Of a stretch of 64,000 nt of DNA, positions 1 through 64,000 are shown piece by piece. The position numbers and the translations under genes are program-made. The notes below the pieces were generated by a model. The model was not told the origin of the DNA and searched no databases. It saw nothing but the letters and a program-made list of their open reading frames with translations. How positions within the stretch are numbered: the stretch's first letter is position 1; the number at the start of each line of letters is the position of its first letter. Source of the stretch: a virus (lineage: Duplodnaviria; Caudoviricetes); the IMG/VR virus record IMGVR_UViG_3300021400_003144, one strand, 5' to 3'.

Positions 1-50
1 GCAGCTAAAGCAAAAAGCTGGGATTAAGAAATTGAGGTAACAGTGAGGAT

Positions 51-251
51 ATGGTGATGAATAATTTGTTGGCGACAGTTATATATTTTGTATATCTTAT
101 TATATTGTTTATGATAGCTAGGATAGCAATAAGAATAACATTTAATGGTCACCTTAAAGCAGAAACTAAAAAAGATGTAATTAGCAGTATAGTTATTATG
201 TACATCTTTTTAGGGTTTTTATTACCATTTATTATAGAAGGCTATTTATGA
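51..251 (+). CDS. small membrane protein, hypothetical
   Basis: 66-aa ORF with two hydrophobic stretches; GAGG upstream. Confidence 0.6.
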   Translation: MVMNNLLATVIYFVYLIILFMIARIAIRITFNGHLKAETKKDVISSIVIMYIFLGFLLPFIIEGYL

Positions 252-267
252 TTGGAGGTAAACTAAA

Positions 268-429
268 TTGGGATCCGAAGAAGCTATAGCAATGTTAGAT
301 GGACTAGTATATGGAGCATGTGTAGTTATGTTCATGTACGGTATGTTTGGGTTAATGGACACAGAATTTTTTGAAGATAAAGACAAGAACAACAATAAAG
401 ATAAAAAGGATAAATGGTGGGAAAAGTAA
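268..429 (+). CDS. small membrane protein (53 aa, not in ORF track)
   Basis: GGAGGT at 254-259, TTG start; MGSEEAIAMLDGLVYGACVVMFMYGMFGLMDTEFFEDKDKNNNKDKKDKWWEK; fills the gap between neighbours. Confidence 0.55.
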   Translation: MGSEEAIAMLDGLVYGACVVMFMYGMFGLMDTEFFEDKDKNNNKDKKDKWWEK

Positions 430-452
430 GAGTTACAGACAGGAGGTTTAAT

Positions 453-998
453 ATGAAACTGAACAAGCTGATGTTAGCAACTATGATAAGTATATGTACA
501 TTTAGTGCAACTGCATTAGCAAGTAACAATTACATAGACTCAGATGGACTAAGTTACTTAACATACGAGATAATTCCAGGTACAGCTACTGTAAATAATT
601 GCAATAGTATAGTAGCTAAGGCTAAAGTATACAAGCCAATAGAAATTCCTTTGACTGCTAAGTTGGGAGATAAGTTTACATTTAATGATAAGACATATGT
701 AAAGACAAATAAACCTGATGGAATTGAGCTTGAGGGCTTTGGTGTTATAGGTTGGACATATCTAAAAGAGTCTCCTTTTAAAGATTGTTACTGGATTTAT
801 GGTTTAGATGACCTTAGACAAGTTGAGTATGCAGGAGATACTGACATCATAATTGATATTAATGCACGTGATAAAGAGTTAGTAACCTGTAGTGACCATC
901 AGATAAGTCTTAAAGAATTAAATAAAGGCAAGATGTATGATATGGTTTACTTTGATGAGTCAGGTAGAGCAGTAAATTTAATTAATAGTGCACCATAA
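453..998 (+). CDS. secreted hypothetical protein
   Basis: AGGAGG at 441-446 favours ATG 453 over 414; signal peptide MKLNKLMLATMISICTFSATALA. Confidence 0.75.
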   Translation: MKLNKLMLATMISICTFSATALASNNYIDSDGLSYLTYEIIPGTATVNNCNSIVAKAKVYKPIEIPLTAKLGDKFTFNDKTYVKTNKPDGIELEGFGVIGWTYLKESPFKDCYWIYGLDDLRQVEYAGDTDIIIDINARDKELVTCSDHQISLKELNKGKMYDMVYFDESGRAVNLINSAP

Positions 999-1150
999 AG
1001 AAAATGGGAATTGAAGAGAACAAAGTTTATGATTTAAAATAAATGAAATATGAGTTGCAAAGTATTATCATCTAAATAAATATTTAGTCATATGGTATAA
1101 CATTAAGTTGTAATTATGTGTTATATTTAAAGGAGAGGATTTCGTAAAAT

Positions 1151-2023
1151 ATGGCTAATTTATTGGATAGAATGACTGAGGCTGATAGAGAAGCATATGG
1201 ACATTTGATAATGTCAGTAGATACTAATATTAGTATTAATAGCGTAATATTATCAGATGATAATAAAGAGAAACTTAATCAGTTCTTAGAGGAATATAGA
1301 TTCAGAGATAAACTTATGGGTTATGGTTTAAAGCCTATTAATAGACTTTTGTTCTATGGTGCATCTGGAACTGGAAAGACATTTTTGACAAAGGCTCTTA
1401 GTAATTATATGGGTAAAGACATGATATATGTAGATATAGCACAGAGCTTAAGCGAAGATACAGTAGCTAAGAATATATCGGACATATTTCATGTAGCACA
1501 TAAATATAAAAACTGCATTGTGTTCTTTGATGAGTGTGATAGCGTGGCATGGAGTAGAGATAGTAAGAACAGTGATGGTGGTACAATCAGAAGAGCTACT
1601 AACAGTATATTCCAGCAATTAGACCAGATGGACTATGATACAGTGTTTGTAGCATGTACGAATATGCTAAGGCGTCTGGACCCTGCATTTGAACGTAGAT
1701 TTGATATGAAGTTTGAGTTTAGGAGACCAGATAAGAAGTTAAGAGATGTATTTAAGAAATTCTTGTTTAAGGATTTTAGGCTGATAGAGGATGTTGGTGA
1801 AAAAGATGAACAAGTAGTTAAGAGCAGGTCTACACTTTCATACTATGAGTATCAAATTATAACAGAGAGAAATATGAAGAAGGCTGTTATACATGGAACT
1901 ACTGATGTAAGATTGTCAGATATATTAACAGATGTATCAATTCAGATAGGCAGTAAAAGAAGATTTGGTACAGATAAGGATGATGCTAATACATTTGAAA
2001 GCAGCATAGGTAAGGAAGATTAA
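1151..2023 (+). CDS. AAA+ ATPase
   Basis: Walker A GASGTGKT, Walker B FFDECD, SRH TN...LDPAFERRF. Confidence 0.92.
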   Translation: MANLLDRMTEADREAYGHLIMSVDTNISINSVILSDDNKEKLNQFLEEYRFRDKLMGYGLKPINRLLFYGASGTGKTFLTKALSNYMGKDMIYVDIAQSLSEDTVAKNISDIFHVAHKYKNCIVFFDECDSVAWSRDSKNSDGGTIRRATNSIFQQLDQMDYDTVFVACTNMLRRLDPAFERRFDMKFEFRRPDKKLRDVFKKFLFKDFRLIEDVGEKDEQVVKSRSTLSYYEYQIITERNMKKAVIHGTTDVRLSDILTDVSIQIGSKRRFGTDKDDANTFESSIGKED

Positions 2024-2037
2024 ATCAGAAAGGATTT

Positions 2038-3402
2038 ATGAGTAAGCATATGATGAAAAAGGGTTTACATAGGGGTTTGATTATAGTATCTGCTATGACT
2101 ATGATGAGTACACCAGTATTTGCAGCTATAAATTATGATGTTGATATAAATGAGAGCGTTGTAGCAGATGAAACAGTAAGTGAGACATCAGAAAGTACAG
2201 AGGCATCAGAGAGTGAGACAACTGAGAGCAACTTTGTAGATGAAAATGGCAATGTTGTTGAAATTAATCAGACTGATGGAACAGAGTCAGAGTCAGCTGG
2301 ATATATGAGTGATGCTAATATATTAGATGATGCACAGAAAGCTGAAATTGATAGACTTATACAGGAAAGAGCTGAGACAGATGGATTTAAGGGTTCAGTT
2401 CCTGTAAATAAATATAAACCAGTGCTGATGCTTGGAGCTGACCTTTCAGATGCTGAGAGACAAAAGGTTTTGGAGTTATTTGGTTTAAGTAATACAAATG
2501 ACATTGAAACAATAGAGCTGTATCATGAAGATGAAGTTAATATTCTTTCAGGAATAATTGATGAAGCACAGCTAGGAGCCAAAGCTGTAAGTAGTGTTTA
2601 TATAACTCCATTACCAAGTGGTTCTGGTATAAGTGTTGGTACAGTTAATATTGATTATGTAACAAATGAAACAATATATAATATTCTTATAACAGCAGGT
2701 GCAAGGGATGTTGAAGTTAAGATAGTAGCTCCTTATAAAGTAAGTGGTACAGCTGCTATGGTTGGTGTTCTTAGAGCTTATGCAGCTATGTCTGATACTG
2801 AACTTGGTGATGAGATTGTAGGATTGGCAATGAAACAATCAGCTCTGTTAGATACACTTGGAAAGAAGTATGGAGCTGAAGAGATAGAAAAGATATTCAG
2901 TGGAATAAGAGAAAAAGCATTAGATTCATCTAACACAAATGTGAACTCATTAAAAGAGATTATTAGAACACTTGGTTTAATACATAATGTAGAGTTTACA
3001 GAAGATGAGCTTAACAAACTGGCTGATTTGGTAGCTACACTGACACAGTTAAGTATTGATAGAGCTAATGCTAATAACAGTGAAGCTAAGTATATAGTTG
3101 AAAAAGACTTTAAGTCTGAAGTAGATTACTTAAGTGATGTTGCATGTACTAAATCATTGAATTGGTTATTTAATGATTCAATGGAATTACCAGAGAAGAA
3201 AGAAGCTAAGCAGGTAAAGGTTGATAATGTGTTTGATGGTATAGAAACTAGTACAGGAGAAGCTAAGAAAGCTCCAGTAGATAGTAATGAGCAAGCTAAA
3301 GCTGAGATACTTAAGAAGTTAACTGAAGAAACAGCTGAGAGTGTTGAGGAAACAGTTGAGGGTGCAGGAGAGACAACTGAGAGCACTGAAAGTGCAGGTT
3401 AA
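2038..3402 (+). CDS. secreted DUF1002 (YpuA-like) protein with acidic tails
   Basis: signal peptide ending VFA; LGADLS, AVSSVYI, APYKVSGTAAMVG match the DUF1002 pattern. Confidence 0.75.
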   Translation: MSKHMMKKGLHRGLIIVSAMTMMSTPVFAAINYDVDINESVVADETVSETSESTEASESETTESNFVDENGNVVEINQTDGTESESAGYMSDANILDDAQKAEIDRLIQERAETDGFKGSVPVNKYKPVLMLGADLSDAERQKVLELFGLSNTNDIETIELYHEDEVNILSGIIDEAQLGAKAVSSVYITPLPSGSGISVGTVNIDYVTNETIYNILITAGARDVEVKIVAPYKVSGTAAMVGVLRAYAAMSDTELGDEIVGLAMKQSALLDTLGKKYGAEEIEKIFSGIREKALDSSNTNVNSLKEIIRTLGLIHNVEFTEDELNKLADLVATLTQLSIDRANANNSEAKYIVEKDFKSEVDYLSDVACTKSLNWLFNDSMELPEKKEAKQVKVDNVFDGIETSTGEAKKAPVDSNEQAKAEILKKLTEETAESVEETVEGAGETTESTESAG

Positions 3403-3434
3403 AGTAGGTTAAGCTAAATCCACACATATATAAT

Positions 3435-3474
3435 AAAGAGCTAGATTGCATATTTGATGTAATCTAGCTCTTTT
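3435..3474 (+). terminator. intrinsic terminator
   Basis: aaagagctagattgca / tgtaatctagctcttt inverted repeat plus T run. Confidence 0.85.
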
Positions 3475-3506
3475 GTTTATAAATGGAATTTTGAGTCATA
3501 AAACTA

Positions 3507-3535
3507 TTGATTTTTATAAATAATTGTGATATAAT
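3507..3535 (+). promoter_or_regulatory. sigma-A type promoter
   Basis: TTGATT-17-TATAAT with TG extended -10, preceded by AAAACTA. Confidence 0.8.
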
Positions 3536-3558
3536 ATAAATTATAATTGTAAAGATTA

Positions 3559-4716
3559 GTGAGGGTTATTATGAAAGATAGTTTTGCATTGGAGCTATGT
3601 AATAAATACAATCTATCTTATAGAGCTGTAAAGAACTTCCTTAATAAGCATAAAGGACTCAGTAAGGATGAAGTTATATCTCATTATGAAAAGTATACTG
3701 AAACTAAAGAATATTTAAAGACATATGAAGATGAAATAGACTATGTATGTAAAGAATATGGCTTCACAAGGAATTATGTACTAGAGGTATTAAGAGAAAA
3801 TCCATCTAAGTTAAGGCATAGCTGGCAATTTGACATATATTTTAGTCAAGCAGCTGAACATAGAAGGTTAGTAAAGAAGTTTAAAGAGCTAGGTATAAAT
3901 AGAAATACATATAGAAGATATCTGAAGAAATATCCTGATTTAACTTTAGAGAATTTAGATGATGCTGTTAAAGATATTAGAAGTCAGGAAGAAGCTGATA
4001 AAAATGATAAAGAGTACTTTATATCTGAATGTAAAGCAAATGGATTTAAGATTAAAACCGTTATGGAGTTTAAAAGAAAAAATAATATAGAATACTATTA
4101 TGATGCTATCAGTGAATATAAAAAGTACTTAGATAAGAAAAAGAATGAGCAGCTATGTACCAAGCTTGAAGCAGTAGGTATCAGTTATGCTAGATATAAT
4201 AAAGCAGCTAAGGATAATCCAGATAAATCATTTGAAGAGCTAATAGTACTTATAAAAGAAAAAGATGCAGAAGTTTCATTTAGAAAATACTGTATAGATA
4301 ATGGGTATAAGAATGAGTATAACAGAATAAAATCTTGGTTGGTTGATAAGCATGAAGAGTTCAAGGATAAGACATATGGTGATATAATAAGTGCTTACTT
4401 AAATAGAAAAGATAAGCTTACTAGATATAAAGAATACAGAGAGTTGGCAGGTAAGATTGGAGTTAGTGTAAGTACACTAAGAATTTTTATAAATAATTAT
4501 AAGTTTAATGAAACAGATATAGAAGAGATTGAATCTGCTTATATTTATTATAAACATAATAAAGAAGAACTTAAGACTTTGTGTAAAGACTATGGAGTTA
4601 GTTATAATAAGGCTAAGAGAATAAGAGATGCTAATGGAGATATGAGCAACATAGATGTAATAAGTGTACTTACTGGATTGGATAATAACATACAGGGTGA
4701 GTTGGTATCATTATAG
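3559..4716 (+). CDS. protein of about 8 tandem HTH-like repeats
   Basis: repeats such as CNKYNLSYRAV, CKEYGFTRNYV, FKELGINRNTY, AGKIGVSVSTL, CKDYGVSYNKA; likely start ATG 3571. Confidence 0.65.
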   Translation: MRVIMKDSFALELCNKYNLSYRAVKNFLNKHKGLSKDEVISHYEKYTETKEYLKTYEDEIDYVCKEYGFTRNYVLEVLRENPSKLRHSWQFDIYFSQAAEHRRLVKKFKELGINRNTYRRYLKKYPDLTLENLDDAVKDIRSQEEADKNDKEYFISECKANGFKIKTVMEFKRKNNIEYYYDAISEYKKYLDKKKNEQLCTKLEAVGISYARYNKAAKDNPDKSFEELIVLIKEKDAEVSFRKYCIDNGYKNEYNRIKSWLVDKHEEFKDKTYGDIISAYLNRKDKLTRYKEYRELAGKIGVSVSTLRIFINNYKFNETDIEEIESAYIYYKHNKEELKTLCKDYGVSYNKAKRIRDANGDMSNIDVISVLTGLDNNIQGELVSL

Positions 4717-4730
4717 GTTGGAGGTTTGGC

Positions 4731-6764
4731 ATGAATAATTATGAGATAAGAGAAAAGTGGCAAAATAATACTCTAAGAGATATGAAGGATAGTCTTAATA
4801 GATATGGTAAGTATGTAATGCTTAGACCTACTGGTTTTGGAAAGACATATATGAGTGCTATGGCGACCAATATAAGAGGAATAAAGTCTAAGAAGGTTAT
4901 ATTTGTTTATGTGTCTGAAATATTAAGATTGACATTTGATAAGTATACAAAATCTTATATTGGTGAAGATGGAGTTATGCATGAACCTATAATATCAAAT
5001 GGAGAGGGCAGAATTAAGTATGAGACTTATAATTCTGTAGCTTTACATTGGCAGGATGATACATATCTGAGCGAATTGTTTAATGGTGTTGGACTCATAA
5101 TATTTGATGAAGTTCAGAGAATGGGAGCAGTTAATACTATTAAAGGTATTGATAATGCAATGAAGTTTATAAAAGAGCATAATATAAAGTATATAGGTGC
5201 AAGTGCTACTCCTGAAAGGTCTACTGGTATAGATGTTTGTTCTAAGTATTTTACGTCTAGAGATAATAATGGAAATACAGTATACTGCTGGGGTGAACAC
5301 ATATATACATTAAGTAATGCATTTGAATATGGGTTACTACAGATGCCATTGTATAAGTACATTGAGGAAAATAAGAGTAAACTTACAATGTTAAGACATA
5401 CAAGGGCTAGTATGCTGAATGAACTTAAGATAAGTGGTGAGAATAATAAAGAAGAAGTTATAAAAGATATAAAGGAACTTGAAAGAGCAGTTATAAAAGA
5501 TTGTGACAAGAAGTTATTAGATGGTATTTATGAGTTAGTAGGTGAAGAAAATCCTTATATACAGTGTGAAACAACTAAAGAACTTCCTAAGAAGTTAAAT
5601 AAGCCAAGTAAGTTTCCTAATTACATGAGATTTCTTATATTTGCTCCTGATAGACTAAGTTTGTCAATGAATAGACAGAGTGAAGATAAGGTATTTGGTG
5701 GAATAATAAAGGAAACATTGAAAGATTTCAAGAGTGCATTTAAGAGATATGGATATAAAATAAGGTTTATAGTAGTATCTTCTAATTCTAAGGAAGAGTC
5801 AGATAGTGTTAAGTTAATAGACCCTACAAATGATTTAATAAAAGTGGGTAGTAAGATTATACATATTAATTCTGATGAAGATACAGTTATTAAGGAAGAG
5901 CCAATGACAATAGACCTTATATTTAGTATCAACATGCTAAATGTAGGATATCATGTAAATAATATTACAGGCATTATACTTAAAAGATGGACAGGTAGTA
6001 ATCAGATTTATTATCAGCAAATAGGAAGATGTTTATCTAGTGTAAGCTCAAATAGAGCTATAATATTTGATTTTGTAAACAGCGTGGATAGCAGAGGCAT
6101 AATGTCTCCGATGTTTAATACCTATGAGGAAAATAAGGATAAAACAGTTAATGCTGATGGAACTTCTAATATAGAGTATCATGACATACAGAGAAAGAGT
6201 AAGAACATAATTAAAAATAGATACGCTGTAGATGCAAATGGAGATATAGTGGATCCATACAACTGTAATGTATTAGAGGCTAAATATATAAAATGTAGCT
6301 TAACTAATGCAGATTTGGATTTCTTAGTCAGCAGAGTTAAAGTATATGAGCAGAGAGAATTTTCTAAGAAGCTATTTGAGAGAGCATATAATCATTACAA
6401 GTCAGGATTTAATAAAAAAGCATCAGAGAGTATAAGTTTGAATAGTTCTTTGATTAAGGCTATTAGAGAGACAAATAGAATAAATGAATACAGAGATAAA
6501 GAAGTTACTATTAATTTTAAGGATTATCTGTTATGGTGTATGAATAATCATAAAGACTTAATGATGGATGCTAAATTATTAAATGGATATCTTATAGGAA
6601 TGGAACATAGTATACATTTTAAGGGAGCTGAGAATAGTATTTTAGCAGCTTGTGAAGGTGGGTGCAAGTTACATATTAAAGGAGACATTAAGGAATGTAC
6701 TAAAGACAGTATAGAAAAAAGACTTAACAGCAAAGGTATAAGTAACATAGTATTTGTTGATTAA
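4731..6764 (+). CDS. superfamily 2 helicase/ATPase (ResIII/UvsW-like)
   Basis: PTGFGKT, IIFDEVQR, SAT, NMLNVGYH, YYQQIGRCL. Confidence 0.88.
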   Translation: MNNYEIREKWQNNTLRDMKDSLNRYGKYVMLRPTGFGKTYMSAMATNIRGIKSKKVIFVYVSEILRLTFDKYTKSYIGEDGVMHEPIISNGEGRIKYETYNSVALHWQDDTYLSELFNGVGLIIFDEVQRMGAVNTIKGIDNAMKFIKEHNIKYIGASATPERSTGIDVCSKYFTSRDNNGNTVYCWGEHIYTLSNAFEYGLLQMPLYKYIEENKSKLTMLRHTRASMLNELKISGENNKEEVIKDIKELERAVIKDCDKKLLDGIYELVGEENPYIQCETTKELPKKLNKPSKFPNYMRFLIFAPDRLSLSMNRQSEDKVFGGIIKETLKDFKSAFKRYGYKIRFIVVSSNSKEESDSVKLIDPTNDLIKVGSKIIHINSDEDTVIKEEPMTIDLIFSINMLNVGYHVNNITGIILKRWTGSNQIYYQQIGRCLSSVSSNRAIIFDFVNSVDSRGIMSPMFNTYEENKDKTVNADGTSNIEYHDIQRKSKNIIKNRYAVDANGDIVDPYNCNVLEAKYIKCSLTNADLDFLVSRVKVYEQREFSKKLFERAYNHYKSGFNKKASESISLNSSLIKAIRETNRINEYRDKEVTINFKDYLLWCMNNHKDLMMDAKLLNGYLIGMEHSIHFKGAENSILAACEGGCKLHIKGDIKECTKDSIEKRLNSKGISNIVFVD

Positions 6765-6805
6765 TGTTAAAGGTTATAAGTTAGAGTATTTTTAGTTAAA
6801 AACTA

Positions 6806-6834
6806 TTGATTTTACATGAGTAATGTGTTATAAT
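6806..6834 (+). promoter_or_regulatory. sigma-A type promoter
   Basis: TTGATT-17-TATAAT, TG extension, AAAAACTA upstream. Confidence 0.8.
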
Positions 6835-6861
6835 AAATAAAAGTTAAAGGGTGGTGTTATT

Positions 6862-7227
6862 ATGAAATTGGCAATATACTTGAATGATTTGGCTTATGAT
6901 GAAGTTGTAAATAACAGTGGTGATTCTGAAATAGAACAGGCTATTAAAAATGGTACTGAGATTGAAAATCATGGAACCAATATGATTTCTTGGATACCTA
7001 TTGATGAAAATATGGATATACCTAAGAATAAAATATTACTAGCTACAGTAAGAACTGGAGGCATCAAGAATATAAGATTGATTTATCTGAATGATGCAGG
7101 ATGTTTTGTAGATAGGGCTACTAATAGAGATTTGGTACTGACAGGTACAGAAGTGTTGGCGTGGTTCCCAGTCATGACTGAATATGAGGAAGATGAAGGA
7201 GCTGATGAAGATAAGGGAGATAAGTAA
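6862..7227 (+). CDS. DUF551-like phage protein
   Basis: WIPIDENMDIP ... VLAWFP pattern. Confidence 0.6.
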   Translation: MKLAIYLNDLAYDEVVNNSGDSEIEQAIKNGTEIENHGTNMISWIPIDENMDIPKNKILLATVRTGGIKNIRLIYLNDAGCFVDRATNRDLVLTGTEVLAWFPVMTEYEEDEGADEDKGDK

Positions 7228-7229
7228 AT

Positions 7230-7421
7230 ATGAGCATAAAAGCTGTAGTAAGCTATTTTCCATCCAGTAATAAGATATTTAATATCTATAATAGCATTGA
7301 AGAGGCTAGAAAAGATGTTAAGTTATTAAATCTATTCAGTATGGGTGGAGAAAAGCTTCAGGTTGGTGAAGCAGAGCTTAGTGAGGATGAATACAGAAGT
7401 TTAACTGAGGAAGATGAGTAG
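7230..7421 (+). CDS. hypothetical protein
   Basis: 63-aa ORF packed in operon. Confidence 0.6.
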   Translation: MSIKAVVSYFPSSNKIFNIYNSIEEARKDVKLLNLFSMGGEKLQVGEAELSEDEYRSLTEEDE

Positions 7422-7429
7422 GAGGAATT

Positions 7430-7813
7430 ATGGATCAGGATGAACTTATTGAACTTTGGACAAAGGCATGTACATTCAGCACAAAACCTAACATAAAAAG
7501 ATATGAAGCTGAGCATGTTTTTGATGAAAATAAGTCAGTCAAATGGAATAGAGAAGAAGTTGAACGGATTAATAAGATGTATGACGAAAAGGCTCAAGAG
7601 CTTAAGGAAGAGAAACAAGCTATTTCAGCTAAGGCTCATGATGAAACCATCAAGTACATACAGGAGTGCCTTGATAATCCTAGTGAAGAGAAAGCTGAAC
7701 TTCTATGGAGCTTCATATACAGAGAGTGGCATTCATGCATGAGTGATTGTATCTACTATATTTCTGATATGACAGAGCTAATAAATAGTATAGACAAATT
7801 AAATAAAGAATGA
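7430..7813 (+). CDS. hypothetical phage-type protein
   Basis: AGGAGG RBS; 127 aa; FDENKSVKWNREEV motif. Confidence 0.75.
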   Translation: MDQDELIELWTKACTFSTKPNIKRYEAEHVFDENKSVKWNREEVERINKMYDEKAQELKEEKQAISAKAHDETIKYIQECLDNPSEEKAELLWSFIYREWHSCMSDCIYYISDMTELINSIDKLNKE

Positions 7814-7815
7814 GC

Positions 7816-7858
7816 ATAAGGTGATTAGGATTAAAGCTTAATCACCTTATTTTTTTTT
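7816..7858 (+). terminator. intrinsic terminator
   Basis: ataaggtgattagg / cttaatcaccttat plus long T run. Confidence 0.9.
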
Positions 7859-7879
7859 GTGAAAAATAGTTAAAAAGTA

Positions 7880-7908
7880 TTGATTTTTTAGTTAAATTGT
7901 GTTAATAT
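7880..7908 (+). promoter_or_regulatory. sigma-A type promoter
   Basis: AAAAAGTA-TTGATT-17-TAATAT with TG extension. Confidence 0.65.
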
Positions 7909-7959
7909 AATAAAAGTAATAAATTAACAAGGATTTTTGAAAGGAATAGGAAATTAGTC

Positions 7960-8154
7960 ATGAATAGACTTGAGATAGGCAGGACATATAAAGTATTTTA
8001 TGAGGGGAAGCATATAGATACAATTAGGGTAACAAAGTTGAATTTTGGTAACTATTATGCTATAGGTCAGAGTACTGTCACTGGTCAGATGGCGAACTAT
8101 TCTTGTTTTGAGTACAGATTTCAGGATGCATGTAGCCAGATGATGTGTTATTAA
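7960..8154 (+). CDS. hypothetical protein
   Basis: 64 aa, AGGA RBS, first gene after promoter. Confidence 0.6.
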   Translation: MNRLEIGRTYKVFYEGKHIDTIRVTKLNFGNYYAIGQSTVTGQMANYSCFEYRFQDACSQMMCY

Positions 8155-8173
8155 GAATAGAAGGGTTTAAGAT

Positions 8174-8389
8174 ATGGACATAAATGATACATTACATGGT
8201 CTTGGTGAAAGAGCGGGTAAACAGTACTATATAGATTGTGATGATATTTTGTCAGCTATAAAGTATATACAGCTTTATCAGAATTATAAAGAGACTGTCA
8301 AAAATAGAATAAAGCAGGATATAGAAAATGGAGTTATAAAAATTGACTCTGGAGCAGAAATGCTATTTGCAGATTTAGAGATGGAGTAA
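8174..8389 (+). CDS. hypothetical protein
   Basis: 71-aa ORF in operon. Confidence 0.6.
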   Translation: MDINDTLHGLGERAGKQYYIDCDDILSAIKYIQLYQNYKETVKNRIKQDIENGVIKIDSGAEMLFADLEME

Positions 8390-8393
8390 CATT

Positions 8394-8547
8394 ATGGATC
8401 GTTGGGTAGTCAATATTAAAAAAGGATGACAAGCAGAAATTACAGATACATAATGATAAGAAAAAGGCTTTATTAAAGAGAGATACAGATATTGATGAAA
8501 CTAAAGTAGTTTATGTGCTTAAAGTGAAAGGTGAGAACAATGGATAA
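8394..8547 (+). pseudogene. small gene interrupted by one extra A in an A6 run
   Basis: GGAG RBS and ATG 8394 give MDRWVVNIKK; removing one A at 8418-8423 continues DDKQKLQIH...GENNG to TAA 8547, overlapping next ATG 8540. Confidence 0.45.
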
Positions 8548-8869
8548 TGAGATAACTAGAGATAACAAAAAGTTTGCTGATATTGCAGAGCGTTTGAAAA
8601 AGCAAGGTATACATACAACTTATATATCAGATGTAGGCAGAGACCATAAGACAGGTCTCAGTTACATGAAAGATTTTGATGATATTGATGAGGAAGAGAT
8701 TATTCTACATTATGATAATGAGTCTGGATATTATACTGTAGGTCTCTTATTAAGAGACAATGGATATTCATGTTTTGCATCATCTTCTGAGGAAGATGCT
8801 GTCAAAGAGTTCATAAATCAAATAAATATGCTGAATGAGCAGGATGAAGATGTTGAGAAAGCTGATTAA
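8540..8869 (+). CDS. hypothetical acidic protein
   Basis: AAGGTGAG RBS favours ATG 8540. Confidence 0.65.
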   Translation: MDNEITRDNKKFADIAERLKKQGIHTTYISDVGRDHKTGLSYMKDFDDIDEEEIILHYDNESGYYTVGLLLRDNGYSCFASSSEEDAVKEFINQINMLNEQDEDVEKAD

Positions 8870-8902
8870 CTGATTAGATATAGATACTATAATAAAAATT
8901 AG

Positions 8903-8929
8903 AGCCATGTCGGATGCGGCATGGTTTTT
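8903..8929 (+). terminator. intrinsic terminator
   Basis: agccatgtcg-gatg-cggcatggtt plus T run. Confidence 0.8.
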
Positions 8930-9020
8930 ATAATGGGTGATAGATTAGACTAGCATTGGGTTAATGTTTTAAGCTAGTTTATATTTATAGATATAAAATT
9001 AAGTTTATTTTTATGCAAGT

Positions 9021-11876
9021 TTGGGGGCTTATAGAACTAATATGGAAACATTTAAAAAAGTTTTAAGGTATGTATGGTTATTCATTAAATACTTTGTGGG
9101 ATCTATCATAGGATGTATAAGTGCTGTGACACAAGTTTTAGGTGGATTTTTGTCTGCTATTGCATTTATGCTAATCATATGCACAGTAGCAGGTAGCATC
9201 TTATATGTAAAGGTAAGACCTATGTTTGAAGAAGCTAGGCAGCAGGCTTATGATAAGTTATCTTCAGTAAATGAAAATTCATTTACTATGAATAGTGATA
9301 CTGAGGTATATGATGCTAATGGCAATCAAATTGGACTAATTAGTGCAGGTCATTATGAGTATGCACCTATTGATACAATTAGTAGCTATGTACAGAATGG
9401 ATATATAGCAGTTGAGGATAAGAGGTTTAAACAGCATATAGGTATTGACTATGTAAGTATAGCAAGAGCATTTGTAAGTCTTGTAAAACATAATGGAGAT
9501 ATAAAGCAGGGTGGTTCTACTATTGACCAGCAGGTAGTTAAAAATACACTTTTAACTCAGGAAAAGACATTTAGTAGAAAGCTTGTAGAAGTAATGATTG
9601 CTCCTTATATTGATAACAGATTTGGCAAGGATAAAGTGATGGAGTTCTATTGTAACACTAATTACTTCGGTCATAGATGTTATGGTATTCAGGCGGCAAG
9701 TAGATATTACTTTGGTAAAGATGCTAAAGACCTTGAAGTTTGGGAGGCAGCTTTACTTTGCAGAATAAGTAACAGTCCAAGTAATTATGACCCAGTTAAA
9801 CATCCTAGAAAAGCTATTGAGGGTAGAAACTATGTTTTAAAAGAGATGTTTGAGGATGGTTATATAGCAGAGAATGTATATAAGAAGGCTATTGAACAGC
9901 CATTGAGTATAGTTCAGGAGTATGCAGAAGGCACTAATGAAAATTATCAAACATCATATGCAATTCATTGTGCAGCACTTGAACTTATGAAGAATGATGG
10001 ATTTGAGTTTAAATATACTTTTAATAATAAAGATAGCTATGAGAAATATAGAGAGGAATACAGTAATAAATATAATGAGAAAACAGAAGAAATAAGAGCA
10101 GGTGGTTACAAGATATATACTACACTTGATAGTAATGTACAGAACTTAGTTCAGAATGACCTTGATAAGGTTTTAGATAAGTTTAGAGATGTTGATGAAA
10201 AGACAGGAAAGTTTACATTACAGGGTGCAGCTGTTGTAGTAGATAATCAATCAAACAATGTTATTGCTATTGTAGGTGGTAGAGGAACAGATGATTTATT
10301 TAATAGGGGTTACTTATCATATAGACAGCCTGGTTCAACAATAAAGCCTTTAATTGATTATGCACCAGCTTTTGATACTGGAGAGTTTAGTCCTTCAAGT
10401 AAAATAAATGATACTGAGATTGAAAATGGTCCTAGCAATTCAGGTGGTGGATATAGAGGTTGGATAACAATTAGAGAAGCATTGAATAGATCAATTAATA
10501 CAGTAGCTTGGCAGTTATTACAGAGTGTAGGTGTTGAGAATGGTATTAGTTATCTTGGAAACATGAACTTCTTAGGTATGTCTTATATTGATACTACAGC
10601 TCCAGCTATTGCAATTGGTGGTTTTACAAATGGAACAAGAGTTGTAGACATGGCTAAGGGATATAGTACATTAGCTAATTATGGAGTATACAATGATAAA
10701 ACTTGTATAAAAGATATTGAGTTTAAGGGTGGCTCAGTATATAAGCAAAAGCCAATTAGCAGAAGAGTTTACAGTGAAGATACAGCTTATATGATTACAG
10801 ATGTTCTTAAAGGAACAATGGATAAGGAGTATGGAACTGGTTATGGACTTGATATAAATGGTCAGCAAGCAGCAGGTAAGACTGGAACAACAAATGATAA
10901 TAAGGATGCTTGGTTCTGTGGATACACTAGATATTATACAACAGCAGTTTGGATGGGTTATGATAATCCTAAGAAAATGACTGGTATCTATGGTGCAACA
11001 TATGCAGGTAAGATTTGGCAGGATATTATGACAGGCTTGCATAGTGAATTACCTGAGTGGGATTGGGAAAGACCTGATACAGTTTATGAAGCTAACTATA
11101 ATGAACAGGGTAAGGAAACTGAAGCTGAGACAGGACTCAGAGATTTGTTTAGTAGTAATGCTAAGAACAGGTTAGATGAGCTAATGAATGAAAGAAGAGA
11201 AAATGCTATTTATGAAGAAGCTGAAAAGAGTGTTGCAGAGTATGAGCATTGGTACATCAATACTGTTGAGGATACAGAGTTAATTGATGAGAAGTACAAT
11301 ACAGCTATAAATGAAGCTTGCAGAGTTGAGGATAATGTAAAGAGAAGTGGTCTTTTAGAGAGAGTAAATAATCATAAGGACGAGATTGATAAGTCTATGA
11401 TATCTTGGAGAGATGCAATAGAGATATTTAACAAGAATAAGGAAGATGAAGAAGAGGCTAGACTTATTAGAGAGTCTGAGGAGGCTGAAGAGAATAGGCA
11501 GAAGATTGAAAAGGAACAGAAGATTGAAAGATTTAAGAACTGTTTAAATAGATTTGCTAATGCTGAGTATCAGGACACAGCTAATTATAGTACTTACATT
11601 GGAGAGGCTAGACAAGCTCTTGATGAATGCAGAGAGTACAATGAGTATGTAGGTTTAAGTGATGAACTTAAGAACGCTATAGAAAGATATAACTCATTAC
11701 CTACATATGATGAATGGTACTTAGAGCAGTCTAGAATTGAAGAGAGTCAGAGAGCTGAGGAAGAAAGACTTAAGGAAGAGGCTGATGAGTCACTTAGACA
11801 GCAGATGATTACAGGTCCTTCAGGTAATTCAGATACTTCAGATACTTATGGTCCTTCAGTTGGAAGTTACGAGTAA
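9021..11876 (+). CDS. ponA: class A penicillin-binding protein (PBP1A-like) with C-terminal coiled-coil extension
   Basis: N-terminal TM; GT51 motifs EDKRF, GGSTIDQQVVKN, RKLVE; transpeptidase STIK, SIN, KTG; start may be ATG 9042. Confidence 0.95.
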   Translation: MGAYRTNMETFKKVLRYVWLFIKYFVGSIIGCISAVTQVLGGFLSAIAFMLIICTVAGSILYVKVRPMFEEARQQAYDKLSSVNENSFTMNSDTEVYDANGNQIGLISAGHYEYAPIDTISSYVQNGYIAVEDKRFKQHIGIDYVSIARAFVSLVKHNGDIKQGGSTIDQQVVKNTLLTQEKTFSRKLVEVMIAPYIDNRFGKDKVMEFYCNTNYFGHRCYGIQAASRYYFGKDAKDLEVWEAALLCRISNSPSNYDPVKHPRKAIEGRNYVLKEMFEDGYIAENVYKKAIEQPLSIVQEYAEGTNENYQTSYAIHCAALELMKNDGFEFKYTFNNKDSYEKYREEYSNKYNEKTEEIRAGGYKIYTTLDSNVQNLVQNDLDKVLDKFRDVDEKTGKFTLQGAAVVVDNQSNNVIAIVGGRGTDDLFNRGYLSYRQPGSTIKPLIDYAPAFDTGEFSPSSKINDTEIENGPSNSGGGYRGWITIREALNRSINTVAWQLLQSVGVENGISYLGNMNFLGMSYIDTTAPAIAIGGFTNGTRVVDMAKGYSTLANYGVYNDKTCIKDIEFKGGSVYKQKPISRRVYSEDTAYMITDVLKGTMDKEYGTGYGLDINGQQAAGKTGTTNDNKDAWFCGYTRYYTTAVWMGYDNPKKMTGIYGATYAGKIWQDIMTGLHSELPEWDWERPDTVYEANYNEQGKETEAETGLRDLFSSNAKNRLDELMNERRENAIYEEAEKSVAEYEHWYINTVEDTELIDEKYNTAINEACRVEDNVKRSGLLERVNNHKDEIDKSMISWRDAIEIFNKNKEDEEEARLIRESEEAEENRQKIEKEQKIERFKNCLNRFANAEYQDTANYSTYIGEARQALDECREYNEYVGLSDELKNAIERYNSLPTYDEWYLEQSRIEESQRAEEERLKEEADESLRQQMITGPSGNSDTSDTYGPSVGSYE

Positions 11877-11907
11877 ACAGGAGTGAGTTAAGAACAAACA
11901 GTTAAAG

Positions 11908-11946
11908 TTAAGAGTGTAGCAAAGAGTTAAAGAGCTACACTCTTAA
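11908..11946 (+). terminator. hairpin/terminator
   Basis: ttaagagtgtagc / gctacactcttaa perfect 13-bp inverted repeat. Confidence 0.7.
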
Positions 11947-11996
11947 TATAAGATAAATAGGTCAATTGGAGTTTAGAGTTTATTGGAGGAAATGAA

Positions 11997-12425
11997 ATGA
12001 ATCATGGTGATATTGAATTATTCAAGTCAGATGATACTATTAGTCCTGATGATTATATGGATGATGCTGAGTATGAAGAGTATCTAGGGAATATAAAGAG
12101 TAAGACAGACACTGATATAAAAAATGATGCAGTAGATGATAAAGATAAGGCAGAGGATAAAGATAAAATAGAGGATAAAGATAGTAACATAGCTATTCAG
12201 GATTGGTTATTAACAATATTGTTAATTAACATTCCTTTTATAGGATTGATACCATGTATTTATATGATATTCAGTAGAGGAAGTAACAATATTAAGAAGA
12301 GATTCTGTAAGGCATGGCTAATATATCAGTTAATATTATTTGTAATAACATTTATATTTATGTATATAGGAGTTAATGTAGTGGCTAATGTAATTAATGA
12401 TTTTTTAATTAGTATTGGTCATTAA
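11997..12425 (+). CDS. membrane protein with acidic N-terminus
   Basis: WLLTILLINIPFIGLIPCIYMIF and a second TM segment; GGAGG RBS. Confidence 0.75.
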   Translation: MNHGDIELFKSDDTISPDDYMDDAEYEEYLGNIKSKTDTDIKNDAVDDKDKAEDKDKIEDKDSNIAIQDWLLTILLINIPFIGLIPCIYMIFSRGSNNIKKRFCKAWLIYQLILFVITFIFMYIGVNVVANVINDFLISIGH

Positions 12426-12746
12426 AAGCATGTGGGTTTAATGAGTAGACTGTGTTAATATTTAAGCTAATACAGTTAGTTAAAAAGATTATCAACTCAA
12501 AGCTAAGATTAATAGTTAGAGTGATTAATTTTAGGGAGTTAGGTGATGTAAAATATCTTATATTAAAAATAAGATATTCTGTGAAGTAATTTTAGTGGTT
12601 CTGTTATATGTAATTTTCAAAATTTAAAAAAATCTAAAATTTTGAAAGTTTAACATACATATAAAATAATGGGGGTGAGGCCTTTGTACTAGAGAAGTTT
12701 GTTTATATAATATAGTAACTGTTGGTTTGAATTTATATATTGGGGG

Positions 12747-13763
12747 ATGCATAATATGCAGAGGTACAATGTTAGGCTCAAAGACAGAGTTGTTGATGTG
12801 TCAAAGCCCACTGGTTCAGCTGTAGTTATCAAAGTTCCTTATAAGGATATTGATAAGGAAGAATATACAGACAATAAATTTGTTGTGTATTTTCTTGTAA
12901 GTGGTAAGAGTATACATATTTGTTATTCAAGGAACGGTATACAAGGAAGAGATAGAGCAGCTGAGAATGGTAGAGTATGGGAAGATGTCTATATAGTTAC
13001 TCAGCTAAAGGAAAATTCTTTCTTTAACTCAGCAATTATAGAGCACATAGCAAACAAGTTTGTAGAAATTGTTAAGACTATAAGTAATTTTGAATGTGAC
13101 AATACAGTTGCAAATGAATCAGATGTTCCTATAAGTGGATTTGAATTAGATAACTGTAAAGAATATGTTGATGAAGTTTATGACATGTTATATTCTATAG
13201 GTCTTAATCTTGAAAGTGCAAGCATATCTAATTTAGATGGAGACAAGTCAACTGAACCTAGTAAGACAGCTAAGTCTAAGACAAAAGAATCTAAGACAGT
13301 TAAAAATGAAGATATTGTTGTAGAAGCAAATAATGAAGCAGCTTCTAATAGGTTAATGACTAAACAGGATGCTGAAGATCTTGCAAATATGATTAGTGGA
13401 ACACCAGTTGAGAAGTCTTTCTATGAGGATGCTCCTGAGGTTGAAAATTGTTTCTATCTTAAGAAAAGAATGAACGACACTAATGAAGATGTTGAAGCTA
13501 GAATGATTATGGAAGATGGAAAGTTTATTGTACTTGCAGGTGCTAAGTTAAATCCTGTAGTAGCTAAGAGTCTTGAAAATACCATTGGTAAAGCAAGACG
13601 TGAAGCTGACATAATGAACAATGTTCTTATGAGTGATTTTATAGCTGACACTTGTATGATAGCTTCAAATTTTGTAACAGGAACATTTTCTAATGGTATG
13701 CTAGAGTGGAAAGATAAGGATGGCAATCCTTTAAGAGACACTCTTAAAAAGTTAAGTGCATAA
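12747..13763 (+). CDS. DUF4357-domain protein with degenerate GIY-YIG-like N-terminus
   Basis: C-terminal GKFIVLAGAKL...ASNFVTGTFSNGMLEWKDKDGNPL is the DUF4357 pattern; N-terminal VYFLV...HICYS resembles a decayed GIY-YIG. Confidence 0.75.
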   Translation: MHNMQRYNVRLKDRVVDVSKPTGSAVVIKVPYKDIDKEEYTDNKFVVYFLVSGKSIHICYSRNGIQGRDRAAENGRVWEDVYIVTQLKENSFFNSAIIEHIANKFVEIVKTISNFECDNTVANESDVPISGFELDNCKEYVDEVYDMLYSIGLNLESASISNLDGDKSTEPSKTAKSKTKESKTVKNEDIVVEANNEAASNRLMTKQDAEDLANMISGTPVEKSFYEDAPEVENCFYLKKRMNDTNEDVEARMIMEDGKFIVLAGAKLNPVVAKSLENTIGKARREADIMNNVLMSDFIADTCMIASNFVTGTFSNGMLEWKDKDGNPLRDTLKKLSA

Positions 13764-13784
13764 GAAATTAAACTGAATACTGAG

Positions 13785-13840
13785 AACGGGTTGTACTTTA
13801 GTATTAATTGCAAAAATACTAACTATAACCCGTTATTTTT
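13785..13840 (+). terminator. long hairpin terminator
   Basis: aacgggttgta...tataacccgtt with inner ttagtatt/aatactaa pairing plus T run. Confidence 0.75.
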
Positions 13841-13847
13841 ATGCTAG

Positions 13848-15758
13848 TTGATAGTTATAGGTATAATAGGGATATTTGGAGGTGTTGTTGTGTCAGGGAA
13901 GTACGTTTATTTAAAACAATACAATGAGCTTGAAGTACTAGCAGCAAATAGGATATATAACAAGGTGGCAAAACAGGAGGCTACTGGAAGTAAGAATTTT
14001 GTGCCTATTAAAGATGAAGAAGTCATGGCATTTAAAAAGGTAAAGCTTAATACAGATAAGATAAGGATGTTTAATTTGTATGGAGATAACATTGTAGATA
14101 TGATGCCTTATATTATAAATTATTTTCAGCGTCACATTGTGTATATGGACTATGTACTTGGATTAAATGGTAGAGACATTATTAGAGAATTAGGATACAG
14201 TGAGGAAACCATTACAGAAGATATAAAGAGGTTTATTAATAATGAGCTTGATTTTGAATCTGATGGAAAATATAAGTATTCTGATAAAACTAGTGATTGT
14301 TGTGTAAGTTATTGTTCTACATTCAGTGTAATTCAGGCTTTTGGATTTAATGTATACACAAGATTTAATGGTGATAATACTGAAGAAAATGCTAGTACTA
14401 AAGGTCGTGTTAATTTGTTAAGAGTAATAGCATTTATGGCTCCTGTGTATCTTATTAAGCATCCTAGTAAGCTTATTTCTTTGATATTAGACTATAACTA
14501 TTATTCAATGATACGTGGACTAGAAAGAGGAAATACTGATGAGTTTGTGGATATTGATATAACATATATAGATAAAACATATGAGTTCATAAATAGCTAT
14601 GTACAATTATGGTCAATCAATATATTAAAGAGTATAAGCAATAGTAAAGATAGAGTTATAATGGGTTTAACTAGCAAACAGCTAGATGAACTTGAGTCTA
14701 GATATAGAGAGACTATAGAAAAGACTTATAAGCGAGGTTCATATCTGAAGAAGCTAATGCATGGTAAGATAACTGTAGTTGAATACATTGATAATAGAAT
14801 GTTGGCGTATAAGACTAGACGTTCAGACTATACATGTGAACAACTTATACTATTTTCAAAGGATATTAATAATAAGATTCATATAGAGAAACTTCTAAAA
14901 TATCTAAATAGTCAATATATAACAGATATAGTTGAGCGTGCAAGCTATAGAATAAGCAATTTGTATTATCTTATAAGCTTGTGTGGTACATTGAATAGCA
15001 AGATGTTATCAGAGATAGGTAGTGGTAATGCTCTTAATGAATTTAAGGATAAACTAAAGAAAGCTAATAGTGAGATAGAGAGTTTAAATGATTCTTTAAG
15101 TAAAGAACGTATTAAGACATCTAATTTCAGAGAGAAAAGTAAGGGTTTAGAGAATGAGCTTGCAAAGATTAAGAATACCTATGTACCTAAAGAACAGACT
15201 TCTAAATATGTAGAGGAAATCAAGAGTAAATCAGAGGAAATCAAGAGATTAACGAATGAGCTTAATGAAGCTCATAAGAGTCTTGAGAGTAAGACAAAAG
15301 ACTATTCTGAAATTGCTAAACAGAATAAGAAACTGAAAAATACACTTGATAACTATATAAAGACATTTGGTGAATTAGAGGATAGCTCTGAAGAAGAAAC
15401 TGATGAGTTTAATACTAAATTAAATGGGTCTAGTGATATATCTTATGAAAGTAAAATAGAGTATTTAAAGTTATTTAAGATACTTCTTTGTGGTGGAAAT
15501 GATAGCGTATACAATGTGTTAGTTGATAAGACAGGTTTGGATTTATTGTTTGTCAATAAAGAGAATAGTGTATCTGCTAATGCTAAGTTTGATATATGTG
15601 TTATTTTAACTACTATGAGTAGTCATTCTGTCATTGAAAAAGTTAGTAATAGAGCTGTTAGTAGTGGAGCTGAAATCATTTATTTTGAGGGTTCTAATCA
15701 TAATAAACTTATTAATACATTATATGATAGAATGTATAAGATTTATGGAGAGATTTAA
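13848..15758 (+). CDS. coiled-coil protein with C-terminal DUF2325-like domain
   Basis: long heptad region; KILLCGG...DICVILTTMSSHS...IIYF; GGAGGT favours GTG 13890. Confidence 0.7.
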   Translation: MIVIGIIGIFGGVVVSGKYVYLKQYNELEVLAANRIYNKVAKQEATGSKNFVPIKDEEVMAFKKVKLNTDKIRMFNLYGDNIVDMMPYIINYFQRHIVYMDYVLGLNGRDIIRELGYSEETITEDIKRFINNELDFESDGKYKYSDKTSDCCVSYCSTFSVIQAFGFNVYTRFNGDNTEENASTKGRVNLLRVIAFMAPVYLIKHPSKLISLILDYNYYSMIRGLERGNTDEFVDIDITYIDKTYEFINSYVQLWSINILKSISNSKDRVIMGLTSKQLDELESRYRETIEKTYKRGSYLKKLMHGKITVVEYIDNRMLAYKTRRSDYTCEQLILFSKDINNKIHIEKLLKYLNSQYITDIVERASYRISNLYYLISLCGTLNSKMLSEIGSGNALNEFKDKLKKANSEIESLNDSLSKERIKTSNFREKSKGLENELAKIKNTYVPKEQTSKYVEEIKSKSEEIKRLTNELNEAHKSLESKTKDYSEIAKQNKKLKNTLDNYIKTFGELEDSSEEETDEFNTKLNGSSDISYESKIEYLKLFKILLCGGNDSVYNVLVDKTGLDLLFVNKENSVSANAKFDICVILTTMSSHSVIEKVSNRAVSSGAEIIYFEGSNHNKLINTLYDRMYKIYGEI

Positions 15759-15761
15759 GAT

Positions 15762-16175
15762 ATGGCTATGACTCAAGCAAGTGTTAGGCAAAGGTTTATA
15801 AAGGCAAATCCGGGTGTTAGGTTGCCTGGGAAAAAGGGTTATTGGTATAGATGTGCATTATGTGGAAGATGGTGTGGCAGACCTGGAAATGAAAATGCTC
15901 ATATACCAGATGATATAAAGATGGAAGTTGACCATATAGTGCCTTGGAGTAAAGGTGGGAGTGATAAAGTTTATAACTTACAGCCTTTGTGTAAGAGATG
16001 TAACAGAGGAAAAGGTAATAGAGAAACAGTTAGAGACTCAGGTAAAGCTGTTGTGAATACAGTGTTACATCCAATAGATAGTTTAGTACTTGGAAAGATT
16101 AGAGCTGAGGAAAGGAAGTTCGGCAGAAAGCATAAGATTATACGTGATTTATTTGGTATAGGAAAAAGGGGTTAA
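15762..16175 (+). CDS. HNH endonuclease
   Basis: CALC...EVDHIVPWSKGGSDKVYNLQPLCKRCNRGK. Confidence 0.92.
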   Translation: MAMTQASVRQRFIKANPGVRLPGKKGYWYRCALCGRWCGRPGNENAHIPDDIKMEVDHIVPWSKGGSDKVYNLQPLCKRCNRGKGNRETVRDSGKAVVNTVLHPIDSLVLGKIRAEERKFGRKHKIIRDLFGIGKRG

Positions 16176-16182
16176 ATTTTTA

Positions 16183-16211
16183 TTGATTTTATATAAATTT
16201 TATGATATAAT
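16183..16211 (+). promoter_or_regulatory. sigma-A type promoter
   Basis: TTGATT-17-TATAAT with TG extension. Confidence 0.75.
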
Positions 16212-16227
16212 ATTTTAGAATTAATAT

Positions 16228-16731
16228 TTGGGGGATGTTGATGTGAAAGTTGTATTAAACAATAAGAGCGATGTAGAAGCTAATGAGCAGATTTTTATAA
16301 ACAATATGTTTGATAAGCTGTCTGACTATTTATCAGATATAGTGCATGTATGTGTTAAGAGAGAAGATAAATATAAAATAGATGCATATGTAAATGTAAA
16401 TAAAGACAGTATTATTAGAGCGGAGGCTATAGAGAATACCTTAGAGGAAGCAGTTGTTAACTGTATGTATAAGTTGAGAGATAAGATTGATGATTATAGT
16501 ACAGTTGAGTTTAAAAGGTGTACAACTGAGTATCAACATGAACATAGAGTGTGCAGGCATAAGACAATATATCCTGTGGTGATGAGTATTGAAGAAGCTA
16601 TTGAGGAAATGAATAACTCAGAACATGATTTTTATGGGTTCATCAATAAATTAGAGTCAGGCAAAGAAGTTCCAGCTATAGTTTATAGAAGAAAATCAGG
16701 TGGCTTTGGGTATATAAATATGGCTTGCTAG
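16228..16731 (+). CDS. hpf: long HPF-like ribosome hibernation factor (divergent)
   Basis: C-terminal MSIEEAIEEM...HDFYGFIN...IVYRRKSGGFGYI; N-terminal IIRAEAIENTLEEAV. Confidence 0.8.
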   Translation: MGDVDVKVVLNNKSDVEANEQIFINNMFDKLSDYLSDIVHVCVKREDKYKIDAYVNVNKDSIIRAEAIENTLEEAVVNCMYKLRDKIDDYSTVEFKRCTTEYQHEHRVCRHKTIYPVVMSIEEAIEEMNNSEHDFYGFINKLESGKEVPAIVYRRKSGGFGYINMAC

Positions 16732-17282
16732 GTGGTAAAGATATGAAGTATATTGTAACATATGGTTTTTCAGATAGGTCTGGAATATTATATGAGCCTA
16801 TGAGTGGTTTAAGTAAGTATTGTACAGAGAGTGCTATAGTTAAGTTAGCTAAGGACAATTATATTATAGGAGCATTTGTAGATACTAAACATAGCCGTGT
16901 AGATAAATTACAACCTTATGATTTTATAAAATTTGAAAATTTGAATAGTGCATATGAATATTGTTATGAACATTCAATAGATATAGGTGAGGTTGAGTTT
17001 ATAAATGATGATTACTTTGTATTCTTTAAGAAAAGCATATATGGAATTGAATATGCTATAGTATCTTATAGAGGTGAGCCTAACATGATTGATTATGCAA
17101 CATATGTAGCTCGTAAGGGATATACAAATTATCTAAGTTCAGCAGTGACTTTTGATAAAGATGCAGCTTATAAGAAAGTAGCAAGAATGAATAGCAAAGG
17201 AACACGTAAGTGGGAAGTTATAGCTCTAGTGATAACCTATGGAAGAGTAATGAGATTAATAGATATACTTAGACGGTGTTAA
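16725..17282 (+). CDS. hypothetical protein
   Basis: 185-aa ORF; likely start ATG 16743. Confidence 0.7.
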   Translation: MLGGKDMKYIVTYGFSDRSGILYEPMSGLSKYCTESAIVKLAKDNYIIGAFVDTKHSRVDKLQPYDFIKFENLNSAYEYCYEHSIDIGEVEFINDDYFVFFKKSIYGIEYAIVSYRGEPNMIDYATYVARKGYTNYLSSAVTFDKDAAYKKVARMNSKGTRKWEVIALVITYGRVMRLIDILRRC

Positions 17283-17674
17283 AGAAGCATAAGGAAGAAT
17301 TGAAGGGATATATGTTTGAGTGTTTAAATGACATAGAGTGTTTAAAAGGTATCAAATGGATAAAGAAGTTTAGCTCTTGTAAAGAATTAGGTTGCTATAA
17401 AGCAAGTGAGTATATGAAAAATGAGTTTGTAGAACCTGAAGAACTTATGAAGATATTCATGGAGAGTGTTGAGTTATACAATAAGTTTTTAGAGCTAAAC
17501 ATATTAACAAAAATTAATGAAGGCAATATTGATAAATATATAAAAGCTATAGGCTATACAGATAAGATGGTAGACATCTATGCTAGTAAGATTGAGCATT
17601 CTGAAATGAAAGAGGGCTTAACTGATGAGCAGAAGAAAAGTATATGTGCCAGATTAGTTTATGAATATATTTAA
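17276..17674 (+). CDS. hypothetical protein
   Basis: 132-aa ORF overlapping upstream stop. Confidence 0.65.
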   Translation: MLKKHKEELKGYMFECLNDIECLKGIKWIKKFSSCKELGCYKASEYMKNEFVEPEELMKIFMESVELYNKFLELNILTKINEGNIDKYIKAIGYTDKMVDIYASKIEHSEMKEGLTDEQKKSICARLVYEYI

Positions 17675-17692
17675 TAGAAAGGAAATAATACT

Positions 17693-19024
17693 ATGAAGAT
17701 TAAAAATAAGATAATTCCATTTTTTGCAATGACATTGACAAGTGTAAGTATTCTTGGAATGACAGCTTTTGCAGCTACTTCTAAGACAACGATTAGCAAT
17801 GTAAGACTTACTGTTAACAGTAATATCAAATACGGAGACCCTAAGAGTGAGTCAAATGACAATGTAAGTGCTGAGAGTGATACAGATGGAGTTGACATAA
17901 ATCAGGTTGAGGTAACTAACAAGTCTTCATCTGGTGAGTGGGATTCTAATGATAAACCTAAAATTAAAGTTAGTTTAAAGACTGAGAGTAGTAAGTATGT
18001 CTTTGATGATGACATTAGTAAAGATGATGTTACCATTGAGGGAATGGATATAGACAGTTATACAGTTAAGAAGTCTGGAACATCAAGATTATATGTAACA
18101 GTTACAGGTGTTCAGCTGTCAGATATTGAAGGTGCTGACACAAGTTCAGATTATGACCTTGAAGTAGCAAGTGTTTATCTTGATTCAAGTTCAGGTGAAG
18201 CAAGTTGGGATTCAGCTGAGGATGCTAAGAAATATGAAGTTAGACTTTATAAGGAGTCTGGTAGCAAAGATAACTTAGTAAAGTCAGTAAATGTAAATGG
18301 TTCTAATGATACATATGATTTCAGTAATAACATTACAGGTACTGGTAATTATTATGTAAGAGTCAGAGCTGTTAAAGATAACTCACATAAAGGAGCTTAT
18401 GTAAACAGTGAAACTGTTACAATAGACAGTGATGAATATGAGAGTATCAAGGAGTTTAAGGAGAAGAAAACTTCTGATAATGTAGGTAGTAGCAGTTCAA
18501 GCAGTTCAGGAAGTAGTGGAAATTCAAATGGACCAAGTGTAGAGAATAGTCAGGCAAATGGTCCAGCTGATAATACACCTGATACACCGGGAAAACACTT
18601 AAATGAAGTTTATTATTCTAAGGGTGTTGAACCTATCAATGGTGAGTGGGGAAGTTATACAGATGAAAGTGGAAATACATACTGGACATTAAAGGATAAT
18701 GACCATGTGTACATGAATGAATGGGCATATGTAAAAAATCCTTATGCTAAACCTGAATTAGGTCAGGAATCAGCAGATTGGTTCAGATTTGGTGAAAATG
18801 GTGTAATGCTCACTGGTTGGTTTATGGATGAAAATGGTGATTATTACTATCTAAGTAACATATCTGATGGAACAAGAGGTAAGATGGTAACAGGATGGCA
18901 GGAAATTAACGGATACAAGTATTATTTCGAGCCAGAGTCAAATGGTAGAAGAGGTTGCATGTATAAGAATACAGTAGTTGATGGACATGCAATTGGAGAA
19001 GATGGAAGAGTGTTTGGAGAATGA
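17693..19024 (+). CDS. secreted protein with Fn3-like domain and cell-wall-binding repeats
   Basis: signal peptide ending TAFA; ASWDSAEDAKKYEVRLY / YYVRVRAV; GVMLTGWF, GKMVTGWQEINGYKYYF repeats typical of Clostridia. Confidence 0.85.
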   Translation: MKIKNKIIPFFAMTLTSVSILGMTAFAATSKTTISNVRLTVNSNIKYGDPKSESNDNVSAESDTDGVDINQVEVTNKSSSGEWDSNDKPKIKVSLKTESSKYVFDDDISKDDVTIEGMDIDSYTVKKSGTSRLYVTVTGVQLSDIEGADTSSDYDLEVASVYLDSSSGEASWDSAEDAKKYEVRLYKESGSKDNLVKSVNVNGSNDTYDFSNNITGTGNYYVRVRAVKDNSHKGAYVNSETVTIDSDEYESIKEFKEKKTSDNVGSSSSSSSGSSGNSNGPSVENSQANGPADNTPDTPGKHLNEVYYSKGVEPINGEWGSYTDESGNTYWTLKDNDHVYMNEWAYVKNPYAKPELGQESADWFRFGENGVMLTGWFMDENGDYYYLSNISDGTRGKMVTGWQEINGYKYYFEPESNGRRGCMYKNTVVDGHAIGEDGRVFGE

Positions 19025-19497
19025 GAGATAGAGTTGAAACAAGTGTGGTAAGCAGGGAGAGTAGAGAGAATACAATAAGTAAGGAGCTATTGAGAGATAG
19101 AGTTGCATTTATAGCTGTGTTGTTACTAATAGTAAGTATGATGGCTGGTTTAAAAGGAAAGAGCAACATACTGACTAAGATAGCTGTACCAATGAATGTG
19201 AGTTACAATAGTGATGTAGAATATACATCAGTTGGTAATGATAATACTATTGATGGTAAATGGGTTTCTGTAGATGGTAAGAGCTTACTTGATATAGAAA
19301 CAAATAGATCACTTGATGAGGTTAGGATAGTAATTAGAGATAAATATAATGTCTTTAATACTATAGGAAAGTACAGTTCAGATGGAAATATGATTGAGTG
19401 TGATAATGGTATGACAGTTAATATTTCCTCTGATAAAGCAACAGTTGAAATTGATACAGCTAATAAAGATTCAATTAGCTTCAATAGATTTATATGA
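19021..19497 (+). CDS. membrane-anchored hypothetical protein
   Basis: TM VAFIAVLLLIVSMMAG; ATGA overlap with upstream gene. Confidence 0.7.
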   Translation: MRDRVETSVVSRESRENTISKELLRDRVAFIAVLLLIVSMMAGLKGKSNILTKIAVPMNVSYNSDVEYTSVGNDNTIDGKWVSVDGKSLLDIETNRSLDEVRIVIRDKYNVFNTIGKYSSDGNMIECDNGMTVNISSDKATVEIDTANKDSISFNRFI

Positions 19498-19533
19498 AAT
19501 AAGTAGGGTACATGAGTGCCCTACTTATTTTTT
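19497..19533 (+). terminator. intrinsic terminator
   Basis: aaataagtagggta / tgccctacttattt plus T run. Confidence 0.88.
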
Positions 19534-19630
19534 GTTATAATAGCTATAGTTAATTTGTAGATAATTACAGACTCAATTTAGTTATAGTGTTGTAAATTAA
19601 TTAATAAATTAAATATATAAAGGAGTTTGT

Positions 19631-22600
19631 ATGGGCATATTAGATATATTAAAAGATGCTATTGAGTTTAAGACAAATGAACTTAATGGTGTCAATAATG
19701 CAAACGCTAAAAAACAGACAAGCAATGTGACAAATAATATTACTGAGAAAGTAGATAATAAGACAGCAGAAGTTTCAGGAAATAACACAAAAGATGAGAA
19801 TGAGGGCATTTATACAGATAAAAACTCTACACTTAGGTTCTTGCCTTTTGATGAAATAGCTATGTGTATTAAATTACAGAAGCTTAAAGGGTATAAGGGT
19901 AGCATACAGGAAAAGATTGTAGATACTCTTGCTCATAGATTAACTAAAAAGTGTAGTATGTCTAATAAGCAGAGATACTACATAGAGTGGGGTTTAGCTC
20001 ATTTTAAAGATGAGAATAAAGAAAAAGAGACAGGCAAAGAGGCAGGAAAAGAAACAAGCAAAGCTGTTACAGTTGAGAAACCAGCAGAGAGTAATGCAGC
20101 TAATCAACTGGCAAATGAGAATGTTACAGTTAATAAGGATGAAGCTAAGACTGAGGCTGAGAAGGTTGAGAATAAAGCTGAGGCTAAGGTAGCTACTGGT
20201 GAGATAGTAACATCTGATACAGCTGAAGTAGCTAAAGAAAGAGAAGTAAAGCCATATGAAATTGTATTTACAAATGATAAGAAACTCTTTAGTTATAGAG
20301 TAATGACTGGTAGAGCTTATATAGTAGGCTTAAGTGGTGATAATAAAGACAAAGAACTTAATGTAACAATTCCAGATAAAATCAAAGATACTGATAACAA
20401 TGAGTATGATGTTGTTGGAATAATGGAAGATGCATTTAAGGGATGCAGATTAACATCTGTGCAGATTGGTAGAAACATAGTTGAAATTGGTAAGGGAGCC
20501 TTTAGAGGTTGTACTAATTTAAGATATGTGGATTTGAGTTTAAGTAGTATAAGGCATATAGCTTCTTGTTGTTTCTATAATGATAAGAGATTACAGCTTA
20601 TTAAATTAGCATCTGGAATTGAGAGAATACATGAAAGTGCATTTTATGGCTGTAAATCTTTAAAAGCAATAATGTTACCTAATTCACTTGATACAATAGC
20701 TAATAAAGCATTTTATGGATGTATATCATTAAAGAAAATAATAGGTAGCGTAAATACAATAGGTGATTCTGCATTTAAGTGTTGTATTAATCTCAAAGAA
20801 GTTGATTTTAGTAAGATGAGAGCTATAGGACCTAGTGCATTTGCATTAAGCGGTTTAGAGAATATTGTAATTCCATCTAATGTAAGCATTATAGGAAATA
20901 GAGCATTCAGTGACTGTCCTTATTTAAACAAGGTAGTTATAGAAGAGGGTGTAAGTGAGATAGGTGAATGGGCATTTAGTAAAAATGCAGGTACTATAGG
21001 AAAGAATATAGATAAGCATGTAGCAATCAATAGTATTGACATCTATTTACCTAAGTCTCTTAAATCTATAGAGCAATGTGCACTTAATGCTATTAATATG
21101 GCATATGTTTATATGGGAAGTTCTGGTGAGAGTTTCTGTATCAGATGGAAAATTCCTCATACATGTATAGATGAAGATAAGAGCAAGTTTAGAACAGATA
21201 GAGACATGAATGCAATGTTGGGTGACCCTATGCTAGACTTGTGGAGAAAAATTCAGAAGTGCTATACAACTCCTGATAAGGATATTACAGGTCCTAATTC
21301 ATCTGACCCTGATAATTTTGATTTTGATGTTAGTAAACTTACTAAATATACTATGGATAAAGAGATGGTTGACTATCTTGGTATAGCTGATTATTCACAA
21401 GTAAGTTATATAGAGCCTCATGTCAAATTTAAGGGTTATTTAAAATTAGTAACAAGTATTTATGGGGAGAACTATTTACTGCCTTTAACAAATAAAGTAA
21501 CTCGTCTAGTAGACACCTTTAATACAGACACAGAAGTTTTGTTTGATGATGGTTATAACAGAATAGTTAAGGTAATCAATACTGAAAAAGATACCCTTGA
21601 GAAAGGTGGATTTGTAGCTGCTATACAAGGAAACAATCTTCTTTATGTAGCTCCATTAAGCTATTTAACTGATGTTAAAATCAGTAGTGAGTGTAACAAG
21701 CATGACAGATTGATTGTAGATAAGGTATTATACAATGGTAGTAACATTGGTAAGCGTTCTGCTATACTTGGAACAAATGGTAGACTCACTGATAGAGAAA
21801 CAAATACTGAGATAAATGTAGGATTAATACTAGAGGGAATACTTCATAGAAATGCAGTAGAAATTACATTAACTGAGAAAGATTCTATATGGTATTTGCC
21901 AGCTATCAATAGAGTGTTGCAGTTGCATGATGCTAAAGAATATGAAGGCACTGGAGCTGATAAGAAGCTTATAGGAAAGACAGATTATTCTAACTTAGGT
22001 GAGATATTAGACTTTAATGGTTTAATAGAATTTATTAAGAGAAATAATAAGTTCACTAAGTGGTATGTAGATAGCTATCAATTTTATGATAGAATAGCAT
22101 CTATGAGTGATGATTACGTTGCTAAGAGAATAAAAGAGCTTAAAGATGTAAGAGATGCTAAAGTATCTTTCATGTGGAGAGTAAGTAGGGCTATTGTAAA
22201 TAAGGTTGGAGCAGGTAAAAATGCAGCTAATGTATATCCTGATGATTTAAGCAAGAAGATTTTAATAGCTGTAGCTAATACTCACCTCATGGTTAAGAAA
22301 GAGTTAGACTGGGTTAAGAAAATAGGAGCTAGATCATTAAATAAGAAGAATCAATATACTGTTGAAAATCTTATTGTAGATGAGTATGTAAGCAATCAAG
22401 TTGTCAAGTTTAGCAACTCTTATATGAGTGGATGCAAGGGAGCATATGTATTTATTATAAGAGAAGGCAATAAGGTTCATGGAGTTTATTCCTCTACACT
22501 CAGTATGAAACAGATTGTAGAAATGCTTTATGAGATGAACAATTATAATAGCAAATATGTTATTAAGGATTTAATTACTAAGGCAGATAAGTTTGATTTA

Positions 22601-23509
22601 GTAGCAGATAGTCTTTTCTATCATATAGCAAGTGTAGCAAAGACTGATAAGGTTAAGACATTCAATTTAGGTTGTCAGACAAACTTTAATCCTAGTTTCA
22701 ACATATCAGTTTATAAGCCAACTGGTCTATTATATTTGACAACTAATACTAATATAAGATTTGATAATGATGGAAATAGACTTAATGAGTCTGCTTGTGT
22801 TCCTTTAGTTCCTATTGGTTATTTAAACAGAGCTTTAGTTGTAGCAACAACAACTAATAAGAATGTAAGAACAAGTAAATTACTTACAGATCTTTCAAGA
22901 GTAACTGATGCAATATATGCAACATATAGGAATAGAACTATATACAGAGAAGCAATTTTAGAGTCATTTAATAATATGATTGAGACTAGAAAACTTCTTA
23001 TAGCTGGAGAACATGACATTAGTAAGTATACTGGTATCACTAATGATAGAATAAGATACATGATGGGAACAGTTCCTAAGACATTAGAAAATGATGAGGA
23101 TGGAACAGTTTATATGGAGGTTCCTGAAGTAGTATCAAAGAGAAGCAGAAGAACTAAGGCTGTTGAAGATACTAGTGAATCAGATGAGGTTGGATATATT
23201 GAAGATGATTCAGATAATGTTGGATATGTAGACGATGGTGATGATGAAGATGAGGTTGGATATATTGAAGATTCAGATGATGAAAATGAGATAACTGTTG
23301 AAGATGACAATGACTCATCTGAGGATGAGGTTGGATATATTGAAGATGATTCAGATGATGAAACATCAGAAGATACATCAGAAGATATGGATATAGACAT
23401 AACTAGATACACAATGTTTAAGGAAATTGCTATGAAGCATGGAATTACAGACGAAGATGAGATACTTAAGTCATTTAAGGAAATAGAGGCTAAGAGAAAG
23501 AACAGTTAA
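19631..23509 (+). CDS. large BspA/TpLRR-type leucine-rich-repeat protein with acidic tail
   Basis: IGKGAFRGCTNL, IHESAFYGCKSL, IGNRAFSDCPYL repeats; no signal peptide. Confidence 0.85.
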   Translation: MGILDILKDAIEFKTNELNGVNNANAKKQTSNVTNNITEKVDNKTAEVSGNNTKDENEGIYTDKNSTLRFLPFDEIAMCIKLQKLKGYKGSIQEKIVDTLAHRLTKKCSMSNKQRYYIEWGLAHFKDENKEKETGKEAGKETSKAVTVEKPAESNAANQLANENVTVNKDEAKTEAEKVENKAEAKVATGEIVTSDTAEVAKEREVKPYEIVFTNDKKLFSYRVMTGRAYIVGLSGDNKDKELNVTIPDKIKDTDNNEYDVVGIMEDAFKGCRLTSVQIGRNIVEIGKGAFRGCTNLRYVDLSLSSIRHIASCCFYNDKRLQLIKLASGIERIHESAFYGCKSLKAIMLPNSLDTIANKAFYGCISLKKIIGSVNTIGDSAFKCCINLKEVDFSKMRAIGPSAFALSGLENIVIPSNVSIIGNRAFSDCPYLNKVVIEEGVSEIGEWAFSKNAGTIGKNIDKHVAINSIDIYLPKSLKSIEQCALNAINMAYVYMGSSGESFCIRWKIPHTCIDEDKSKFRTDRDMNAMLGDPMLDLWRKIQKCYTTPDKDITGPNSSDPDNFDFDVSKLTKYTMDKEMVDYLGIADYSQVSYIEPHVKFKGYLKLVTSIYGENYLLPLTNKVTRLVDTFNTDTEVLFDDGYNRIVKVINTEKDTLEKGGFVAAIQGNNLLYVAPLSYLTDVKISSECNKHDRLIVDKVLYNGSNIGKRSAILGTNGRLTDRETNTEINVGLILEGILHRNAVEITLTEKDSIWYLPAINRVLQLHDAKEYEGTGADKKLIGKTDYSNLGEILDFNGLIEFIKRNNKFTKWYVDSYQFYDRIASMSDDYVAKRIKELKDVRDAKVSFMWRVSRAIVNKVGAGKNAANVYPDDLSKKILIAVANTHLMVKKELDWVKKIGARSLNKKNQYTVENLIVDEYVSNQVVKFSNSYMSGCKGAYVFIIREGNKVHGVYSSTLSMKQIVEMLYEMNNYNSKYVIKDLITKADKFDLVADSLFYHIASVAKTDKVKTFNLGCQTNFNPSFNISVYKPTGLLYLTTNTNIRFDNDGNRLNESACVPLVPIGYLNRALVVATTTNKNVRTSKLLTDLSRVTDAIYATYRNRTIYREAILESFNNMIETRKLLIAGEHDISKYTGITNDRIRYMMGTVPKTLENDEDGTVYMEVPEVVSKRSRRTKAVEDTSESDEVGYIEDDSDNVGYVDDGDDEDEVGYIEDSDDENEITVEDDNDSSEDEVGYIEDDSDDETSEDTSEDMDIDITRYTMFKEIAMKHGITDEDEILKSFKEIEAKRKNS
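23183..23347 (+). repeat. 24-bp coding repeat (DEVGYIED) x3 plus one variant
   Basis: gatgaggttggatatattgaagat at 23183, 23249 and 23324; DNVGYVDD variant between the first two. Confidence 0.9.
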
Positions 23510-23538
23510 GTTTAATGGAAAGAACAACTAAAATTAAG

Positions 23539-23571
23539 TTAATGGGTCTGCTATTAAAGTGGACCCATTAA
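23539..23571 (+). terminator. hairpin/terminator
   Basis: ttaatgggtctgct / agtggacccattaa. Confidence 0.75.
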
Positions 23572-23613
23572 TATTTGGAAGTGAAAAAGTTAAGAAAAAA
23601 ATTAAAAAAAGTA

Positions 23614-23642
23614 TTGACGAATTGAAATTTAGTTGTTATTAT
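23614..23642 (+). promoter_or_regulatory. sigma-A type promoter
   Basis: AAAAAAAGTA-TTGACG-17-TATTAT, TG extension. Confidence 0.75.
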
Positions 23643-23664
23643 AAGTATATAAGATATAAATGAA

Positions 23665-24405
23665 TTGGAGATAATAAAAGTTATGAATAAATTTAAAGTT
23701 TTGTTAGCAACAGTTGTTATGGGATTTATGTTCAGTATAGCATCTTTTGCTGATGAAGTTTATGTTCTTAAGAGCGGTGAGAGTATTCAGAACGTACTGA
23801 ATGTATGTAATGATACTCCTACTAATAGAGTAACAATCTATCTTGAAGATGGTGAGTATGCTCCATTTTCAATGGTAAAGCCAGTAAATAGAGAAAGATA
23901 TGTAGATATTTTTGGAGTAAATCCAAAGGGTGCTAAGGTTGTAAGCTATTCTGGAAAATATGAGGAGCCAGCTGCTGAGATTAGAACCAATGGTAGTATT
24001 GGAAATATAGTATTTATAAATAAGGCTGATACTACAAGAACTATAGTTGACCCTAATGGTAAGTCAGGATATGCAGTACATGCTGATTATGGTAAAATGG
24101 ATGTGAAGTTTATTAACTGTAAGATGGTTAGTGGTCAGAATGTAGCTCTTGGTATGGGAATTAGTTATGACAGTAAGGTAGAGATTGATAGCTGTGAGCT
24201 TATTAATGAAACAGTAACTCCAGTATTTAATGATGATTACTATAAGCTTGGAAGCATTTACTGTCATACAGATGTAAATGACATTGATAAACATACTGGT
24301 GCTCTTACTATTAAGAATAGTACATTAGTAAAACCTGATAATGTTCCTACTAGATATACAGTTCAGAGTCTATTTGGTTCAACAATTAATGTAACAGAGC
24401 AGTAA
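23665..24405 (+). CDS. secreted pectin-lyase-like beta-helix protein
   Basis: signal peptide ending SFA (start probably ATG 23683); SIQNVLN...TIYLEDGEY, YAVHAD, FINC patterns. Confidence 0.6.
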   Translation: MEIIKVMNKFKVLLATVVMGFMFSIASFADEVYVLKSGESIQNVLNVCNDTPTNRVTIYLEDGEYAPFSMVKPVNRERYVDIFGVNPKGAKVVSYSGKYEEPAAEIRTNGSIGNIVFINKADTTRTIVDPNGKSGYAVHADYGKMDVKFINCKMVSGQNVALGMGISYDSKVEIDSCELINETVTPVFNDDYYKLGSIYCHTDVNDIDKHTGALTIKNSTLVKPDNVPTRYTVQSLFGSTINVTEQ

Positions 24406-24426
24406 ATAAAAAATAGGAGCCTATAT

Positions 24427-26124
24427 ATGTTGGTTTTGAGTAAGATTTATACATCAGATTATATAGATACACATTATGAATTAACAGATGATGCAAGTGG
24501 GGCATCATCTGTTTTTGTGTTTAATGACTTAACTAAGATTGCTAAGCTTGGTATAGTAAAGAATATAAAAATTAGGAATCATAAGTTAAGCATGACTGAG
24601 GATGTTGATATTGAAGATATTGGACTTAATACAAGTAAGGTGCTTATATTAAGACAGGGTAATAAAATAGAGTCTAATGTAAATCCTTGGGTGGAGCTTA
24701 AAGGAATAGACATTCAGGATGACAAGTTGCATATAATAAATTGTAGTGATGGTAATTATTACTTTGGATGTAAAACATCAGGCACTAAAGTAAAAAAAGA
24801 GAACTTCCTGAAGTTAAGTAAATCTAGTTTGATTAGGATACTGTATAATTTAGATTTGCTTGAATATCATGAAGATGATACATTTGGAGTATCAGATGAA
24901 ACATTACATAAAAATAAGAATGAGTATGAATTGCTACAGCAAGTGCTAAGGGATATTTGTGCTGGCATAAATGATAATTTAAGGTCAGATAAAGCAGTAC
25001 AGATAGCATCAGATATATGTAATGATAATTTTCATAAAGTAGAGGCAGTCTATAATGATTGTAAGAAAACTGTAGTAAGAGTTAGAGATTTCTATGGTAG
25101 TGAGATAAGATACTTCTCAATTTCAAATATGGACATGATATGTACTTATGCAAGCTGTGATGGTGTAGAAGATTTAACAAATGAGTCTAATAGTTATCTA
25201 TTTGCACTTGGTGAGTATCCTAGGATAGGATATAATGAGCTTATGATGTGGATAGGAAACTTTAAGTATATACTTGAGGACAAGTGGTTGAAGTATAAGT
25301 ACATCATGTATAATAAGAAATACTTTGATGATATATTAAGTAATAAAACAATACTATTTAAGACCAATTATAATGGAGATGATACTGAACAGAATGATTT
25401 CTTAGGTTATAAGCATGAGGGAATATACAATATAGCAATTTATGTGAACAGCAAATATTTTGATATAACATCAGGTAGAACAGATTTGCATTTAAAGTGT
25501 ACATTACTACATGAGATGTGCCATTCGGCTGTTGGTATTAAATATGGAGCAATGGAAGAAAATGCAGGTGAAGATGCTGAGTCACTTGGTTATGTTAGTA
25601 AACATACTGTGAGATATCTAAAGAAAATTGATTGCTATAATCAGATATACTATCATGGAAAGAAGTTCATGAGTGTTGTAAAGGAGGTAAGCAGACGGGC
25701 AAAACTTCATATAGGTGATGTTTATGGATATGGCAGAGAGATTGACCTTCTAGCATATAAAGCTAGGGAGAATATAACACTGAATAGCTTAGATAAAAAG
25801 AGACCAATCATTAAGTTTAGAGTGAATGATGTTATAAGATATATAGTAAACTATATAAATGATTATAACAATCTATATAAGAGTGAGGGTATTATATTTG
25901 GAGCAGCTAAAGCAGATAATAGAGGTATAATATCAGTTACAAGTACAGTGATGAACAAGAGATACATGATTGAGAAATCCGATTGGCATGATATAAAGAT
26001 ATTTGCTCTTAGGGGTGATGATGCTGAACATTGTAAACTATGTGCTGTAGTTGATACCTATAGCTATGATAGAATTAAGGATATAGCAGATAGTATTATA
26101 AGATATATTATTAGAGATATTTGA
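24427..26124 (+). CDS. SprT-like zinc metalloprotease-domain protein
   Basis: TLLHEMCH (HExxH) followed by HGKKF. Confidence 0.75.
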   Translation: MLVLSKIYTSDYIDTHYELTDDASGASSVFVFNDLTKIAKLGIVKNIKIRNHKLSMTEDVDIEDIGLNTSKVLILRQGNKIESNVNPWVELKGIDIQDDKLHIINCSDGNYYFGCKTSGTKVKKENFLKLSKSSLIRILYNLDLLEYHEDDTFGVSDETLHKNKNEYELLQQVLRDICAGINDNLRSDKAVQIASDICNDNFHKVEAVYNDCKKTVVRVRDFYGSEIRYFSISNMDMICTYASCDGVEDLTNESNSYLFALGEYPRIGYNELMMWIGNFKYILEDKWLKYKYIMYNKKYFDDILSNKTILFKTNYNGDDTEQNDFLGYKHEGIYNIAIYVNSKYFDITSGRTDLHLKCTLLHEMCHSAVGIKYGAMEENAGEDAESLGYVSKHTVRYLKKIDCYNQIYYHGKKFMSVVKEVSRRAKLHIGDVYGYGREIDLLAYKARENITLNSLDKKRPIIKFRVNDVIRYIVNYINDYNNLYKSEGIIFGAAKADNRGIISVTSTVMNKRYMIEKSDWHDIKIFALRGDDAEHCKLCAVVDTYSYDRIKDIADSIIRYIIRDI

Positions 26125-26194
26125 TATACATATTGGGGTTGATTTGCTAATAGTATTAGGCTATCAATAGTAATTAAGTGTAAAATAAATTATT

Positions 26195-26749
26195 TTGTGT
26201 TTAATAGGTGATAATATGAGCGAAATAAGATATGTCTGCACAAATAGATTGAGAGACTTTAATAAAAAGATATTATTATATAGATTATATGGAAGTGACC
26301 AGAAGTTTATAAATATAGATCCTGATACATTAAAAAGTTACATTGATAGAGGAGATATAACAGTTGAAAACTTGTATTTGACAAGTGATTATAAGCTTAA
26401 AGAAAAGGGTTGTACTATATATCCAAAAGGTATACAGGATAAGATTTGGATAAAGGGCAAGTCAAATGAAAAGAGGGCTGGAATATTTTGTAAATCACTT
26501 GATAACTACTTAATGTATAATAGTAAGACTACTGAAGAAAGAACAAGGCTTATAGAACAAATAGTGAGTGAGAATGTTGAGCTTATAAAGAAAAGTAGAG
26601 GCGTAGTTATTAAGCATAGAGAGAATGGTGAGTCAGATGAATCAATCATAGATATGATTGTAAAGACTTCAGGAAGTGAGTTACTGGCTTATATGTCTGT
26701 ATATGATAATATTTATAGTAAACTTGGTATCTTTGTAACAAATAAATAA
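26195..26749 (+). CDS. hypothetical protein
   Basis: AGGTG RBS favours ATG 26216. Confidence 0.7.
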   Translation: MCLIGDNMSEIRYVCTNRLRDFNKKILLYRLYGSDQKFINIDPDTLKSYIDRGDITVENLYLTSDYKLKEKGCTIYPKGIQDKIWIKGKSNEKRAGIFCKSLDNYLMYNSKTTEERTRLIEQIVSENVELIKKSRGVVIKHRENGESDESIIDMIVKTSGSELLAYMSVYDNIYSKLGIFVTNK

Positions 26750-26764
26750 GCAAGGGAAGTAGAT

Positions 26765-26806
26765 TAGGGGAGTGTGTTTAATTAATGAACATACTTCCTA
26801 TTTTTA
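26765..26806 (+). terminator. intrinsic terminator
   Basis: taggggagtgtgttta / tgaacatacttccta (G-U pairs) plus T run. Confidence 0.75.
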
Positions 26807-26821
26807 TTGCTTATTTATATA

Positions 26822-26850
26822 TTGACAATTTATGTATTTTATGATAATGT
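26822..26850 (+). promoter_or_regulatory. probable sigma-A promoter
   Basis: TTGACA followed by TGATAATGT; about 350 nt upstream of next long ORF. Confidence 0.55.
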
Positions 26851-27201
26851 AATTGTATTATAATAAGGAAAATATAAATACAAACAAATGTTTCTATAAG
26901 TTTGATGAAGAATTTTGAAAAGGTGAAAAATGAGGTATGCTTTAAGGATTTTTTGGAGAAGCAGAAAAGGAAATTTCAAAGCTAATTTTAACGAAATTTT
27001 TTGTGTGTAAAGTTGGAGGTAAAAAATTTATTTTTTGTAATCTTATGAAAATTAGGGTATACAGTTGGGTAAAATTTGAGTGGCATAAAAAATAAAAATT
27101 TTGTAATTTTTTAGCATGCAGTGAGTTGAAATTTGTAGTGCTTTGAAAGTATTAAAATGTGATTTTAAATAAAGAAATATGATGATTAGGAGTATTATAT
27201 T

Positions 27202-28332
27202 ATGAAAAAGAGTATTCTATTAGGGTTAATAGTTATGTCATTATGTTCAATGACTGGCTGCGGTGGAATTGGAAATAACAATGTAGCTTCAAGTAGCACA
27301 GTTAATAAGTATGCTAGTGCTGTTGATTATAGTAAGTTAGACTACAAGGTTAATGTAACTGAAAAAACAAATATTGCTGACTATCTTGTAGGGTTTGATG
27401 AGTTCTGTGAGATTATGAAGCAGAATCGTATAGATGAATTAACAAAGCTCAAGCCAATTATAGGTAAATCTGATAATGATAAGAATATGCAGGTAGACAT
27501 ATATCAGAACATGATTGATGGATTGGATTCTGAGTATTTTAGAGCATACTGTGAGTCAGAATATCAGAGGCTATATGTAAATATAAGTAATATGCTTTCT
27601 CAGATGCCTTATATCAATGCAGAATGGGAAAAATACAGTGATACTGATATAAAGCTACTCGATAAGTGTGTTGTTCCTGATTGTGATGTAATTGACTATT
27701 ATGAGAAATATGTTACAGGTGATATACTTGATATGCTTGTAGATGCACACTTAAAGTATGAAAGTATGATTCAGTATGAGGCTAATTTAATTAGTGAACC
27801 TGACAAGGATTATAAGGAGATGTTCTATCTTGAAAAGATTTGTACTAATACAGATTATATAGATAACATTGAGCTAGATTTGAAGTTTACTGATAATGAT
27901 GATAAGCTGTATGGAACCAAAACAGTCAAAGTAAAAAATGGTGAGTTCACTGATGAATTAAAGAAAGCTATTGAAGGTCTTGATTTATACAGAAGTTATG
28001 ATTTCTATGATGGAGAATTTGCACATATAGCATCAAATGCTGTTAATAGTCTTTGTGTTGAATATGATAAGGACATGCAGATTAAATATATAAAAGATTT
28101 GGAATTTGATTATAGCTTATGCGACCAGTTAGATGCTAATGATTTATTTAAGCTAAATCTTAAGATTAAAAATATTAAGCATAAGGATGATATTCCAGCT
28201 CAGGATAAATTTGAGGATGAGCTTAATGAAAAATCTAAGATCATGGAAGCTCAAGTGTTGATTTATGATAATATTATGCAGAGTATTAATGATAGTGTAG
28301 CCACTCAAAGTGAGGTTGAGACTGTAGAATAG
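27202..28332 (+). CDS. lipoprotein
   Basis: MKK + hydrophobic core + lipobox MTGC. Confidence 0.8.
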   Translation: MKKSILLGLIVMSLCSMTGCGGIGNNNVASSSTVNKYASAVDYSKLDYKVNVTEKTNIADYLVGFDEFCEIMKQNRIDELTKLKPIIGKSDNDKNMQVDIYQNMIDGLDSEYFRAYCESEYQRLYVNISNMLSQMPYINAEWEKYSDTDIKLLDKCVVPDCDVIDYYEKYVTGDILDMLVDAHLKYESMIQYEANLISEPDKDYKEMFYLEKICTNTDYIDNIELDLKFTDNDDKLYGTKTVKVKNGEFTDELKKAIEGLDLYRSYDFYDGEFAHIASNAVNSLCVEYDKDMQIKYIKDLEFDYSLCDQLDANDLFKLNLKIKNIKHKDDIPAQDKFEDELNEKSKIMEAQVLIYDNIMQSINDSVATQSEVETVE

Positions 28333-28385
28333 TAGGAGGTATAATATTTATTTATTTTATCTATATTTTTGGAGGAGTAACATAA

Positions 28386-29228
28386 TTGAATAAAACAGTA
28401 TTCGAAACTAGAAGGCATTTCATTTGTAGCTGTTTAATTATAGCAACTACAACAGTACTTGGTATAAATAATGGATACTCAAGTATTGAAGCTGAAACAC
28501 TTAATCAAAGTGAGTATACTGAAGCTAATGAAAGTGTAAAGCATGTAGTAGACGTTGTTTACAACGATAAGCTTATGTCTGAAACTACAGAAGCCATTAT
28601 TGACGCTAAAGAAAATGTAGAGAATCCTGATATTGCATCTGTATCAGGAGACAATGAAGCAGAAGTTGAATCTGAGTATGATACTGATGGAACAGTTATT
28701 ACAGACGATTGGACAGAAAGCGATGATGTAGACATTGAAGATATTATAGAGCAGAGAGATGATGAGTTACTTACAAAATATTCTTATGCTCTATATGATG
28801 ATTCTGGAGCTAGAAATGATATAAACGGAGAGATTTTAAGTTTAGCTGAAAATCTTTGTGCACAGCAGGATATTGACCCTAATCTTTTCTTAGCTATAGT
28901 AATGACAGAGTCTCAAGGACATGCAAATGCTAAAAATAAGCATTCTACTGCTACTGGATTTGGTCAGTTACTAAAGTCTACTGGAAAGTGGTGTTATGAA
29001 GATTTGCTTGGATATGGAAAAGGAACATACTATCATGATTTGGCATATAATCCTGAGTTAAATGTAGCTATGACAATTAGTTTATTAGGAGAGCTAAAGC
29101 GTGAGTATAACGGAAACATGTACAGAGCGGTTCAGCACTATAGAGGTAAAAATGACATCTCAGATTATTTAAGTGAGATGAATAGGTGGCTTAGCAAAGG
29201 TGGCTTGGATGTAAGTTATTACGTTTAA
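28386..29228 (+). CDS. SLT-domain lytic transglycosylase
   Basis: AIVMTESQG, ATGFGQL, YNPELNV, AVQHYRG; N-terminal hydrophobic segment. Confidence 0.88.
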   Translation: MNKTVFETRRHFICSCLIIATTTVLGINNGYSSIEAETLNQSEYTEANESVKHVVDVVYNDKLMSETTEAIIDAKENVENPDIASVSGDNEAEVESEYDTDGTVITDDWTESDDVDIEDIIEQRDDELLTKYSYALYDDSGARNDINGEILSLAENLCAQQDIDPNLFLAIVMTESQGHANAKNKHSTATGFGQLLKSTGKWCYEDLLGYGKGTYYHDLAYNPELNVAMTISLLGELKREYNGNMYRAVQHYRGKNDISDYLSEMNRWLSKGGLDVSYYV

Positions 29229-29279
29229 GTTATTTGGGTTAAACATTTAAGGCTAATAGTTATATCTTGAGGTATTTGT

Positions 29280-29951
29280 ATGGGTGAAGATAGAATAAGT
29301 AAATATAAAAAATTAATGATATTAGCTATTATAATTATTGTGACTTGTATAATTATTATAGTAGCTAATAGTTTATTAAAATCAAATAAAGAAATTGATA
29401 TTGAAACTGTTGGTAATCAAGATATAACTATTAATATGAGTGAAGAGGAAACTGATGTAGCAGAGAGTGAAGAAGATGCTAATGGAAATGAGCAGTCAGT
29501 TATTGGTGTATACAATAAGTTGATGAATGATGTCATTTCAATTAAGAGCGGAGATGCTTCTGTAATTAAGAAATACTATGGAGATAGTGATGAGTTTGTA
29601 AATAGAAGTTATGAGATATTCAGTACTTTAAAAGTAGAGAAGCTTGATGAAAATGATGATGCTTTTAGAATAAAAGTAACTACTCTTGACTATGAGTTAA
29701 TAGATATGGATAGAAAAGAGTTTACACGTCAAGTATTAGAAGCTAACTCTGGTATTTCAGATGAAAACCTGAAAAGTTATGTTGATGTAAATATAAATGA
29801 GAATAAGGACAATGGAAAATATTATTGTTACTTTATATTAACAATAAGTAAAGATGAAAATGTTAATTATATCACTGAAAATTTAAAGAAAGCATTGAGT
29901 GGTAAGTACTATAACAGTCTATTTTGTAGTATAGAGTCATACAATGAATAA
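29280..29951 (+). CDS. membrane-anchored acidic protein
   Basis: N-terminal TM LMILAIIIIVTCIIIIVA. Confidence 0.75.
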   Translation: MGEDRISKYKKLMILAIIIIVTCIIIIVANSLLKSNKEIDIETVGNQDITINMSEEETDVAESEEDANGNEQSVIGVYNKLMNDVISIKSGDASVIKKYYGDSDEFVNRSYEIFSTLKVEKLDENDDAFRIKVTTLDYELIDMDRKEFTRQVLEANSGISDENLKSYVDVNINENKDNGKYYCYFILTISKDENVNYITENLKKALSGKYYNSLFCSIESYNE

Positions 29952-29973
29952 GTGATTTAGAATATAGAATTTG

Positions 29974-30007
29974 TAAAAACCACATCGTGACATTGATGTG
30001 GTTTTTA
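29974..30007 (+). terminator. intrinsic terminator
   Basis: taaaaaccacatcg / tgatgtggttttta. Confidence 0.85.
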
Positions 30008-30131
30008 TGCTCTTATAGAATATAGTAGGTAGAGTGAAAATTATGATTATATAAGACATTAAAAAGTGAGATATATAGTTAAATTATGTGGAAAATTAAG
30101 TTTAACTTAGAACGGAAAAGGGGAACATCAA

Positions 30132-30491
30132 ATGAAAGATTTAAACAGTGAAAGAGTTAAAACTTGCAAGGAGATTTTATTATATGCAGCATATTTTAAG
30201 GATTGTAGCAATAATGAGAAGTATTACATTATTAAGAAGGATAGACAATTTCCTAATATGATGAATAGTGCAGTTAATCTAGCTAATATGTTCTTAGCAG
30301 GGAGGTTAGGTTATCATAATGGGTTAGATGAAGCACTAAGAAGATGTAAAAATGTAATTAGTAAAGATACTATTAAGAGTTATCGTGATATGCTGATTAT
30401 AAATGACTTTAGACGTGGAATGGATGTTAAGAGCTTATCAGAGAAATATGGTCTTAGCACAGTGACAATTAATACTAAAGTTGGTTGCTAA
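30132..30491 (+). CDS. Mor-like HTH protein
   Basis: C-terminal RDMLIINDFRRGMDVKSLSEKYGLSTVTI. Confidence 0.55.
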   Translation: MKDLNSERVKTCKEILLYAAYFKDCSNNEKYYIIKKDRQFPNMMNSAVNLANMFLAGRLGYHNGLDEALRRCKNVISKDTIKSYRDMLIINDFRRGMDVKSLSEKYGLSTVTINTKVGC

Positions 30492-30539
30492 GGATTTTAA
30501 GAATAGCTTGTTTAAATAAATGAGAGGACAAGATACAAT

Positions 30540-31199
30540 ATGTTAAATACCAAAAAGATTGTTAAAGGCAGTGATGAATATAAGATTTTAACTTCAATAA
30601 GCATTGAAGATTACCTAAATAACACTGTATTGCCAGATATGCCATGGTATTTTGATGAGAGTAAAATTGATTTTGATTTTAAACCTACAACAAGATGCCC
30701 ATTACATAGTGAGGATACAGCATCATTCAGAAATTACTTCAATGATGAGAATGATATAAAATATACATCCTTCTATTGTTTTGGTTGTGGTAAGGGTGGA
30801 ACAGTTATAAATCTACATATGTACTATGTAGAGAATAAGACAGGTCGTAAGATAAGTTATGCTGAGGCTATTCAGAACCTAAAGGAAATGTTTAGTGACA
30901 AGTTAGGACAGTCTGGAAATGCTAAGATAGCAGAAGGTCTTAACAAAGTTGCTAAGATGGTTCCTAAGGGAGCATCAGCACCTATAGAGCAGAATAAAGC
31001 TGACCTGTATGAGTTTGATAGTCTATATACTAAGGTTGATAAGATTCTTCAGGTTGAGGAAATGAGTCTTGAAGATAAAAAACAGATGTACAGAGCATTA
31101 GATGACTCAATACGATTAGTCAGAGATAATAGAGTTAAAGCCAGTGAGGGTACTAAATACTTAGAAGATATGTGTGAGAAGCATCATATATACTTTTAA
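30540..31199 (+). CDS. stand-alone CHC2 (DnaG-type) zinc-finger protein
   Basis: CPLHSEDTASF...FYCFGCGKGG; no TOPRIM domain. Confidence 0.85.
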   Translation: MLNTKKIVKGSDEYKILTSISIEDYLNNTVLPDMPWYFDESKIDFDFKPTTRCPLHSEDTASFRNYFNDENDIKYTSFYCFGCGKGGTVINLHMYYVENKTGRKISYAEAIQNLKEMFSDKLGQSGNAKIAEGLNKVAKMVPKGASAPIEQNKADLYEFDSLYTKVDKILQVEEMSLEDKKQMYRALDDSIRLVRDNRVKASEGTKYLEDMCEKHHIYF

Positions 31200-31263
31200 T
31201 AGCTAGTTAATAGTATTAGAAGTAAATTAAAAATTATTTTATGAGTTTATAGGAGAGATTAAA

Positions 31264-32196
31264 ATGGCTATTTATAGTTGTATTGGATACCCTGGAAGTA
31301 AGCGTAAGTGCATTGACCTTATTATGGATACAATTCCTGATGGAATTACAGATTGGAGAGAGCCATTCTTTGGAAGTGGAAGTGTTACACTTGGATTTCT
31401 TCAGAGTCCTAAGAGTAAGGATTGTAAGAGATTTGTAGTTGGTGACCTTGCTTCTGAGATTTGGGCATTATGGGCAGGCATTCAGAAAGATGAAAAAGCA
31501 GTAGTAGCTAATGTTGAGAAATTCTGGCGTGAGCATATTAAGTCTTATGACGAGAGTTTAACATTTGGAATTGATCCAGAAGTAAATAAAGAGTTAGCAG
31601 ATAGAAATAGAGCTGAAGCAGATGCATTTTGGAAGTGGACACAGACTGTTGATACTAAGGGCATGACTCTTGAGGAAAGAGCAGCAAGAACATGGTTAGC
31701 TAATAGAATTTCATTTAGTTCAATGGGTGATAGCGGTTCAATGAGCTATGATAACTTTAGAAAGTTTAGACTTGAGCATACTCAGAAGATTTTGGATATG
31801 GCTCCTTATCTTAAGAGATTGGAGATTCTGAATGTTCCATTTACTGTGACGATGAAAGATGTACCAGTAGAGAGTGGTTTCATTTTCTTAGACCCTCCAT
31901 ATATGAATCAGGAGAAGAGTGGTCTATATGGTAAGAATGGAGATACACATCATGGATTTCCACATCAGGAGTTTGCTGATTTATGCAAAGCAACTAAGGC
32001 GAAGTGGTTGGTAACATATGATGATAGTATTGGAGTCAGAAAGCTTTTTAGAGGTAGGGGTATTTATATTAAGCCTTTCCAGATTACATATACTATGGCA
32101 GGTAAGACTGCTGATGATGCACTGAATGGTGAGGAATTGTTCATAGCTAATTATGATATTGTATCAAAGCAGAGTGATTTAGCTTCTATTCTATAA
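31264..32196 (+). CDS. Dam-family (D12 class) N6-adenine DNA methyltransferase
   Basis: YPGSKR, EPFFGSGS, FLDPPY, terminal ELFIANY. Confidence 0.92.
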   Translation: MAIYSCIGYPGSKRKCIDLIMDTIPDGITDWREPFFGSGSVTLGFLQSPKSKDCKRFVVGDLASEIWALWAGIQKDEKAVVANVEKFWREHIKSYDESLTFGIDPEVNKELADRNRAEADAFWKWTQTVDTKGMTLEERAARTWLANRISFSSMGDSGSMSYDNFRKFRLEHTQKILDMAPYLKRLEILNVPFTVTMKDVPVESGFIFLDPPYMNQEKSGLYGKNGDTHHGFPHQEFADLCKATKAKWLVTYDDSIGVRKLFRGRGIYIKPFQITYTMAGKTADDALNGEELFIANYDIVSKQSDLASIL

Positions 32197-32222
32197 GGGT
32201 TTGAGATTAAGGAGGAATTACT

Positions 32223-33905
32223 ATGACAATAGTAGGAACTATACTAAACACTAATTTAGCCCTGATAGGGCTTAGAGTAAAGAGTAAGGGAAATTTTTAT
32301 AACTATAGACTTTCAGACTTTATAAGTAGAGGGTTTAAGAATAATCAGATAGATTGTTCTGGAGGCAGAGTAGTTGAGATTGGTAATTTTAAATTACGTG
32401 ATTTGGACTGCTTTGCAAGTACTAATAAAGGTATAGTTCCTATTAATAACAGTATTGAAATTCAGAATACTATTGTGGATGATTTTGAGAGTTCAAATAT
32501 AGTAGGATATACAGTTAATTTTAGAGGATTAAAAAAGACTGTAAATCTAAAGGCTGAGCAATTACTGAATATATCATATTTATTTAAACCAGTTGGATTT
32601 TCAGTTTATAGAAAAGGAACTAAGGTTGTTATAAAAGGAACAGGTGGTAATAAGATAGGAGATTTACCTAGCTTAGTGGCATCAGGTGATGAGAGTAGAG
32701 CATCAAGTAATGAGCATAAATCAGAGAACATTGAATATGATGAGATTACCAATTTATTTGTTCCTAGAGGTTTGATGAAGGACATAGCTTCAGAAATTGA
32801 CCTTTCAGATATGGTTCCTATTGCAAGCAAGCTTGATGTATTTGATAATATAGTAAAGTTTAAGGGTGTCATAGTTGGAAGATATAAGAATAAGAAAAAA
32901 TCTTCAAATGATGCAGATTATTCTGAAAGTAACATAAGATATTTGGATGGAGCATCTAATAGTAATGCTAAAATCATACTTAGCTCAAATAATACTAATG
33001 TAAATGTAAGATATAACTATGGTATTATGGCTAATATAGATGGTAAAGAGTATCCGGCTAAGGTAATGACTTTTGATTCTGTAAGTAAAGATAAGCAAGA
33101 CATATATACAACTTTGTTAGTCATGATTAATAAGGGTGTGATTAATGAGTTTATGCATGTGTTTGGTGAGATAGCTCAGATAATAGAGATGGATGACTGT
33201 GAAGCTAGAGCAGGATATAGAGAAGGCTGTGTAAAGGTTAAGATTGACATAGAGAAATTGCCTTTAGTAGATAATAGACTTGCTGATAAATACAAGTTTG
33301 TTAGTACAGAATCTCTTGAGAAAATAGTTATTAGATTAAAACAATTAAAGGCTTGTCAGACAATACTAAATGCTTATGCTAAAGAAAAGGGTATTGAGGA
33401 TAAAAGTTTTGTGGACTATAAGATTATGAGATATTACAGTTCACATTATGATGAAAGAGAGCTTGATAAGCTTACAGAGAACGGATTGGATGTAACTACT
33501 GGTTCATTAAGGCTTAACAGTGGAAAGAGTGGTAGTTACATGGATAATTCAGCATTATATAGTGAGTTTAATGTTGATGGAGCTGTAAACTTAGTAAGTA
33601 AGAACTTGGTTGCAGGAAAAATACCTGAGGTTATAGATTGTGATGACATTAGAAATACTCTTAAACTGTTTGATGAGAATGATGTTGCAGTAGAAAGATA
33701 TAACAATTTTAAAGAGGCTGTTTCAAATGAAATTGCAAGCTTAACTGAGACATTGTGGTTCTATAGATACTTTAATTCAACTGATAAAGGGTTCAATGAT
33801 GGAAAGAATTGGAGCAGAGTTGAATCTAAGAGAATCAGTGGTGATAAGGTAAAGTTGCAACTTGTTGGTACAAGCGTGATATTGACAGTTAAAAAGCCTG
33901 TGTAA
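32223..33905 (+). CDS. hypothetical protein
   Basis: 560 aa, AAGGAGG RBS, no recognised motif. Confidence 0.8.
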   Translation: MTIVGTILNTNLALIGLRVKSKGNFYNYRLSDFISRGFKNNQIDCSGGRVVEIGNFKLRDLDCFASTNKGIVPINNSIEIQNTIVDDFESSNIVGYTVNFRGLKKTVNLKAEQLLNISYLFKPVGFSVYRKGTKVVIKGTGGNKIGDLPSLVASGDESRASSNEHKSENIEYDEITNLFVPRGLMKDIASEIDLSDMVPIASKLDVFDNIVKFKGVIVGRYKNKKKSSNDADYSESNIRYLDGASNSNAKIILSSNNTNVNVRYNYGIMANIDGKEYPAKVMTFDSVSKDKQDIYTTLLVMINKGVINEFMHVFGEIAQIIEMDDCEARAGYREGCVKVKIDIEKLPLVDNRLADKYKFVSTESLEKIVIRLKQLKACQTILNAYAKEKGIEDKSFVDYKIMRYYSSHYDERELDKLTENGLDVTTGSLRLNSGKSGSYMDNSALYSEFNVDGAVNLVSKNLVAGKIPEVIDCDDIRNTLKLFDENDVAVERYNNFKEAVSNEIASLTETLWFYRYFNSTDKGFNDGKNWSRVESKRISGDKVKLQLVGTSVILTVKKPV

Positions 33906-33937
33906 AAATTATTACAAGATAAAGTGGGAGTTTTGAA

Positions 33938-35392
33938 ATGCAGTATAAATTTGATGCATTATATAATGAAAATATGTATAAGACAGCTAATGTTATGTAT
34001 ATACTTGGTCAATATGAAGTGTTTAATAACATAGTAATTGATAAGTTTAGAAGTATGGCTGTACCAAAAACAGATAATACTGCATTTTTATCTGTTATAG
34101 AAGATTTAGCTGATGGATTACCTTCATCAGGACTTAGAAGCAGTGAATCATCCGCTAACTCAAATATAGTTGATTTTGATACTTTCATAAGTTTAAAAGG
34201 TAGCTATCCTTTACAAGGCAGATACTATTGTAGTGTAGATTATGACAGTTTAAGTAAGAAACAGTTAGAAAAATTAAGTGAGTATAATAAAGATAATAGT
34301 TCATCTGGAATACTTGTTGTGACAGCTAGAGATTTTAGAACATACAAGTATATTTCAAGGAATAATGCTTTAAAAGGTAGTAAAACAGCTCATTTTATAG
34401 AATTGTCATTTCCTAGAAGAGATATTCTTGAGAGTATAATCAGGGATTCATTTGAAAAGAGAAGTGTTAAGGTAAATGATAAAGCAATACAGTTGTTTAT
34501 ACTTAGAATGAGTAATGCTTATAATGATTATAACATTGTAATTGATAAGATAGCAGATATTTATAAAGGAACTACAATAGGATATGATGAAATGCAGGAA
34601 GGATTAAGGGGTATAGATAACTATGTACTTGATGATTTCCTGAGTGAGCTTACAAAGGGTGTTGGATGCAATAAGTTGGTTGGTAGAAGAAAGATTTATA
34701 AAATGTATAAATCTTTAATTGAGTCTTTATCAGCTAAAGATTTAGTTAACAGACTCAAGAGTAAGATTGATAACATGGTTGAACTTAGGATGCTCATTAA
34801 TGATGGCACAATACCAGTAATGGTTAGATATAATGCTAAAGAGATACAGGACAAGCTAAGTGATGAAAGCAAACTAAAGTCAATGAGTACCTATTCATTT
34901 AGAAAATATGCATATATAGCTAGTAAAACATCTCTTGAAGATTGGTTTTATATGCAGATGATATTAAATGGAAACTATAGACTTATGAGAGGATTTAACA
35001 AGTCTGAAGATGACTATAATCATATACTGTTAACTCTAATACATCGAAATGTTCTGAGTCCTGATAGACTTATGAATGATATTGGTATCAAGAGTGTTAT
35101 AGATGAGAGTCTTACAGAATTAAATGCTGTATTCTATGATGAGAACGTGAAGCTTACAGATACAGCCTTGAATGACATACTGGTTAAGAATAAAGATTAC
35201 ATTGAAAGTTTAAATAAAGAGAAATATAATGAGGCTGTTGAGCTTGAGAATAAGCTAAAGAATAAAAGGAAAAAGACACAAGGAAATGGAGGTAGAACAG
35301 GAAAGGGAGAAGGAAAGAAGAAAGAGAAGCAGGAAGAGAAACTAGATGAGCAGGCAGCACGTCTTAGAGAGTTGATGGGGATGGCAGAGTGA
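33938..35392 (+). CDS. DNA polymerase III delta (HolA)-like protein
   Basis: MYILGQYEVF start, VKVNDKAIQLFILRMSN...VIDKI and NYVLDDFL segments follow HolA layout; divergent. Confidence 0.5.
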   Translation: MQYKFDALYNENMYKTANVMYILGQYEVFNNIVIDKFRSMAVPKTDNTAFLSVIEDLADGLPSSGLRSSESSANSNIVDFDTFISLKGSYPLQGRYYCSVDYDSLSKKQLEKLSEYNKDNSSSGILVVTARDFRTYKYISRNNALKGSKTAHFIELSFPRRDILESIIRDSFEKRSVKVNDKAIQLFILRMSNAYNDYNIVIDKIADIYKGTTIGYDEMQEGLRGIDNYVLDDFLSELTKGVGCNKLVGRRKIYKMYKSLIESLSAKDLVNRLKSKIDNMVELRMLINDGTIPVMVRYNAKEIQDKLSDESKLKSMSTYSFRKYAYIASKTSLEDWFYMQMILNGNYRLMRGFNKSEDDYNHILLTLIHRNVLSPDRLMNDIGIKSVIDESLTELNAVFYDENVKLTDTALNDILVKNKDYIESLNKEKYNEAVELENKLKNKRKKTQGNGGRTGKGEGKKKEKQEEKLDEQAARLRELMGMAE

Positions 35393-35622
35393 AGTTGAGT
35401 GAGGAATTAAAAAGAGAGATTAAGGCTACTATAAAATTTGTAGTCATTGCTGAAGTTTTATTGATTATTATGGATATAATAATATTTATCACTATGTATC
35501 CGGCATTGGACTTGGATTTACTGATAATAGACTTCAGTATAAAGTATAATGTCTTGTTTATTTTAATTCCTTTGTTACTTAGGGCGTATATATTCAAGAT
35601 AAAGAGAGACAGATATGAATGA
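35389..35622 (+). CDS. small membrane protein
   Basis: two hydrophobic segments, GTGA overlap. Confidence 0.6.
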   Translation: MKLSEELKREIKATIKFVVIAEVLLIIMDIIIFITMYPALDLDLLIIDFSIKYNVLFILIPLLLRAYIFKIKRDRYE

Positions 35623-35872
35623 AAAATATGTATTATTTAATATGAGTGGCATAATAGCTGTCAAGAATAACAGAGGCGAGGTAGTATATTACTGTCAACG
35701 TGGGATTAAAGAACTTAGAGCTGATGAAAAGATATATGCAATAGAGCGTGGAATTATTGACCCTAGAGCATTTAGCTTAAGAGAGCTACCTAAAAACTTA
35801 AAGCTGAACTATCATGCTTGTGGAGCAAGTAGTAAGAATGAGAATTTCAATAAAAATATTTTGTATAGATAA
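35615..35872 (+). CDS. hypothetical protein
   Basis: 85 aa, overlapping start. Confidence 0.6.
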   Translation: MNEKYVLFNMSGIIAVKNNRGEVVYYCQRGIKELRADEKIYAIERGIIDPRAFSLRELPKNLKLNYHACGASSKNENFNKNILYR

Positions 35873-35934
35873 GACTTGTGAATAAAATTACTAGCATTAA
35901 AATATTAGTTGTTATAAATGATTAATATTTTAAT

Positions 35935-36729
35935 ATGAGGTATGGTGAAATGATTAGTAATTTAGTTCTGACAGGTACTTATAATATAGGCATTACTAAT
36001 GAAAAGATGATGCTGAATGGAAATAAAAATGACATTAAGGATATTCCATTTATCAGATACAGATTTGAGGATTATGCAGATGATAAGTTGGATTACATTA
36101 AGTCAATGCAGAGTAAGTTTAAGTATTCTGCACATTTAGCAGAAGTTTATGTTAAAGAAGGCTTTATAGAAGAGGTTAAGAACCTCAAAGAGAAGTTAAA
36201 TAACATAATTGTTTTTCTGTATATACCTATTACAAATGAAGATGTGACTGCTGATGGTATTAGTGAGAATACAGAGAATCTTCTTTATGATTTAGTGGAT
36301 GCAAATTTAGATGTAGATAGAGTTATGCTTAAGGATTTATCTAGCAGTCTATTTACTGTAGTAGCTAATAAAATGAAGAAGAGAATCACTGAGATTTTAG
36401 GATGTCAAATTTCAGATGTTGGAATATGCTGTAGTCCATTGTCAGTATTTGATGGAAATGCTTGTTTAACAGCTATGAAAGCTAGAGAACTATCAGCTAT
36501 TTATAATGATAACCCTGTAGCAGTTCCTTCTGAGAAGCATGAGTGCAAAAATGACCATGGATGTTGTTGCATAAGACATTTTATAGTAAATAGTGATATA
36601 GCAGCTCCAGTGATTAAAGTAGGTAATACAGGTGGTTCAGAGAAAAAGTCAGATGAGGATGGTGACTCAGCTGAAAATGAAAAGAAAAAGACTGCAAAGA
36701 AAGTAACAATGATGCTGACATCTTGGTAA
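35935..36729 (+). CDS. Cys-rich hypothetical protein
   Basis: GICCSPLS, ACLTA, HECKNDHGCCCIRHF. Confidence 0.75.
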   Translation: MRYGEMISNLVLTGTYNIGITNEKMMLNGNKNDIKDIPFIRYRFEDYADDKLDYIKSMQSKFKYSAHLAEVYVKEGFIEEVKNLKEKLNNIIVFLYIPITNEDVTADGISENTENLLYDLVDANLDVDRVMLKDLSSSLFTVVANKMKKRITEILGCQISDVGICCSPLSVFDGNACLTAMKARELSAIYNDNPVAVPSEKHECKNDHGCCCIRHFIVNSDIAAPVIKVGNTGGSEKKSDEDGDSAENEKKKTAKKVTMMLTSW

Positions 36730-36740
36730 ATCAATAAATA

Positions 36741-36782
36741 AAGGGAACATAAACTATAAGAAGTTTGTGTTCCCTTATTTTT
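36741..36782 (+). terminator. intrinsic terminator
   Basis: aagggaacataaact / agtttgtgttccctt plus T run. Confidence 0.88.
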
Positions 36783-36842
36783 ATTTTAAATATATGCTGT
36801 AAGGTTCAGATTTCTGTAGGATGAATTGATTCTTAAAAACTA

Positions 36843-36943
36843 TTGACAAAAGTTAAAATATATGATATAGTTATTGTATAATAATAAAAAATTAATTTTT
36901 GTAAAGGTAAAAGATTGACAAATGTGTCCGATTTGTGTATAAT
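36843..36943 (+). promoter_or_regulatory. two tandem sigma-A promoters
   Basis: TTGACA-17-TATAGT (36843-36871) and consensus TTGACA-17-TATAAT (36915-36943). Confidence 0.85.
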
Positions 36944-37036
36944 GTTTTTTGGGAGTTAAGTCGGGAGAACAACTTCTGATGATGCTCTAGGTACAAATTG
37001 AATACAGTTCTTTTTTAAGATAGGAGATTTTTCGAG

Positions 37037-37807
37037 ATGTATAGCAGTCTAGGTTTAATGAATCAGAAAGAATTGATGGGTAGCACTTGTGTTTTCACTT
37101 CTGGAATCAAGGAGCCAGAAATAGACAGGCAGGCTTCAGACTTTATCAGTGGTCATTTCTTTGAACTTGTTAAAGCGGCTCATAAGATGGGAGTAGATGC
37201 TAACAAGTGTGAGGACATAGTTCAGGATGTTACTCTTAGCATTCTTAAACAGGAAGAGTACGGTGAGGGTTATGATATGAACAAGGGTAATCGTTCAGAA
37301 CCTATCTCACCAAGAGAATTTGTTTATGGTAGACTCAAGATGTATTCTAAGAATGTCAAATATAGAAAACAGACTGAGGCTCCAGTATTTGTAAAGGGTG
37401 CTGATGGTAAAGCAGAGGAACAAATGAATATTATTCCTTCTACTGTTATGACAGATGACCTTGAGCAAATGACAAAGGCTCAGAGAGATTTTGTAAACGC
37501 TCAGAAGAGATTTCTTACAGATGATGATGCTGTGACTGGTGTAGACGCTGTAGATGAAGCAGAGAGCATTGAAGAACAAATGAAGTATGTATTATCATTT
37601 GATAGAATGTGCAATGGTAGTATTTCAGCTCTCTTAAAGAAAATTGACTATTTTAAAGAGAATCCTGATAATAAAGAGTATAAAGATTTTTGTAACTTTA
37701 GTAACTTTAAGGCTCCATTTATTGAAGCTTTAACAGACATCATAAAATTCTCAGGTACAAACAGAGAAAAATATGATGCAGCTATAAAAAATGTATTTAG
37801 AGTTTAA
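37037..37807 (+). CDS. sigma-70 region-2-like protein
   Basis: CEDIVQDVTLSILK and FVYGRLKMYSKN resemble ECF regions 2.2-2.4. Confidence 0.5.
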   Translation: MYSSLGLMNQKELMGSTCVFTSGIKEPEIDRQASDFISGHFFELVKAAHKMGVDANKCEDIVQDVTLSILKQEEYGEGYDMNKGNRSEPISPREFVYGRLKMYSKNVKYRKQTEAPVFVKGADGKAEEQMNIIPSTVMTDDLEQMTKAQRDFVNAQKRFLTDDDAVTGVDAVDEAESIEEQMKYVLSFDRMCNGSISALLKKIDYFKENPDNKEYKDFCNFSNFKAPFIEALTDIIKFSGTNREKYDAAIKNVFRV

Positions 37808-37834
37808 GGTATAGCACGAGGGAGAAGTATTACC

Positions 37835-38623
37835 ATGGAAGGTCTAAGAGAGATTGATTTAAAGCAGTTTGCTGTATGTGGTTCATCTAAGTTATTAGAT
37901 AACACTGATGAAGTTGAAGAGATGTGGAATAGACAGGTACTTGTTTATTACAGAGATAATCTCCCACATATTAAGGCAAGACTTAGAGGGTTCGATCATA
38001 AACTCTCAGACGAAAAATTAGACATGGTAATTGCTGAGTTAGGAGAATCATTACAGACTTGCAGAGATTATGGTGACTGTGATGAAAGTGAGCAGAAACT
38101 TTCCCTTGAGAATTATGTTATTAAGTGGGGTCAGTATTGCATCAGAAGATTAAGACATAGAGAAGCTGAGGCTAAGAAAATTATGGCTATACCTGTTAAG
38201 ATTTCTGATGAGTCTGATGAAGAGCATGATGCATTTGAAACTCTGGGTGATGAAAATGCAAGCTTGAGATACAGAGTAAGCGAGGTTGATTTAGACTCTA
38301 GTTTAAATCAGATGCTTTGTAAGAGAAATTATTATGGCATAGATGTTTTCAATCTCCTTTATATAAAAATAAAGGGTATTGTAATGAATATTGGTACAGA
38401 GATAACAAATATAATATCAGATGTATGCGGAATAAGTTCTGTAGAAATAATGAATGCTGAGTATATGCTATCTCGTGACGAGGACTTTAGAAGTCTTAAT
38501 CAGGACATAGCAATTATTCTGGCTAACAATCCTAACAACTATGATGTGGTAAATAGATTAGGAGAATATGTTTATGGAAAGTCTAGCATAGATAAGGTTA
38601 TATCTGCAGTAGCAGGTATGTAA
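37835..38623 (+). CDS. second divergent sigma-like protein
   Basis: same size and adjacent; LENYVIKWGQYCIRR resembles regions 2.3-2.4. Confidence 0.35.
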   Translation: MEGLREIDLKQFAVCGSSKLLDNTDEVEEMWNRQVLVYYRDNLPHIKARLRGFDHKLSDEKLDMVIAELGESLQTCRDYGDCDESEQKLSLENYVIKWGQYCIRRLRHREAEAKKIMAIPVKISDESDEEHDAFETLGDENASLRYRVSEVDLDSSLNQMLCKRNYYGIDVFNLLYIKIKGIVMNIGTEITNIISDVCGISSVEIMNAEYMLSRDEDFRSLNQDIAIILANNPNNYDVVNRLGEYVYGKSSIDKVISAVAGM

Positions 38624-38655
38624 GTTAGCATAGAGTGTTCATCTTAATTAGCACA

Positions 38656-38892
38656 TAGCTACAGTAGTTTTATTAAAGACATTTAGTAAAGCTACTGTAG
38701 CTACCTCCAGTTATAACCTAGCTGTCTATGTTTGAATTTATTGGAATTTTTGGAAATTTTTGAACTTTGGAATTTTCGTATAATACTCATGAGATCCCCC
38801 CTTGTTTGTGTATAAATGAATAACTTTAATGGATAATAAAGACAGCTAGTTTATATAGAGCAGTGATGATAGAAATATTGTCACTGCTTTTT
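38656..38892 (+). ncRNA. candidate structured non-coding RNA
   Basis: 22-bp hairpin 38656-38703; 15/16 long-range pairing 38712-38727 with 38840-38855; terminator 38859-38892. Confidence 0.4.
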
Positions 38893-38973
38893 ATTTTGCT
38901 AATAAATTTTAAAGTATGAATAGTAGCTATATAATAATATATGTTATATTAAATAATTAAATTTTGTTGTTTT

Positions 38974-39354
38974 TTGGAGGGTAGTATGGAATATCCATTA
39001 TACAGTCAGATTTTTACTAGATTATCTACTGACACTGCTATTGTGACTTTTAAGAAGAAAGATAATACAATTAGAACTATGATTTGCACTAGGAATAGAT
39101 ATACCATTGAAGGCAATTGTGGAGATATTATATATCAACTTCTTGGAAAAGATAAGCATTGTAATATAAATAATGGAAACATGTCAGTTATAGATATAGC
39201 TATAGGAGAGGCTAGGTCTTTTAACATTTACAATTTAATTAACATTGAGTACTTAGGCGAAATTAAAACACCTGATGAGTATACTACAGCTATGGCTAAA
39301 TACTTAGAGGTTATGAAACGTAATGAGACTTTAACAGAGAAAGATAATATTTGA
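38974..39354 (+). CDS. WYL_2/DUF2693-like SH3-fold protein
   Basis: VTFKKKDNTIRTMICTRN ... VIDIAIGEARSF; start probably ATG 38986. Confidence 0.7.
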   Translation: MEGSMEYPLYSQIFTRLSTDTAIVTFKKKDNTIRTMICTRNRYTIEGNCGDIIYQLLGKDKHCNINNGNMSVIDIAIGEARSFNIYNLINIEYLGEIKTPDEYTTAMAKYLEVMKRNETLTEKDNI

Positions 39355-39373
39355 AAGGAAATTTAATGATTAT

Positions 39374-40261
39374 ATGATTTACATTAAGTCAAAACCATAT
39401 AACTGTGTCAAGGATATTGGCAAGTTATTAAACAAAGTTAAAATGTGTATTGGAGTTAATACAGATAAGATTAATGATGAGGTAGATAGGTTATTATCTG
39501 TAGATACATCAGGTAAGGGAGCAGACTACAGAGAAAGATTATATGACTGCATTAACTACCTAGAGTCTATAACTGATTTTATGGACAGATTGCATAGTAA
39601 GAATGGCAAGAGGGAGTTTAAAGTTTCCTATAATATTATAGGAAATTACATAGAGTGTTCACCTTTGAACATACTGAATGTAGATGAGTTTGATATAAAG
39701 CTTGAGGACATAATCAAGATTAAGGATGATTATTCATTGGTGAGTGCTGATTATACTAATGTTTTAGCAGCTATTGGTTTTGATTATGTAAAGAATGATT
39801 TGGGTTATTCCTGGCGTGATATAGAGGATTCATTATCTAAGTGCACTAATATGGTCTGTAACAATGAAGCTTCAACACTGCTGAGTATTGTAGATGCAGA
39901 AGATATGGATTATAAGCTGATGAGAGAAATGAAGATAGGTTCTTGTGATTATATGGATAGTCGTAGAGAAAGAATCTATGGGTACTATAGTGAAGATATA
40001 GGAAATACAGATGATATGTATAAAAATATCATGGAGATTAATGGAAAAAACACAATGCATATGGTGCTTAAAGATATACTTGAGAAGTTTGATAAGAAAG
40101 CAGACGTAGGATTAATTAGTGTAGAGGAAACAAGAGTTAATCTTATGTGTGCAAATAAAGACGTTGAGAATATTGTGGAGTTCTTAAAAGATGGTATTTG
40201 TGTACAGTTATTTGGAAGAAGTTTTCATTTTGAACCAGTTATAAAGGTTGTTAAGGGTTAA
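39374..40261 (+). CDS. degenerate family A polymerase-domain protein
   Basis: YSLVSADYTNV resembles motif A; motif C position reads ISVEET instead of VHDE. Confidence 0.55.
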   Translation: MIYIKSKPYNCVKDIGKLLNKVKMCIGVNTDKINDEVDRLLSVDTSGKGADYRERLYDCINYLESITDFMDRLHSKNGKREFKVSYNIIGNYIECSPLNILNVDEFDIKLEDIIKIKDDYSLVSADYTNVLAAIGFDYVKNDLGYSWRDIEDSLSKCTNMVCNNEASTLLSIVDAEDMDYKLMREMKIGSCDYMDSRRERIYGYYSEDIGNTDDMYKNIMEINGKNTMHMVLKDILEKFDKKADVGLISVEETRVNLMCANKDVENIVEFLKDGICVQLFGRSFHFEPVIKVVKG

Positions 40262-40284
40262 AAAGAAAGGTAAAGAGGCATAAT

Positions 40285-40857
40285 ATGAAAATAGTTTATT
40301 GTCATTTTTCATTTCGTAGACCAAAGGATAAGGGATATGGTATATTTGCTTGTGCTCTATACGCTGATAGTAATGGAAAGAGACTTGTAGCAAGGTCAGT
40401 AGTTGCTCAGAATTTATGGGTTGACCATCAGCATATAACAGCTATTCAGGCTTATGCTAATGCACTCAGTAAGATTTGTGATTGGCAGGATAAGCTAATT
40501 GATAAGGGAGTAACTAATGTGCTTCTTGTGACAGATAATAGCAATTTGGCTGGTTGGATAGCTAATCCTAAGAAGAATAAGGACTTCAGGGAGTATATGG
40601 CAAGAGCATATAAGCCATTTCATTCAGGAAATAAGGAGTTACGCATTGGAGTTGGAATGTGTGAACCTAGAAAGTTAGAGAAGTCATATAAGTTCTGTAA
40701 AGAGGAGCTTGTAGAGAATTGGAGTGAGTTTAATAATTCTAAGGTGAGTGATAATAAGACAAGACTTGAAGTGTCAGGGCTTATGTCAATAGCAGATTTG
40801 CTTAATAAAGATGCTCCTGATGGATTAGATAACTTTAAGCCTAAGAAACTAAGCTGA
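40285..40857 (+). CDS. RNase H-like fold protein, probably inactive
   Basis: VYCHFS...GYGIF, AYANAL, VLLVTDNSNL follow RNase HI topology with first Asp replaced by His. Confidence 0.5.
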   Translation: MKIVYCHFSFRRPKDKGYGIFACALYADSNGKRLVARSVVAQNLWVDHQHITAIQAYANALSKICDWQDKLIDKGVTNVLLVTDNSNLAGWIANPKKNKDFREYMARAYKPFHSGNKELRIGVGMCEPRKLEKSYKFCKEELVENWSEFNNSKVSDNKTRLEVSGLMSIADLLNKDAPDGLDNFKPKKLS

Positions 40858-40894
40858 GAGAATAAATTCGAGTACATGGAGCAAGTAGGAGACA

Positions 40895-41887
40895 ATGGTT
40901 AAAAGTTTAGGTAGAGCTTCAGTTCTCAAAGAGATACAGAGTAAGGCTATGAAGTATAGCATCAGAATTGTAAGTTTAAGTGATATGAAATACAGAATAG
41001 AGCTTAGTGGAGTTTCTATTACATTTGGAAGTGAAGAAGTAATAGTCCATGATTCTGTTAGAGGCAAAGTGATTTTACATGCTTACAAAATTGAGATAAT
41101 TGATGAAGATGATGGAATAGTCAAGCTATTATTTTATGTAGGTAGAACTGTTGGATTACCTTATGGATTCATATATGAAATAGATATAACAGTAAAAGGA
41201 CTAGGGTGCAGGACAAAGATAAAGCCAGATAAAACTAATGTATATAGTGCATATGATAATATAGGAAGCTTAACATATGCTCAGCTTATGAATGTGGTAA
41301 GCGACTATAAAAGTCTGAGTAATATGGAGTATAGGACAATAGTAAAAGGAAATTTACCTTATTTCAATAGAAACATATCAGAGTTAATTAGCTTATTGAG
41401 CAATATGTTTGAGCGTCTACCTAAAGGAAATGTACCTGAGGGCTATGATGATTCACTTTCACAGTTAGTAAAGAGTTATCAGTCTGGATATGACTTTTAC
41501 ATTAATAAAGATTATTATAAGCTGGCTTATGAAGATGGGTCTTTTACTTATTTTAAAGTTAACAGTAGCTGTTATGAATTACTAAAAATAAACAGATTTA
41601 TTGTTAATGAATATAGTTCTGAGAATGTGGATGACTTTAAAAGTATAAGAGTTTTAAAAGATAAGCATAAAGAATTTACACAATACATAACATTGGAAGA
41701 GAATGGTGCTTTCAGTGTTATATTTAATCTTATAAATAATATGTATTACATAAGGTTTAAGATATTCTTGTTAGATTGTTTTGATAAATATGAAGAAGCT
41801 AGAAATTCGTTAGAAATACTTGGTGGAAATAACTCAAACATAAGTGAATTTCAAGACAGTATAATAAAAGAAGTATATGCTATATAA
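40895..41887 (+). CDS. hypothetical protein
   Basis: 330 aa, AGGAG RBS. Confidence 0.75.
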   Translation: MVKSLGRASVLKEIQSKAMKYSIRIVSLSDMKYRIELSGVSITFGSEEVIVHDSVRGKVILHAYKIEIIDEDDGIVKLLFYVGRTVGLPYGFIYEIDITVKGLGCRTKIKPDKTNVYSAYDNIGSLTYAQLMNVVSDYKSLSNMEYRTIVKGNLPYFNRNISELISLLSNMFERLPKGNVPEGYDDSLSQLVKSYQSGYDFYINKDYYKLAYEDGSFTYFKVNSSCYELLKINRFIVNEYSSENVDDFKSIRVLKDKHKEFTQYITLEENGAFSVIFNLINNMYYIRFKIFLLDCFDKYEEARNSLEILGGNNSNISEFQDSIIKEVYAI

Positions 41888-41923
41888 TTTAAGGAAATAC
41901 ATTAAGGAGATTGAGGATAAAAG

Positions 41924-42721
41924 ATGATTACGGAAGTAAGAAACAGGGAATTTAGTAATGGAAAGGTTTATATGCTTAGAACTGAAGATGGGTTTCCATT
42001 GGAAACAACAGATACATTTCTTCCATACTATACTAAGGATTGTATAAATGAACATACAAATGAATTAAAGAGTGATGTACTTGGAACGAGGAAAGACAGA
42101 TGGATGATTGGAGTAAGCTGTATGTCAGGTTGTCCAGTTCATTGTAAGTTCTGTAGTACTGGTAAGTTAAAGAAGTGGAGAAACTTGACAGCTGATGAAA
42201 TTTTTGAGCAAGTAAAATTTATTTTAGATAAAAATAAAGATTACAAGCCTGAAGATGCTAAAGAATTTAAAATTAACTATACACGCATGGGTGAGCCTTT
42301 TCTTAACATTGAAAATGTTAAGAAAGCTATGAAGTTAGTTGATGAGTATGTAGGAGATGGAGTAAGAGTTCATCACTATATAAGTACAGTAGGCATTAAG
42401 GGAAGTGATTTCTCATGGATTAAGGATAACATAACATTACAGCTGAGTTTACATAGTCTTGATGAAGATAGAAGGCATGATTTAATTCCAATAAGTAATT
42501 TAATGAGCATTGAGGAATTGGGTCAGGTCAGAACAGAAAGTAATTTAAAGACTACATTAAATATGACTCTTGTAGATACAGCTGATTTTGATATTAATAA
42601 GCTTACTAAGTATTTTGATAAGGATTATTTCTTTATTAAGCTTAGTCCTATAAATGAGAATGATATAAGCAAAGAAAATAATATGGGTGCTGGAATTATA
42701 AAAGGACAGAATATAATCTAG
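41924..42721 (+). CDS. RlmN/Cfr-like radical SAM enzyme, large subunit lacking the C-terminal ACGQL segment
   Basis: GCPVHCKFCSTG, RNLTADEIFEQV, MGEPFLN, ISTVG, LSLHS; ends at KLSPINEN...QNII. Confidence 0.9.
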   Translation: MITEVRNREFSNGKVYMLRTEDGFPLETTDTFLPYYTKDCINEHTNELKSDVLGTRKDRWMIGVSCMSGCPVHCKFCSTGKLKKWRNLTADEIFEQVKFILDKNKDYKPEDAKEFKINYTRMGEPFLNIENVKKAMKLVDEYVGDGVRVHHYISTVGIKGSDFSWIKDNITLQLSLHSLDEDRRHDLIPISNLMSIEELGQVRTESNLKTTLNMTLVDTADFDINKLTKYFDKDYFFIKLSPINENDISKENNMGAGIIKGQNII

Positions 42722-42744
42722 CATAAAAGGCATAGGAGGTTGCA

Positions 42745-43575
42745 ATGGACAGTAAGTATAATCTAAACGCATTATCTTTTCTTATCGGAAGTTTAAGGGA
42801 TGTGGTTAATAACTTTGGGGCTAATGATAAGTCAGCAGCGTTTTATAGGTCACAGGTTAATAATTTAGTTAATCTTGGACAGTTAAATGAAGTGGATGCT
42901 AATTTGGTTGAGGAACTTGTAGATTTAGACCATCTAAATCATTGGAATAGCAATCAAGTTATGTTAGATAAGTTTACATATTGTATTAACATAGTTCTAT
43001 CAAACGCTTGCCTTAATGGTGATATTATTAAGGCTGACGCTGATAGAATTTTATCATATATAAATAATACTGAAGATACTCAATATATGAGAAAATCAGT
43101 TAAATTAGCACGTAAGGTTCTTGGAGTACCTGAGAATAAAACAGAGAGTAAACCTAACTGGAAATGTAGCACTCAATTTGGTACAAATAAGTTCAGCCAG
43201 AAGGCTATGCAGAATAATAAACCTGTGGCTAAGTCTGTAGATAAGTCTGTAGATAATAAAACTTATAATTTATCAGAAATTAAAAGTGACTTATCTAAAA
43301 GTATAATTAAAGCTGTTAGACCTGGTATGGTATTGGACATAAAGAACATAAATGCAGTATGTAGCAGTGATACTCCATTTTTTAGATACAAATTGCAGGA
43401 TGTAATAAGGGATGAAAAAACAATACTAGAGATAATAACAAAGTTTAAGAATGGATATCCTGTTATGATAGGTGAACTTATAGATGATGGGTGTCATATA
43501 ATAGGTTGTAATAGAAATGAGGAGTATAGCAATATACTTATTGCAAAATTGAATGAGTATGCAAAGTTGATATGA
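42745..43575 (+). CDS. hypothetical protein inside radical SAM cluster
   Basis: AGGAGG RBS; stop overlaps next ATG (ATGA). Confidence 0.8.
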   Translation: MDSKYNLNALSFLIGSLRDVVNNFGANDKSAAFYRSQVNNLVNLGQLNEVDANLVEELVDLDHLNHWNSNQVMLDKFTYCINIVLSNACLNGDIIKADADRILSYINNTEDTQYMRKSVKLARKVLGVPENKTESKPNWKCSTQFGTNKFSQKAMQNNKPVAKSVDKSVDNKTYNLSEIKSDLSKSIIKAVRPGMVLDIKNINAVCSSDTPFFRYKLQDVIRDEKTILEIITKFKNGYPVMIGELIDDGCHIIGCNRNEEYSNILIAKLNEYAKLI

Positions 43576-44429
43576 TACATATAAAAGATATTAGGGTTCA
43601 GACTAAAACATGTCTTAAAAATGGAAAGACTCAACATGATTTAGGTAAGGTTTTACAATTATATGTAGTAACCACTAGAAAGTGTAATGCGAGCTGTGAG
43701 TTTTGTGAGTTTAAGGGTGAAGTTGAGAAAGTAAATCTTGTTAAGTTTAAAGAGACTTTTGAGAAATTAAGTAAATACTTTTATATAAGTGCAGTACATT
43801 TTACTGGTGGTGAACCTTCACTTGAAATTGATACAATAAGAGATATTTGTGATTACATTAAAGAAAAAGATGTATTCATATTTACAAGTGCCAATACAAA
43901 TGGTATTAAGTTGAATGAGCTTAAGGAGATTAAGAATCTTGATAATGTAGCTCTTAGTAGACATGGGTTAAGTCAGAAAGAAAATGAGAATATATTTAAA
44001 ACAAGTAGTATAGCAAATGAGGATGACATAAAGAACTTTCCTAAAAACAAGTTACATCTAAGTTGTAACATGATAAAAGGTTATGTGGACAGTGAAGAAA
44101 AGATATATGACTACTTGGATAAGTATTCTGACTTAGGTGTTTATGATGTAGGTTTTGTAAATCTGATGAAAATAAATGAGTACTGTAAAGAAAAATTTGC
44201 AGAGTTTCCAAAAGAGCTTAGTAAATGTACTCAGACAAAGAGGTTTCAGAATATACAAGATGATATAGAAACTTGCCAGTGTAGAAACTGGTTATATAGT
44301 AATAAGAATTGTAACTTTGTATCCATATATAACAGGCATGTAGTTGGTAAGTCTGACTTAGTTGGAGCATTAATCTATGAAAATAACAAGTTATATGCTG
44401 GTTGGGGTGGAGAAGAGATACAAATATAA
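43572..44429 (+). CDS. radical SAM enzyme (GGEP type)
   Basis: CNASCEFC, HFTGGEP, NTNG, extra C-terminal Cys (TCQCRNW). Confidence 0.9.
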   Translation: MIHIKDIRVQTKTCLKNGKTQHDLGKVLQLYVVTTRKCNASCEFCEFKGEVEKVNLVKFKETFEKLSKYFYISAVHFTGGEPSLEIDTIRDICDYIKEKDVFIFTSANTNGIKLNELKEIKNLDNVALSRHGLSQKENENIFKTSSIANEDDIKNFPKNKLHLSCNMIKGYVDSEEKIYDYLDKYSDLGVYDVGFVNLMKINEYCKEKFAEFPKELSKCTQTKRFQNIQDDIETCQCRNWLYSNKNCNFVSIYNRHVVGKSDLVGALIYENNKLYAGWGGEEIQI

Positions 44430-44461
44430 AAATTAAATAAATTAAAGAAGGAGAAATTAAC

Positions 44462-44590
44462 ATGGATAAGATTATTGAAGCACTTAAAGATGCAGGGTAT
44501 GACTATGGTGTTGCTATTGCTACTCAGGCGGAGATTAAAGCTGGAGCAGCTTGTGGTCAATTAAGTTTAATTGTTGAGAACGAAAAGTAA
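44462..44590 (+). CDS. 42-aa peptide carrying the RlmN/Cfr catalytic AACGQL motif (not in ORF track)
   Basis: AAGGAG at 44448-44453, ATG 44462; MDKIIEALKDAGYDYGVAIATQAEIKAGAACGQLSLIVENEK. Confidence 0.9.
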   Translation: MDKIIEALKDAGYDYGVAIATQAEIKAGAACGQLSLIVENEK

Positions 44591-44681
44591 GAAGTAAGTA
44601 AAGGCAGTTAGTTAAAGAGTAATTATGCAGCTGCATTTGTATATAAATTTGGATAGGATTAGGATAGACTGGAGATTTTAG

Positions 44682-46964
44682 ATGAAACGTGTGGATTTAA
44701 CTGGAAAGACATTTGGAGAATTACTTGTACTTAGATATCTAGGGGATAAAACATATGTATGCAGATGTAGCTGCGGAAAAGAGATTGAGGTAGCAACATA
44801 TAGTCTGACAAGCGGAAAGAAAACTTCATGCGGACATGATAGAGTTAAAACTAATCTCAAGGGTAAAATGATTGGCAACTGGAAAGTTCTTGAGTACAAT
44901 AATGATGGAAGATGGTTGTGTGAGTGTCAGTGTGATAAGCATACAAGAAGATTGCTATATACTAACACACTTACAACTGGGAAGAGTCTGAGCTGTGGTT
45001 GTCAAGTAAAGCATACAGAGTTATTAAAAGATAAACCAGGTGATGTATATGGTGAATGGACATTATTAGAGCCATTACATAATGGAAAGTGGCTATGCAG
45101 ATGCAGTTGTGGAACTGTAAAAGAGGTAAATACAAATCAACTTCATAGTGGACAGAGTAAGAGCTGTGGGCATAGCAGATATGAAGCTAGAGTAGACTAC
45201 AAGGGTAAAAACATAGGTGACTATGGGGTTCTAGAATATATAGGTAATAGGATTTGGAAGTGCAAGTGTTTAAAATGTGGAGAGATTAAAGAAATAAGCC
45301 AAGCAAACTTAAAGGCTGAGGTTGGAACCAGATGTTCTAAAATAACATACAGAGAGAATCTTGTAGGAAAAATGTTTGGAAGATGGCAAGTTCTAGCATA
45401 CAGCGGAGATGGAAAGTGGATTTGTGAGTGCAGTTGTAAAAATCATACAAGAAGAGAGATTGAGACACATGTACTAAAATCTGGAAACAGTAAGAGTTGC
45501 GGATGTTTAATACATGATTTTGCTAGAGAGACACAGCTAAAAGACTTAACAGGTCAGATATTTGGAAACTGGAAAGCTATTGAGTATGCTGGAGACAGAA
45601 AATGGAGATGTGAGAATATTAAAAGTCATGAAATTAGAAACATACAAGGTTATAGCTTAACAAATGGATTAAATAAAGGAACAGCTAACAGGTATTCAGA
45701 CAATATAAATATAGGTGATAAATTTGGTAGATGGACAGTTATAGGTAAAGCTGGAGCAGAGCAATCTTATAAAATAATATGTCAGTGTAGCTGTGATAAA
45801 AAGACAATAAGGCTTATAAATGGTGCTTTCTTAATAAATGGATTGACTAAGAGTTGCGGATGTTTACAGGGTGAGCTTAGAAAGCAAGTACTGATTCAGA
45901 AGTATGGTGAAGTAGCTACTAATAAGGTGAATAAGCCTAGAGAAAAATGGCAGATAGAAGCTTTAAATAGCAAATATAACTTAGAGAACTATATTAATGC
46001 TATTGAAGATAAGACAGTAGTAAATATAGCAAATGGATTGGGTATAACTAGAGCTATCGCTCTTAGATATATACATAAGTATGGATTGGAATCTATTATA
46101 GAGTTCAATACTATGTCATCCTCTTATGAAAAGGAAATTGTAGAATTTATAAGAGGACTTGGAATTACAAATATAGTAACAAATGATAGAACTTTGATTA
46201 ATCCTTATGAAATTGATATATACTTACCGGATTTAAGAATTGGAATTGAGTTTAATGGTACATATTGGCATAGTAATATTTTTAAAAATAAGAAGTATCA
46301 TCAAGCTAAGTCAATATATGCATATCGTAAAACAGTAAAATTAATTCATATATTTGAATATGAATGGAGAACAAACAAGGAAGAAATTAAGGAGTACCTT
46401 AAAACTAAAATATGTGGACCAACTCAGTCAGTCTCTGCACGTAATACATATATTAAGCATGTAGATAGAGATGAAGCTATTGATTTTTTAGAGGAAAATC
46501 ATTTGCAGGGTTATGCTGAGTCATCAATCAATTTAGGTTGTTATTATAATAATGAGTTAATTGGTATAATGACTTTTGGAAAGCCTAGATTCAATAATGA
46601 ATATGAGTATGAAATTATAAGGTCTGCTTGGAAGAAAGGATATGCTGTAACAGGTGGTATAGAGAAATTATTTAAGCATTTTATAACAGAGTATACACCA
46701 AATAATGTAATGAGCTATTGTAATATAGCTAAGTTTGATGGTGGAAGCTATGGTAGATTAGGATTTAAGCTTGTAAGTATAACTGAACCAAACTATGTAT
46801 GGGTTAAAGACAATACTGTACTTTCAAGATACAAGACAACAAAGAAAGACCTATTAGATGCTGGTATTGGTACAGAGGAAGATACTGAAGATAGCATTAT
46901 GGAGAATTTAGGATACCTTAAGGTTTATGATTGTGGCAATTATAAGTTTGTTTGGAATAAATAA
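44682..46964 (+). CDS. Hef-like putative homing endonuclease with 7 Cys-rich repeats, PD-(D/E)XK domain and GNAT-like C-terminus
   Basis: repeats like DLTGKTFGELLV...CRCSCG...SCG; YEIDIYLPDLRIGIEFNGTYWH; FLEENHLQG...YDCG. Confidence 0.8.
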   Translation: MKRVDLTGKTFGELLVLRYLGDKTYVCRCSCGKEIEVATYSLTSGKKTSCGHDRVKTNLKGKMIGNWKVLEYNNDGRWLCECQCDKHTRRLLYTNTLTTGKSLSCGCQVKHTELLKDKPGDVYGEWTLLEPLHNGKWLCRCSCGTVKEVNTNQLHSGQSKSCGHSRYEARVDYKGKNIGDYGVLEYIGNRIWKCKCLKCGEIKEISQANLKAEVGTRCSKITYRENLVGKMFGRWQVLAYSGDGKWICECSCKNHTRREIETHVLKSGNSKSCGCLIHDFARETQLKDLTGQIFGNWKAIEYAGDRKWRCENIKSHEIRNIQGYSLTNGLNKGTANRYSDNINIGDKFGRWTVIGKAGAEQSYKIICQCSCDKKTIRLINGAFLINGLTKSCGCLQGELRKQVLIQKYGEVATNKVNKPREKWQIEALNSKYNLENYINAIEDKTVVNIANGLGITRAIALRYIHKYGLESIIEFNTMSSSYEKEIVEFIRGLGITNIVTNDRTLINPYEIDIYLPDLRIGIEFNGTYWHSNIFKNKKYHQAKSIYAYRKTVKLIHIFEYEWRTNKEEIKEYLKTKICGPTQSVSARNTYIKHVDRDEAIDFLEENHLQGYAESSINLGCYYNNELIGIMTFGKPRFNNEYEYEIIRSAWKKGYAVTGGIEKLFKHFITEYTPNNVMSYCNIAKFDGGSYGRLGFKLVSITEPNYVWVKDNTVLSRYKTTKKDLLDAGIGTEEDTEDSIMENLGYLKVYDCGNYKFVWNK

Positions 46965-46966
46965 GT

Positions 46967-47006
46967 AATTTGGAAATTTGGGAATTTGGGAATTTGAGAA
47001 TTTTGG
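46967..47006 (+). repeat. 8-bp tandem repeat AATTTG(G/A)(G/A) x4-5
   Basis: aatttgga aatttggg aatttggg aatttgag aattttgg. Confidence 0.75.
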
Positions 47007-47083
47007 ATAAGCATTTGGGATTGATTTTAGCTAGTTAATAGTTAAAATATATAATAATTTTAGTTAGGAGATTGTAATTTATT

Positions 47084-50000
47084 ATGATTACCAGTGGTGT
47101 ATATAAATTATCAGATGGAACTGAGTATGGAGCAGTAGTAGATTTTACTAAAACAAGTACAGATGTTATTTTGTTTCAAAATAATCAGGTTGTATCAGCA
47201 TATAAGAAGAATCCGGATTTTGAGGGGGCATTTAATAATAAGCTAGGTGAGAATGTAGCTAAGATTATAAAGATAGGTATTAGTGGATGTAACTCTAAGA
47301 ATGGAATACCTGCACCATTCATACTTGGTGCTTGTTCTAAGCATACTTTTAAGAAAAGTAATATAAACTTTGAAATAAGCAGGTTCAATGACGGAATTTG
47401 CGGTGCATTTATAACATCAGATATGTACATGATTGATTTACAGTTCTGTGACCAGAATTGGAAAGCACCTGAAATTAATTATGTTGAATATACAAAAAAG
47501 GAATCAGATATTAAAGTAAGTGATAGTACAGAAGAAGATATTCCTGTACGTTCTCTTGAGGAAATTGCTCTTACTAAGGATATAACATGGCTTAAGAATA
47601 AAAATTATTACATTGTTAATGATGAAGCTACAGCAGAGAAGCTATTTCAATTCCTTGAGAATTATAATGATATAATCTCTTTCGATACTGAGACAACTGG
47701 TCTGAGAATTAATATGTTCTGTCAGATTGGAAGTGATAAGAAGAAGGAGCTTGATGAATTAAATTCAAAGGCTAAGAGTAAGGATGATATAATCAGAACA
47801 GATAAGCTTGTTGGATTTATATATTCTGTACAGGAAAATGTTGGTTACTATTTTCCTGTAGGAAATAGAAAGTTTAAGAACTTATATACTGATGTAAATG
47901 AGCCTATTACAAGAAAAACAATCAATAATATTCTGGCTAGCTATACTATAGGTGAGTATAGAGACAGACATGATTGTATGGCTGAGTTTATAAGAAATAC
48001 GTCTCCAGAACAGTGGGGTCCAGATGTAATTCTTATGGAGCGTAATAGAAAGATACTTGAAACTAAGTATCTGCTTGCTCATAATGGTACATTCGAGTGG
48101 AAAGTTTGTTGGTGCTATAATATTGATTTTAACCTTAAGGAAGATACAATGATTATGCATCAGCTCATGTATAAGTTCCGTTCAACCACTAGAAATAGTG
48201 GAGAGCCTTCTAACTTGAAGTATTTGTCTAAGACTGAGCTTGGTGTTGACCAGCTTGAACTTAGCGATTTCTTTAGTGGTTTCAGTGAGGATGATAGTGG
48301 TAAGACAAAGCAATCATCTAAGAGCAAGAAGAACTTAAGAATAGACTTCTCATACATGGATTATGATGGTTCAAGAGCATATGCTCCAGCTGATGGAGAT
48401 TTAACACTATGTTTATGTCATAAGTATAAGAAGGATATGCTTGCTAATCATAAGGAACTTGAGTATTTGTATCATGTAGAAATACTTGTAAGCTGTGCTA
48501 TAGCTTACATGGAGTTCTATGGGCATAGAATAGATCCTGAGAAGATTGATAATATCAGAAAGGATTATATTTCTGATAAGATTGAAACAGAACATGCATT
48601 TAGAGTATCAATTAATTACAATACTCCTGATGAAGATGTTGTGTTTGAGGAAATAAATAAGATTAAGGCTGATATAGCTGACCTTACAAGCCATATAGAT
48701 GAGCTTAAGAAAACTAACTTAGATGAAGATAAAGAATTACTGGAGCAGCTAAAAGAAGCTAGAAGAGCACAGTATAAGAATAAAGAGGAACTTCAGGTTA
48801 AAGCTAGTGCTATAATGGAAAATAGTGCTAACAGTATTAATCTTGGTTCACCTTCACAGCTTGCTGAATTGTTCTATGGAACTCTTCAGATACCTTGTCC
48901 TAGTGACAAATGGACAATATCTAAAAAGATTATTGGACAGGTAGCTAAAATGAAGAATACAGATGGTACATTGAAGTATCCATGCGTAGCAATATATCAG
49001 AAGTGGAAGAATCTAGATACATACCTTACTAAGTTCTTTGATAACTTACCAGATTTCATGTATCCAGGTGGGTTTATATTTAGTCATTTTGGACAGATTA
49101 GTACAGCAACAGGTAGAATGAGCTGTAATAAGCCTAATGCTCAGCAGTACCCAAAGGCTGTAACAGCTATTGTAAAGCCAAGACCTGGGTTTGTAATGGT
49201 AGATGCAGACTTCTCTCAGATTGAGTATAGAACACTAGTAGCATTGGCTGGTGAGGAGGCACTTAAGAAGAAGTTTGAAGATCCTGATATGGACTATCAT
49301 ACAACCATGGCATCACTAATGTATGGGGTACCTTATGCCTCAGTAACAGCTAAACAAAGAGGAGACGCGAAGTCGTTCAATTTTGGTATACCTTATGGCA
49401 TGGGATTTGGAAGTCTAGCCATTTTACTTACTGGTGTGAACACTGAAGCAACAAGAGCTGAGGCTATGGAAAAGTATGAACTTTACTTTAAGGACCAGCC
49501 TCATGTAAGACAGTACTTTAGAGATGTAAAAGAGTCAGCTAGTATTAAGGGATACACTGAGACACATTGGGGTAGACGTAGATACTATAGCTTTGTAGAT
49601 AAAGATGGTAACTATAGTAATGCTAAAAAGGCTCAGGCTTTAAGACAAGCAGGCAATGCGATTATCCAGGGGACAGCGGCTGATATCTTTAAGATCGCTG
49701 TTGCTCGTAACTTTGCATTTATAAGAGCAAATAAGCTTTTTGGAAAAATGTTGATTGTAAACATGGTTCATGATGAGCAGTTGCTTGAAGTTGATGCTAC
49801 TAAGTTAAATGTTCAGAGCATAGTTAGTGCTCTAGTACAGAACATGGAACTTAAGATTGATGGTTTCCCTCCTCTATATGTAGGTGCTGGTGTAGGTTTA
49901 TCATGGAAAGATGCTAAGGGTAAGATGAACGAAATCAATCCTAAACTTGCACATCAGCTTGTAGCAGAGTCAGAGGGCAAGCCAATTTTTGTAGATAAGC

Positions 50001-50749
50001 CTAAGACTCAGCAAGAGGTACTTGATTACTTCAACAAAAGAGTTTATGAGTTCCGTAGAGATAAGATAATTGAGTACGTTAAGGATGAAAAGAATTATCA
50101 TCAGACATTACATCCTGTCATTGGTAATTTGTTATCATTGCAGTTTGATTATGGTGTGAACGCTGAGTTTGATGCTAAGTACACTGAGGATAATGGATAT
50201 ACTAAAGACGAGATAGCTAATGCAAAGAAGTTAATACCTATTGAGCAGTTAAAGAGATTTTTAGCAGATATGGGTATAACTGATATAGATGCAGAGTTGT
50301 TTATGTCTGAGGATGATTTAAAGAATGAGCAGTCAGTATATGAAGATGATTCTGATGAAGATGAAGAGTATACTGATGGTGATGATGAAGATGCAACTGA
50401 TGAAGATATGGAAAACATTGGTGGAGAAAGGTTTGAATACTTTGATGAAAAGGCTTCACTATACGGTATTGATTTAAATGATATAATCAGTGAGTTCGGA
50501 GTTGTAGTTTCTAAGGAACTTAAAGTGTGCGGTATTGATGCTACTAAGGTTAGAGTAGTAAACAGAGAAAAGATGGCATCATATTTGAATGACCATATAT
50601 CTAATGACCCAGATGCTGATAAGAATCCTAACTGTTATGAATTGGTATTTTTGATGAACAATAATATTCTTAAAAGAACAGGTGGATATTTACAAGATGT
50701 AAATGTAAAAGAATTGTCAAAAGCATGTGGCATAGCTAGTATATATTGA
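47084..50749 (+). CDS. polA: family A DNA polymerase with 3'-5' exonuclease
   Basis: FDTETTG, AHNGTFE, YAPAD; TATGRMS; DADFSQIEYR; KSFNFGIPYG; IQGTAADIFK; MVHDE; no 5'-3' exonuclease domain. Confidence 0.96.
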   Translation: MITSGVYKLSDGTEYGAVVDFTKTSTDVILFQNNQVVSAYKKNPDFEGAFNNKLGENVAKIIKIGISGCNSKNGIPAPFILGACSKHTFKKSNINFEISRFNDGICGAFITSDMYMIDLQFCDQNWKAPEINYVEYTKKESDIKVSDSTEEDIPVRSLEEIALTKDITWLKNKNYYIVNDEATAEKLFQFLENYNDIISFDTETTGLRINMFCQIGSDKKKELDELNSKAKSKDDIIRTDKLVGFIYSVQENVGYYFPVGNRKFKNLYTDVNEPITRKTINNILASYTIGEYRDRHDCMAEFIRNTSPEQWGPDVILMERNRKILETKYLLAHNGTFEWKVCWCYNIDFNLKEDTMIMHQLMYKFRSTTRNSGEPSNLKYLSKTELGVDQLELSDFFSGFSEDDSGKTKQSSKSKKNLRIDFSYMDYDGSRAYAPADGDLTLCLCHKYKKDMLANHKELEYLYHVEILVSCAIAYMEFYGHRIDPEKIDNIRKDYISDKIETEHAFRVSINYNTPDEDVVFEEINKIKADIADLTSHIDELKKTNLDEDKELLEQLKEARRAQYKNKEELQVKASAIMENSANSINLGSPSQLAELFYGTLQIPCPSDKWTISKKIIGQVAKMKNTDGTLKYPCVAIYQKWKNLDTYLTKFFDNLPDFMYPGGFIFSHFGQISTATGRMSCNKPNAQQYPKAVTAIVKPRPGFVMVDADFSQIEYRTLVALAGEEALKKKFEDPDMDYHTTMASLMYGVPYASVTAKQRGDAKSFNFGIPYGMGFGSLAILLTGVNTEATRAEAMEKYELYFKDQPHVRQYFRDVKESASIKGYTETHWGRRRYYSFVDKDGNYSNAKKAQALRQAGNAIIQGTAADIFKIAVARNFAFIRANKLFGKMLIVNMVHDEQLLEVDATKLNVQSIVSALVQNMELKIDGFPPLYVGAGVGLSWKDAKGKMNEINPKLAHQLVAESEGKPIFVDKPKTQQEVLDYFNKRVYEFRRDKIIEYVKDEKNYHQTLHPVIGNLLSLQFDYGVNAEFDAKYTEDNGYTKDEIANAKKLIPIEQLKRFLADMGITDIDAELFMSEDDLKNEQSVYEDDSDEDEEYTDGDDEDATDEDMENIGGERFEYFDEKASLYGIDLNDIISEFGVVVSKELKVCGIDATKVRVVNREKMASYLNDHISNDPDADKNPNCYELVFLMNNNILKRTGGYLQDVNVKELSKACGIASIY

Positions 50750-50755
50750 TTAAAC

Positions 50756-50793
50756 ATATGAGATACATAAGATAATAATTATGTATCTCATAT
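50756..50793 (+). terminator. hairpin/terminator
   Basis: atatgagatacataa / ttatgtatctcatat perfect 15-bp inverted repeat. Confidence 0.7.
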
Positions 50794-50818
50794 ACTAAAT
50801 TTAAGGAGATTAGAGTTT

Positions 50819-51325
50819 ATGGCTAATTCAGATGAATATTTTAAGTCAAGTCAAGATACAGTAATAATTCCTAATAGTGAGTTTGCTGAAGATAATAAGA
50901 TTCAATATGGTGACCTAGTATCTGATGTAGATATTGAACATGAAGTTCATAAAGAAACAGTAACCAATGTTATTATAAAAGAGACAGATAGTATAACATA
51001 TCCGATGGTTTGTATAAGAGCAGACAAGGTTGGTACAATACAGCCATTTGCATTAGATGGACTTAGAGCTTTGATTAAGAGTTGCTATTATACTATTGAG
51101 GATAAGGAAAATGGTATAGAGGATGATAGTATAAATATATACATCTATACAAAAACTAAGATTCTTCAGTGTGGTAAAGCATCATATAATAAAATTTATA
51201 AGTATCTTGATAATTATATTAAAGATGCAATGAGTGAAAAGATGAAAGTTTATAGATTTGAGTCTGAAACTGAGAAGCAGAGAATAGATAAAATGGATGC
51301 AGCAAGGATTAAATTAGACATATAA
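50819..51325 (+). CDS. hypothetical protein
   Basis: AAGGAG RBS, 168 aa. Confidence 0.75.
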   Translation: MANSDEYFKSSQDTVIIPNSEFAEDNKIQYGDLVSDVDIEHEVHKETVTNVIIKETDSITYPMVCIRADKVGTIQPFALDGLRALIKSCYYTIEDKENGIEDDSINIYIYTKTKILQCGKASYNKIYKYLDNYIKDAMSEKMKVYRFESETEKQRIDKMDAARIKLDI

Positions 51326-51346
51326 GCTGAAGGAGTGGATAGTTAA

Positions 51347-52402
51347 ATGAAGTTTGATATGATTGTAACAAATCCTCCATACAATAGTGATTTATATGTA
51401 GACATCCTAAATAAAATATACAAGACATTCAGATATAACATGATTGCTATAATACCTGCTAAGTGGACAGATAGAAATGGTATGAAAGGTAGTAATAACT
51501 ATGAATACTTTAGGGAGTATATAGTACCTCATGTTGATAAGGTTATAAAATATAGAGATGCTTGGGATGTATTTGAGATAGGATGTCCAGATGGGATAAG
51601 TATTTTAAAGATAGACTCTGCAAATACAGAGAAACATAATACAAAATTAGTAAAGTTTAAGTGTAAGCTAAATAAGAACTTTGAACAAGACTGGGAAGAG
51701 CATAGTGAAGATAAACTTGAGCTTATTCCTAACAGAATAAGACAGATATTAAATAAAGTAAAATCTTTAGCTAAGAATCCTGAGTTGACAATGGCTGATG
51801 CAATAGGATTTAAGAGAGCTATATACATAGATGATTATTTTAAACCTTATAAGACTAGAAAGAGTGCTGATGATGTTGAAATTCATAGCATAACAGCTTT
51901 TGAGGGATATGCATCAAAGTATGACTTGAAAACTATAAGAGATATAGAAATGTTTAAGTGTATTCAGACATGCATGCCAGTGTCTGGTGCAGGAAGAACA
52001 TTTAGTGAGGTCAGTGGTGATACACTTGGTGGAAATATGGTTGGAATATTAAAGCCATATCAAATACCTAAAGCTGGATATAAAGAGATTGCTAATTTTG
52101 ATAATATAGATGAGTGTATATCTTTAAAGAGCTATATGGAGAGTGAATTAGTAAGATTTTTATACTTTTGTGGTGTATGTGGTGTTCAGATAAGCGGATT
52201 GTTTTATAAATATGTTCCATTTGAAGATGACTGGGGTATCATATATGAAGATAGAGCACCTATTGGAGTAGAGACAGATGCAGATGGCAAATATGTTGGA
52301 ACAGATGGAAAAACACATATGAGTTTGTATAATAGATATAAGCTTAGTGAGGATGATATAAAAATCATTGAGAGTATAATAAGACCACGTAAAACTAAAT
52401 AA
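51347..52402 (+). CDS. Eco57I-like adenine methyltransferase fragment (motif IV plus TRD)
   Basis: starts at MKFDMIVTNPPY; IIPAKW; terminal LYNRYKLSEDDIKIIES; no FxGxG motif I. Confidence 0.8.
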   Translation: MKFDMIVTNPPYNSDLYVDILNKIYKTFRYNMIAIIPAKWTDRNGMKGSNNYEYFREYIVPHVDKVIKYRDAWDVFEIGCPDGISILKIDSANTEKHNTKLVKFKCKLNKNFEQDWEEHSEDKLELIPNRIRQILNKVKSLAKNPELTMADAIGFKRAIYIDDYFKPYKTRKSADDVEIHSITAFEGYASKYDLKTIRDIEMFKCIQTCMPVSGAGRTFSEVSGDTLGGNMVGILKPYQIPKAGYKEIANFDNIDECISLKSYMESELVRFLYFCGVCGVQISGLFYKYVPFEDDWGIIYEDRAPIGVETDADGKYVGTDGKTHMSLYNRYKLSEDDIKIIESIIRPRKTK

Positions 52403-52426
52403 AGAAAGCAGAGAGGAAAAAGTTCA

Positions 52427-53050
52427 ATGACATATAGAGATTTTCTTTTACTTACAAATGGTAAAAGGTACAAGGTACTTGATACAGAGACCACTGGATT
52501 TAACTTTTATGGCAATAAAGGTTTAAATGGAGACAGAATTACAGATATCTGTATCTATACAGTAGAAGATGGTAAGATATTAGATAAGTATAGTACATTA
52601 ATAAATCCTGAGAGAGATATTCCAGAGAATATAGTTAAGCTTACAGGAATTGAGAACTCAATGGTTAAATGGGCAAAACCTTTTAATGATGTTGCAGCAG
52701 ACATATATAATTATTTAAGTGATGGTATAGTTGTTGGTCATAACGTAAGTTTTGACTGGGATAAGTTTATTGTACCATCTTTTAAGCATTATGTAGGATA
52801 CTATCCTACAAATGAGACAATAGATACTTTAGACTTCGCAAGAACATTTATGACAAATGCTAAGAATCATAAGTTAGGAACTGTATATACAGAGTTAACT
52901 GGAAAGAAGCCTAAGGGAGCACATAGAGCTGAAGCTGATGTGGTAATGACAGTTGAAGTATTTCTTAAGTTTAAGGAATTTGCAATAGCAAATAGAGAAT
53001 CAATTGAAAAATGTTTTTTGGCAGCAAATACTGAAGAAGTTTCTGCATAA
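52427..53050 (+). CDS. dnaQ: DEDDh 3'-5' exonuclease (DNA Pol III epsilon-like)
   Basis: LDTETTG, LTGI, VGHNVSFD, IDTL, HRAEAD. Confidence 0.92.
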   Translation: MTYRDFLLLTNGKRYKVLDTETTGFNFYGNKGLNGDRITDICIYTVEDGKILDKYSTLINPERDIPENIVKLTGIENSMVKWAKPFNDVAADIYNYLSDGIVVGHNVSFDWDKFIVPSFKHYVGYYPTNETIDTLDFARTFMTNAKNHKLGTVYTELTGKKPKGAHRAEADVVMTVEVFLKFKEFAIANRESIEKCFLAANTEEVSA

Positions 53051-53052
53051 TT

Positions 53053-53085
53053 AAAGGGGAGTCTATTTATTATAGACTCTCTTTT
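53053..53085 (+). terminator. intrinsic terminator
   Basis: aaaggggagtctat / atagactctctttt. Confidence 0.8.
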
Positions 53086-53126
53086 ATATTAGTTATTAAT
53101 AAATTTATTAAATATGTGGGTGATTT

Positions 53127-54119
53127 ATGCTTAAGATTGATGATTTAGATATAATTTATAATATGACAATGGCTTTTGAGCATACTAACTCTTTTGTAAA
53201 TGTACTGTATTCTAAAGGTGTTAAGAATGTTAAAGAGTTTTATGAATCTTATATAATACATGTAGATGACAATGAAACATGGATTTATATACCAGATGGG
53301 GTATTCCATCTATACAATATATGTGATGGGTGTGACTATAGGAATTTAAGATTTGTAGGTGGTGCTGATTTAGCAGAGATGAACTATTTGTTTAAGAATG
53401 TTGCAGTTACAGGTGAGCTTGATTTAACAAGACTTAAATCTGGTAATGTAAAATCAATACATTCAATGTTTTTAGGTGCTAATATAAAGAAGATTAAGTT
53501 TGGTAAAGATTGGCATAGCTTAGATCGTACATCTGATGCATTTTGTAGATGCACAATACATGGAGAACTTGACATTAGTGATATTGTATTTGATAACTTG
53601 ACTATGGCAGCTGGTATGTTTATGTATGCTGATATATCTAGTATTAATATGAACAATCTGAAGTTACCTAGTCTAACACGTGCAGATGGGATGTTCTCTA
53701 ATGCTAAAATAGGTAGTCTTAGAATTAATAATGTGGGTATTCCTAAAGTAGACAGCTTAAATAGTGCATTCAGTTGGGCTGAGATAGATAAGCTGAGTAT
53801 AAGTGGAATAGATGCATCAAAGATAAAGAATTTTACATATATGTTTTTGGGTGCTACTATAAAGTCTAAGTTAGACTTGTCTGGTTTAAATGTTATAATT
53901 AAAGATGATAGGGATAGCATTGAAAGCATGTTCAATGGCTGTAGTATACCAGAATTGGACATTAGAAATTTTAAGGTAGATAAGGATTATAGGATGGATA
54001 ATATATTTATTGAGAGTGATATTGGTGTCTTATATGCAGGTAATGACAAGATATTGCATAGGGCAATGATAGAAAGAAGCTATATAAATAAGGTTATAGA
54101 CATAAGAAAGAATAGGTAG
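53127..54119 (+). CDS. DUF285/BspA-like leucine-rich repeat protein
   Basis: about 25-aa repeats LDLTRLKSGNVKSIHSMF, IDASKIKNFTYMF, SMFNGC. Confidence 0.75.
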   Translation: MLKIDDLDIIYNMTMAFEHTNSFVNVLYSKGVKNVKEFYESYIIHVDDNETWIYIPDGVFHLYNICDGCDYRNLRFVGGADLAEMNYLFKNVAVTGELDLTRLKSGNVKSIHSMFLGANIKKIKFGKDWHSLDRTSDAFCRCTIHGELDISDIVFDNLTMAAGMFMYADISSINMNNLKLPSLTRADGMFSNAKIGSLRINNVGIPKVDSLNSAFSWAEIDKLSISGIDASKIKNFTYMFLGATIKSKLDLSGLNVIIKDDRDSIESMFNGCSIPELDIRNFKVDKDYRMDNIFIESDIGVLYAGNDKILHRAMIERSYINKVIDIRKNR

Positions 54120-54121
54120 AT

Positions 54122-54880
54122 ATGAATGTGTTAGATGATATAAACATTGTGTACTCCATAGTTGTAGCAGCTTGTGGAGCAGGAGCTATAGGATTAGTTG
54201 GAGTAGTATTTGAGAAAGCAAATAGTATAACATTTAAATTTATATGCGGATTACTTAGAGCTATTATAGTAGCACTAACAATATATTTAGAGGCAGCTCA
54301 GTTTGATATAAGTAGAGAGATAGGTTCTAAGTTATTAAGTAATGGTACTTTAATAATTGCAATAATATCATTTGTATCACAGAAGGCTCTTAGTAATGTA
54401 ATAGGAGGCATCTCTATTTCTTTATCAAAACCTTTAGAGATTGGACAGAAAGTGAGTATATATAATAATAGTGCTTTACTAGCTGAGGGTATAGTCACTG
54501 AAATGTGTGCTAGACACATTGTTATAAGAAAATATGACGGTAAGAGTTGTATAATACCTAATAGTATAGTTGATAGTGCTGTTATAATTAATGATAATTA
54601 TGAAGATGGTTGTGGAAAGTACTTTGAAGTTTCTATAGATAGACTTGCAGATACAGATAAAGCAATAGGTATTATTAAGAGTATACTTAGAATATGTAAT
54701 GATGTGCTTGATAGAAATCCAGAGATACTTGTAAGTAAAGTAGATGAAAATACAAAAACATTGAAGTTTACACTATGGACAAAAGATTTAGACAGTAGTT
54801 ATGTAACAAGTAGTATACTAAGAGATAAAATAAGCTATGCTTTTAATATAGAGGGTATAAAGGTTTATAAAATTTCTTAA
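54122..54880 (+). CDS. mscS: small-conductance mechanosensitive channel family protein
   Basis: three TM segments, SQKALSNVIGG...KPLEIGQKV, EGIV, IIPNS. Confidence 0.88.
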   Translation: MNVLDDINIVYSIVVAACGAGAIGLVGVVFEKANSITFKFICGLLRAIIVALTIYLEAAQFDISREIGSKLLSNGTLIIAIISFVSQKALSNVIGGISISLSKPLEIGQKVSIYNNSALLAEGIVTEMCARHIVIRKYDGKSCIIPNSIVDSAVIINDNYEDGCGKYFEVSIDRLADTDKAIGIIKSILRICNDVLDRNPEILVSKVDENTKTLKFTLWTKDLDSSYVTSSILRDKISYAFNIEGIKVYKIS

Positions 54881-54897
54881 AATAAGTAAATTAAGTA

Positions 54898-54926
54898 TTG
54901 ACAAAATGAGAAAAAAGTATTATTAT
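54898..54926 (+). promoter_or_regulatory. sigma-A type promoter
   Basis: AAGTA-TTGACA-17-TATTAT. Confidence 0.75.
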
Positions 54927-54969
54927 ATATAAGTAAGTTAAGTATAAGTGACTAAAAAGGAGTTGGCTT

Positions 54970-55401
54970 ATGACAAGAGAAGATTTAATAAAAGTTAGAG
55001 ATAAAATTGCTAGTAAGCTTGATGAAGAGAGCAGAGCAGAGCTTATTTGTCTGTATGATATAGTAGCTTCACCTGATTGCGGTGGTATGACAAATGATGA
55101 AATGAAGAGACTTCTTAACAATAAGACTCTTGATGAAATCAGTTGGAGTGAGTATTTATATATTAGAAAGCAGGCTAAGAGTCCTAAGAATGTAGTTATT
55201 GCTGATAAGAGTGGTGCATACTATGTAGTACTTGATTGTAAGCTAGATGGTGCTGTAAAGGCTATTTACGAGACTGGTGAGATGTGTTGGCTTAAAGAAT
55301 ATAGGGTTGTAAGTGGTATTCAACATGAAAACTTCATGAGTGCTGTGGCTGAGATGTATAGCTATGTAGTAGATAGAAATAGACAGGCACTTAGGGATTG
55401 A
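54970..55401 (+). CDS. hypothetical protein, paralog family A
   Basis: MTREDLIKVRDKIASKLDEESR matches N-terminus of 55482. Confidence 0.8.
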   Translation: MTREDLIKVRDKIASKLDEESRAELICLYDIVASPDCGGMTNDEMKRLLNNKTLDEISWSEYLYIRKQAKSPKNVVIADKSGAYYVVLDCKLDGAVKAIYETGEMCWLKEYRVVSGIQHENFMSAVAEMYSYVVDRNRQALRD

Positions 55402-55417
55402 AAAAAATAGGGAATTG

Positions 55418-55446
55418 TTGACAAATAGAATTTTATATATTATAAT
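55418..55446 (+). promoter_or_regulatory. consensus sigma-A promoter
   Basis: TTGACA-17-TATAAT. Confidence 0.85.
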
Positions 55447-55481
55447 ATATAAGAATTAAATATTAAGGGAGGTTATCCAAC

Positions 55482-56117
55482 ATGAATAGAAAAGATTGGA
55501 TTGCTGTTAGAAACAAAATTGCAGAGAAGCTTGATGATGAGACAAGAGTAGATTTCATGGCTTACTCTTCTGTTATGCCTTATGAATTTGGTGGGGCAAG
55601 TGAAGAGTATTTGAAGGCAGTTCTTGATGGTAACAAGCTTGAGGATATCTGTTTTGACAAGTTTAAGTACCTTACTAAGAACATGAAGGACATTAAGTAT
55701 GCTGAGGATATCAAGTATGCCATTGTTGAGGTAACAGATGGTGATAAGACAAAGATTGGAGTAATTACAGAAGTCAATACTGATAATGACAGTATCACTG
55801 TAATATTTGAGGATGGCAGTGTTTCAATTCTTGGTGCTAAGTCAGTTAGAGAATCTGACATCAGAGTTGTTGGTAGAAAGAGAGAGAATCTGTTTGAGGC
55901 TATGAAGTATGCTTCAGAGTTTGCAAAGAAGCGTGACCTTAGAGCTAAGGCTGATGAAGTAAAGGCTAAGGTAAAGGCTAAGACAGAGGCTAGAGCAGAA
56001 GCTAAGGCAGAGACTAAGGCAGGTGAAAACAAGGCTGAAGCTAGTGAAGCTGATGTAACACCTAAAGAGGTTATTGACCTTGTAACAATTATGTTAAATG
56101 ACTTCTTTAACAGATAA
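55482..56117 (+). CDS. hypothetical protein, paralog family A
   Basis: MNRKDWIAVRNKIAEKLDDETR; Ala/Lys/Glu-rich linker; GGGAGG RBS. Confidence 0.8.
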   Translation: MNRKDWIAVRNKIAEKLDDETRVDFMAYSSVMPYEFGGASEEYLKAVLDGNKLEDICFDKFKYLTKNMKDIKYAEDIKYAIVEVTDGDKTKIGVITEVNTDNDSITVIFEDGSVSILGAKSVRESDIRVVGRKRENLFEAMKYASEFAKKRDLRAKADEVKAKVKAKTEARAEAKAETKAGENKAEASEADVTPKEVIDLVTIMLNDFFNR

Positions 56118-56195
56118 ATTGTTGACAAGTGATAGAAAAGGTTTTATAAAAATTGTATACAAAAACGAGGTATAAAATTACCGAGTAAAAAATAA

Positions 56196-56241
56196 GTGCT
56201 TATGGGCTGTGTCATTTAGGTGGCATTGCACATAAGCATTT
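56196..56241 (+). terminator. hairpin/terminator
   Basis: gtgcttatg...gtgtcat ttag gtggcat...cataagcat. Confidence 0.6.
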
Positions 56242-56489
56242 AATTTAAAATTAAGAAACAGTGAGCTAAAATTTGGTGAGCTGTAGATAGATTTTATCTT
56301 TATTTTAAATTAAATGTGTTGATGATTAATTTTAGATAGAAAAAATTATTTATGATAGCTTGTTGAAAAATTACAAGCTGTAGGATTAAAATTTGATGTG
56401 CATAAAGAAATAATTTATGTTATACATTTGAGTATCAGTTAGAATTTGAGAATAGTCTGTATATTGTAAATTTATGGAGGAAATAAGAT

Positions 56490-57110
56490 ATGCAGTTGAA
56501 TATAGATGATTTGGACATGATAAAGAATAATCTAGCTCATAAGATTAGAGGGCATCATAATCAGATGGAGTTTAATGCTTTGTTTGATGTGTTAAAAGCA
56601 CAATCTGGCGATGATGTAGCACTAAAGGCTAGAGTAAAGACAATCTTGGATAGAGCAAATAGCTGGGAAGATGTTGTTAATAGCTATGCATATAAAGATG
56701 TAGAAGTATATGATGTCATAGAGATAAATAATGTTCTAGTGTTTGTGCTTGGAGTAGAAAATAAGAGCACTGATAACAAAGATGGTTCTGAAGATGGTAG
56801 TCATTCATACATGATTGATATTAGAGGTATCAATGAGAATGGAGAAGTATTCATTGCAGAGTTTAAGGATGGTTCTCAGGTATTTGATGATGATAAAATG
56901 GATGCAATAAATGAGCAGGTGATTAATTTTATTAACTCAGAGCCTAACACATTTATTGAAGGTATGGAGTTATTTATAAGGAGTGTGAAAAATAAGATTG
57001 ATGCAGGTGCAGATATTACAAGTGAGGACTCTGAGTCATATGAGAAATATCTTGAGAAAATGGCTACTGAGTATGAGAATGAGCATGAGTATTATGATAA
57101 AATATCATAA
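56490..57110 (+). CDS. acidic hypothetical protein, possible distant family A member
   Basis: GGAGG RBS; DDLDMIKNNLAHKI N-terminus; C-terminal YEKYLEKMATEYENE. Confidence 0.75.
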   Translation: MQLNIDDLDMIKNNLAHKIRGHHNQMEFNALFDVLKAQSGDDVALKARVKTILDRANSWEDVVNSYAYKDVEVYDVIEINNVLVFVLGVENKSTDNKDGSEDGSHSYMIDIRGINENGEVFIAEFKDGSQVFDDDKMDAINEQVINFINSEPNTFIEGMELFIRSVKNKIDAGADITSEDSESYEKYLEKMATEYENEHEYYDKIS

Positions 57111-57129
57111 TAAAATAAAGGACTAACTT

Positions 57130-57158
57130 TAAGAAGGTTAAATAACCTTCTTATTTTT
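57130..57158 (+). terminator. intrinsic terminator
   Basis: taagaaggtt-aaat-aaccttctta plus T run. Confidence 0.8.
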
Positions 57159-57248
57159 ATGGTTGGGGTTAGTTATAATTTTATATAGGCTGTTTTATAT
57201 TATTAGATATATTATAAAACTTATATTTTTTGGAGGGTTTATGCTCAT

Positions 57249-57509
57249 ATGAGAGATTATGTTGTCGGAAATTCAAGTAAGATTTGTCCTTGTAAAAATT
57301 GTACAGACAGAGGTCTTGTTAATGGAAAGCCTTGTCATTCTAGCTGTAACAGTTATAAAGAGTATAAGGCTACTGTGGATGCAGAAAGTGCTAAAATAAG
57401 AAAAGCTAAGGCAGAGATATATTCAATTCCTTTTCACAAGGCTGGCATGCCAGGGTATAGAAATAAGAGTACAGGTGGATTGAATCTTACATACAAGAAT
57501 AGTGTATAA
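57249..57509 (+). CDS. small Cys/His metal-binding phage-type protein
   Basis: CPCKNCTDR...CHSSCNSYKEY. Confidence 0.75.
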   Translation: MRDYVVGNSSKICPCKNCTDRGLVNGKPCHSSCNSYKEYKATVDAESAKIRKAKAEIYSIPFHKAGMPGYRNKSTGGLNLTYKNSV

Positions 57510-57517
57510 GGGAATAT

Positions 57518-58129
57518 ATGGAAAAGTTAAGGGCTTTTAGAGTTAGAAGAGATAATATAGCTAAGTACGCTATGGGCATACTTACATTTTTAAAAGACAA
57601 TAGAAGTTGGATAAACGAAGATTGGCATGAAAGAGGATATAGAATTGTAAATAAGGATAATACACTCTGGTTCGATGCTAGAGACTTATATAATAAATAC
57701 AGCAGATATAATGATTTAAGTATATTCAATGATAAAGAAGTTGTTAATATAAAGACATTACCTTATTTGCAGATTAGGTTTAGTAAGTTCAGTGTAAGAC
57801 TTGATGTTGACATCTTATCTCATGCAAATAGCTGGGTAACCGATATGAGGTTACATGAGCTTATGAGCAGTATAAAGATTGTGGAGTCACTTTATAATAA
57901 ATCTGCTGAACCATATGTAAAATCATGCAGGCAAGGTGATTTTATAGTAGGAATGTGGGAAAATTATGGTAGTGAAGATAAGAATTTATCAGTACTAAGA
58001 AAGAACATAAAGAGTGCTGAACTTAATAACATTACTGATGATGAATTAAGCAATTTATATTATGCAGTTAAGCATGCAGATGGAAGTTACACTCTATTTT
58101 TAAAGGATAGAATACTAGATTTAAAGTAA
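57518..58129 (+). CDS. hypothetical protein
   Basis: 203 aa in operon. Confidence 0.7.
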   Translation: MEKLRAFRVRRDNIAKYAMGILTFLKDNRSWINEDWHERGYRIVNKDNTLWFDARDLYNKYSRYNDLSIFNDKEVVNIKTLPYLQIRFSKFSVRLDVDILSHANSWVTDMRLHELMSSIKIVESLYNKSAEPYVKSCRQGDFIVGMWENYGSEDKNLSVLRKNIKSAELNNITDDELSNLYYAVKHADGSYTLFLKDRILDLK

Positions 58130-58135
58130 GATAAT

Positions 58136-59446
58136 ATGAAAAAGAGAAGATATAGTGCAGTAGGTGTTTTGGCTAGTTTAGCATTAACAGTAGCATATAC
58201 AGTGTATGGTGAGGTTAAGCTGGCTGATGTTTCAGGTGTAGTTGAGTCAATACATAGAAGTGAATATAACTCTTCTAATATAATAAAAAATATGCTTAAG
58301 TTAAAAGAGTCAGAAGGCTCAGATAACTATAAAGTGCAGGATGAAGATATAGATAGTTTGAGTTTAAATAAGGACTTCAATAGAATTAAGACTAAAGTTC
58401 TTAATACCTGGGTGGATAAAGACGAGCAGCTTAATATAAATGGTGTAACATATATAATGTTACAACAGTCAAACTATTATAACATAGATACCTTAAGAAA
58501 TGTTAAATACACAGTGTATTATGGTGATAAAGTAATAGACGAAGATGCTGATTATAATATCATATATTCTAAAGAGGGATATAACAATACTCAAATAGTA
58601 ATAATTGCTATACAGGGAGAATATAATCATGACCTCAAGTTGCAGATAAGTAAGGGCATAAGTAATAAAACTGAGTTTATAGATGTCGTAAATACAGATA
58701 GCCTTAGTGGAAATGCTTATAGAATTATAGAGGTTGGTGAAGATAGGCTTGTAGGAATTAAAGTATCTGATGATAAGTTTAAGGATAGTATTGAATTGAC
58801 ATATAATCCTAGACTTGAAGAAGAAAGTATTGAAGATGAGAGTATTGAAGGTGCAGGTGAAAGCATTGAGGAGACACAGGAAAGTATTGAAGAGACACCT
58901 GAAGAAACCATTGAAGAACTAACTGAGATAGAAGAAACATCAGAAGAAAGCCTTGAGGATGAGTCTGAAGGAGCACTTGAGGAAGAGACTGAGTTTGATG
59001 ATGAGGAAGAGACTCTTGAAGATGAAGAAGATTCAGATAATGAAGAAAATTTAACTGAGTCTGAAGAGATACATGACACTAATGATGAGCTATATACAGT
59101 AAATTATAATTACAGTATCTATGGTAAGAAAGATGTACTTGATAAGATTATAGCTGGTGATGTTAGTATGACAGATATAAAATCTGGAGAGGAGTTTATA
59201 GATTATAATAATCTTCAGAGTAAATGGGATGAATACAACTTATCAAATGCATATTCAGATGTTTTAAATGTTAAACTCAATATAAATATAAAAATGACAA
59301 AGAGTGCTATTGAGGGATACATAAAAGATAATGAATATACAAGTATGAATAAAAATCAGACTATAGTTGAGTTCAAGAACTATATAGCTAGGATTTTTAG
59401 GTTTAATATAGAAAAAGATGATTCAGTTGTTACATTTGAAATGTAA
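58136..59446 (+). CDS. membrane-anchored/secreted protein with long Glu-rich insert
   Basis: N-terminal hydrophobic segment; EEESIEDESIE... low-complexity region. Confidence 0.75.
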   Translation: MKKRRYSAVGVLASLALTVAYTVYGEVKLADVSGVVESIHRSEYNSSNIIKNMLKLKESEGSDNYKVQDEDIDSLSLNKDFNRIKTKVLNTWVDKDEQLNINGVTYIMLQQSNYYNIDTLRNVKYTVYYGDKVIDEDADYNIIYSKEGYNNTQIVIIAIQGEYNHDLKLQISKGISNKTEFIDVVNTDSLSGNAYRIIEVGEDRLVGIKVSDDKFKDSIELTYNPRLEEESIEDESIEGAGESIEETQESIEETPEETIEELTEIEETSEESLEDESEGALEEETEFDDEEETLEDEEDSDNEENLTESEEIHDTNDELYTVNYNYSIYGKKDVLDKIIAGDVSMTDIKSGEEFIDYNNLQSKWDEYNLSNAYSDVLNVKLNINIKMTKSAIEGYIKDNEYTSMNKNQTIVEFKNYIARIFRFNIEKDDSVVTFEM

Positions 59447-59529
59447 CAAGTTTTATATCAGTAATATATAGTTTTGACATATAAATATTAAAGTGTATAA
59501 ATTAAAAATAAATTTGGAGGATTCAGATT

Positions 59530-60075
59530 ATGCAGAGATTTTTTGAAGTAGCTTATAAGAAGAAGGACAATGACTTTGTAAAGGATGAAAAAGGCAATAA
59601 GGTAAAATGGGAAAATGCTAAGATTCCTGAGTATAGCACTAAGTATGCAGCTGGAGCTGATTTCTTCTGTGCTGAGGAAGTTAAAATACCTTCTATTTGG
59701 ACAGAAATGTTTAAGAACATTTTTGCAAATGGTAAGGAGCCAGTACAGGTTAAGCCTACTATGGTTCATACAGGTATCAAGGCAAAGATGCAGGAAGATG
59801 AGGTTCTTTATATTATGAACCGTTCAGGTGGACCAAAGAAGGGTCTTGTTCTTGCAAACAGTATTGGTGTTATTGATGCAGACTATTATGGTTGTGATGC
59901 AACAGATGGTGAGATTATGTTTGGATTTTATAACTTCCTTCCATTTGAAATTACAATCAAGGTAGGAGATAAGATTGGACAGGGAGTGTTCCATAAGTTC
60001 CTTAGAGCAGAGAATGATGGTGCAGTTAAGGATGTAGAGCGTACAGGTGGGTTTAATAGTACAGGAAATAAGTAA
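59530..60075 (+). CDS. dut: trimeric dUTPase
   Basis: AAGADF, NRSG, GVIDADYYG, GDKIGQG, RTGGFNSTG. Confidence 0.95.
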   Translation: MQRFFEVAYKKKDNDFVKDEKGNKVKWENAKIPEYSTKYAAGADFFCAEEVKIPSIWTEMFKNIFANGKEPVQVKPTMVHTGIKAKMQEDEVLYIMNRSGGPKKGLVLANSIGVIDADYYGCDATDGEIMFGFYNFLPFEITIKVGDKIGQGVFHKFLRAENDGAVKDVERTGGFNSTGNK

Positions 60076-60095
60076 GAAAAGCATAAGGTGTAAAT

Positions 60096-60263
60096 ATGAA
60101 GCAATATATAAAATTTTTTGATGTACGTAGTTTTGAGCAGTGTTTAAATGGATATATAGAACAGAACAGTGTCAAAGTTGTTAGTATTACACCTTTACTT
60201 GATGGAAGTCATTGTGTAAATACTAATACAAAAGGTTTTTATGTTTTGTTTGAAAAGTTGTAA
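60096..60263 (+). CDS. small hypothetical protein (55 aa, not in ORF track)
   Basis: AAGGTG RBS; MKQYIKFFDVRSFEQCLNGYIEQNSVKVVSITPL...FYVLFEKL. Confidence 0.6.
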   Translation: MKQYIKFFDVRSFEQCLNGYIEQNSVKVVSITPLLDGSHCVNTNTKGFYVLFEKL

Positions 60264-60322
60264 GCAGTGCAGTAAGTAAATAAGACAGTGCATCTTAAAG
60301 CAAAGTAAAACAGTATAAAATA

Positions 60323-60356
60323 AAGGTTTATCATATAGAGATATGTGATAAACCTT
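60323..60356 (+). terminator. hairpin/terminator
   Basis: aaggtttatca / tgataaacctt. Confidence 0.65.
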
Positions 60357-60382
60357 ATAAATATAGGGGAGGCATAAAGCTT

Positions 60383-60544
60383 ATGGTAGCAACAGATGAT
60401 TTAGATAAGGGTTACCTAGATTATTTATTTGGATTAGCTAAAGAATATGAAGATGATACAGATGACTATGAACTGTACTTGGATAAAATGGCTGCTGAAT
60501 ATGAGGATGAGAGACAGTATAGAATTGGGTTGAACTATAAATGA
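60383..60544 (+). CDS. very acidic 53-aa protein with internal duplication (not in ORF track)
   Basis: GGGGAGG RBS; MVATDDLDKGYLDYLFGLAKEYEDDTDDYELYLDKMAAEYEDERQYRIGLNYK; ATGA overlap with next gene. Confidence 0.75.
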   Translation: MVATDDLDKGYLDYLFGLAKEYEDDTDDYELYLDKMAAEYEDERQYRIGLNYK

Positions 60545-61041
60545 AATTAAAAGAGTTTATAGGTTTAAAGAGAACATTTGATGGAAGAGTAGCTTTAGAG
60601 TTAAAGATAATAGATATCAAACTTGATACTGGAATCAAAGATTATGTTTATAAAGGCATAAATATGTATGCTTCAACAGCAACATTGTTTGGTAATCATT
60701 ATTTTACAAAAGAGTCATCTGCATATATACGTTCTTTCAAAGATATTATGTGTGACAATACAATTCATAACAGGTATCTAAATAAAAGTAAAGTAGCATT
60801 TGAAAAGTTGCATAGTAGCAGACCAAAAACTAGTGAGATAACGTGTTTAAGTGTAAATAGTGCAGATATGATAGTTGATGTGCTAGGTGAGATAGATATG
60901 AGTATATCTGATGATATTTCATTTATATGGAACGAAGTAAATAAGAGATTACTATGCATATGTTATTACAGTGATTTATCTGTAGATAATAAGCAAATTA
61001 TAGATGATTTGATATTAGACTGTTATGAGAGAGTGATTTAA
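60541..61041 (+). CDS. hypothetical protein, paralog family B
   Basis: MKLKEFIGLKRTFDG ... KQIIDDLI. Confidence 0.75.
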   Translation: MKLKEFIGLKRTFDGRVALELKIIDIKLDTGIKDYVYKGINMYASTATLFGNHYFTKESSAYIRSFKDIMCDNTIHNRYLNKSKVAFEKLHSSRPKTSEITCLSVNSADMIVDVLGEIDMSISDDISFIWNEVNKRLLCICYYSDLSVDNKQIIDDLILDCYERVI

Positions 61042-61052
61042 GTATTGAGGGA

Positions 61053-61565
61053 TTGAATATGGTAGTTCAGGAGTATATAAAGGAAAACTTTAATGGTAAA
61101 AAGTTAGAGCTTTGTATGTATGATAAAGACAAAGAAGAAGAGGTTGGCATACTTAAACTAAGAAAGAACATATACAAGCTTATAGGGTACTGTAAAACAG
61201 ATAAAGTGAAGTTTATTGAATTTAAAGATGACCTTATTATGATTGAAGCTAACATAGGGTGTGGAGTGCATGCTACTATTGAAAATGTTAAGAGATGCAT
61301 AGAAGATGAAGAGAAAGAAATAAGTAAGAGTAAGATTAATAGGAACAAAGTTAATGTAGCAGTTCATGTAGCAGTTAATCTGTTATATCTAGTGATTGCA
61401 ACTGTTGTTATTATATGTAATTCTGATAAAATTGGTGTATATTCGATTATTAAAATAAATGCTGTGCTAAACTTCATTTTTGTGTCTTGTGTATTCGTAA
61501 CAAGAAATCTGTGTAATACATATAGAAATTGGAAAAGGGCAGGAGAAGTATTAGCACAGCTGTAA
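61053..61565 (+). CDS. membrane protein, hypothetical
   Basis: two C-terminal TM segments. Confidence 0.7.
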   Translation: MNMVVQEYIKENFNGKKLELCMYDKDKEEEVGILKLRKNIYKLIGYCKTDKVKFIEFKDDLIMIEANIGCGVHATIENVKRCIEDEEKEISKSKINRNKVNVAVHVAVNLLYLVIATVVIICNSDKIGVYSIIKINAVLNFIFVSCVFVTRNLCNTYRNWKRAGEVLAQL

Positions 61566-61647
61566 ATAAAATATTAGGGTTTATTGAGTAGTATAGGCAT
61601 ATAATCTATGCTACTTTTTATTTTAGATAAAAATAATTTAAAAAGTA

Positions 61648-61676
61648 TTGAAATATTAAAGTTAATGTGATATAAT
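61648..61676 (+). promoter_or_regulatory. sigma-A type promoter
   Basis: AAAAAGTA-TTGAAA-17-TATAAT, TG extension. Confidence 0.8.
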
Positions 61677-61707
61677 ATACAAAGATAGTATAAATATTAT
61701 ATACATA

Positions 61708-62277
61708 GTGTATGGTGATAATATGACTCTTAGAGAGCTAGTTGATATAAAAGAAACATTTGAGACACTTAATGGATTAAATTTAATAATAAATGAGATT
61801 AATACTAATTATAACGAATTTGAGGTATATTATTGTATTACATATAAATTTATGAGAAACATTGGTATAGAATTTGATGTTTCTGCAAGGACAAGCACTC
61901 TTAAATGGTTATATAATAATTGCAAGATTGTAAATAAGAATCCTATTAAGCATATAAAACAAAAACATGATTATTCACTGAGATCAGTAAGAAAAGATGC
62001 TATTCTAAATATAATAGGAGATGTAGATATTAATAAAGATAAGGGATATGTAGTATTTTGGGATAATGCCACTAAGGATTTAATATGTGTAGTAAACTAT
62101 CAATTAATGAGCCCAGATAAACAGAAGATTATAGATGGTCTTGTAAACAAATACTATACAAGGATGCTTGAGACATATAATAAGGAGATAGAGAAGCTAA
62201 GTGGGTTGAGTAGAGAATCAATTCAAGCTATTGTGCTCGAGTGGGTGAGGCGAGGCTTAATGATGGCAAGAGATTAA
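61708..62277 (+). CDS. hypothetical protein, paralog family B
   Basis: MTLRELVDIKETFE (ATG 61723) ... DKQKIIDGLVNKYY. Confidence 0.8.
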   Translation: MYGDNMTLRELVDIKETFETLNGLNLIINEINTNYNEFEVYYCITYKFMRNIGIEFDVSARTSTLKWLYNNCKIVNKNPIKHIKQKHDYSLRSVRKDAILNIIGDVDINKDKGYVVFWDNATKDLICVVNYQLMSPDKQKIIDGLVNKYYTRMLETYNKEIEKLSGLSRESIQAIVLEWVRRGLMMARD

Positions 62278-62285
62278 ATAGGTAA

Positions 62286-62807
62286 GTGGGTAGCAGTATG
62301 ACAATTAAAGAGCTTGTTGACATGAAAAGGACATTTGAAGGCTGTCGTAGTTTAAAGTTTATAGTAACTGGGATTATTGCAGATTATGATGCATTTGAAG
62401 AATATTATTATGCTACATATAACTGTAATTTAAGGTTTGATATGGACTTTCATATTCATGCACATGATACAGGCATTATTGACTGCATATACTGTTGGTG
62501 TAAGCCTGTGAATAAGAATAGTATTAAGTATGACAGTTCAGATGAAGGTTATGAACTGAGGTCACTAAACATGGATGCTATTATAAATGTAGTAGGTGAT
62601 GTAGATATTGATAAACATGGGGAATATGAAGTATTCTGGGATGACAAATTTAAGGACTTATTCATTATAGTGAAATATCAATCAATGAGTTCAGATAAAC
62701 AGAAGATTATAGATGAACTTGTAAATAAATACTATACAAAAATGGTTGAGACATTCAATAAGGGAAAAGATAAATTTGTTAATTTAAGAAAGGTGTTAGG
62801 CTATTAG
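62286..62807 (+). CDS. hypothetical protein, paralog family B
   Basis: MTIKELVDMKRTFE (ATG 62298) ... DKQKIIDELVNKYY. Confidence 0.8.
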   Translation: MGSSMTIKELVDMKRTFEGCRSLKFIVTGIIADYDAFEEYYYATYNCNLRFDMDFHIHAHDTGIIDCIYCWCKPVNKNSIKYDSSDEGYELRSLNMDAIINVVGDVDIDKHGEYEVFWDDKFKDLFIIVKYQSMSSDKQKIIDELVNKYYTKMVETFNKGKDKFVNLRKVLGY

Positions 62808-62887
62808 GGATATAAGATAGAAAGGTTTAAAGCATATACATTAAGTATATGCTATTTTTATTTTATAGAAAATAATTTTAAAAAGTA

Positions 62888-62916
62888 TTGATTTATTGAT
62901 AAAAATGTATTATAAT
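62888..62916 (+). promoter_or_regulatory. sigma-A type promoter
   Basis: AAAAAGTA-TTGATT-17-TATAAT. Confidence 0.8.
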
Positions 62917-62959
62917 ATATAAAAATGAAGTGATGGAGTATTGTAAGTAGGAATGTGTT

Positions 62960-63103
62960 ATGACAGTAAAAGAATTTATTGACACTAAAACTACATTTGA
63001 AACATTTAAAGGTGTTAAGCTAATCATAGCAGGTGTTAAGATAGAGCTTCCTAGCTTGCATATGTTGAAAAATTATCTGTTTAAGATAAATATGCTAAGT
63101 TAA
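62960..63103 (+). pseudogene. truncated family B paralog (47 aa)
   Basis: MTVKEFIDTKTTFETFKGVKLIIAGV then divergence and stop. Confidence 0.65.
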
Positions 63104-63130
63104 ATATGAAGGGGATTTATAGGTGATAGT

Positions 63131-63895
63131 ATGACATTTAAAGAATTAGTTGATATGAAAAAGACATTTGAGAATGTTAATAAGGTTAGACTTATAATAT
63201 CTGAAGTTAATACAGAGTATGCTGACTTTGATAGAGTATTTTATAAATTACTTTATAGTGGGGTTGACAATAAAAGTTTTAAATTAGGGTTTAATATTGA
63301 GACTACGATGTATGATTATAAAGACATTGTTGATGATTCATATTCTAATTATAAGGTTGTAAACAAGGATAGTATTAAGTATGACAGTTCAGGTTATGGT
63401 TATATGCTAATGTCAACTGACTTAGATACTATTATGAATATAATAGGTGATGTAGATATTAATAAGAATAACGAGTATGCAGTGTTTTGGAATGAGCAAG
63501 GTGTTTTAAGGTGTATAGTAAATTATAATCTAATGAGCATGAATAAGCAGAAGGTTGTAGATGACCTCATTTATAAGTATTATACAAAAATGAATGAGAT
63601 ATACATTAAAGAACATAATGATAAAGCAAAAGTAGATTTTACAAGCCCAGAATTTCTGCTTGATTTTATGTTTGGTTCTATGATAGAAATGATAGTTTTG
63701 GTTATGCTTAAACTTCTAAACATGCATAATATGTTGGAGCTGATTATAATAGGATTAAGTTTAATTATATTTATAGTTGCAATGGTATATAGTGCATTCA
63801 AGAATAGACTGTCATATAACATAGATTATGGATTTGAGGTCTTTCAAGCAACAATGCATCCAGAAAAAAGAAAAAAGAAAATAAGAAAGAGATAA
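63131..63895 (+). CDS. family B paralog with added C-terminal TM segments
   Basis: MTFKELVDMKKTFE ... NKQKVVDDLIYKYY plus two hydrophobic segments. Confidence 0.8.
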   Translation: MTFKELVDMKKTFENVNKVRLIISEVNTEYADFDRVFYKLLYSGVDNKSFKLGFNIETTMYDYKDIVDDSYSNYKVVNKDSIKYDSSGYGYMLMSTDLDTIMNIIGDVDINKNNEYAVFWNEQGVLRCIVNYNLMSMNKQKVVDDLIYKYYTKMNEIYIKEHNDKAKVDFTSPEFLLDFMFGSMIEMIVLVMLKLLNMHNMLELIIIGLSLIIFIVAMVYSAFKNRLSYNIDYGFEVFQATMHPEKRKKKIRKR

Positions 63896-64000
63896 GATAA
63901 GCTTGAAAATCTTAGTAACTATGTTGATAAATTAAGAAGCATAGCAGATAATGGTGGGGATATGTTTAATAGGGCTAAATTGAACAATCTGAATGACTAC

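Follow-up and report, generated by a model that had tools for sequence, protein, structure and literature searches.

RlmN and Cfr are the textbook enzymes of methylation through a protein-bound methylene radical. The cysteine of their ACGQL motif (Cys355 in E. coli RlmN) is methylated by SAM and becomes the methylene donor, and both catalytic cysteines had been considered necessary in one chain. In the window (the whole 64-kb stretch of DNA analyzed here, from a giant gut phage), a gene with RlmN-class motifs stops short of this loop, and the loop itself is found on a separate ORF of 42 codons. Is this a broken gene or an enzyme made in two pieces, and, in the second case, what could it do? 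An earlier note on this sequence had claimed a two-component enzyme, and the coordinates and motifs that it gave for both ORFs were confirmed, with both ORFs on the plus strand. The features of the locus are as follows.

41924..42721, plus strand: core subunit, RlmN/Cfr-type (class A) radical SAM domain, 265 aa (HMM, PDB, AF2, alignment)
42745..43575, plus strand: 276-aa protein between the halves, no Pfam, NCBIfam or PHROG match
43572..44429, plus strand: second radical SAM enzyme (rSAM-2), 285 aa, CNASCEFC, viperin/MoaA-like (Pfam, AF2, Foldseek, loci)
44448..44453, plus strand: Shine-Dalgarno AAGGAG, 8 nt before the peptide ATG (sequence reading)
44462..44590, plus strand: peptide subunit, 42 aa, equivalent to the last helix, strand and AACGQL loop of RlmN (alignment, homologues, pN/pS, complex model)

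Two halves of one radical SAM fold

The core contains GCPVHCKFC, MGEP, ISTVG and LSLHS, and its last residue lies 25 positions past KLSPINEN. The cluster cysteines C70, C74 and C77, which align to C125, C129 and C132 of E. coli RlmN, are invariant in 45 sequences, and no other cysteine of the core is conserved in them. Against the NCBIfam RlmN model (TIGR00048) it gave an E value of 5.5e-24, with residues 52-199 on positions 97-244 of 355, at 84.8 bits, i.e., below the curated cut-off of 290 for RlmN proper (equivalog). Solved RlmN and Cfr chains in the PDB were matched by sequence (E values from 3.7e-13 to 8.6e-8), and the best 11 Foldseek PDB matches of its AF2 model (pLDDT 92) were all RlmN or Cfr (TMq 0.58-0.69), with TYW1 next at 0.47. 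When E. coli RlmN was aligned by MAFFT with the two proteins, the end of the core fell on NPFPGAPYGRSSNSRIDR of RlmN, with no overlap with the peptide, and the C-terminal tail GAGIIKGQNII (conserved as GxGVIxGxNLV) has no counterpart there. The RlmN N-terminal domain is absent from the core, nothing being aligned to RlmN residues 25-67, and the position of the RlmN Cys118, seven residues ahead of the cluster motif, is taken by Gly63, which is invariant in the 45 sequences and a glycine in every aligned split form.

The same alignment placed the peptide on the RlmN segment from FSKVLMSYGF through AACGQL, with Cys31 on Cys355, and thus agrees with the earlier proposal that it is the missing last helix and strand plus the AACGQL motif. 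Across 38 peptides, C31, G32 and Q33 do not vary, and Cys31 is the only cysteine of the peptide. The equivalent of the methyl-carrier cysteine of the ACGQL loop is present, but in trans, on a separate chain. The AAGGAG site claimed for it was found at the position given above. Of 65 related loci, 33 have a Shine-Dalgarno-like sequence ahead of the start of the peptide. An ATG located 11 codons ahead of the conserved Gly is found in 49 of the 65, and the peptide has its own start codon in all cases. With pN at 0.157 and pS at 0.799 (pN/pS of 0.20, 44 unique cores), the peptide gene is, judging by its substitutions, protein-coding and under purifying selection.

A model of the core-peptide complex gave an ipSAE of 0.81 (0.78, 0.82 and 0.81 in individual runs) against 0.02 for the best control, with at least 71% of the contacts in agreement among runs and a partner pLDDT of at least 64. 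Of 80 solved complexes, 58 attain the mark applied to these models, as do 2 of 110 mismatched pairs. The pass may partly reflect memory of the fold by the model because RlmN structures have been solved. The score thus speaks of likeness and not of binding, and similarity to the known RlmN structures may have raised it. In the model, the peptide strand YDYGV pairs with the core strand FIKLS, the peptide is wrapped by the N-terminal sheet and the C-terminal tail of the core, and the Cys31 loop lies against the cluster loop, at the site of the RlmN C-terminal segment. Together with the natural N-terminal fusions described below, the predicted strand pairing favors the part of the earlier claim by which the peptide completes the barrel.

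Recurrence of the split in other phages

Database searches returned 2018 homologues of the core (E<=1e-10) and 406 homologues of the peptide called as small proteins (E<=0.001), numbers that chance does not explain. Among 68 related viral contigs from IMG/VR that carry the core, 66 have a peptide gene on the same strand: in 51 it adjoins the core, in 14 other genes spanning 0.7-5.6 kb come between the two, and in one it lies upstream. Among isolated phages, eight records contain a core of nearly full length, and the peptide is found in exactly these eight. The closest homologues are all split alike and none is whole, and the same break point, the peptide start and the core tail recur in thousands of sequences. 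As far as sequence comparison can tell, the two-piece enzyme is therefore a widespread design shared by thousands of phages, and the earlier claim of a two-component system holds well beyond this locus. A distant Gly-type relative (P0319) has no visible peptide gene, on a 3.5-kb contig that is too short for a conclusion. All members that we examined in GenBank phage genomes bear the label of a hypothetical protein or of a generic radical SAM protein, and our search of the literature on RlmN and RlmN-like proteins in phages and jumbo phages found no description of the split form.

There are exceptions to the separation of the two chains. P0263, found in two contigs and read by table 11, is a natural N-terminal fusion of peptide and core, and P0278 joins peptide, core and a second radical SAM domain, suggesting from their sequences that the peptide module can also work in cis. 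Fusion of the peptide behind the core (C-terminal) was found in none of 14 longer peptide-containing proteins. Most of the other "longer" proteins were read-throughs or had mis-called starts with unrelated neighbors. P0251, an apparent fusion of the peptide to a small methyltransferase, is a gene-calling artifact because its translation requires TGA to be read as Trp; the two genes are simply adjacent. Vibrio phage D479 encodes the peptide module twice, in tandem, within one small ORF.

A second radical SAM enzyme between the halves

In the window, the core, the 276-aa ORF, rSAM-2 and the peptide form a tightly packed, co-directional block of four genes. The gap of 1.74 kb between the halves holds two ORFs, and a homing-endonuclease-like gene is located 3' of the peptide. 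Rfam over positions 41500-45000 detected no intron or any other RNA family; splicing of the two halves at the RNA level is thus unsupported, and the conserved stop and start codons exclude it. A promoter and terminator scan performed at chance level (24 found, 23.2 expected). The 276-aa protein had no match in Pfam, NCBIfam or PHROGs and no usable one in the ESM Atlas; its single homologue is encoded in the equivalent gap of another locus (L008, positions 7706-8518, E value of 1.3e-8).

rSAM-2 matches the Pfam Radical_SAM family (E value of 2.8e-11) but stays below the cut-offs of specific families (50.3 bits against 325 for MoaA and 36.2 against 180 for viperin). The best Foldseek matches of its AF2 model (pLDDT 82.9) are viperin-like enzymes, GDGT-MAS and MoaA, with TMq values of 0.5-0.59, and the protein has four additional invariant cysteines (C14, C165, C235 and C237). 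Of 29 viral loci with the rSAM-2 family, 24 have the peptide and 23 the core as well, in the order core, rSAM-2, peptide in 19. rSAM-2 is a dedicated accessory partner, almost confined to loci with the two-piece enzyme. Accessory radical SAM enzymes adjoin the pair elsewhere too, but we rejected the idea that all of them are one partner because at least three families are represented among them, with no more than a generic likeness to one another. Some loci also have a small methyltransferase-like gene beside the pair.

Loss of Cys118

The absence of the second catalytic cysteine goes along with the split. Among 99 representatives, the 43 complete proteins that carry Cys118 all have a fused CGQ loop, and Cys118 is found in none of the 37 loop-less forms. 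A single-chain sister clade (18 representatives) has lost Cys118 and kept the loop. In E. coli, the RlmN mutant C118A does not form m2A and remains trapped in a covalent cross-link with the RNA (PMC5130265). With no Cys at this position, the known RlmN mechanism cannot finish, and the cycle needs another base or a helper. In the phages, the loss is natural, invariant and under selection across a large family, and must therefore have a productive outcome. Because Cys118 is a Gly and the RNA-binding N-terminal domain is absent, the release chemistry of the phage enzyme probably differs from that of RlmN, and so, probably, does its target.

NAD+ context and possible target

Operons for NAD+ salvage (NARP2) surround the pair in other phages. 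NAMPT or NMNAT-Nudix genes were found within 6 kb in 12 of 39 dereplicated lineages, often abutting the pair; of all phages, 1.1% have NARP2 (bioRxiv 10.1101/2024.02.11.579819). A radical SAM neighbor is mentioned neither in the NARP2 paper nor in that on NARP3. No NAMPT or NMNAT gene was found in the window, and the link to NAD therefore does not rest on the present genome. Isochorismatase, NUDIX or HD domains occur on fused relatives, which belong to sister clades and not to the split clade. By analogy with these neighborhoods and domain fusions, we infer that the target could belong to NAD+ metabolism, as a free adenine or nicotinamide nucleotide, and not be rRNA; it may not be an RNA at all. 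Net charge and pI of the cores range from acidic to basic and do not discriminate between an RNA and a small-molecule target. The placement in NARP2 operons and the pairing with rSAM-2 suggest an undescribed reaction in phage counter-defense or nucleotide metabolism.

Proposed mechanism and alternatives

We consider it likely that the products of the two genes form a heterodimer, a radical SAM enzyme of class A (RlmN/Cfr-type) with the active-site cysteine loop supplied in trans. In such an enzyme, the 265-aa core would hold the [4Fe-4S] cluster and SAM at its CxxxCxxC site, and the 42-aa peptide would add to it, as modeled, a strand and the Cys31 loop. By homology to RlmN, SAM would methylate Cys31, a 5'-deoxyadenosyl radical would convert the S-methyl group to a thiomethylene radical, and this radical would attack an electron-poor ring carbon of the substrate. 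The adduct would then be released by a route unlike that of RlmN, as the absence of Cys118 and of the N-terminal domain suggests. The enzyme of the window would be a subtype that works with the dedicated viperin/MoaA-like radical SAM protein encoded between its halves.

The split enzyme could also do the canonical job, i.e., C-methylation of adenine (m2A or m8A) in host or phage rRNA or tRNA, with a residue other than Cys118 as the resolving base. RlmN and Cfr are its closest relatives by sequence and fold, and the fused relative of Stenotrophomonas phage ANB28 lies within a tRNA gene cluster, and the Kehishuvirus pair has a tRNA-Arg gene nearby, both of which fit an RNA target. We nevertheless find this reading unlikely. 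The N-terminal domain and the basic C-terminal tail of RlmN are missing, the peptide is acidic (median charge of -4.5), the residue required for m2A formation in RlmN (PMC5130265) is here a Gly, the 64-kb window has no tRNA genes and the pair is part of NAD+ salvage operons in other phages.

In a second alternative, the reaction would halt at the thioether, leaving the peptide joined by a methylene bridge to an RNA or a nucleotide, and the core would take a fresh peptide for each round. The trapped adduct of RlmN C118A is a precedent for such an end product, the loss of Cys118 tracks the split, and the peptide always has its own start codon and comes as tandem modules in phage D479. Three observations make a consumable peptide rather improbable: P0263 and P0278 tether the module to the core and would have to be single-use enzymes, the 18 single-chain representatives without Cys118 keep the loop, and the gene dosage of core and peptide is 1:1. 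It is just as doubtful that each reaction, for want of the resolving cysteine, leaves the peptide as a consumable tag, bound through a methylene thioether to an RNA or to one of the nucleotides in the NAD+ pool, with rSAM-2 processing the adduct. If true, it would be a natural enzymatic cross-linking of peptides to nucleotides by phages in the contest for NAD+.

The earlier note had left room for a peptide that is itself the substrate, in the manner of a RiPP. In such a system, the peptide would be the product, modified by the core (and by rSAM-2 in the window), and would then act alone. In favor of this reading, a small peptide lies beside one or two radical SAM genes, in some loci with a small methyltransferase-like gene, and in most rSAM-2 loci the peptide gene comes after rSAM-2. 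RiPP precursors have a leader and a core, are free substrates and are usually more variable than their maturase. Here, the peptide lacks this layout and is accompanied by neither a protease nor an exporter. Its homology to the structural C-terminus of RlmN extends to single residues, and its conservation exceeds that of the enzyme (mean column identity of 77% against 68%). It is also an integral strand of the fold in the complex model and is fused to the enzyme in nature. The natural fusions and the higher conservation of the peptide weaken somewhat the methyl-carrier or substrate part of the earlier claim, and a RiPP-like product that acts alone seems to us very improbable. Lastly, an RlmN-like gene disrupted by a two-gene insertion and now decaying, as the two ORFs between the halves and the homing-endonuclease-like gene after the peptide might suggest, is refuted by the recurrence of the break point, peptide start codon and conserved core tail in thousands of sequences, by two intact ORFs with the peptide under purifying selection, and by one of the inserted genes (rSAM-2) being a dedicated partner.

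Comparison with known systems

Across thousands of phage genomes, one catalytic cysteine of an RlmN/Cfr-type enzyme appears to have moved to a 42-residue peptide and the other to have been dropped, and the peptide module may follow the core gene, precede it or be fused to the core N-terminus. For enzymologists, the heterodimer that we favor would be a ready-made system of two parts that lets the methyl-carrier step be studied apart from the radical step. It also raises the question of how, or whether at all, the adduct is released without Cys118.

RlmN, the C2-methyl synthase of 23S rRNA A2503 and tRNA A37 (3RFA, 4PL1, 5HR6/5HR7, 6FZ6), has the radical SAM core fold in common with the phage enzyme (TMq 0.60-0.69), together with CxxxCxxC, MGEP, SLH and the ACGQL loop with its preceding helix and strand. 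However, RlmN is a single chain of ca. 350-380 aa with the N-terminal domain, Cys118 and a basic C-terminal tail, none of which is found in the phage pair, whereas the phage core has an additional N-terminal insert and a new C-terminal tail. The pair is also phage-encoded, its genes often being found within operons for NAD+ salvage or together with another radical SAM gene. Cfr, the C8-methyltransferase of 23S rRNA A2503 (9P0P), shares the class A methylase fold and motifs but is more distant than RlmN from the phage core (TMq 0.58, E value of 8.6e-8), and otherwise differs from it as RlmN does; nothing suggests an antibiotic-resistance role for the phage pair. E. coli RlmN C118A (PMC5130265) has likewise kept the methyl-carrier cysteine without the resolving one, but it is a dead, cross-linked laboratory mutant, whereas the phage loss is natural, invariant and selected. 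Viperin- and MoaA-type enzymes are the best structural neighbors of rSAM-2 and match it weakly by HMM, but rSAM-2 has its own four extra invariant cysteines and scores far under every family cut-off. Related to the split pair among phages are the single-chain RlmN-like proteins (the ANB28 "RlmN" of 319 aa and the NUDIX-, HD- and isochorismatase-fused forms), which are likewise phage-borne, lack the RlmN N-terminal domain and form sister clades in the tree. In contrast to the split pair, they keep the cysteine loop in the chain, with Cys118 retained in one clade and lost in another.

A conserved two-piece enzyme

The enzyme is encoded in two pieces, a core and a 42-aa peptide bearing an AACGQL loop, within a block of four tightly packed, co-directional ORFs on the plus strand:

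41924-42721 (+), core ORF, 265 aa, RlmN/Cfr-type radical SAM
42745-43575 (+), 276-aa ORF, 23 nt after the core ORF
43572-44429 (+), 285-aa radical SAM ORF (rSAM-2), overlapping the 276-aa ORF by 4 nt
44462-44590 (+), 42-aa peptide ORF, 32 nt after the 285-aa ORF, with AAGGAG 8 nt before the ATG

No promoters or terminators above chance were found inside the block by a consensus scan, and Rfam detected neither an intron nor any other RNA family in the region. The contig measures 282,865 bp. Only one public run contains the full stretch; it carries the label animal gut metagenome and may be where this DNA came from. The gene neighbourhood includes a DNA polymerase of family A as well as a homing endonuclease, and the element bearing the two-piece enzyme is a giant phage. 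Directly 3' of the peptide gene, the ORF at 44682-46964 (+) encodes a 760-aa protein with hits to PHROG homing/HNH endonuclease families (phrog_3339, E = 1.3e-88; phrog_559, E = 3.3e-77). Cys-rich modules recur many times along this protein, and around residues 576-640 it has a weak Mom-like/GNAT hit. In a different metagenome, the ORF of a GIY-YIG endonuclease continues into the peptide gene (P0256), so this seems to be a spot frequented by mobile endonuclease genes.

The core ORF product (265 aa) is of the RlmN/Cfr radical SAM type. It matches the NCBIfam RlmN model TIGR00048 at E = 5.5e-24 and 84.8 bits (family cut-off, 290 bits), only over positions 97-244 of 355, and hits solved RlmN and Cfr chains in sequence searches at E values of 3.7e-13 to 8.6e-8. 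Of the PDB matches of its AF2 model (pLDDT 92), the 11 best (TMq 0.58-0.69) are without exception RlmN or Cfr structures; TYW1, the next family, scores 0.47.

The split and its breakpoint are conserved among homologues. At E ≤ 1e-10 the core has 2018 relatives, and the top 120 of these all measure 262-279 aa; 406 relatives of the peptide were called as small proteins. A same-strand peptide gene was present in 66 of the 68 IMG/VR loci found with the core, within about 10-65 nt 3' of it in 51, separated from it by 0.7-5.6 kb of other genes in 14 and directly upstream in one (L065). The eight isolated phages with a near-full-length core (Kehishuvirus 'tikkala' of Bacteroides, Moorella phage MTATph1, Vibrio phage D479, four Pectobacterium phages and Yersinia phage P778) are the same eight that carry the peptide. 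The conserved core of the peptide has a pN of 0.157 vs a pS of 0.799, and an ATG stands 11 codons before its conserved Gly in 49 of 65 loci. A broken gene is rejected on the co-occurrence in both sets and the low pN. The two-piece arrangement is thus a conserved design, and a two-component enzyme is supported; the other possibility raised in the earlier note, a peptide serving as an exchangeable carrier or RiPP-type substrate, is less likely. No paper describing a split RlmN/Cfr-type enzyme was found in the literature searched, and in GenBank the copies are labelled hypothetical, apart from one called 'radical SAM protein'.

Some loci have further features. One core gene is interrupted in frame, just after CxxxCxxC, by an intein of about 320 aa (Hint plus LAGLIDADG), and is followed by the usual peptide gene (L068 4759-6561, P0258). 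Another locus has, 3 kb downstream of its regular pair, an additional core-like ORF that is divergent (L018 9928-10773; 282 aa, matching core HMM positions 59-190), and a decayed core that has lost its middle (HMM 22-116 and 227-263 left) adjoins an intact peptide ORF (L074 6001-6545). In Yersinia phage P778 (L005 4777-6864), TerC and TerD genes are found roughly 0.3 kb 3' of the peptide ORF.

Position of the peptide module and predicted complex

None of the 14 longer peptide-containing proteins found had the peptide fused behind a core, and most were read-throughs with unrelated neighbours. An apparent peptide-methyltransferase fusion (P0251) was discarded as an artefact that needs TGA to be read as W. 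Two proteins are natural circularly permuted fusions: P0263 (315 aa; L079 44-991), in which the module precedes the core, reads by table 11 on two contigs and has a separate 239-aa radical SAM gene 3' of it, and P0278 (695 aa; L077 67-2154), in which module, core and a C-terminal second radical SAM domain form one chain. In Vibrio phage D479, the small ORF after the core (L003 3803-4084) encodes two tandem modules, each with its own AACGQM loop. These arrangements suggest that the module works whether it is encoded behind the core, encoded ahead of it or joined to its N-terminus. Among the sampled members of the split clade it was never at the ancestral C-terminal junction, which fits the new conserved core tail, GxGVIxGxNLV, predicted to touch the peptide.

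As the earlier note had suggested, the pair could be modelled as a complex. Folded from purpose-built alignments, together with SAM and a 4Fe-4S cluster, core and peptide gave an ipSAE of 0.81 (runs 0.78, 0.82 and 0.81) vs 0.02 for the best control, with at least 71% of contacts shared between runs and partner pLDDT of at least 64. Of 80 solved complexes, 58 attained this docking mark, as did 2 of 110 mismatched pairs. In the model, the tightest contacts join peptide residues 13-17 to core residues 236-240 as a strand added to the sheet, and the peptide would also touch the cluster loop (76-79), the MGEP region (120-122), the N-terminal sheet and the C-terminal tail. Because the two are halves of a fold solved as RlmN, the high score may partly reflect the predictor's familiarity with that fold, and the docking shows likeness, not binding.

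Genes between the halves and hints on the target

Four additional cysteines are invariant in the radical SAM enzyme encoded by the rSAM-2 ORF. Viperin-like enzymes, GDGT-MAS and MoaA are its closest structural neighbours (TMq 0.5-0.59), and its sequence scores fall far under every family cut-off. Searching viral contigs with the family's own alignment recovered 29 clear members. The peptide lies within 8 kb in 24 of them, 23 of which have the core too, and 19 keep the order core, second enzyme, peptide. rSAM-2 is a dedicated partner of the two-piece enzyme rather than a chance insertion. Other lineages have a different radical SAM enzyme and a small methyltransferase-like gene in the gap. Such pairs (243-280 aa, plus a class I methyltransferase-like protein of ~150 aa) lie directly 3' of the core in L009 (6802-7964), L065 (2261-3530), L067 (6792-8007) and L071 (551-1820), and occupy the core-peptide gap in L009 and L067. 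The 276-aa ORF belongs to no recognisable family; its single homologue occupies a comparable gap in L008.

NAMPT and/or NMNAT-Nudix genes, of the NAD+ salvage operon NARP2, occur within 6 kb in 12 of 39 dereplicated lineages (both in nine), often directly abutting or flanking the core-peptide pair. NARP2 reportedly occurs in 1.1% of phage genomes (bioRxiv 10.1101/2024.02.11.579819); neither that paper nor the NARP3 paper mentions a radical SAM neighbour. Isochorismatase (nicotinamidase-like), NUDIX or HD/HD_assoc (dNTPase-like) domains are fused to single-chain phage-type RlmN-like proteins (P0325, P0340, P0386, P0392, P0380 and P0354). A single-chain relative located in a tRNA cluster points the other way, toward RNA. 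The 64-kb window itself has no NAMPT, NMNAT or tRNA gene. From these neighbours and fusions in other genomes, weighed against the tRNA-cluster relative, a small adenine or nicotinamide nucleotide is somewhat more likely than RNA as the target.

Comparison with RlmN

Where E. coli RlmN has its resolving cysteine (Cys118), seven residues ahead of the cluster motif, all aligned split forms have Gly, and this Gly does not vary across 45 cores. Apart from the cluster cysteines none is conserved in the core, and Cys31 is the only one in the peptide. We sorted 99 representatives (93 library-search hits and 6 added references) that have the cluster motif followed by sufficient sequence. Cys118 and a fused CGQ loop occur together in 43, forming one clade; 18 have a fused loop without Cys118, most in one clade with an IGSNCGQ-type loop; 37 have neither, and these split forms fall into several deep lineages. 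The one with Cys118 and no loop is a short fragment, and no split form keeps Cys118. The C118A mutant of E. coli RlmN forms no m2A and stays locked in a covalent complex with RNA (PMC5130265). The mechanism of the two-piece enzyme is one that we infer.

The earlier note had proposed a split RlmN/Cfr-type enzyme with its cysteine on a separate 42-aa peptide, and the two ORFs, the TIGR00048 and PDB matches and the alignment with E. coli RlmN confirm the observation. In that alignment, the core lacks the RlmN N-terminal domain and begins after it, keeps C125, C129 and C132, and ends in the stretch after the NLIPWN strand. The peptide takes up where the core stops, with no overlap, and supplies the final helix and strand together with the AACGQL loop, placing its Cys31 on the methyl-carrier Cys355 of RlmN.

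Follow-up and report, generated by a model that had tools for sequence, protein, structure and literature searches.

Methylation by way of a protein-bound methylene radical is a textbook reaction, and a clinically important one, of RlmN and Cfr, enzymes in which two cysteines are both held to be indispensable. In RlmN, SAM methylates Cys355, a 5'-deoxyadenosyl radical takes a hydrogen from the methyl group, and the methylene radical then adds to C2 of adenine; Cys118 is needed for resolving the covalent protein-RNA adduct. RlmN (TIGR00048; PDB 3RF9/3RFA, 5HR6/5HR7, 6FZ6) is a dual-specificity C2-methyltransferase that acts on A2503 of 23S rRNA and on A37 of tRNA. When the resolving cysteine is mutated (RlmN C118A, Cfr C105A), the crosslink between protein and RNA is trapped or methylation is lost (PMC9692996; PMC2836569; PDB 5hr6/5hr7), and in current mechanistic work Cys118 is seen chiefly as a general base for removal of the C2 proton.

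The phage locus described here encodes what appears, from its sequence, to be a new variation on this theme, an RlmN/Cfr-type core that differs in its catalytic complement and in its architecture. The window, a stretch of 64,000 nucleotides from a virus of the Caudoviricetes (IMG/VR record IMGVR_UViG_3300021400_003144), comes from a large gut phage: its genes share one orientation and include a helicase and a family A DNA polymerase, and the gene of interest, RS1, is carried on a 282-kb contig. RS1 (41924..42721, plus strand) is an intact ORF of 265 aa, with an RlmN/Cfr-like radical SAM core that corresponds to residues 79–335 of E. coli RlmN. It matches Pfam Radical_SAM (PF04055), and the CxxxCxxC cluster motif (42131..42154, plus strand; Cys70 at 42131–42133, Cys74 at 42143–42145 and Cys77 at 42152–42154) is invariant in the family alignment. 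This motif, in a core fold of the RlmN type, is a feature that RS1 shares with the class A radical SAM methylases RlmN and Cfr. The nearest curated families are RlmN (TIGR00048, E 5.5e-24) and Cfr (TIGR04432), both matched far below their cut-offs (84.8 bits vs 290, and 55.9 bits vs 550, respectively). In the PDB, a HMMER search matches RlmN entries at E about 1e-12. The corresponding PHROG, phrog_24834 (E 2.3e-16), is annotated as of unknown function.

An AF2 model of RS1, computed with 15 diverse homologues as input (pLDDT 88.4), retrieved RlmN structures as all of its best Foldseek matches; the best-matching RlmN structures align with it at Z 21–23, and its residues 1–265 superpose on residues 79–335 of E. 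coli RlmN (3rf9) with a Z of 22.7 and an rmsd of 2.6 Å over 232 aligned residues. As residue 1 of RS1 aligns with residue 79 of RlmN, the protein starts at the extra beta-strands which follow the helical N-terminal domain, and this accessory, RNA-binding domain is missing from the model. Its absence had been proposed in the first-pass annotation of the locus and is confirmed by the superposition; it holds for the family as a whole. Neither RS1 nor the ORF upstream of it has a Pfam match to RlmN_N. Provision of the domain in trans by a neighbouring gene was considered and rejected, as the upstream 330-aa ORF has no Pfam match and only the gene for a short peptide (see below) is conserved nearby. 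At its other end RS1 stops at the equivalent of RlmN residue 335, so that the methyl-carrying cysteine (Cys355 of RlmN) is not part of the same chain.

The resolving cysteine (Cys118 in RlmN, Cys105 in Cfr) is found seven residues ahead of the first cluster cysteine. RS1 has a glycine at this position: within residues 60–77 (WMIGVSCMSGCPVHCKFC), Gly63 (codon gga, 42110–42112, plus strand) is aligned with residue 118 of E. coli RlmN C118A (4pl1) in a gap-free HMMER alignment, and Cys66 (codon tgt, 42119–42121, plus strand), at position -4, is aligned with Ser121. Gly at -7 and Cys at -4, as first read from the interval 42085–42160 inside this ORF, are thus correct, and the glycine is a trait of the family, being present in all 120 of the closest database homologues (at least 71% identity) and in 87 of 88 family members from related loci, the sole exception being a second, two-Cys RlmN-like gene in one locus (L025). 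When the split family, in which the cysteine loop is encoded separately, is represented at 50% identity, no representative has Cys at position -7, which is Gly or, at times, N, H, D, Y or A. The only invariant cysteines of RS1 in the family alignment are the three cluster ligands, and the other RlmN active-site motifs are kept (S65, MGEP, N128, SxH and R184).

It had also been suggested that the cysteine at -4 might substitute as the resolver. We reject this, because the position is variable and because a -4 cysteine also occurs together with the -7 cysteine in canonical RlmN-type proteins, for example in the solved Sphaerobacter enzyme 6fz6 (TVCVSCQVGC). The 120 close homologues have C in 99, V in 12 and T in 9 cases; the 88 loci have T in 65, C in 13 and V in 10; and among the 25 lineages with a single pattern, T is found in 10, C in 8 and V in 7. 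In the phages Kehishuvirus 'tikkala', Moorella MTATph1, Vibrio D479 and Pectobacterium Arno18 the residue is T or V. Cys66 therefore represents a lineage polymorphism rather than a conserved catalytic residue. In the AF2 model it lies just beyond the end of strand 59–64, and neither residue 63 nor residue 66 is among the RS1 residues listed at the interface with the peptide in the complex model. Since the -4 cysteine is not invariant, C, T and V all being found in the aligned homologues, the idea of a permanent peptide-substrate crosslink, raised in the first-pass annotation, survives at the level of sequence.

The missing C-terminal part of RlmN is encoded 1.7 kb downstream. A peptide of 42 aa (44462–44590, plus strand) is homologous to the C-terminal strand and Cys355 loop of RlmN, its single cysteine, Cys31 (codon 44552–44554), being part of the motif AACGQL. 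A ribosome-binding site that can be read from the sequence (AAGGAG, 44448..44453, plus strand) is located 8 nt ahead of the ATG. A search with the peptide returned 406 homologues of 23–74 aa, with the conserved pattern GYDYGVAIAT..AE...AACGQL; the cysteine is invariant save for one AACCQL variant and is the only cysteine in 112 of the 119 homologues scored. Frameshifting or readthrough joining RS1 to the peptide is discarded as an explanation of the arrangement, as the two have separate starts and ribosome-binding sites and their relative frame varies between phages.

When RS1 and the peptide were modelled together with a 4Fe-4S cluster and SAM, the pair reached an ipSAE of 0.82, as opposed to 0.01 for the best control. 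Among solved complexes, 58 of 80 come up to this mark, and among mismatched pairs, 2 of 110. The runs had at least 87% of their contacts in common and the pLDDT of the partner was at least 79. Peptide residues 13–17 pair with the RS1 strand 236–240 in this model, and the Cys loop contacts RS1 residues 76–79 and 120–122. Because the two chains are halves of a fold with solved relatives, this result reflects the likeness to RlmN more than it provides independent proof of binding. That the peptide supplies the last RlmN-type strand and the AACGQ loop to RS1 in trans is strongly supported, and so is the absence from both RS1 and the peptide of any cysteine able to play the role of RlmN Cys118.

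The separation of core and cysteine loop is not restricted to the phage under study. Among named phages searched with tblastn, RS1 followed by a separate AACGQ peptide gene occurs in a crAss-like Bacteroides phage and in phages of Moorella, Vibrio, Pectobacterium and, by tblastn only, Yersinia. In IMG/VR, the scan for RS1 gave 491 contigs, and among the best 80 loci, which were examined, the peptide gene is downstream of RS1 in 78. When all locus ORFs were clustered at 75% identity, 27 RS1 lineages resulted, and every one of them has the peptide gene. We define a two-piece phage RlmN-like family by a core of about 260–290 aa, a residue other than Cys at -7 and a separate gene nearby for an AACGQ peptide of 39–60 aa; the window belongs to this family, and the architecture is common to 27 of 27 lineages. 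A literature search found no description of such a family.

There are some exceptions to the simple two-gene form. A single ORF of Vibrio phage D479 contains two peptide modules in tandem. In P0127, the peptide module is joined to the N-terminus of the core, and P0142 (695 aa) combines in one chain a peptide-like module (AACGN), an RS1-like core and a domain resembling a second radical SAM enzyme of the locus, RS2 (described below); the latter protein is a Rosetta-stone link among peptide, RS1 and RS2. A sub-branch of the split family (P0183, P0187, P0192, P0207 and P0227) combines Gly at -7 with a fused C-terminal strand (GF.YAHRN) that does not include the CGQ loop, which leaves that chain with neither of the two catalytic cysteines. 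Inteins were also observed. The 601-aa protein P0122 has one right after CxxxCxxC, continues thereafter with FVP/LVP and matches models of intein-containing radical SAM proteins, and the fragments P0164, P0172 and P0173 are RS1 homologues with an intein at the same place.

From sequence comparison, the pair seems to keep everything required for the first half-reaction of RlmN and nothing known to serve in the second. Among the explanations considered we favour, tentatively and at somewhat less than even chances, that RS1 and the 42-aa peptide form a two-piece, one-cysteine class A (RlmN/Cfr-type) radical SAM enzyme, with the peptide acting as a stoichiometric, exchangeable co-substrate and a peptide-S-CH2-substrate thioether adduct as the immediate product. 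By analogy to the chemistry of RlmN, Cys31 of the peptide would be S-methylated by SAM, a 5'-deoxyadenosyl radical would remove a hydrogen from the S-methyl group, and the S-CH2 radical would add to an sp2 carbon in a substrate that resembles adenine. Release by the canonical route, which depends on a cysteine, would then be impossible in this pair, and it is for this reason that we read the peptide as a stoichiometric and exchangeable co-substrate. With the tail split from the core, the iron-sulfur core could be reused, and the adduct may be either the final product or an intermediate that is processed later, e.g. by RS2 or by host factors. The tandem peptide modules in D479 are consistent with a reagent that is consumed.

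In a quick maximum-likelihood search with IQ-TREE on 89 representatives, the 39 proteins with a -7 cysteine, every one of which has a fused CGQ tail, group together in a single clade (SH-aLRT 99). In this quick tree the split family forms a group apart from the -7-Cys clade. A third, sister clade of 21 representatives (support 98) has I, N, M, T or V at -7, never Cys, but retains a fused xNCGQ tail in 18 of 21 cases, and hence the loss of the resolving cysteine is not tied to the split; the contigs retrieved for this clade are of about 1 kb. On our reading of the co-substrate, the members of the sister clade, with their fused tail, would be single-turnover enzymes, which speaks against it. The N-terminal fusions in P0127 and P0142 also defeat disposability of the peptide in that sub-lineage.

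The two clades without a -7 cysteine share further residues. Arg121 of RS1 (TRMGEP; codon 42284..42286, plus strand), identified by analysis of group-specific columns, is Arg in both and Gly or Ser in canonical RlmN and Cfr; Gln173 (LQLSLHS; codon 42440..42442, plus strand), found in the same way and located two residues ahead of the serine of SLH, is Gln in these clades and mostly Ala in the canonical enzymes; and both have Phe in place of a Tyr that is 95% conserved in canonical proteins. Their active site thus looks remodelled rather than just damaged, as far as sequence can tell, and Arg121 and Gln173 could support another resolution chemistry. Together, the fused sister clade, the N-terminal fusions and the co-varying Arg121 and Gln173 represent some evidence against a simple logic of a disposable peptide.

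The same observations lend substance to a rather different process, which we consider a serious contender even if clearly short of probable, namely that the pair is a catalytic methylase (forming m2A, m8A or similar) in which the crosslink is resolved without a cysteine, by another base, by water in the space left at Gly63 or by Arg121/Gln173, and in which the peptide is regenerated as a dissociable subunit or methyl shuttle. If Cys118 is mainly a general base, its task could in principle fall to a different base or to water. The retention of the other RlmN active-site motifs, the shared Arg121 and Gln173, which suggest remodelling rather than crippling, and the N-terminal peptide fusions all fit such an enzyme, and a fused tail in a clade without the -7 cysteine would be more economical if the enzyme turns over. 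However, no candidate base was found, Arg and Gln being poor bases, and every experimental removal of the resolving cysteine in RlmN or Cfr has abolished turnover. Catalytic methylation would also offer no reason for the separate gene of the tail in 27 of 27 lineages or for its duplication in D479.

Three further RlmN-like proteins without a -7 cysteine, P0189, P0204 and P0250 (510–528 aa), have a fused CGQL tail and, at their C-terminus, a domain resembling isochorismatases and cysteine hydrolases (matches to biuret amidohydrolase and RutB-like proteins). A yfgB gene attributed to an 'Acinetobacter phage' (hit H29) was set aside, as its neighbourhood is that of an ordinary bacterial rlmN and not of a phage.

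Between RS1 and the peptide gene the window has two more genes, X and RS2. X (42745..43575, plus strand) encodes a 276-aa protein with no match in Pfam, NCBIfam or PHROG, and its stop codon overlaps the start of RS2 (43572..44429, plus strand), which encodes a second radical SAM enzyme of 285 aa (PF04055). RS2 is MoaA/viperin-like, with matches to MoaA (1.7e-13) and viperin (3.7e-9) that are all below cut-off and viperin-like matches in the PDB at 1.6e-6. The order RS1 ... X - RS2 - peptide is repeated in close relatives, relatives of X precede RS2 in three other loci (L006, L008 and L009), and RS2 is near RS1 in 11 of 27 lineages. In a crAss-like clade, a different radical SAM gene and a small class I methyltransferase are found between RS1 and the peptide. 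RS2 and X were rejected as obligatory parts of the system, as they are absent from four complete phage genomes that carry RS1 and the peptide, and the minimal unit is thus RS1 plus peptide.

Proteins encoded ahead of RS2 (in the window at 42745–43575, and at L008:7548–8339 and L020:6738–6986) have a common N-terminal helical segment, and in several loci they end in Cys-containing tails, e.g. ...FFRSNC or ...SSNGRC. These are hints in the sequences that RS2 may have a small-protein substrate of its own. In a relative of the phage under study, the X homologue (L006:7756–8712) has 6 in-frame TAG codons and ends with TAA, and the RS2 homologue has internal stops when translated with table 11 while the RS1 and peptide genes have none, which suggests TAG recoding in that phage; the genes of the window read cleanly under table 11. 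Directly after the peptide gene, a protein of 760 aa (44682–46964, plus strand) contains repeats of a CxC...C(G) module. Its C-terminal half has matches among the PHROGs of phage homing/HNH endonucleases (phrog_3339, 1.3e-88) and weak ones to REase_MTES_1575 and Mom-like/GNAT models, and the protein is probably a mobile endonuclease.

Clusters of this kind recall ribosomally synthesised peptides, and the peptide might be the end product or scaffold of a RiPP-like pathway, in which RS1, aided where they occur by RS2 and X or by the small methyltransferase, modifies Cys31 or assembles a small molecule on this residue. A short and highly conserved peptide accompanied by one or two radical SAM enzymes does resemble a RiPP cluster, the second radical SAM gene (of the window type in 11 lineages, of the crAss type in 3) is near RS1 and the peptide gene and mostly between them, small Cys-terminated proteins precede RS2 in some loci, and D479 has tandem peptide modules. 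We consider such a pathway unlikely, because in structural terms the peptide clearly corresponds to the tail of RlmN, adding a strand to the core in the complex model, because it has no leader/core organisation, and because RS2 and X are missing from the four complete genomes mentioned above.

In the census of 27 lineages, the only other recurrent neighbours of RS1 and the peptide are genes of NAD salvage, a NAMPT (PF18127 + PF04095) and an NMNAT/Nudix protein, each of which is beside the pair in 8 lineages, in several gene orders. Three lineages (L024, L029 and L077) have NMNAT, NAMPT, RS1 and peptide as contiguous genes. Enzymes of these families, NAMPT and NMNAT, make up the NARP2 pathway by which phages reconstitute NAD+, and genes of the NARP2 type are reported in about 1.1% of phages (preprint, 10.1101/2024.02.11.579819). 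NAD-salvage genes are not found in the window and are absent beside RS1 in 19 of 27 lineages; in D479 and Arno18 a NAMPT-family protein is encoded elsewhere in the genome. In Vibrio phage 166E36-1 it is a two-Cys form of the RlmN-like protein that adjoins NAMPT. One locus (L025:1787–10768) contains NMNAT/Nudix, NAMPT, split RS1 and peptide as well as the second, short two-Cys RlmN-like gene (8928–9773), and the ORF just after the latter resembles an ADP-ribosylglycohydrolase, a likeness seen by eye only.

The absence of the N-terminal domain, the NAD-salvage neighbourhoods and, weakly, the acidity of the pair in the window point away from RNA recognition in the manner of RlmN and towards an adenine nucleotide. 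The net charge is -4 for RS1 and -3.5 for the peptide compared to a median of +6 for canonical RlmN, a difference that applies to the pair in the window. The target is probably not an rRNA or tRNA recognised in the RlmN style; going by gene neighbourhood, the best lead would be an adenine nucleotide connected with NAD metabolism. An ordinary methylase of rRNA A2503 or tRNA A37, with both the resolving thiol and the RNA-binding domain coming from a host or phage partner, would agree with RlmN and Cfr being the nearest characterised relatives and with the location of some relatives near phage tRNA clusters (the split type in Arno18, the two-Cys type in Stenotrophomonas phage ANB28). It is nonetheless very improbable, given that RS1 has no N-terminal domain, that no upstream partner gene is conserved (the peptide alone is universal, and the 330-aa ORF is without a Pfam match), that there are no tRNA genes in the window and that its RS1 and peptide are acidic.

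Taken one step further, the reading of the peptide as a co-substrate leads to a natural peptide-tagging radical SAM system, a more speculative and on balance doubtful proposal, where a reusable core spends one peptide per reaction and leaves a stable peptide-S-CH2-adenine thioether on an NAD-linked adenine nucleotide or signalling molecule, or on a specific site in a nucleic acid, for host takeover or counter-defence. If this were true, an intermediate that is normally resolved by RlmN and Cfr would for the first time be the product of a natural enzyme. The placement in NAD-salvage operons suggests an undescribed step in the handling of adenine nucleotides by phages under NAD-depleting immunity. 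Irrespective of the target, this is a large and conserved phage family in which one cysteine is gone, the other is on a separate peptide and the RNA-binding domain has been dropped, and so either a Cys-independent resolution of the crosslink exists or the 'trapped' crosslink is used as a product, either of which would extend radical SAM enzymology. The pair is present in phages that can be cultured (Kehishuvirus 'tikkala', Pectobacterium Arno18, Yersinia P778, Vibrio D479 and Moorella MTATph1), which makes the question directly testable.

Of the described systems, NARP2 (Nampt + Nmnat) is related to the pair by gene neighbourhood only, both of its gene families flanking RS1 and the peptide in 8 of 27 lineages; as described, it needs no radical SAM enzyme, and the window has no NARP2 genes. 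Short two-Cys RlmN-like proteins from phages (Salmonella Arash gp133, Stenotrophomonas ANB28 and Vibrio 166E36-1) are also phage-encoded and devoid of the N-terminal domain, but they differ from RS1 in having a -7 cysteine and a fused GGGCGQLW tail, and they belong to the canonical -7-Cys clade. Cfr, the C8-methyltransferase of A2503 in 23S rRNA (9P0P), has the same class A radical SAM methylase fold (Z 16.5), whereas it possesses both cysteines and the N-terminal domain, and RS1 has neither the resolving cysteine nor the domain; nothing indicates that the phage protein confers antibiotic resistance.

The closest likeness is to RlmN itself, with which the phage pair shares the radical SAM core fold, the motifs CxxxCxxC, MGEP, STxG and SLH, the extra N-terminal beta-strands and, on the peptide, an AACGQL loop homologous to that of Cys355. 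It differs from RlmN in that residues 1–78, the helical N-terminal domain, are missing, in that the Cys355 loop is on the separate 42-aa gene product, and in that RS1 has Gly for Cys118, Arg for Gly176 and Gln for the Ala before SLH. In its catalytic complement the pair resembles the mutants E. coli RlmN C118A and Cfr C105A (4PL1, 5HR6/5HR7), in which the resolving cysteine is absent and the methyl-carrying cysteine present, and which stall as a covalent Cys355-CH2-adenine protein-RNA crosslink, the state that would be expected for the phage enzyme. These mutants, however, are artificial and represent a dead end, while the phage proteins are natural, occur in many lineages, and combine co-varying sites with a detachable Cys loop.
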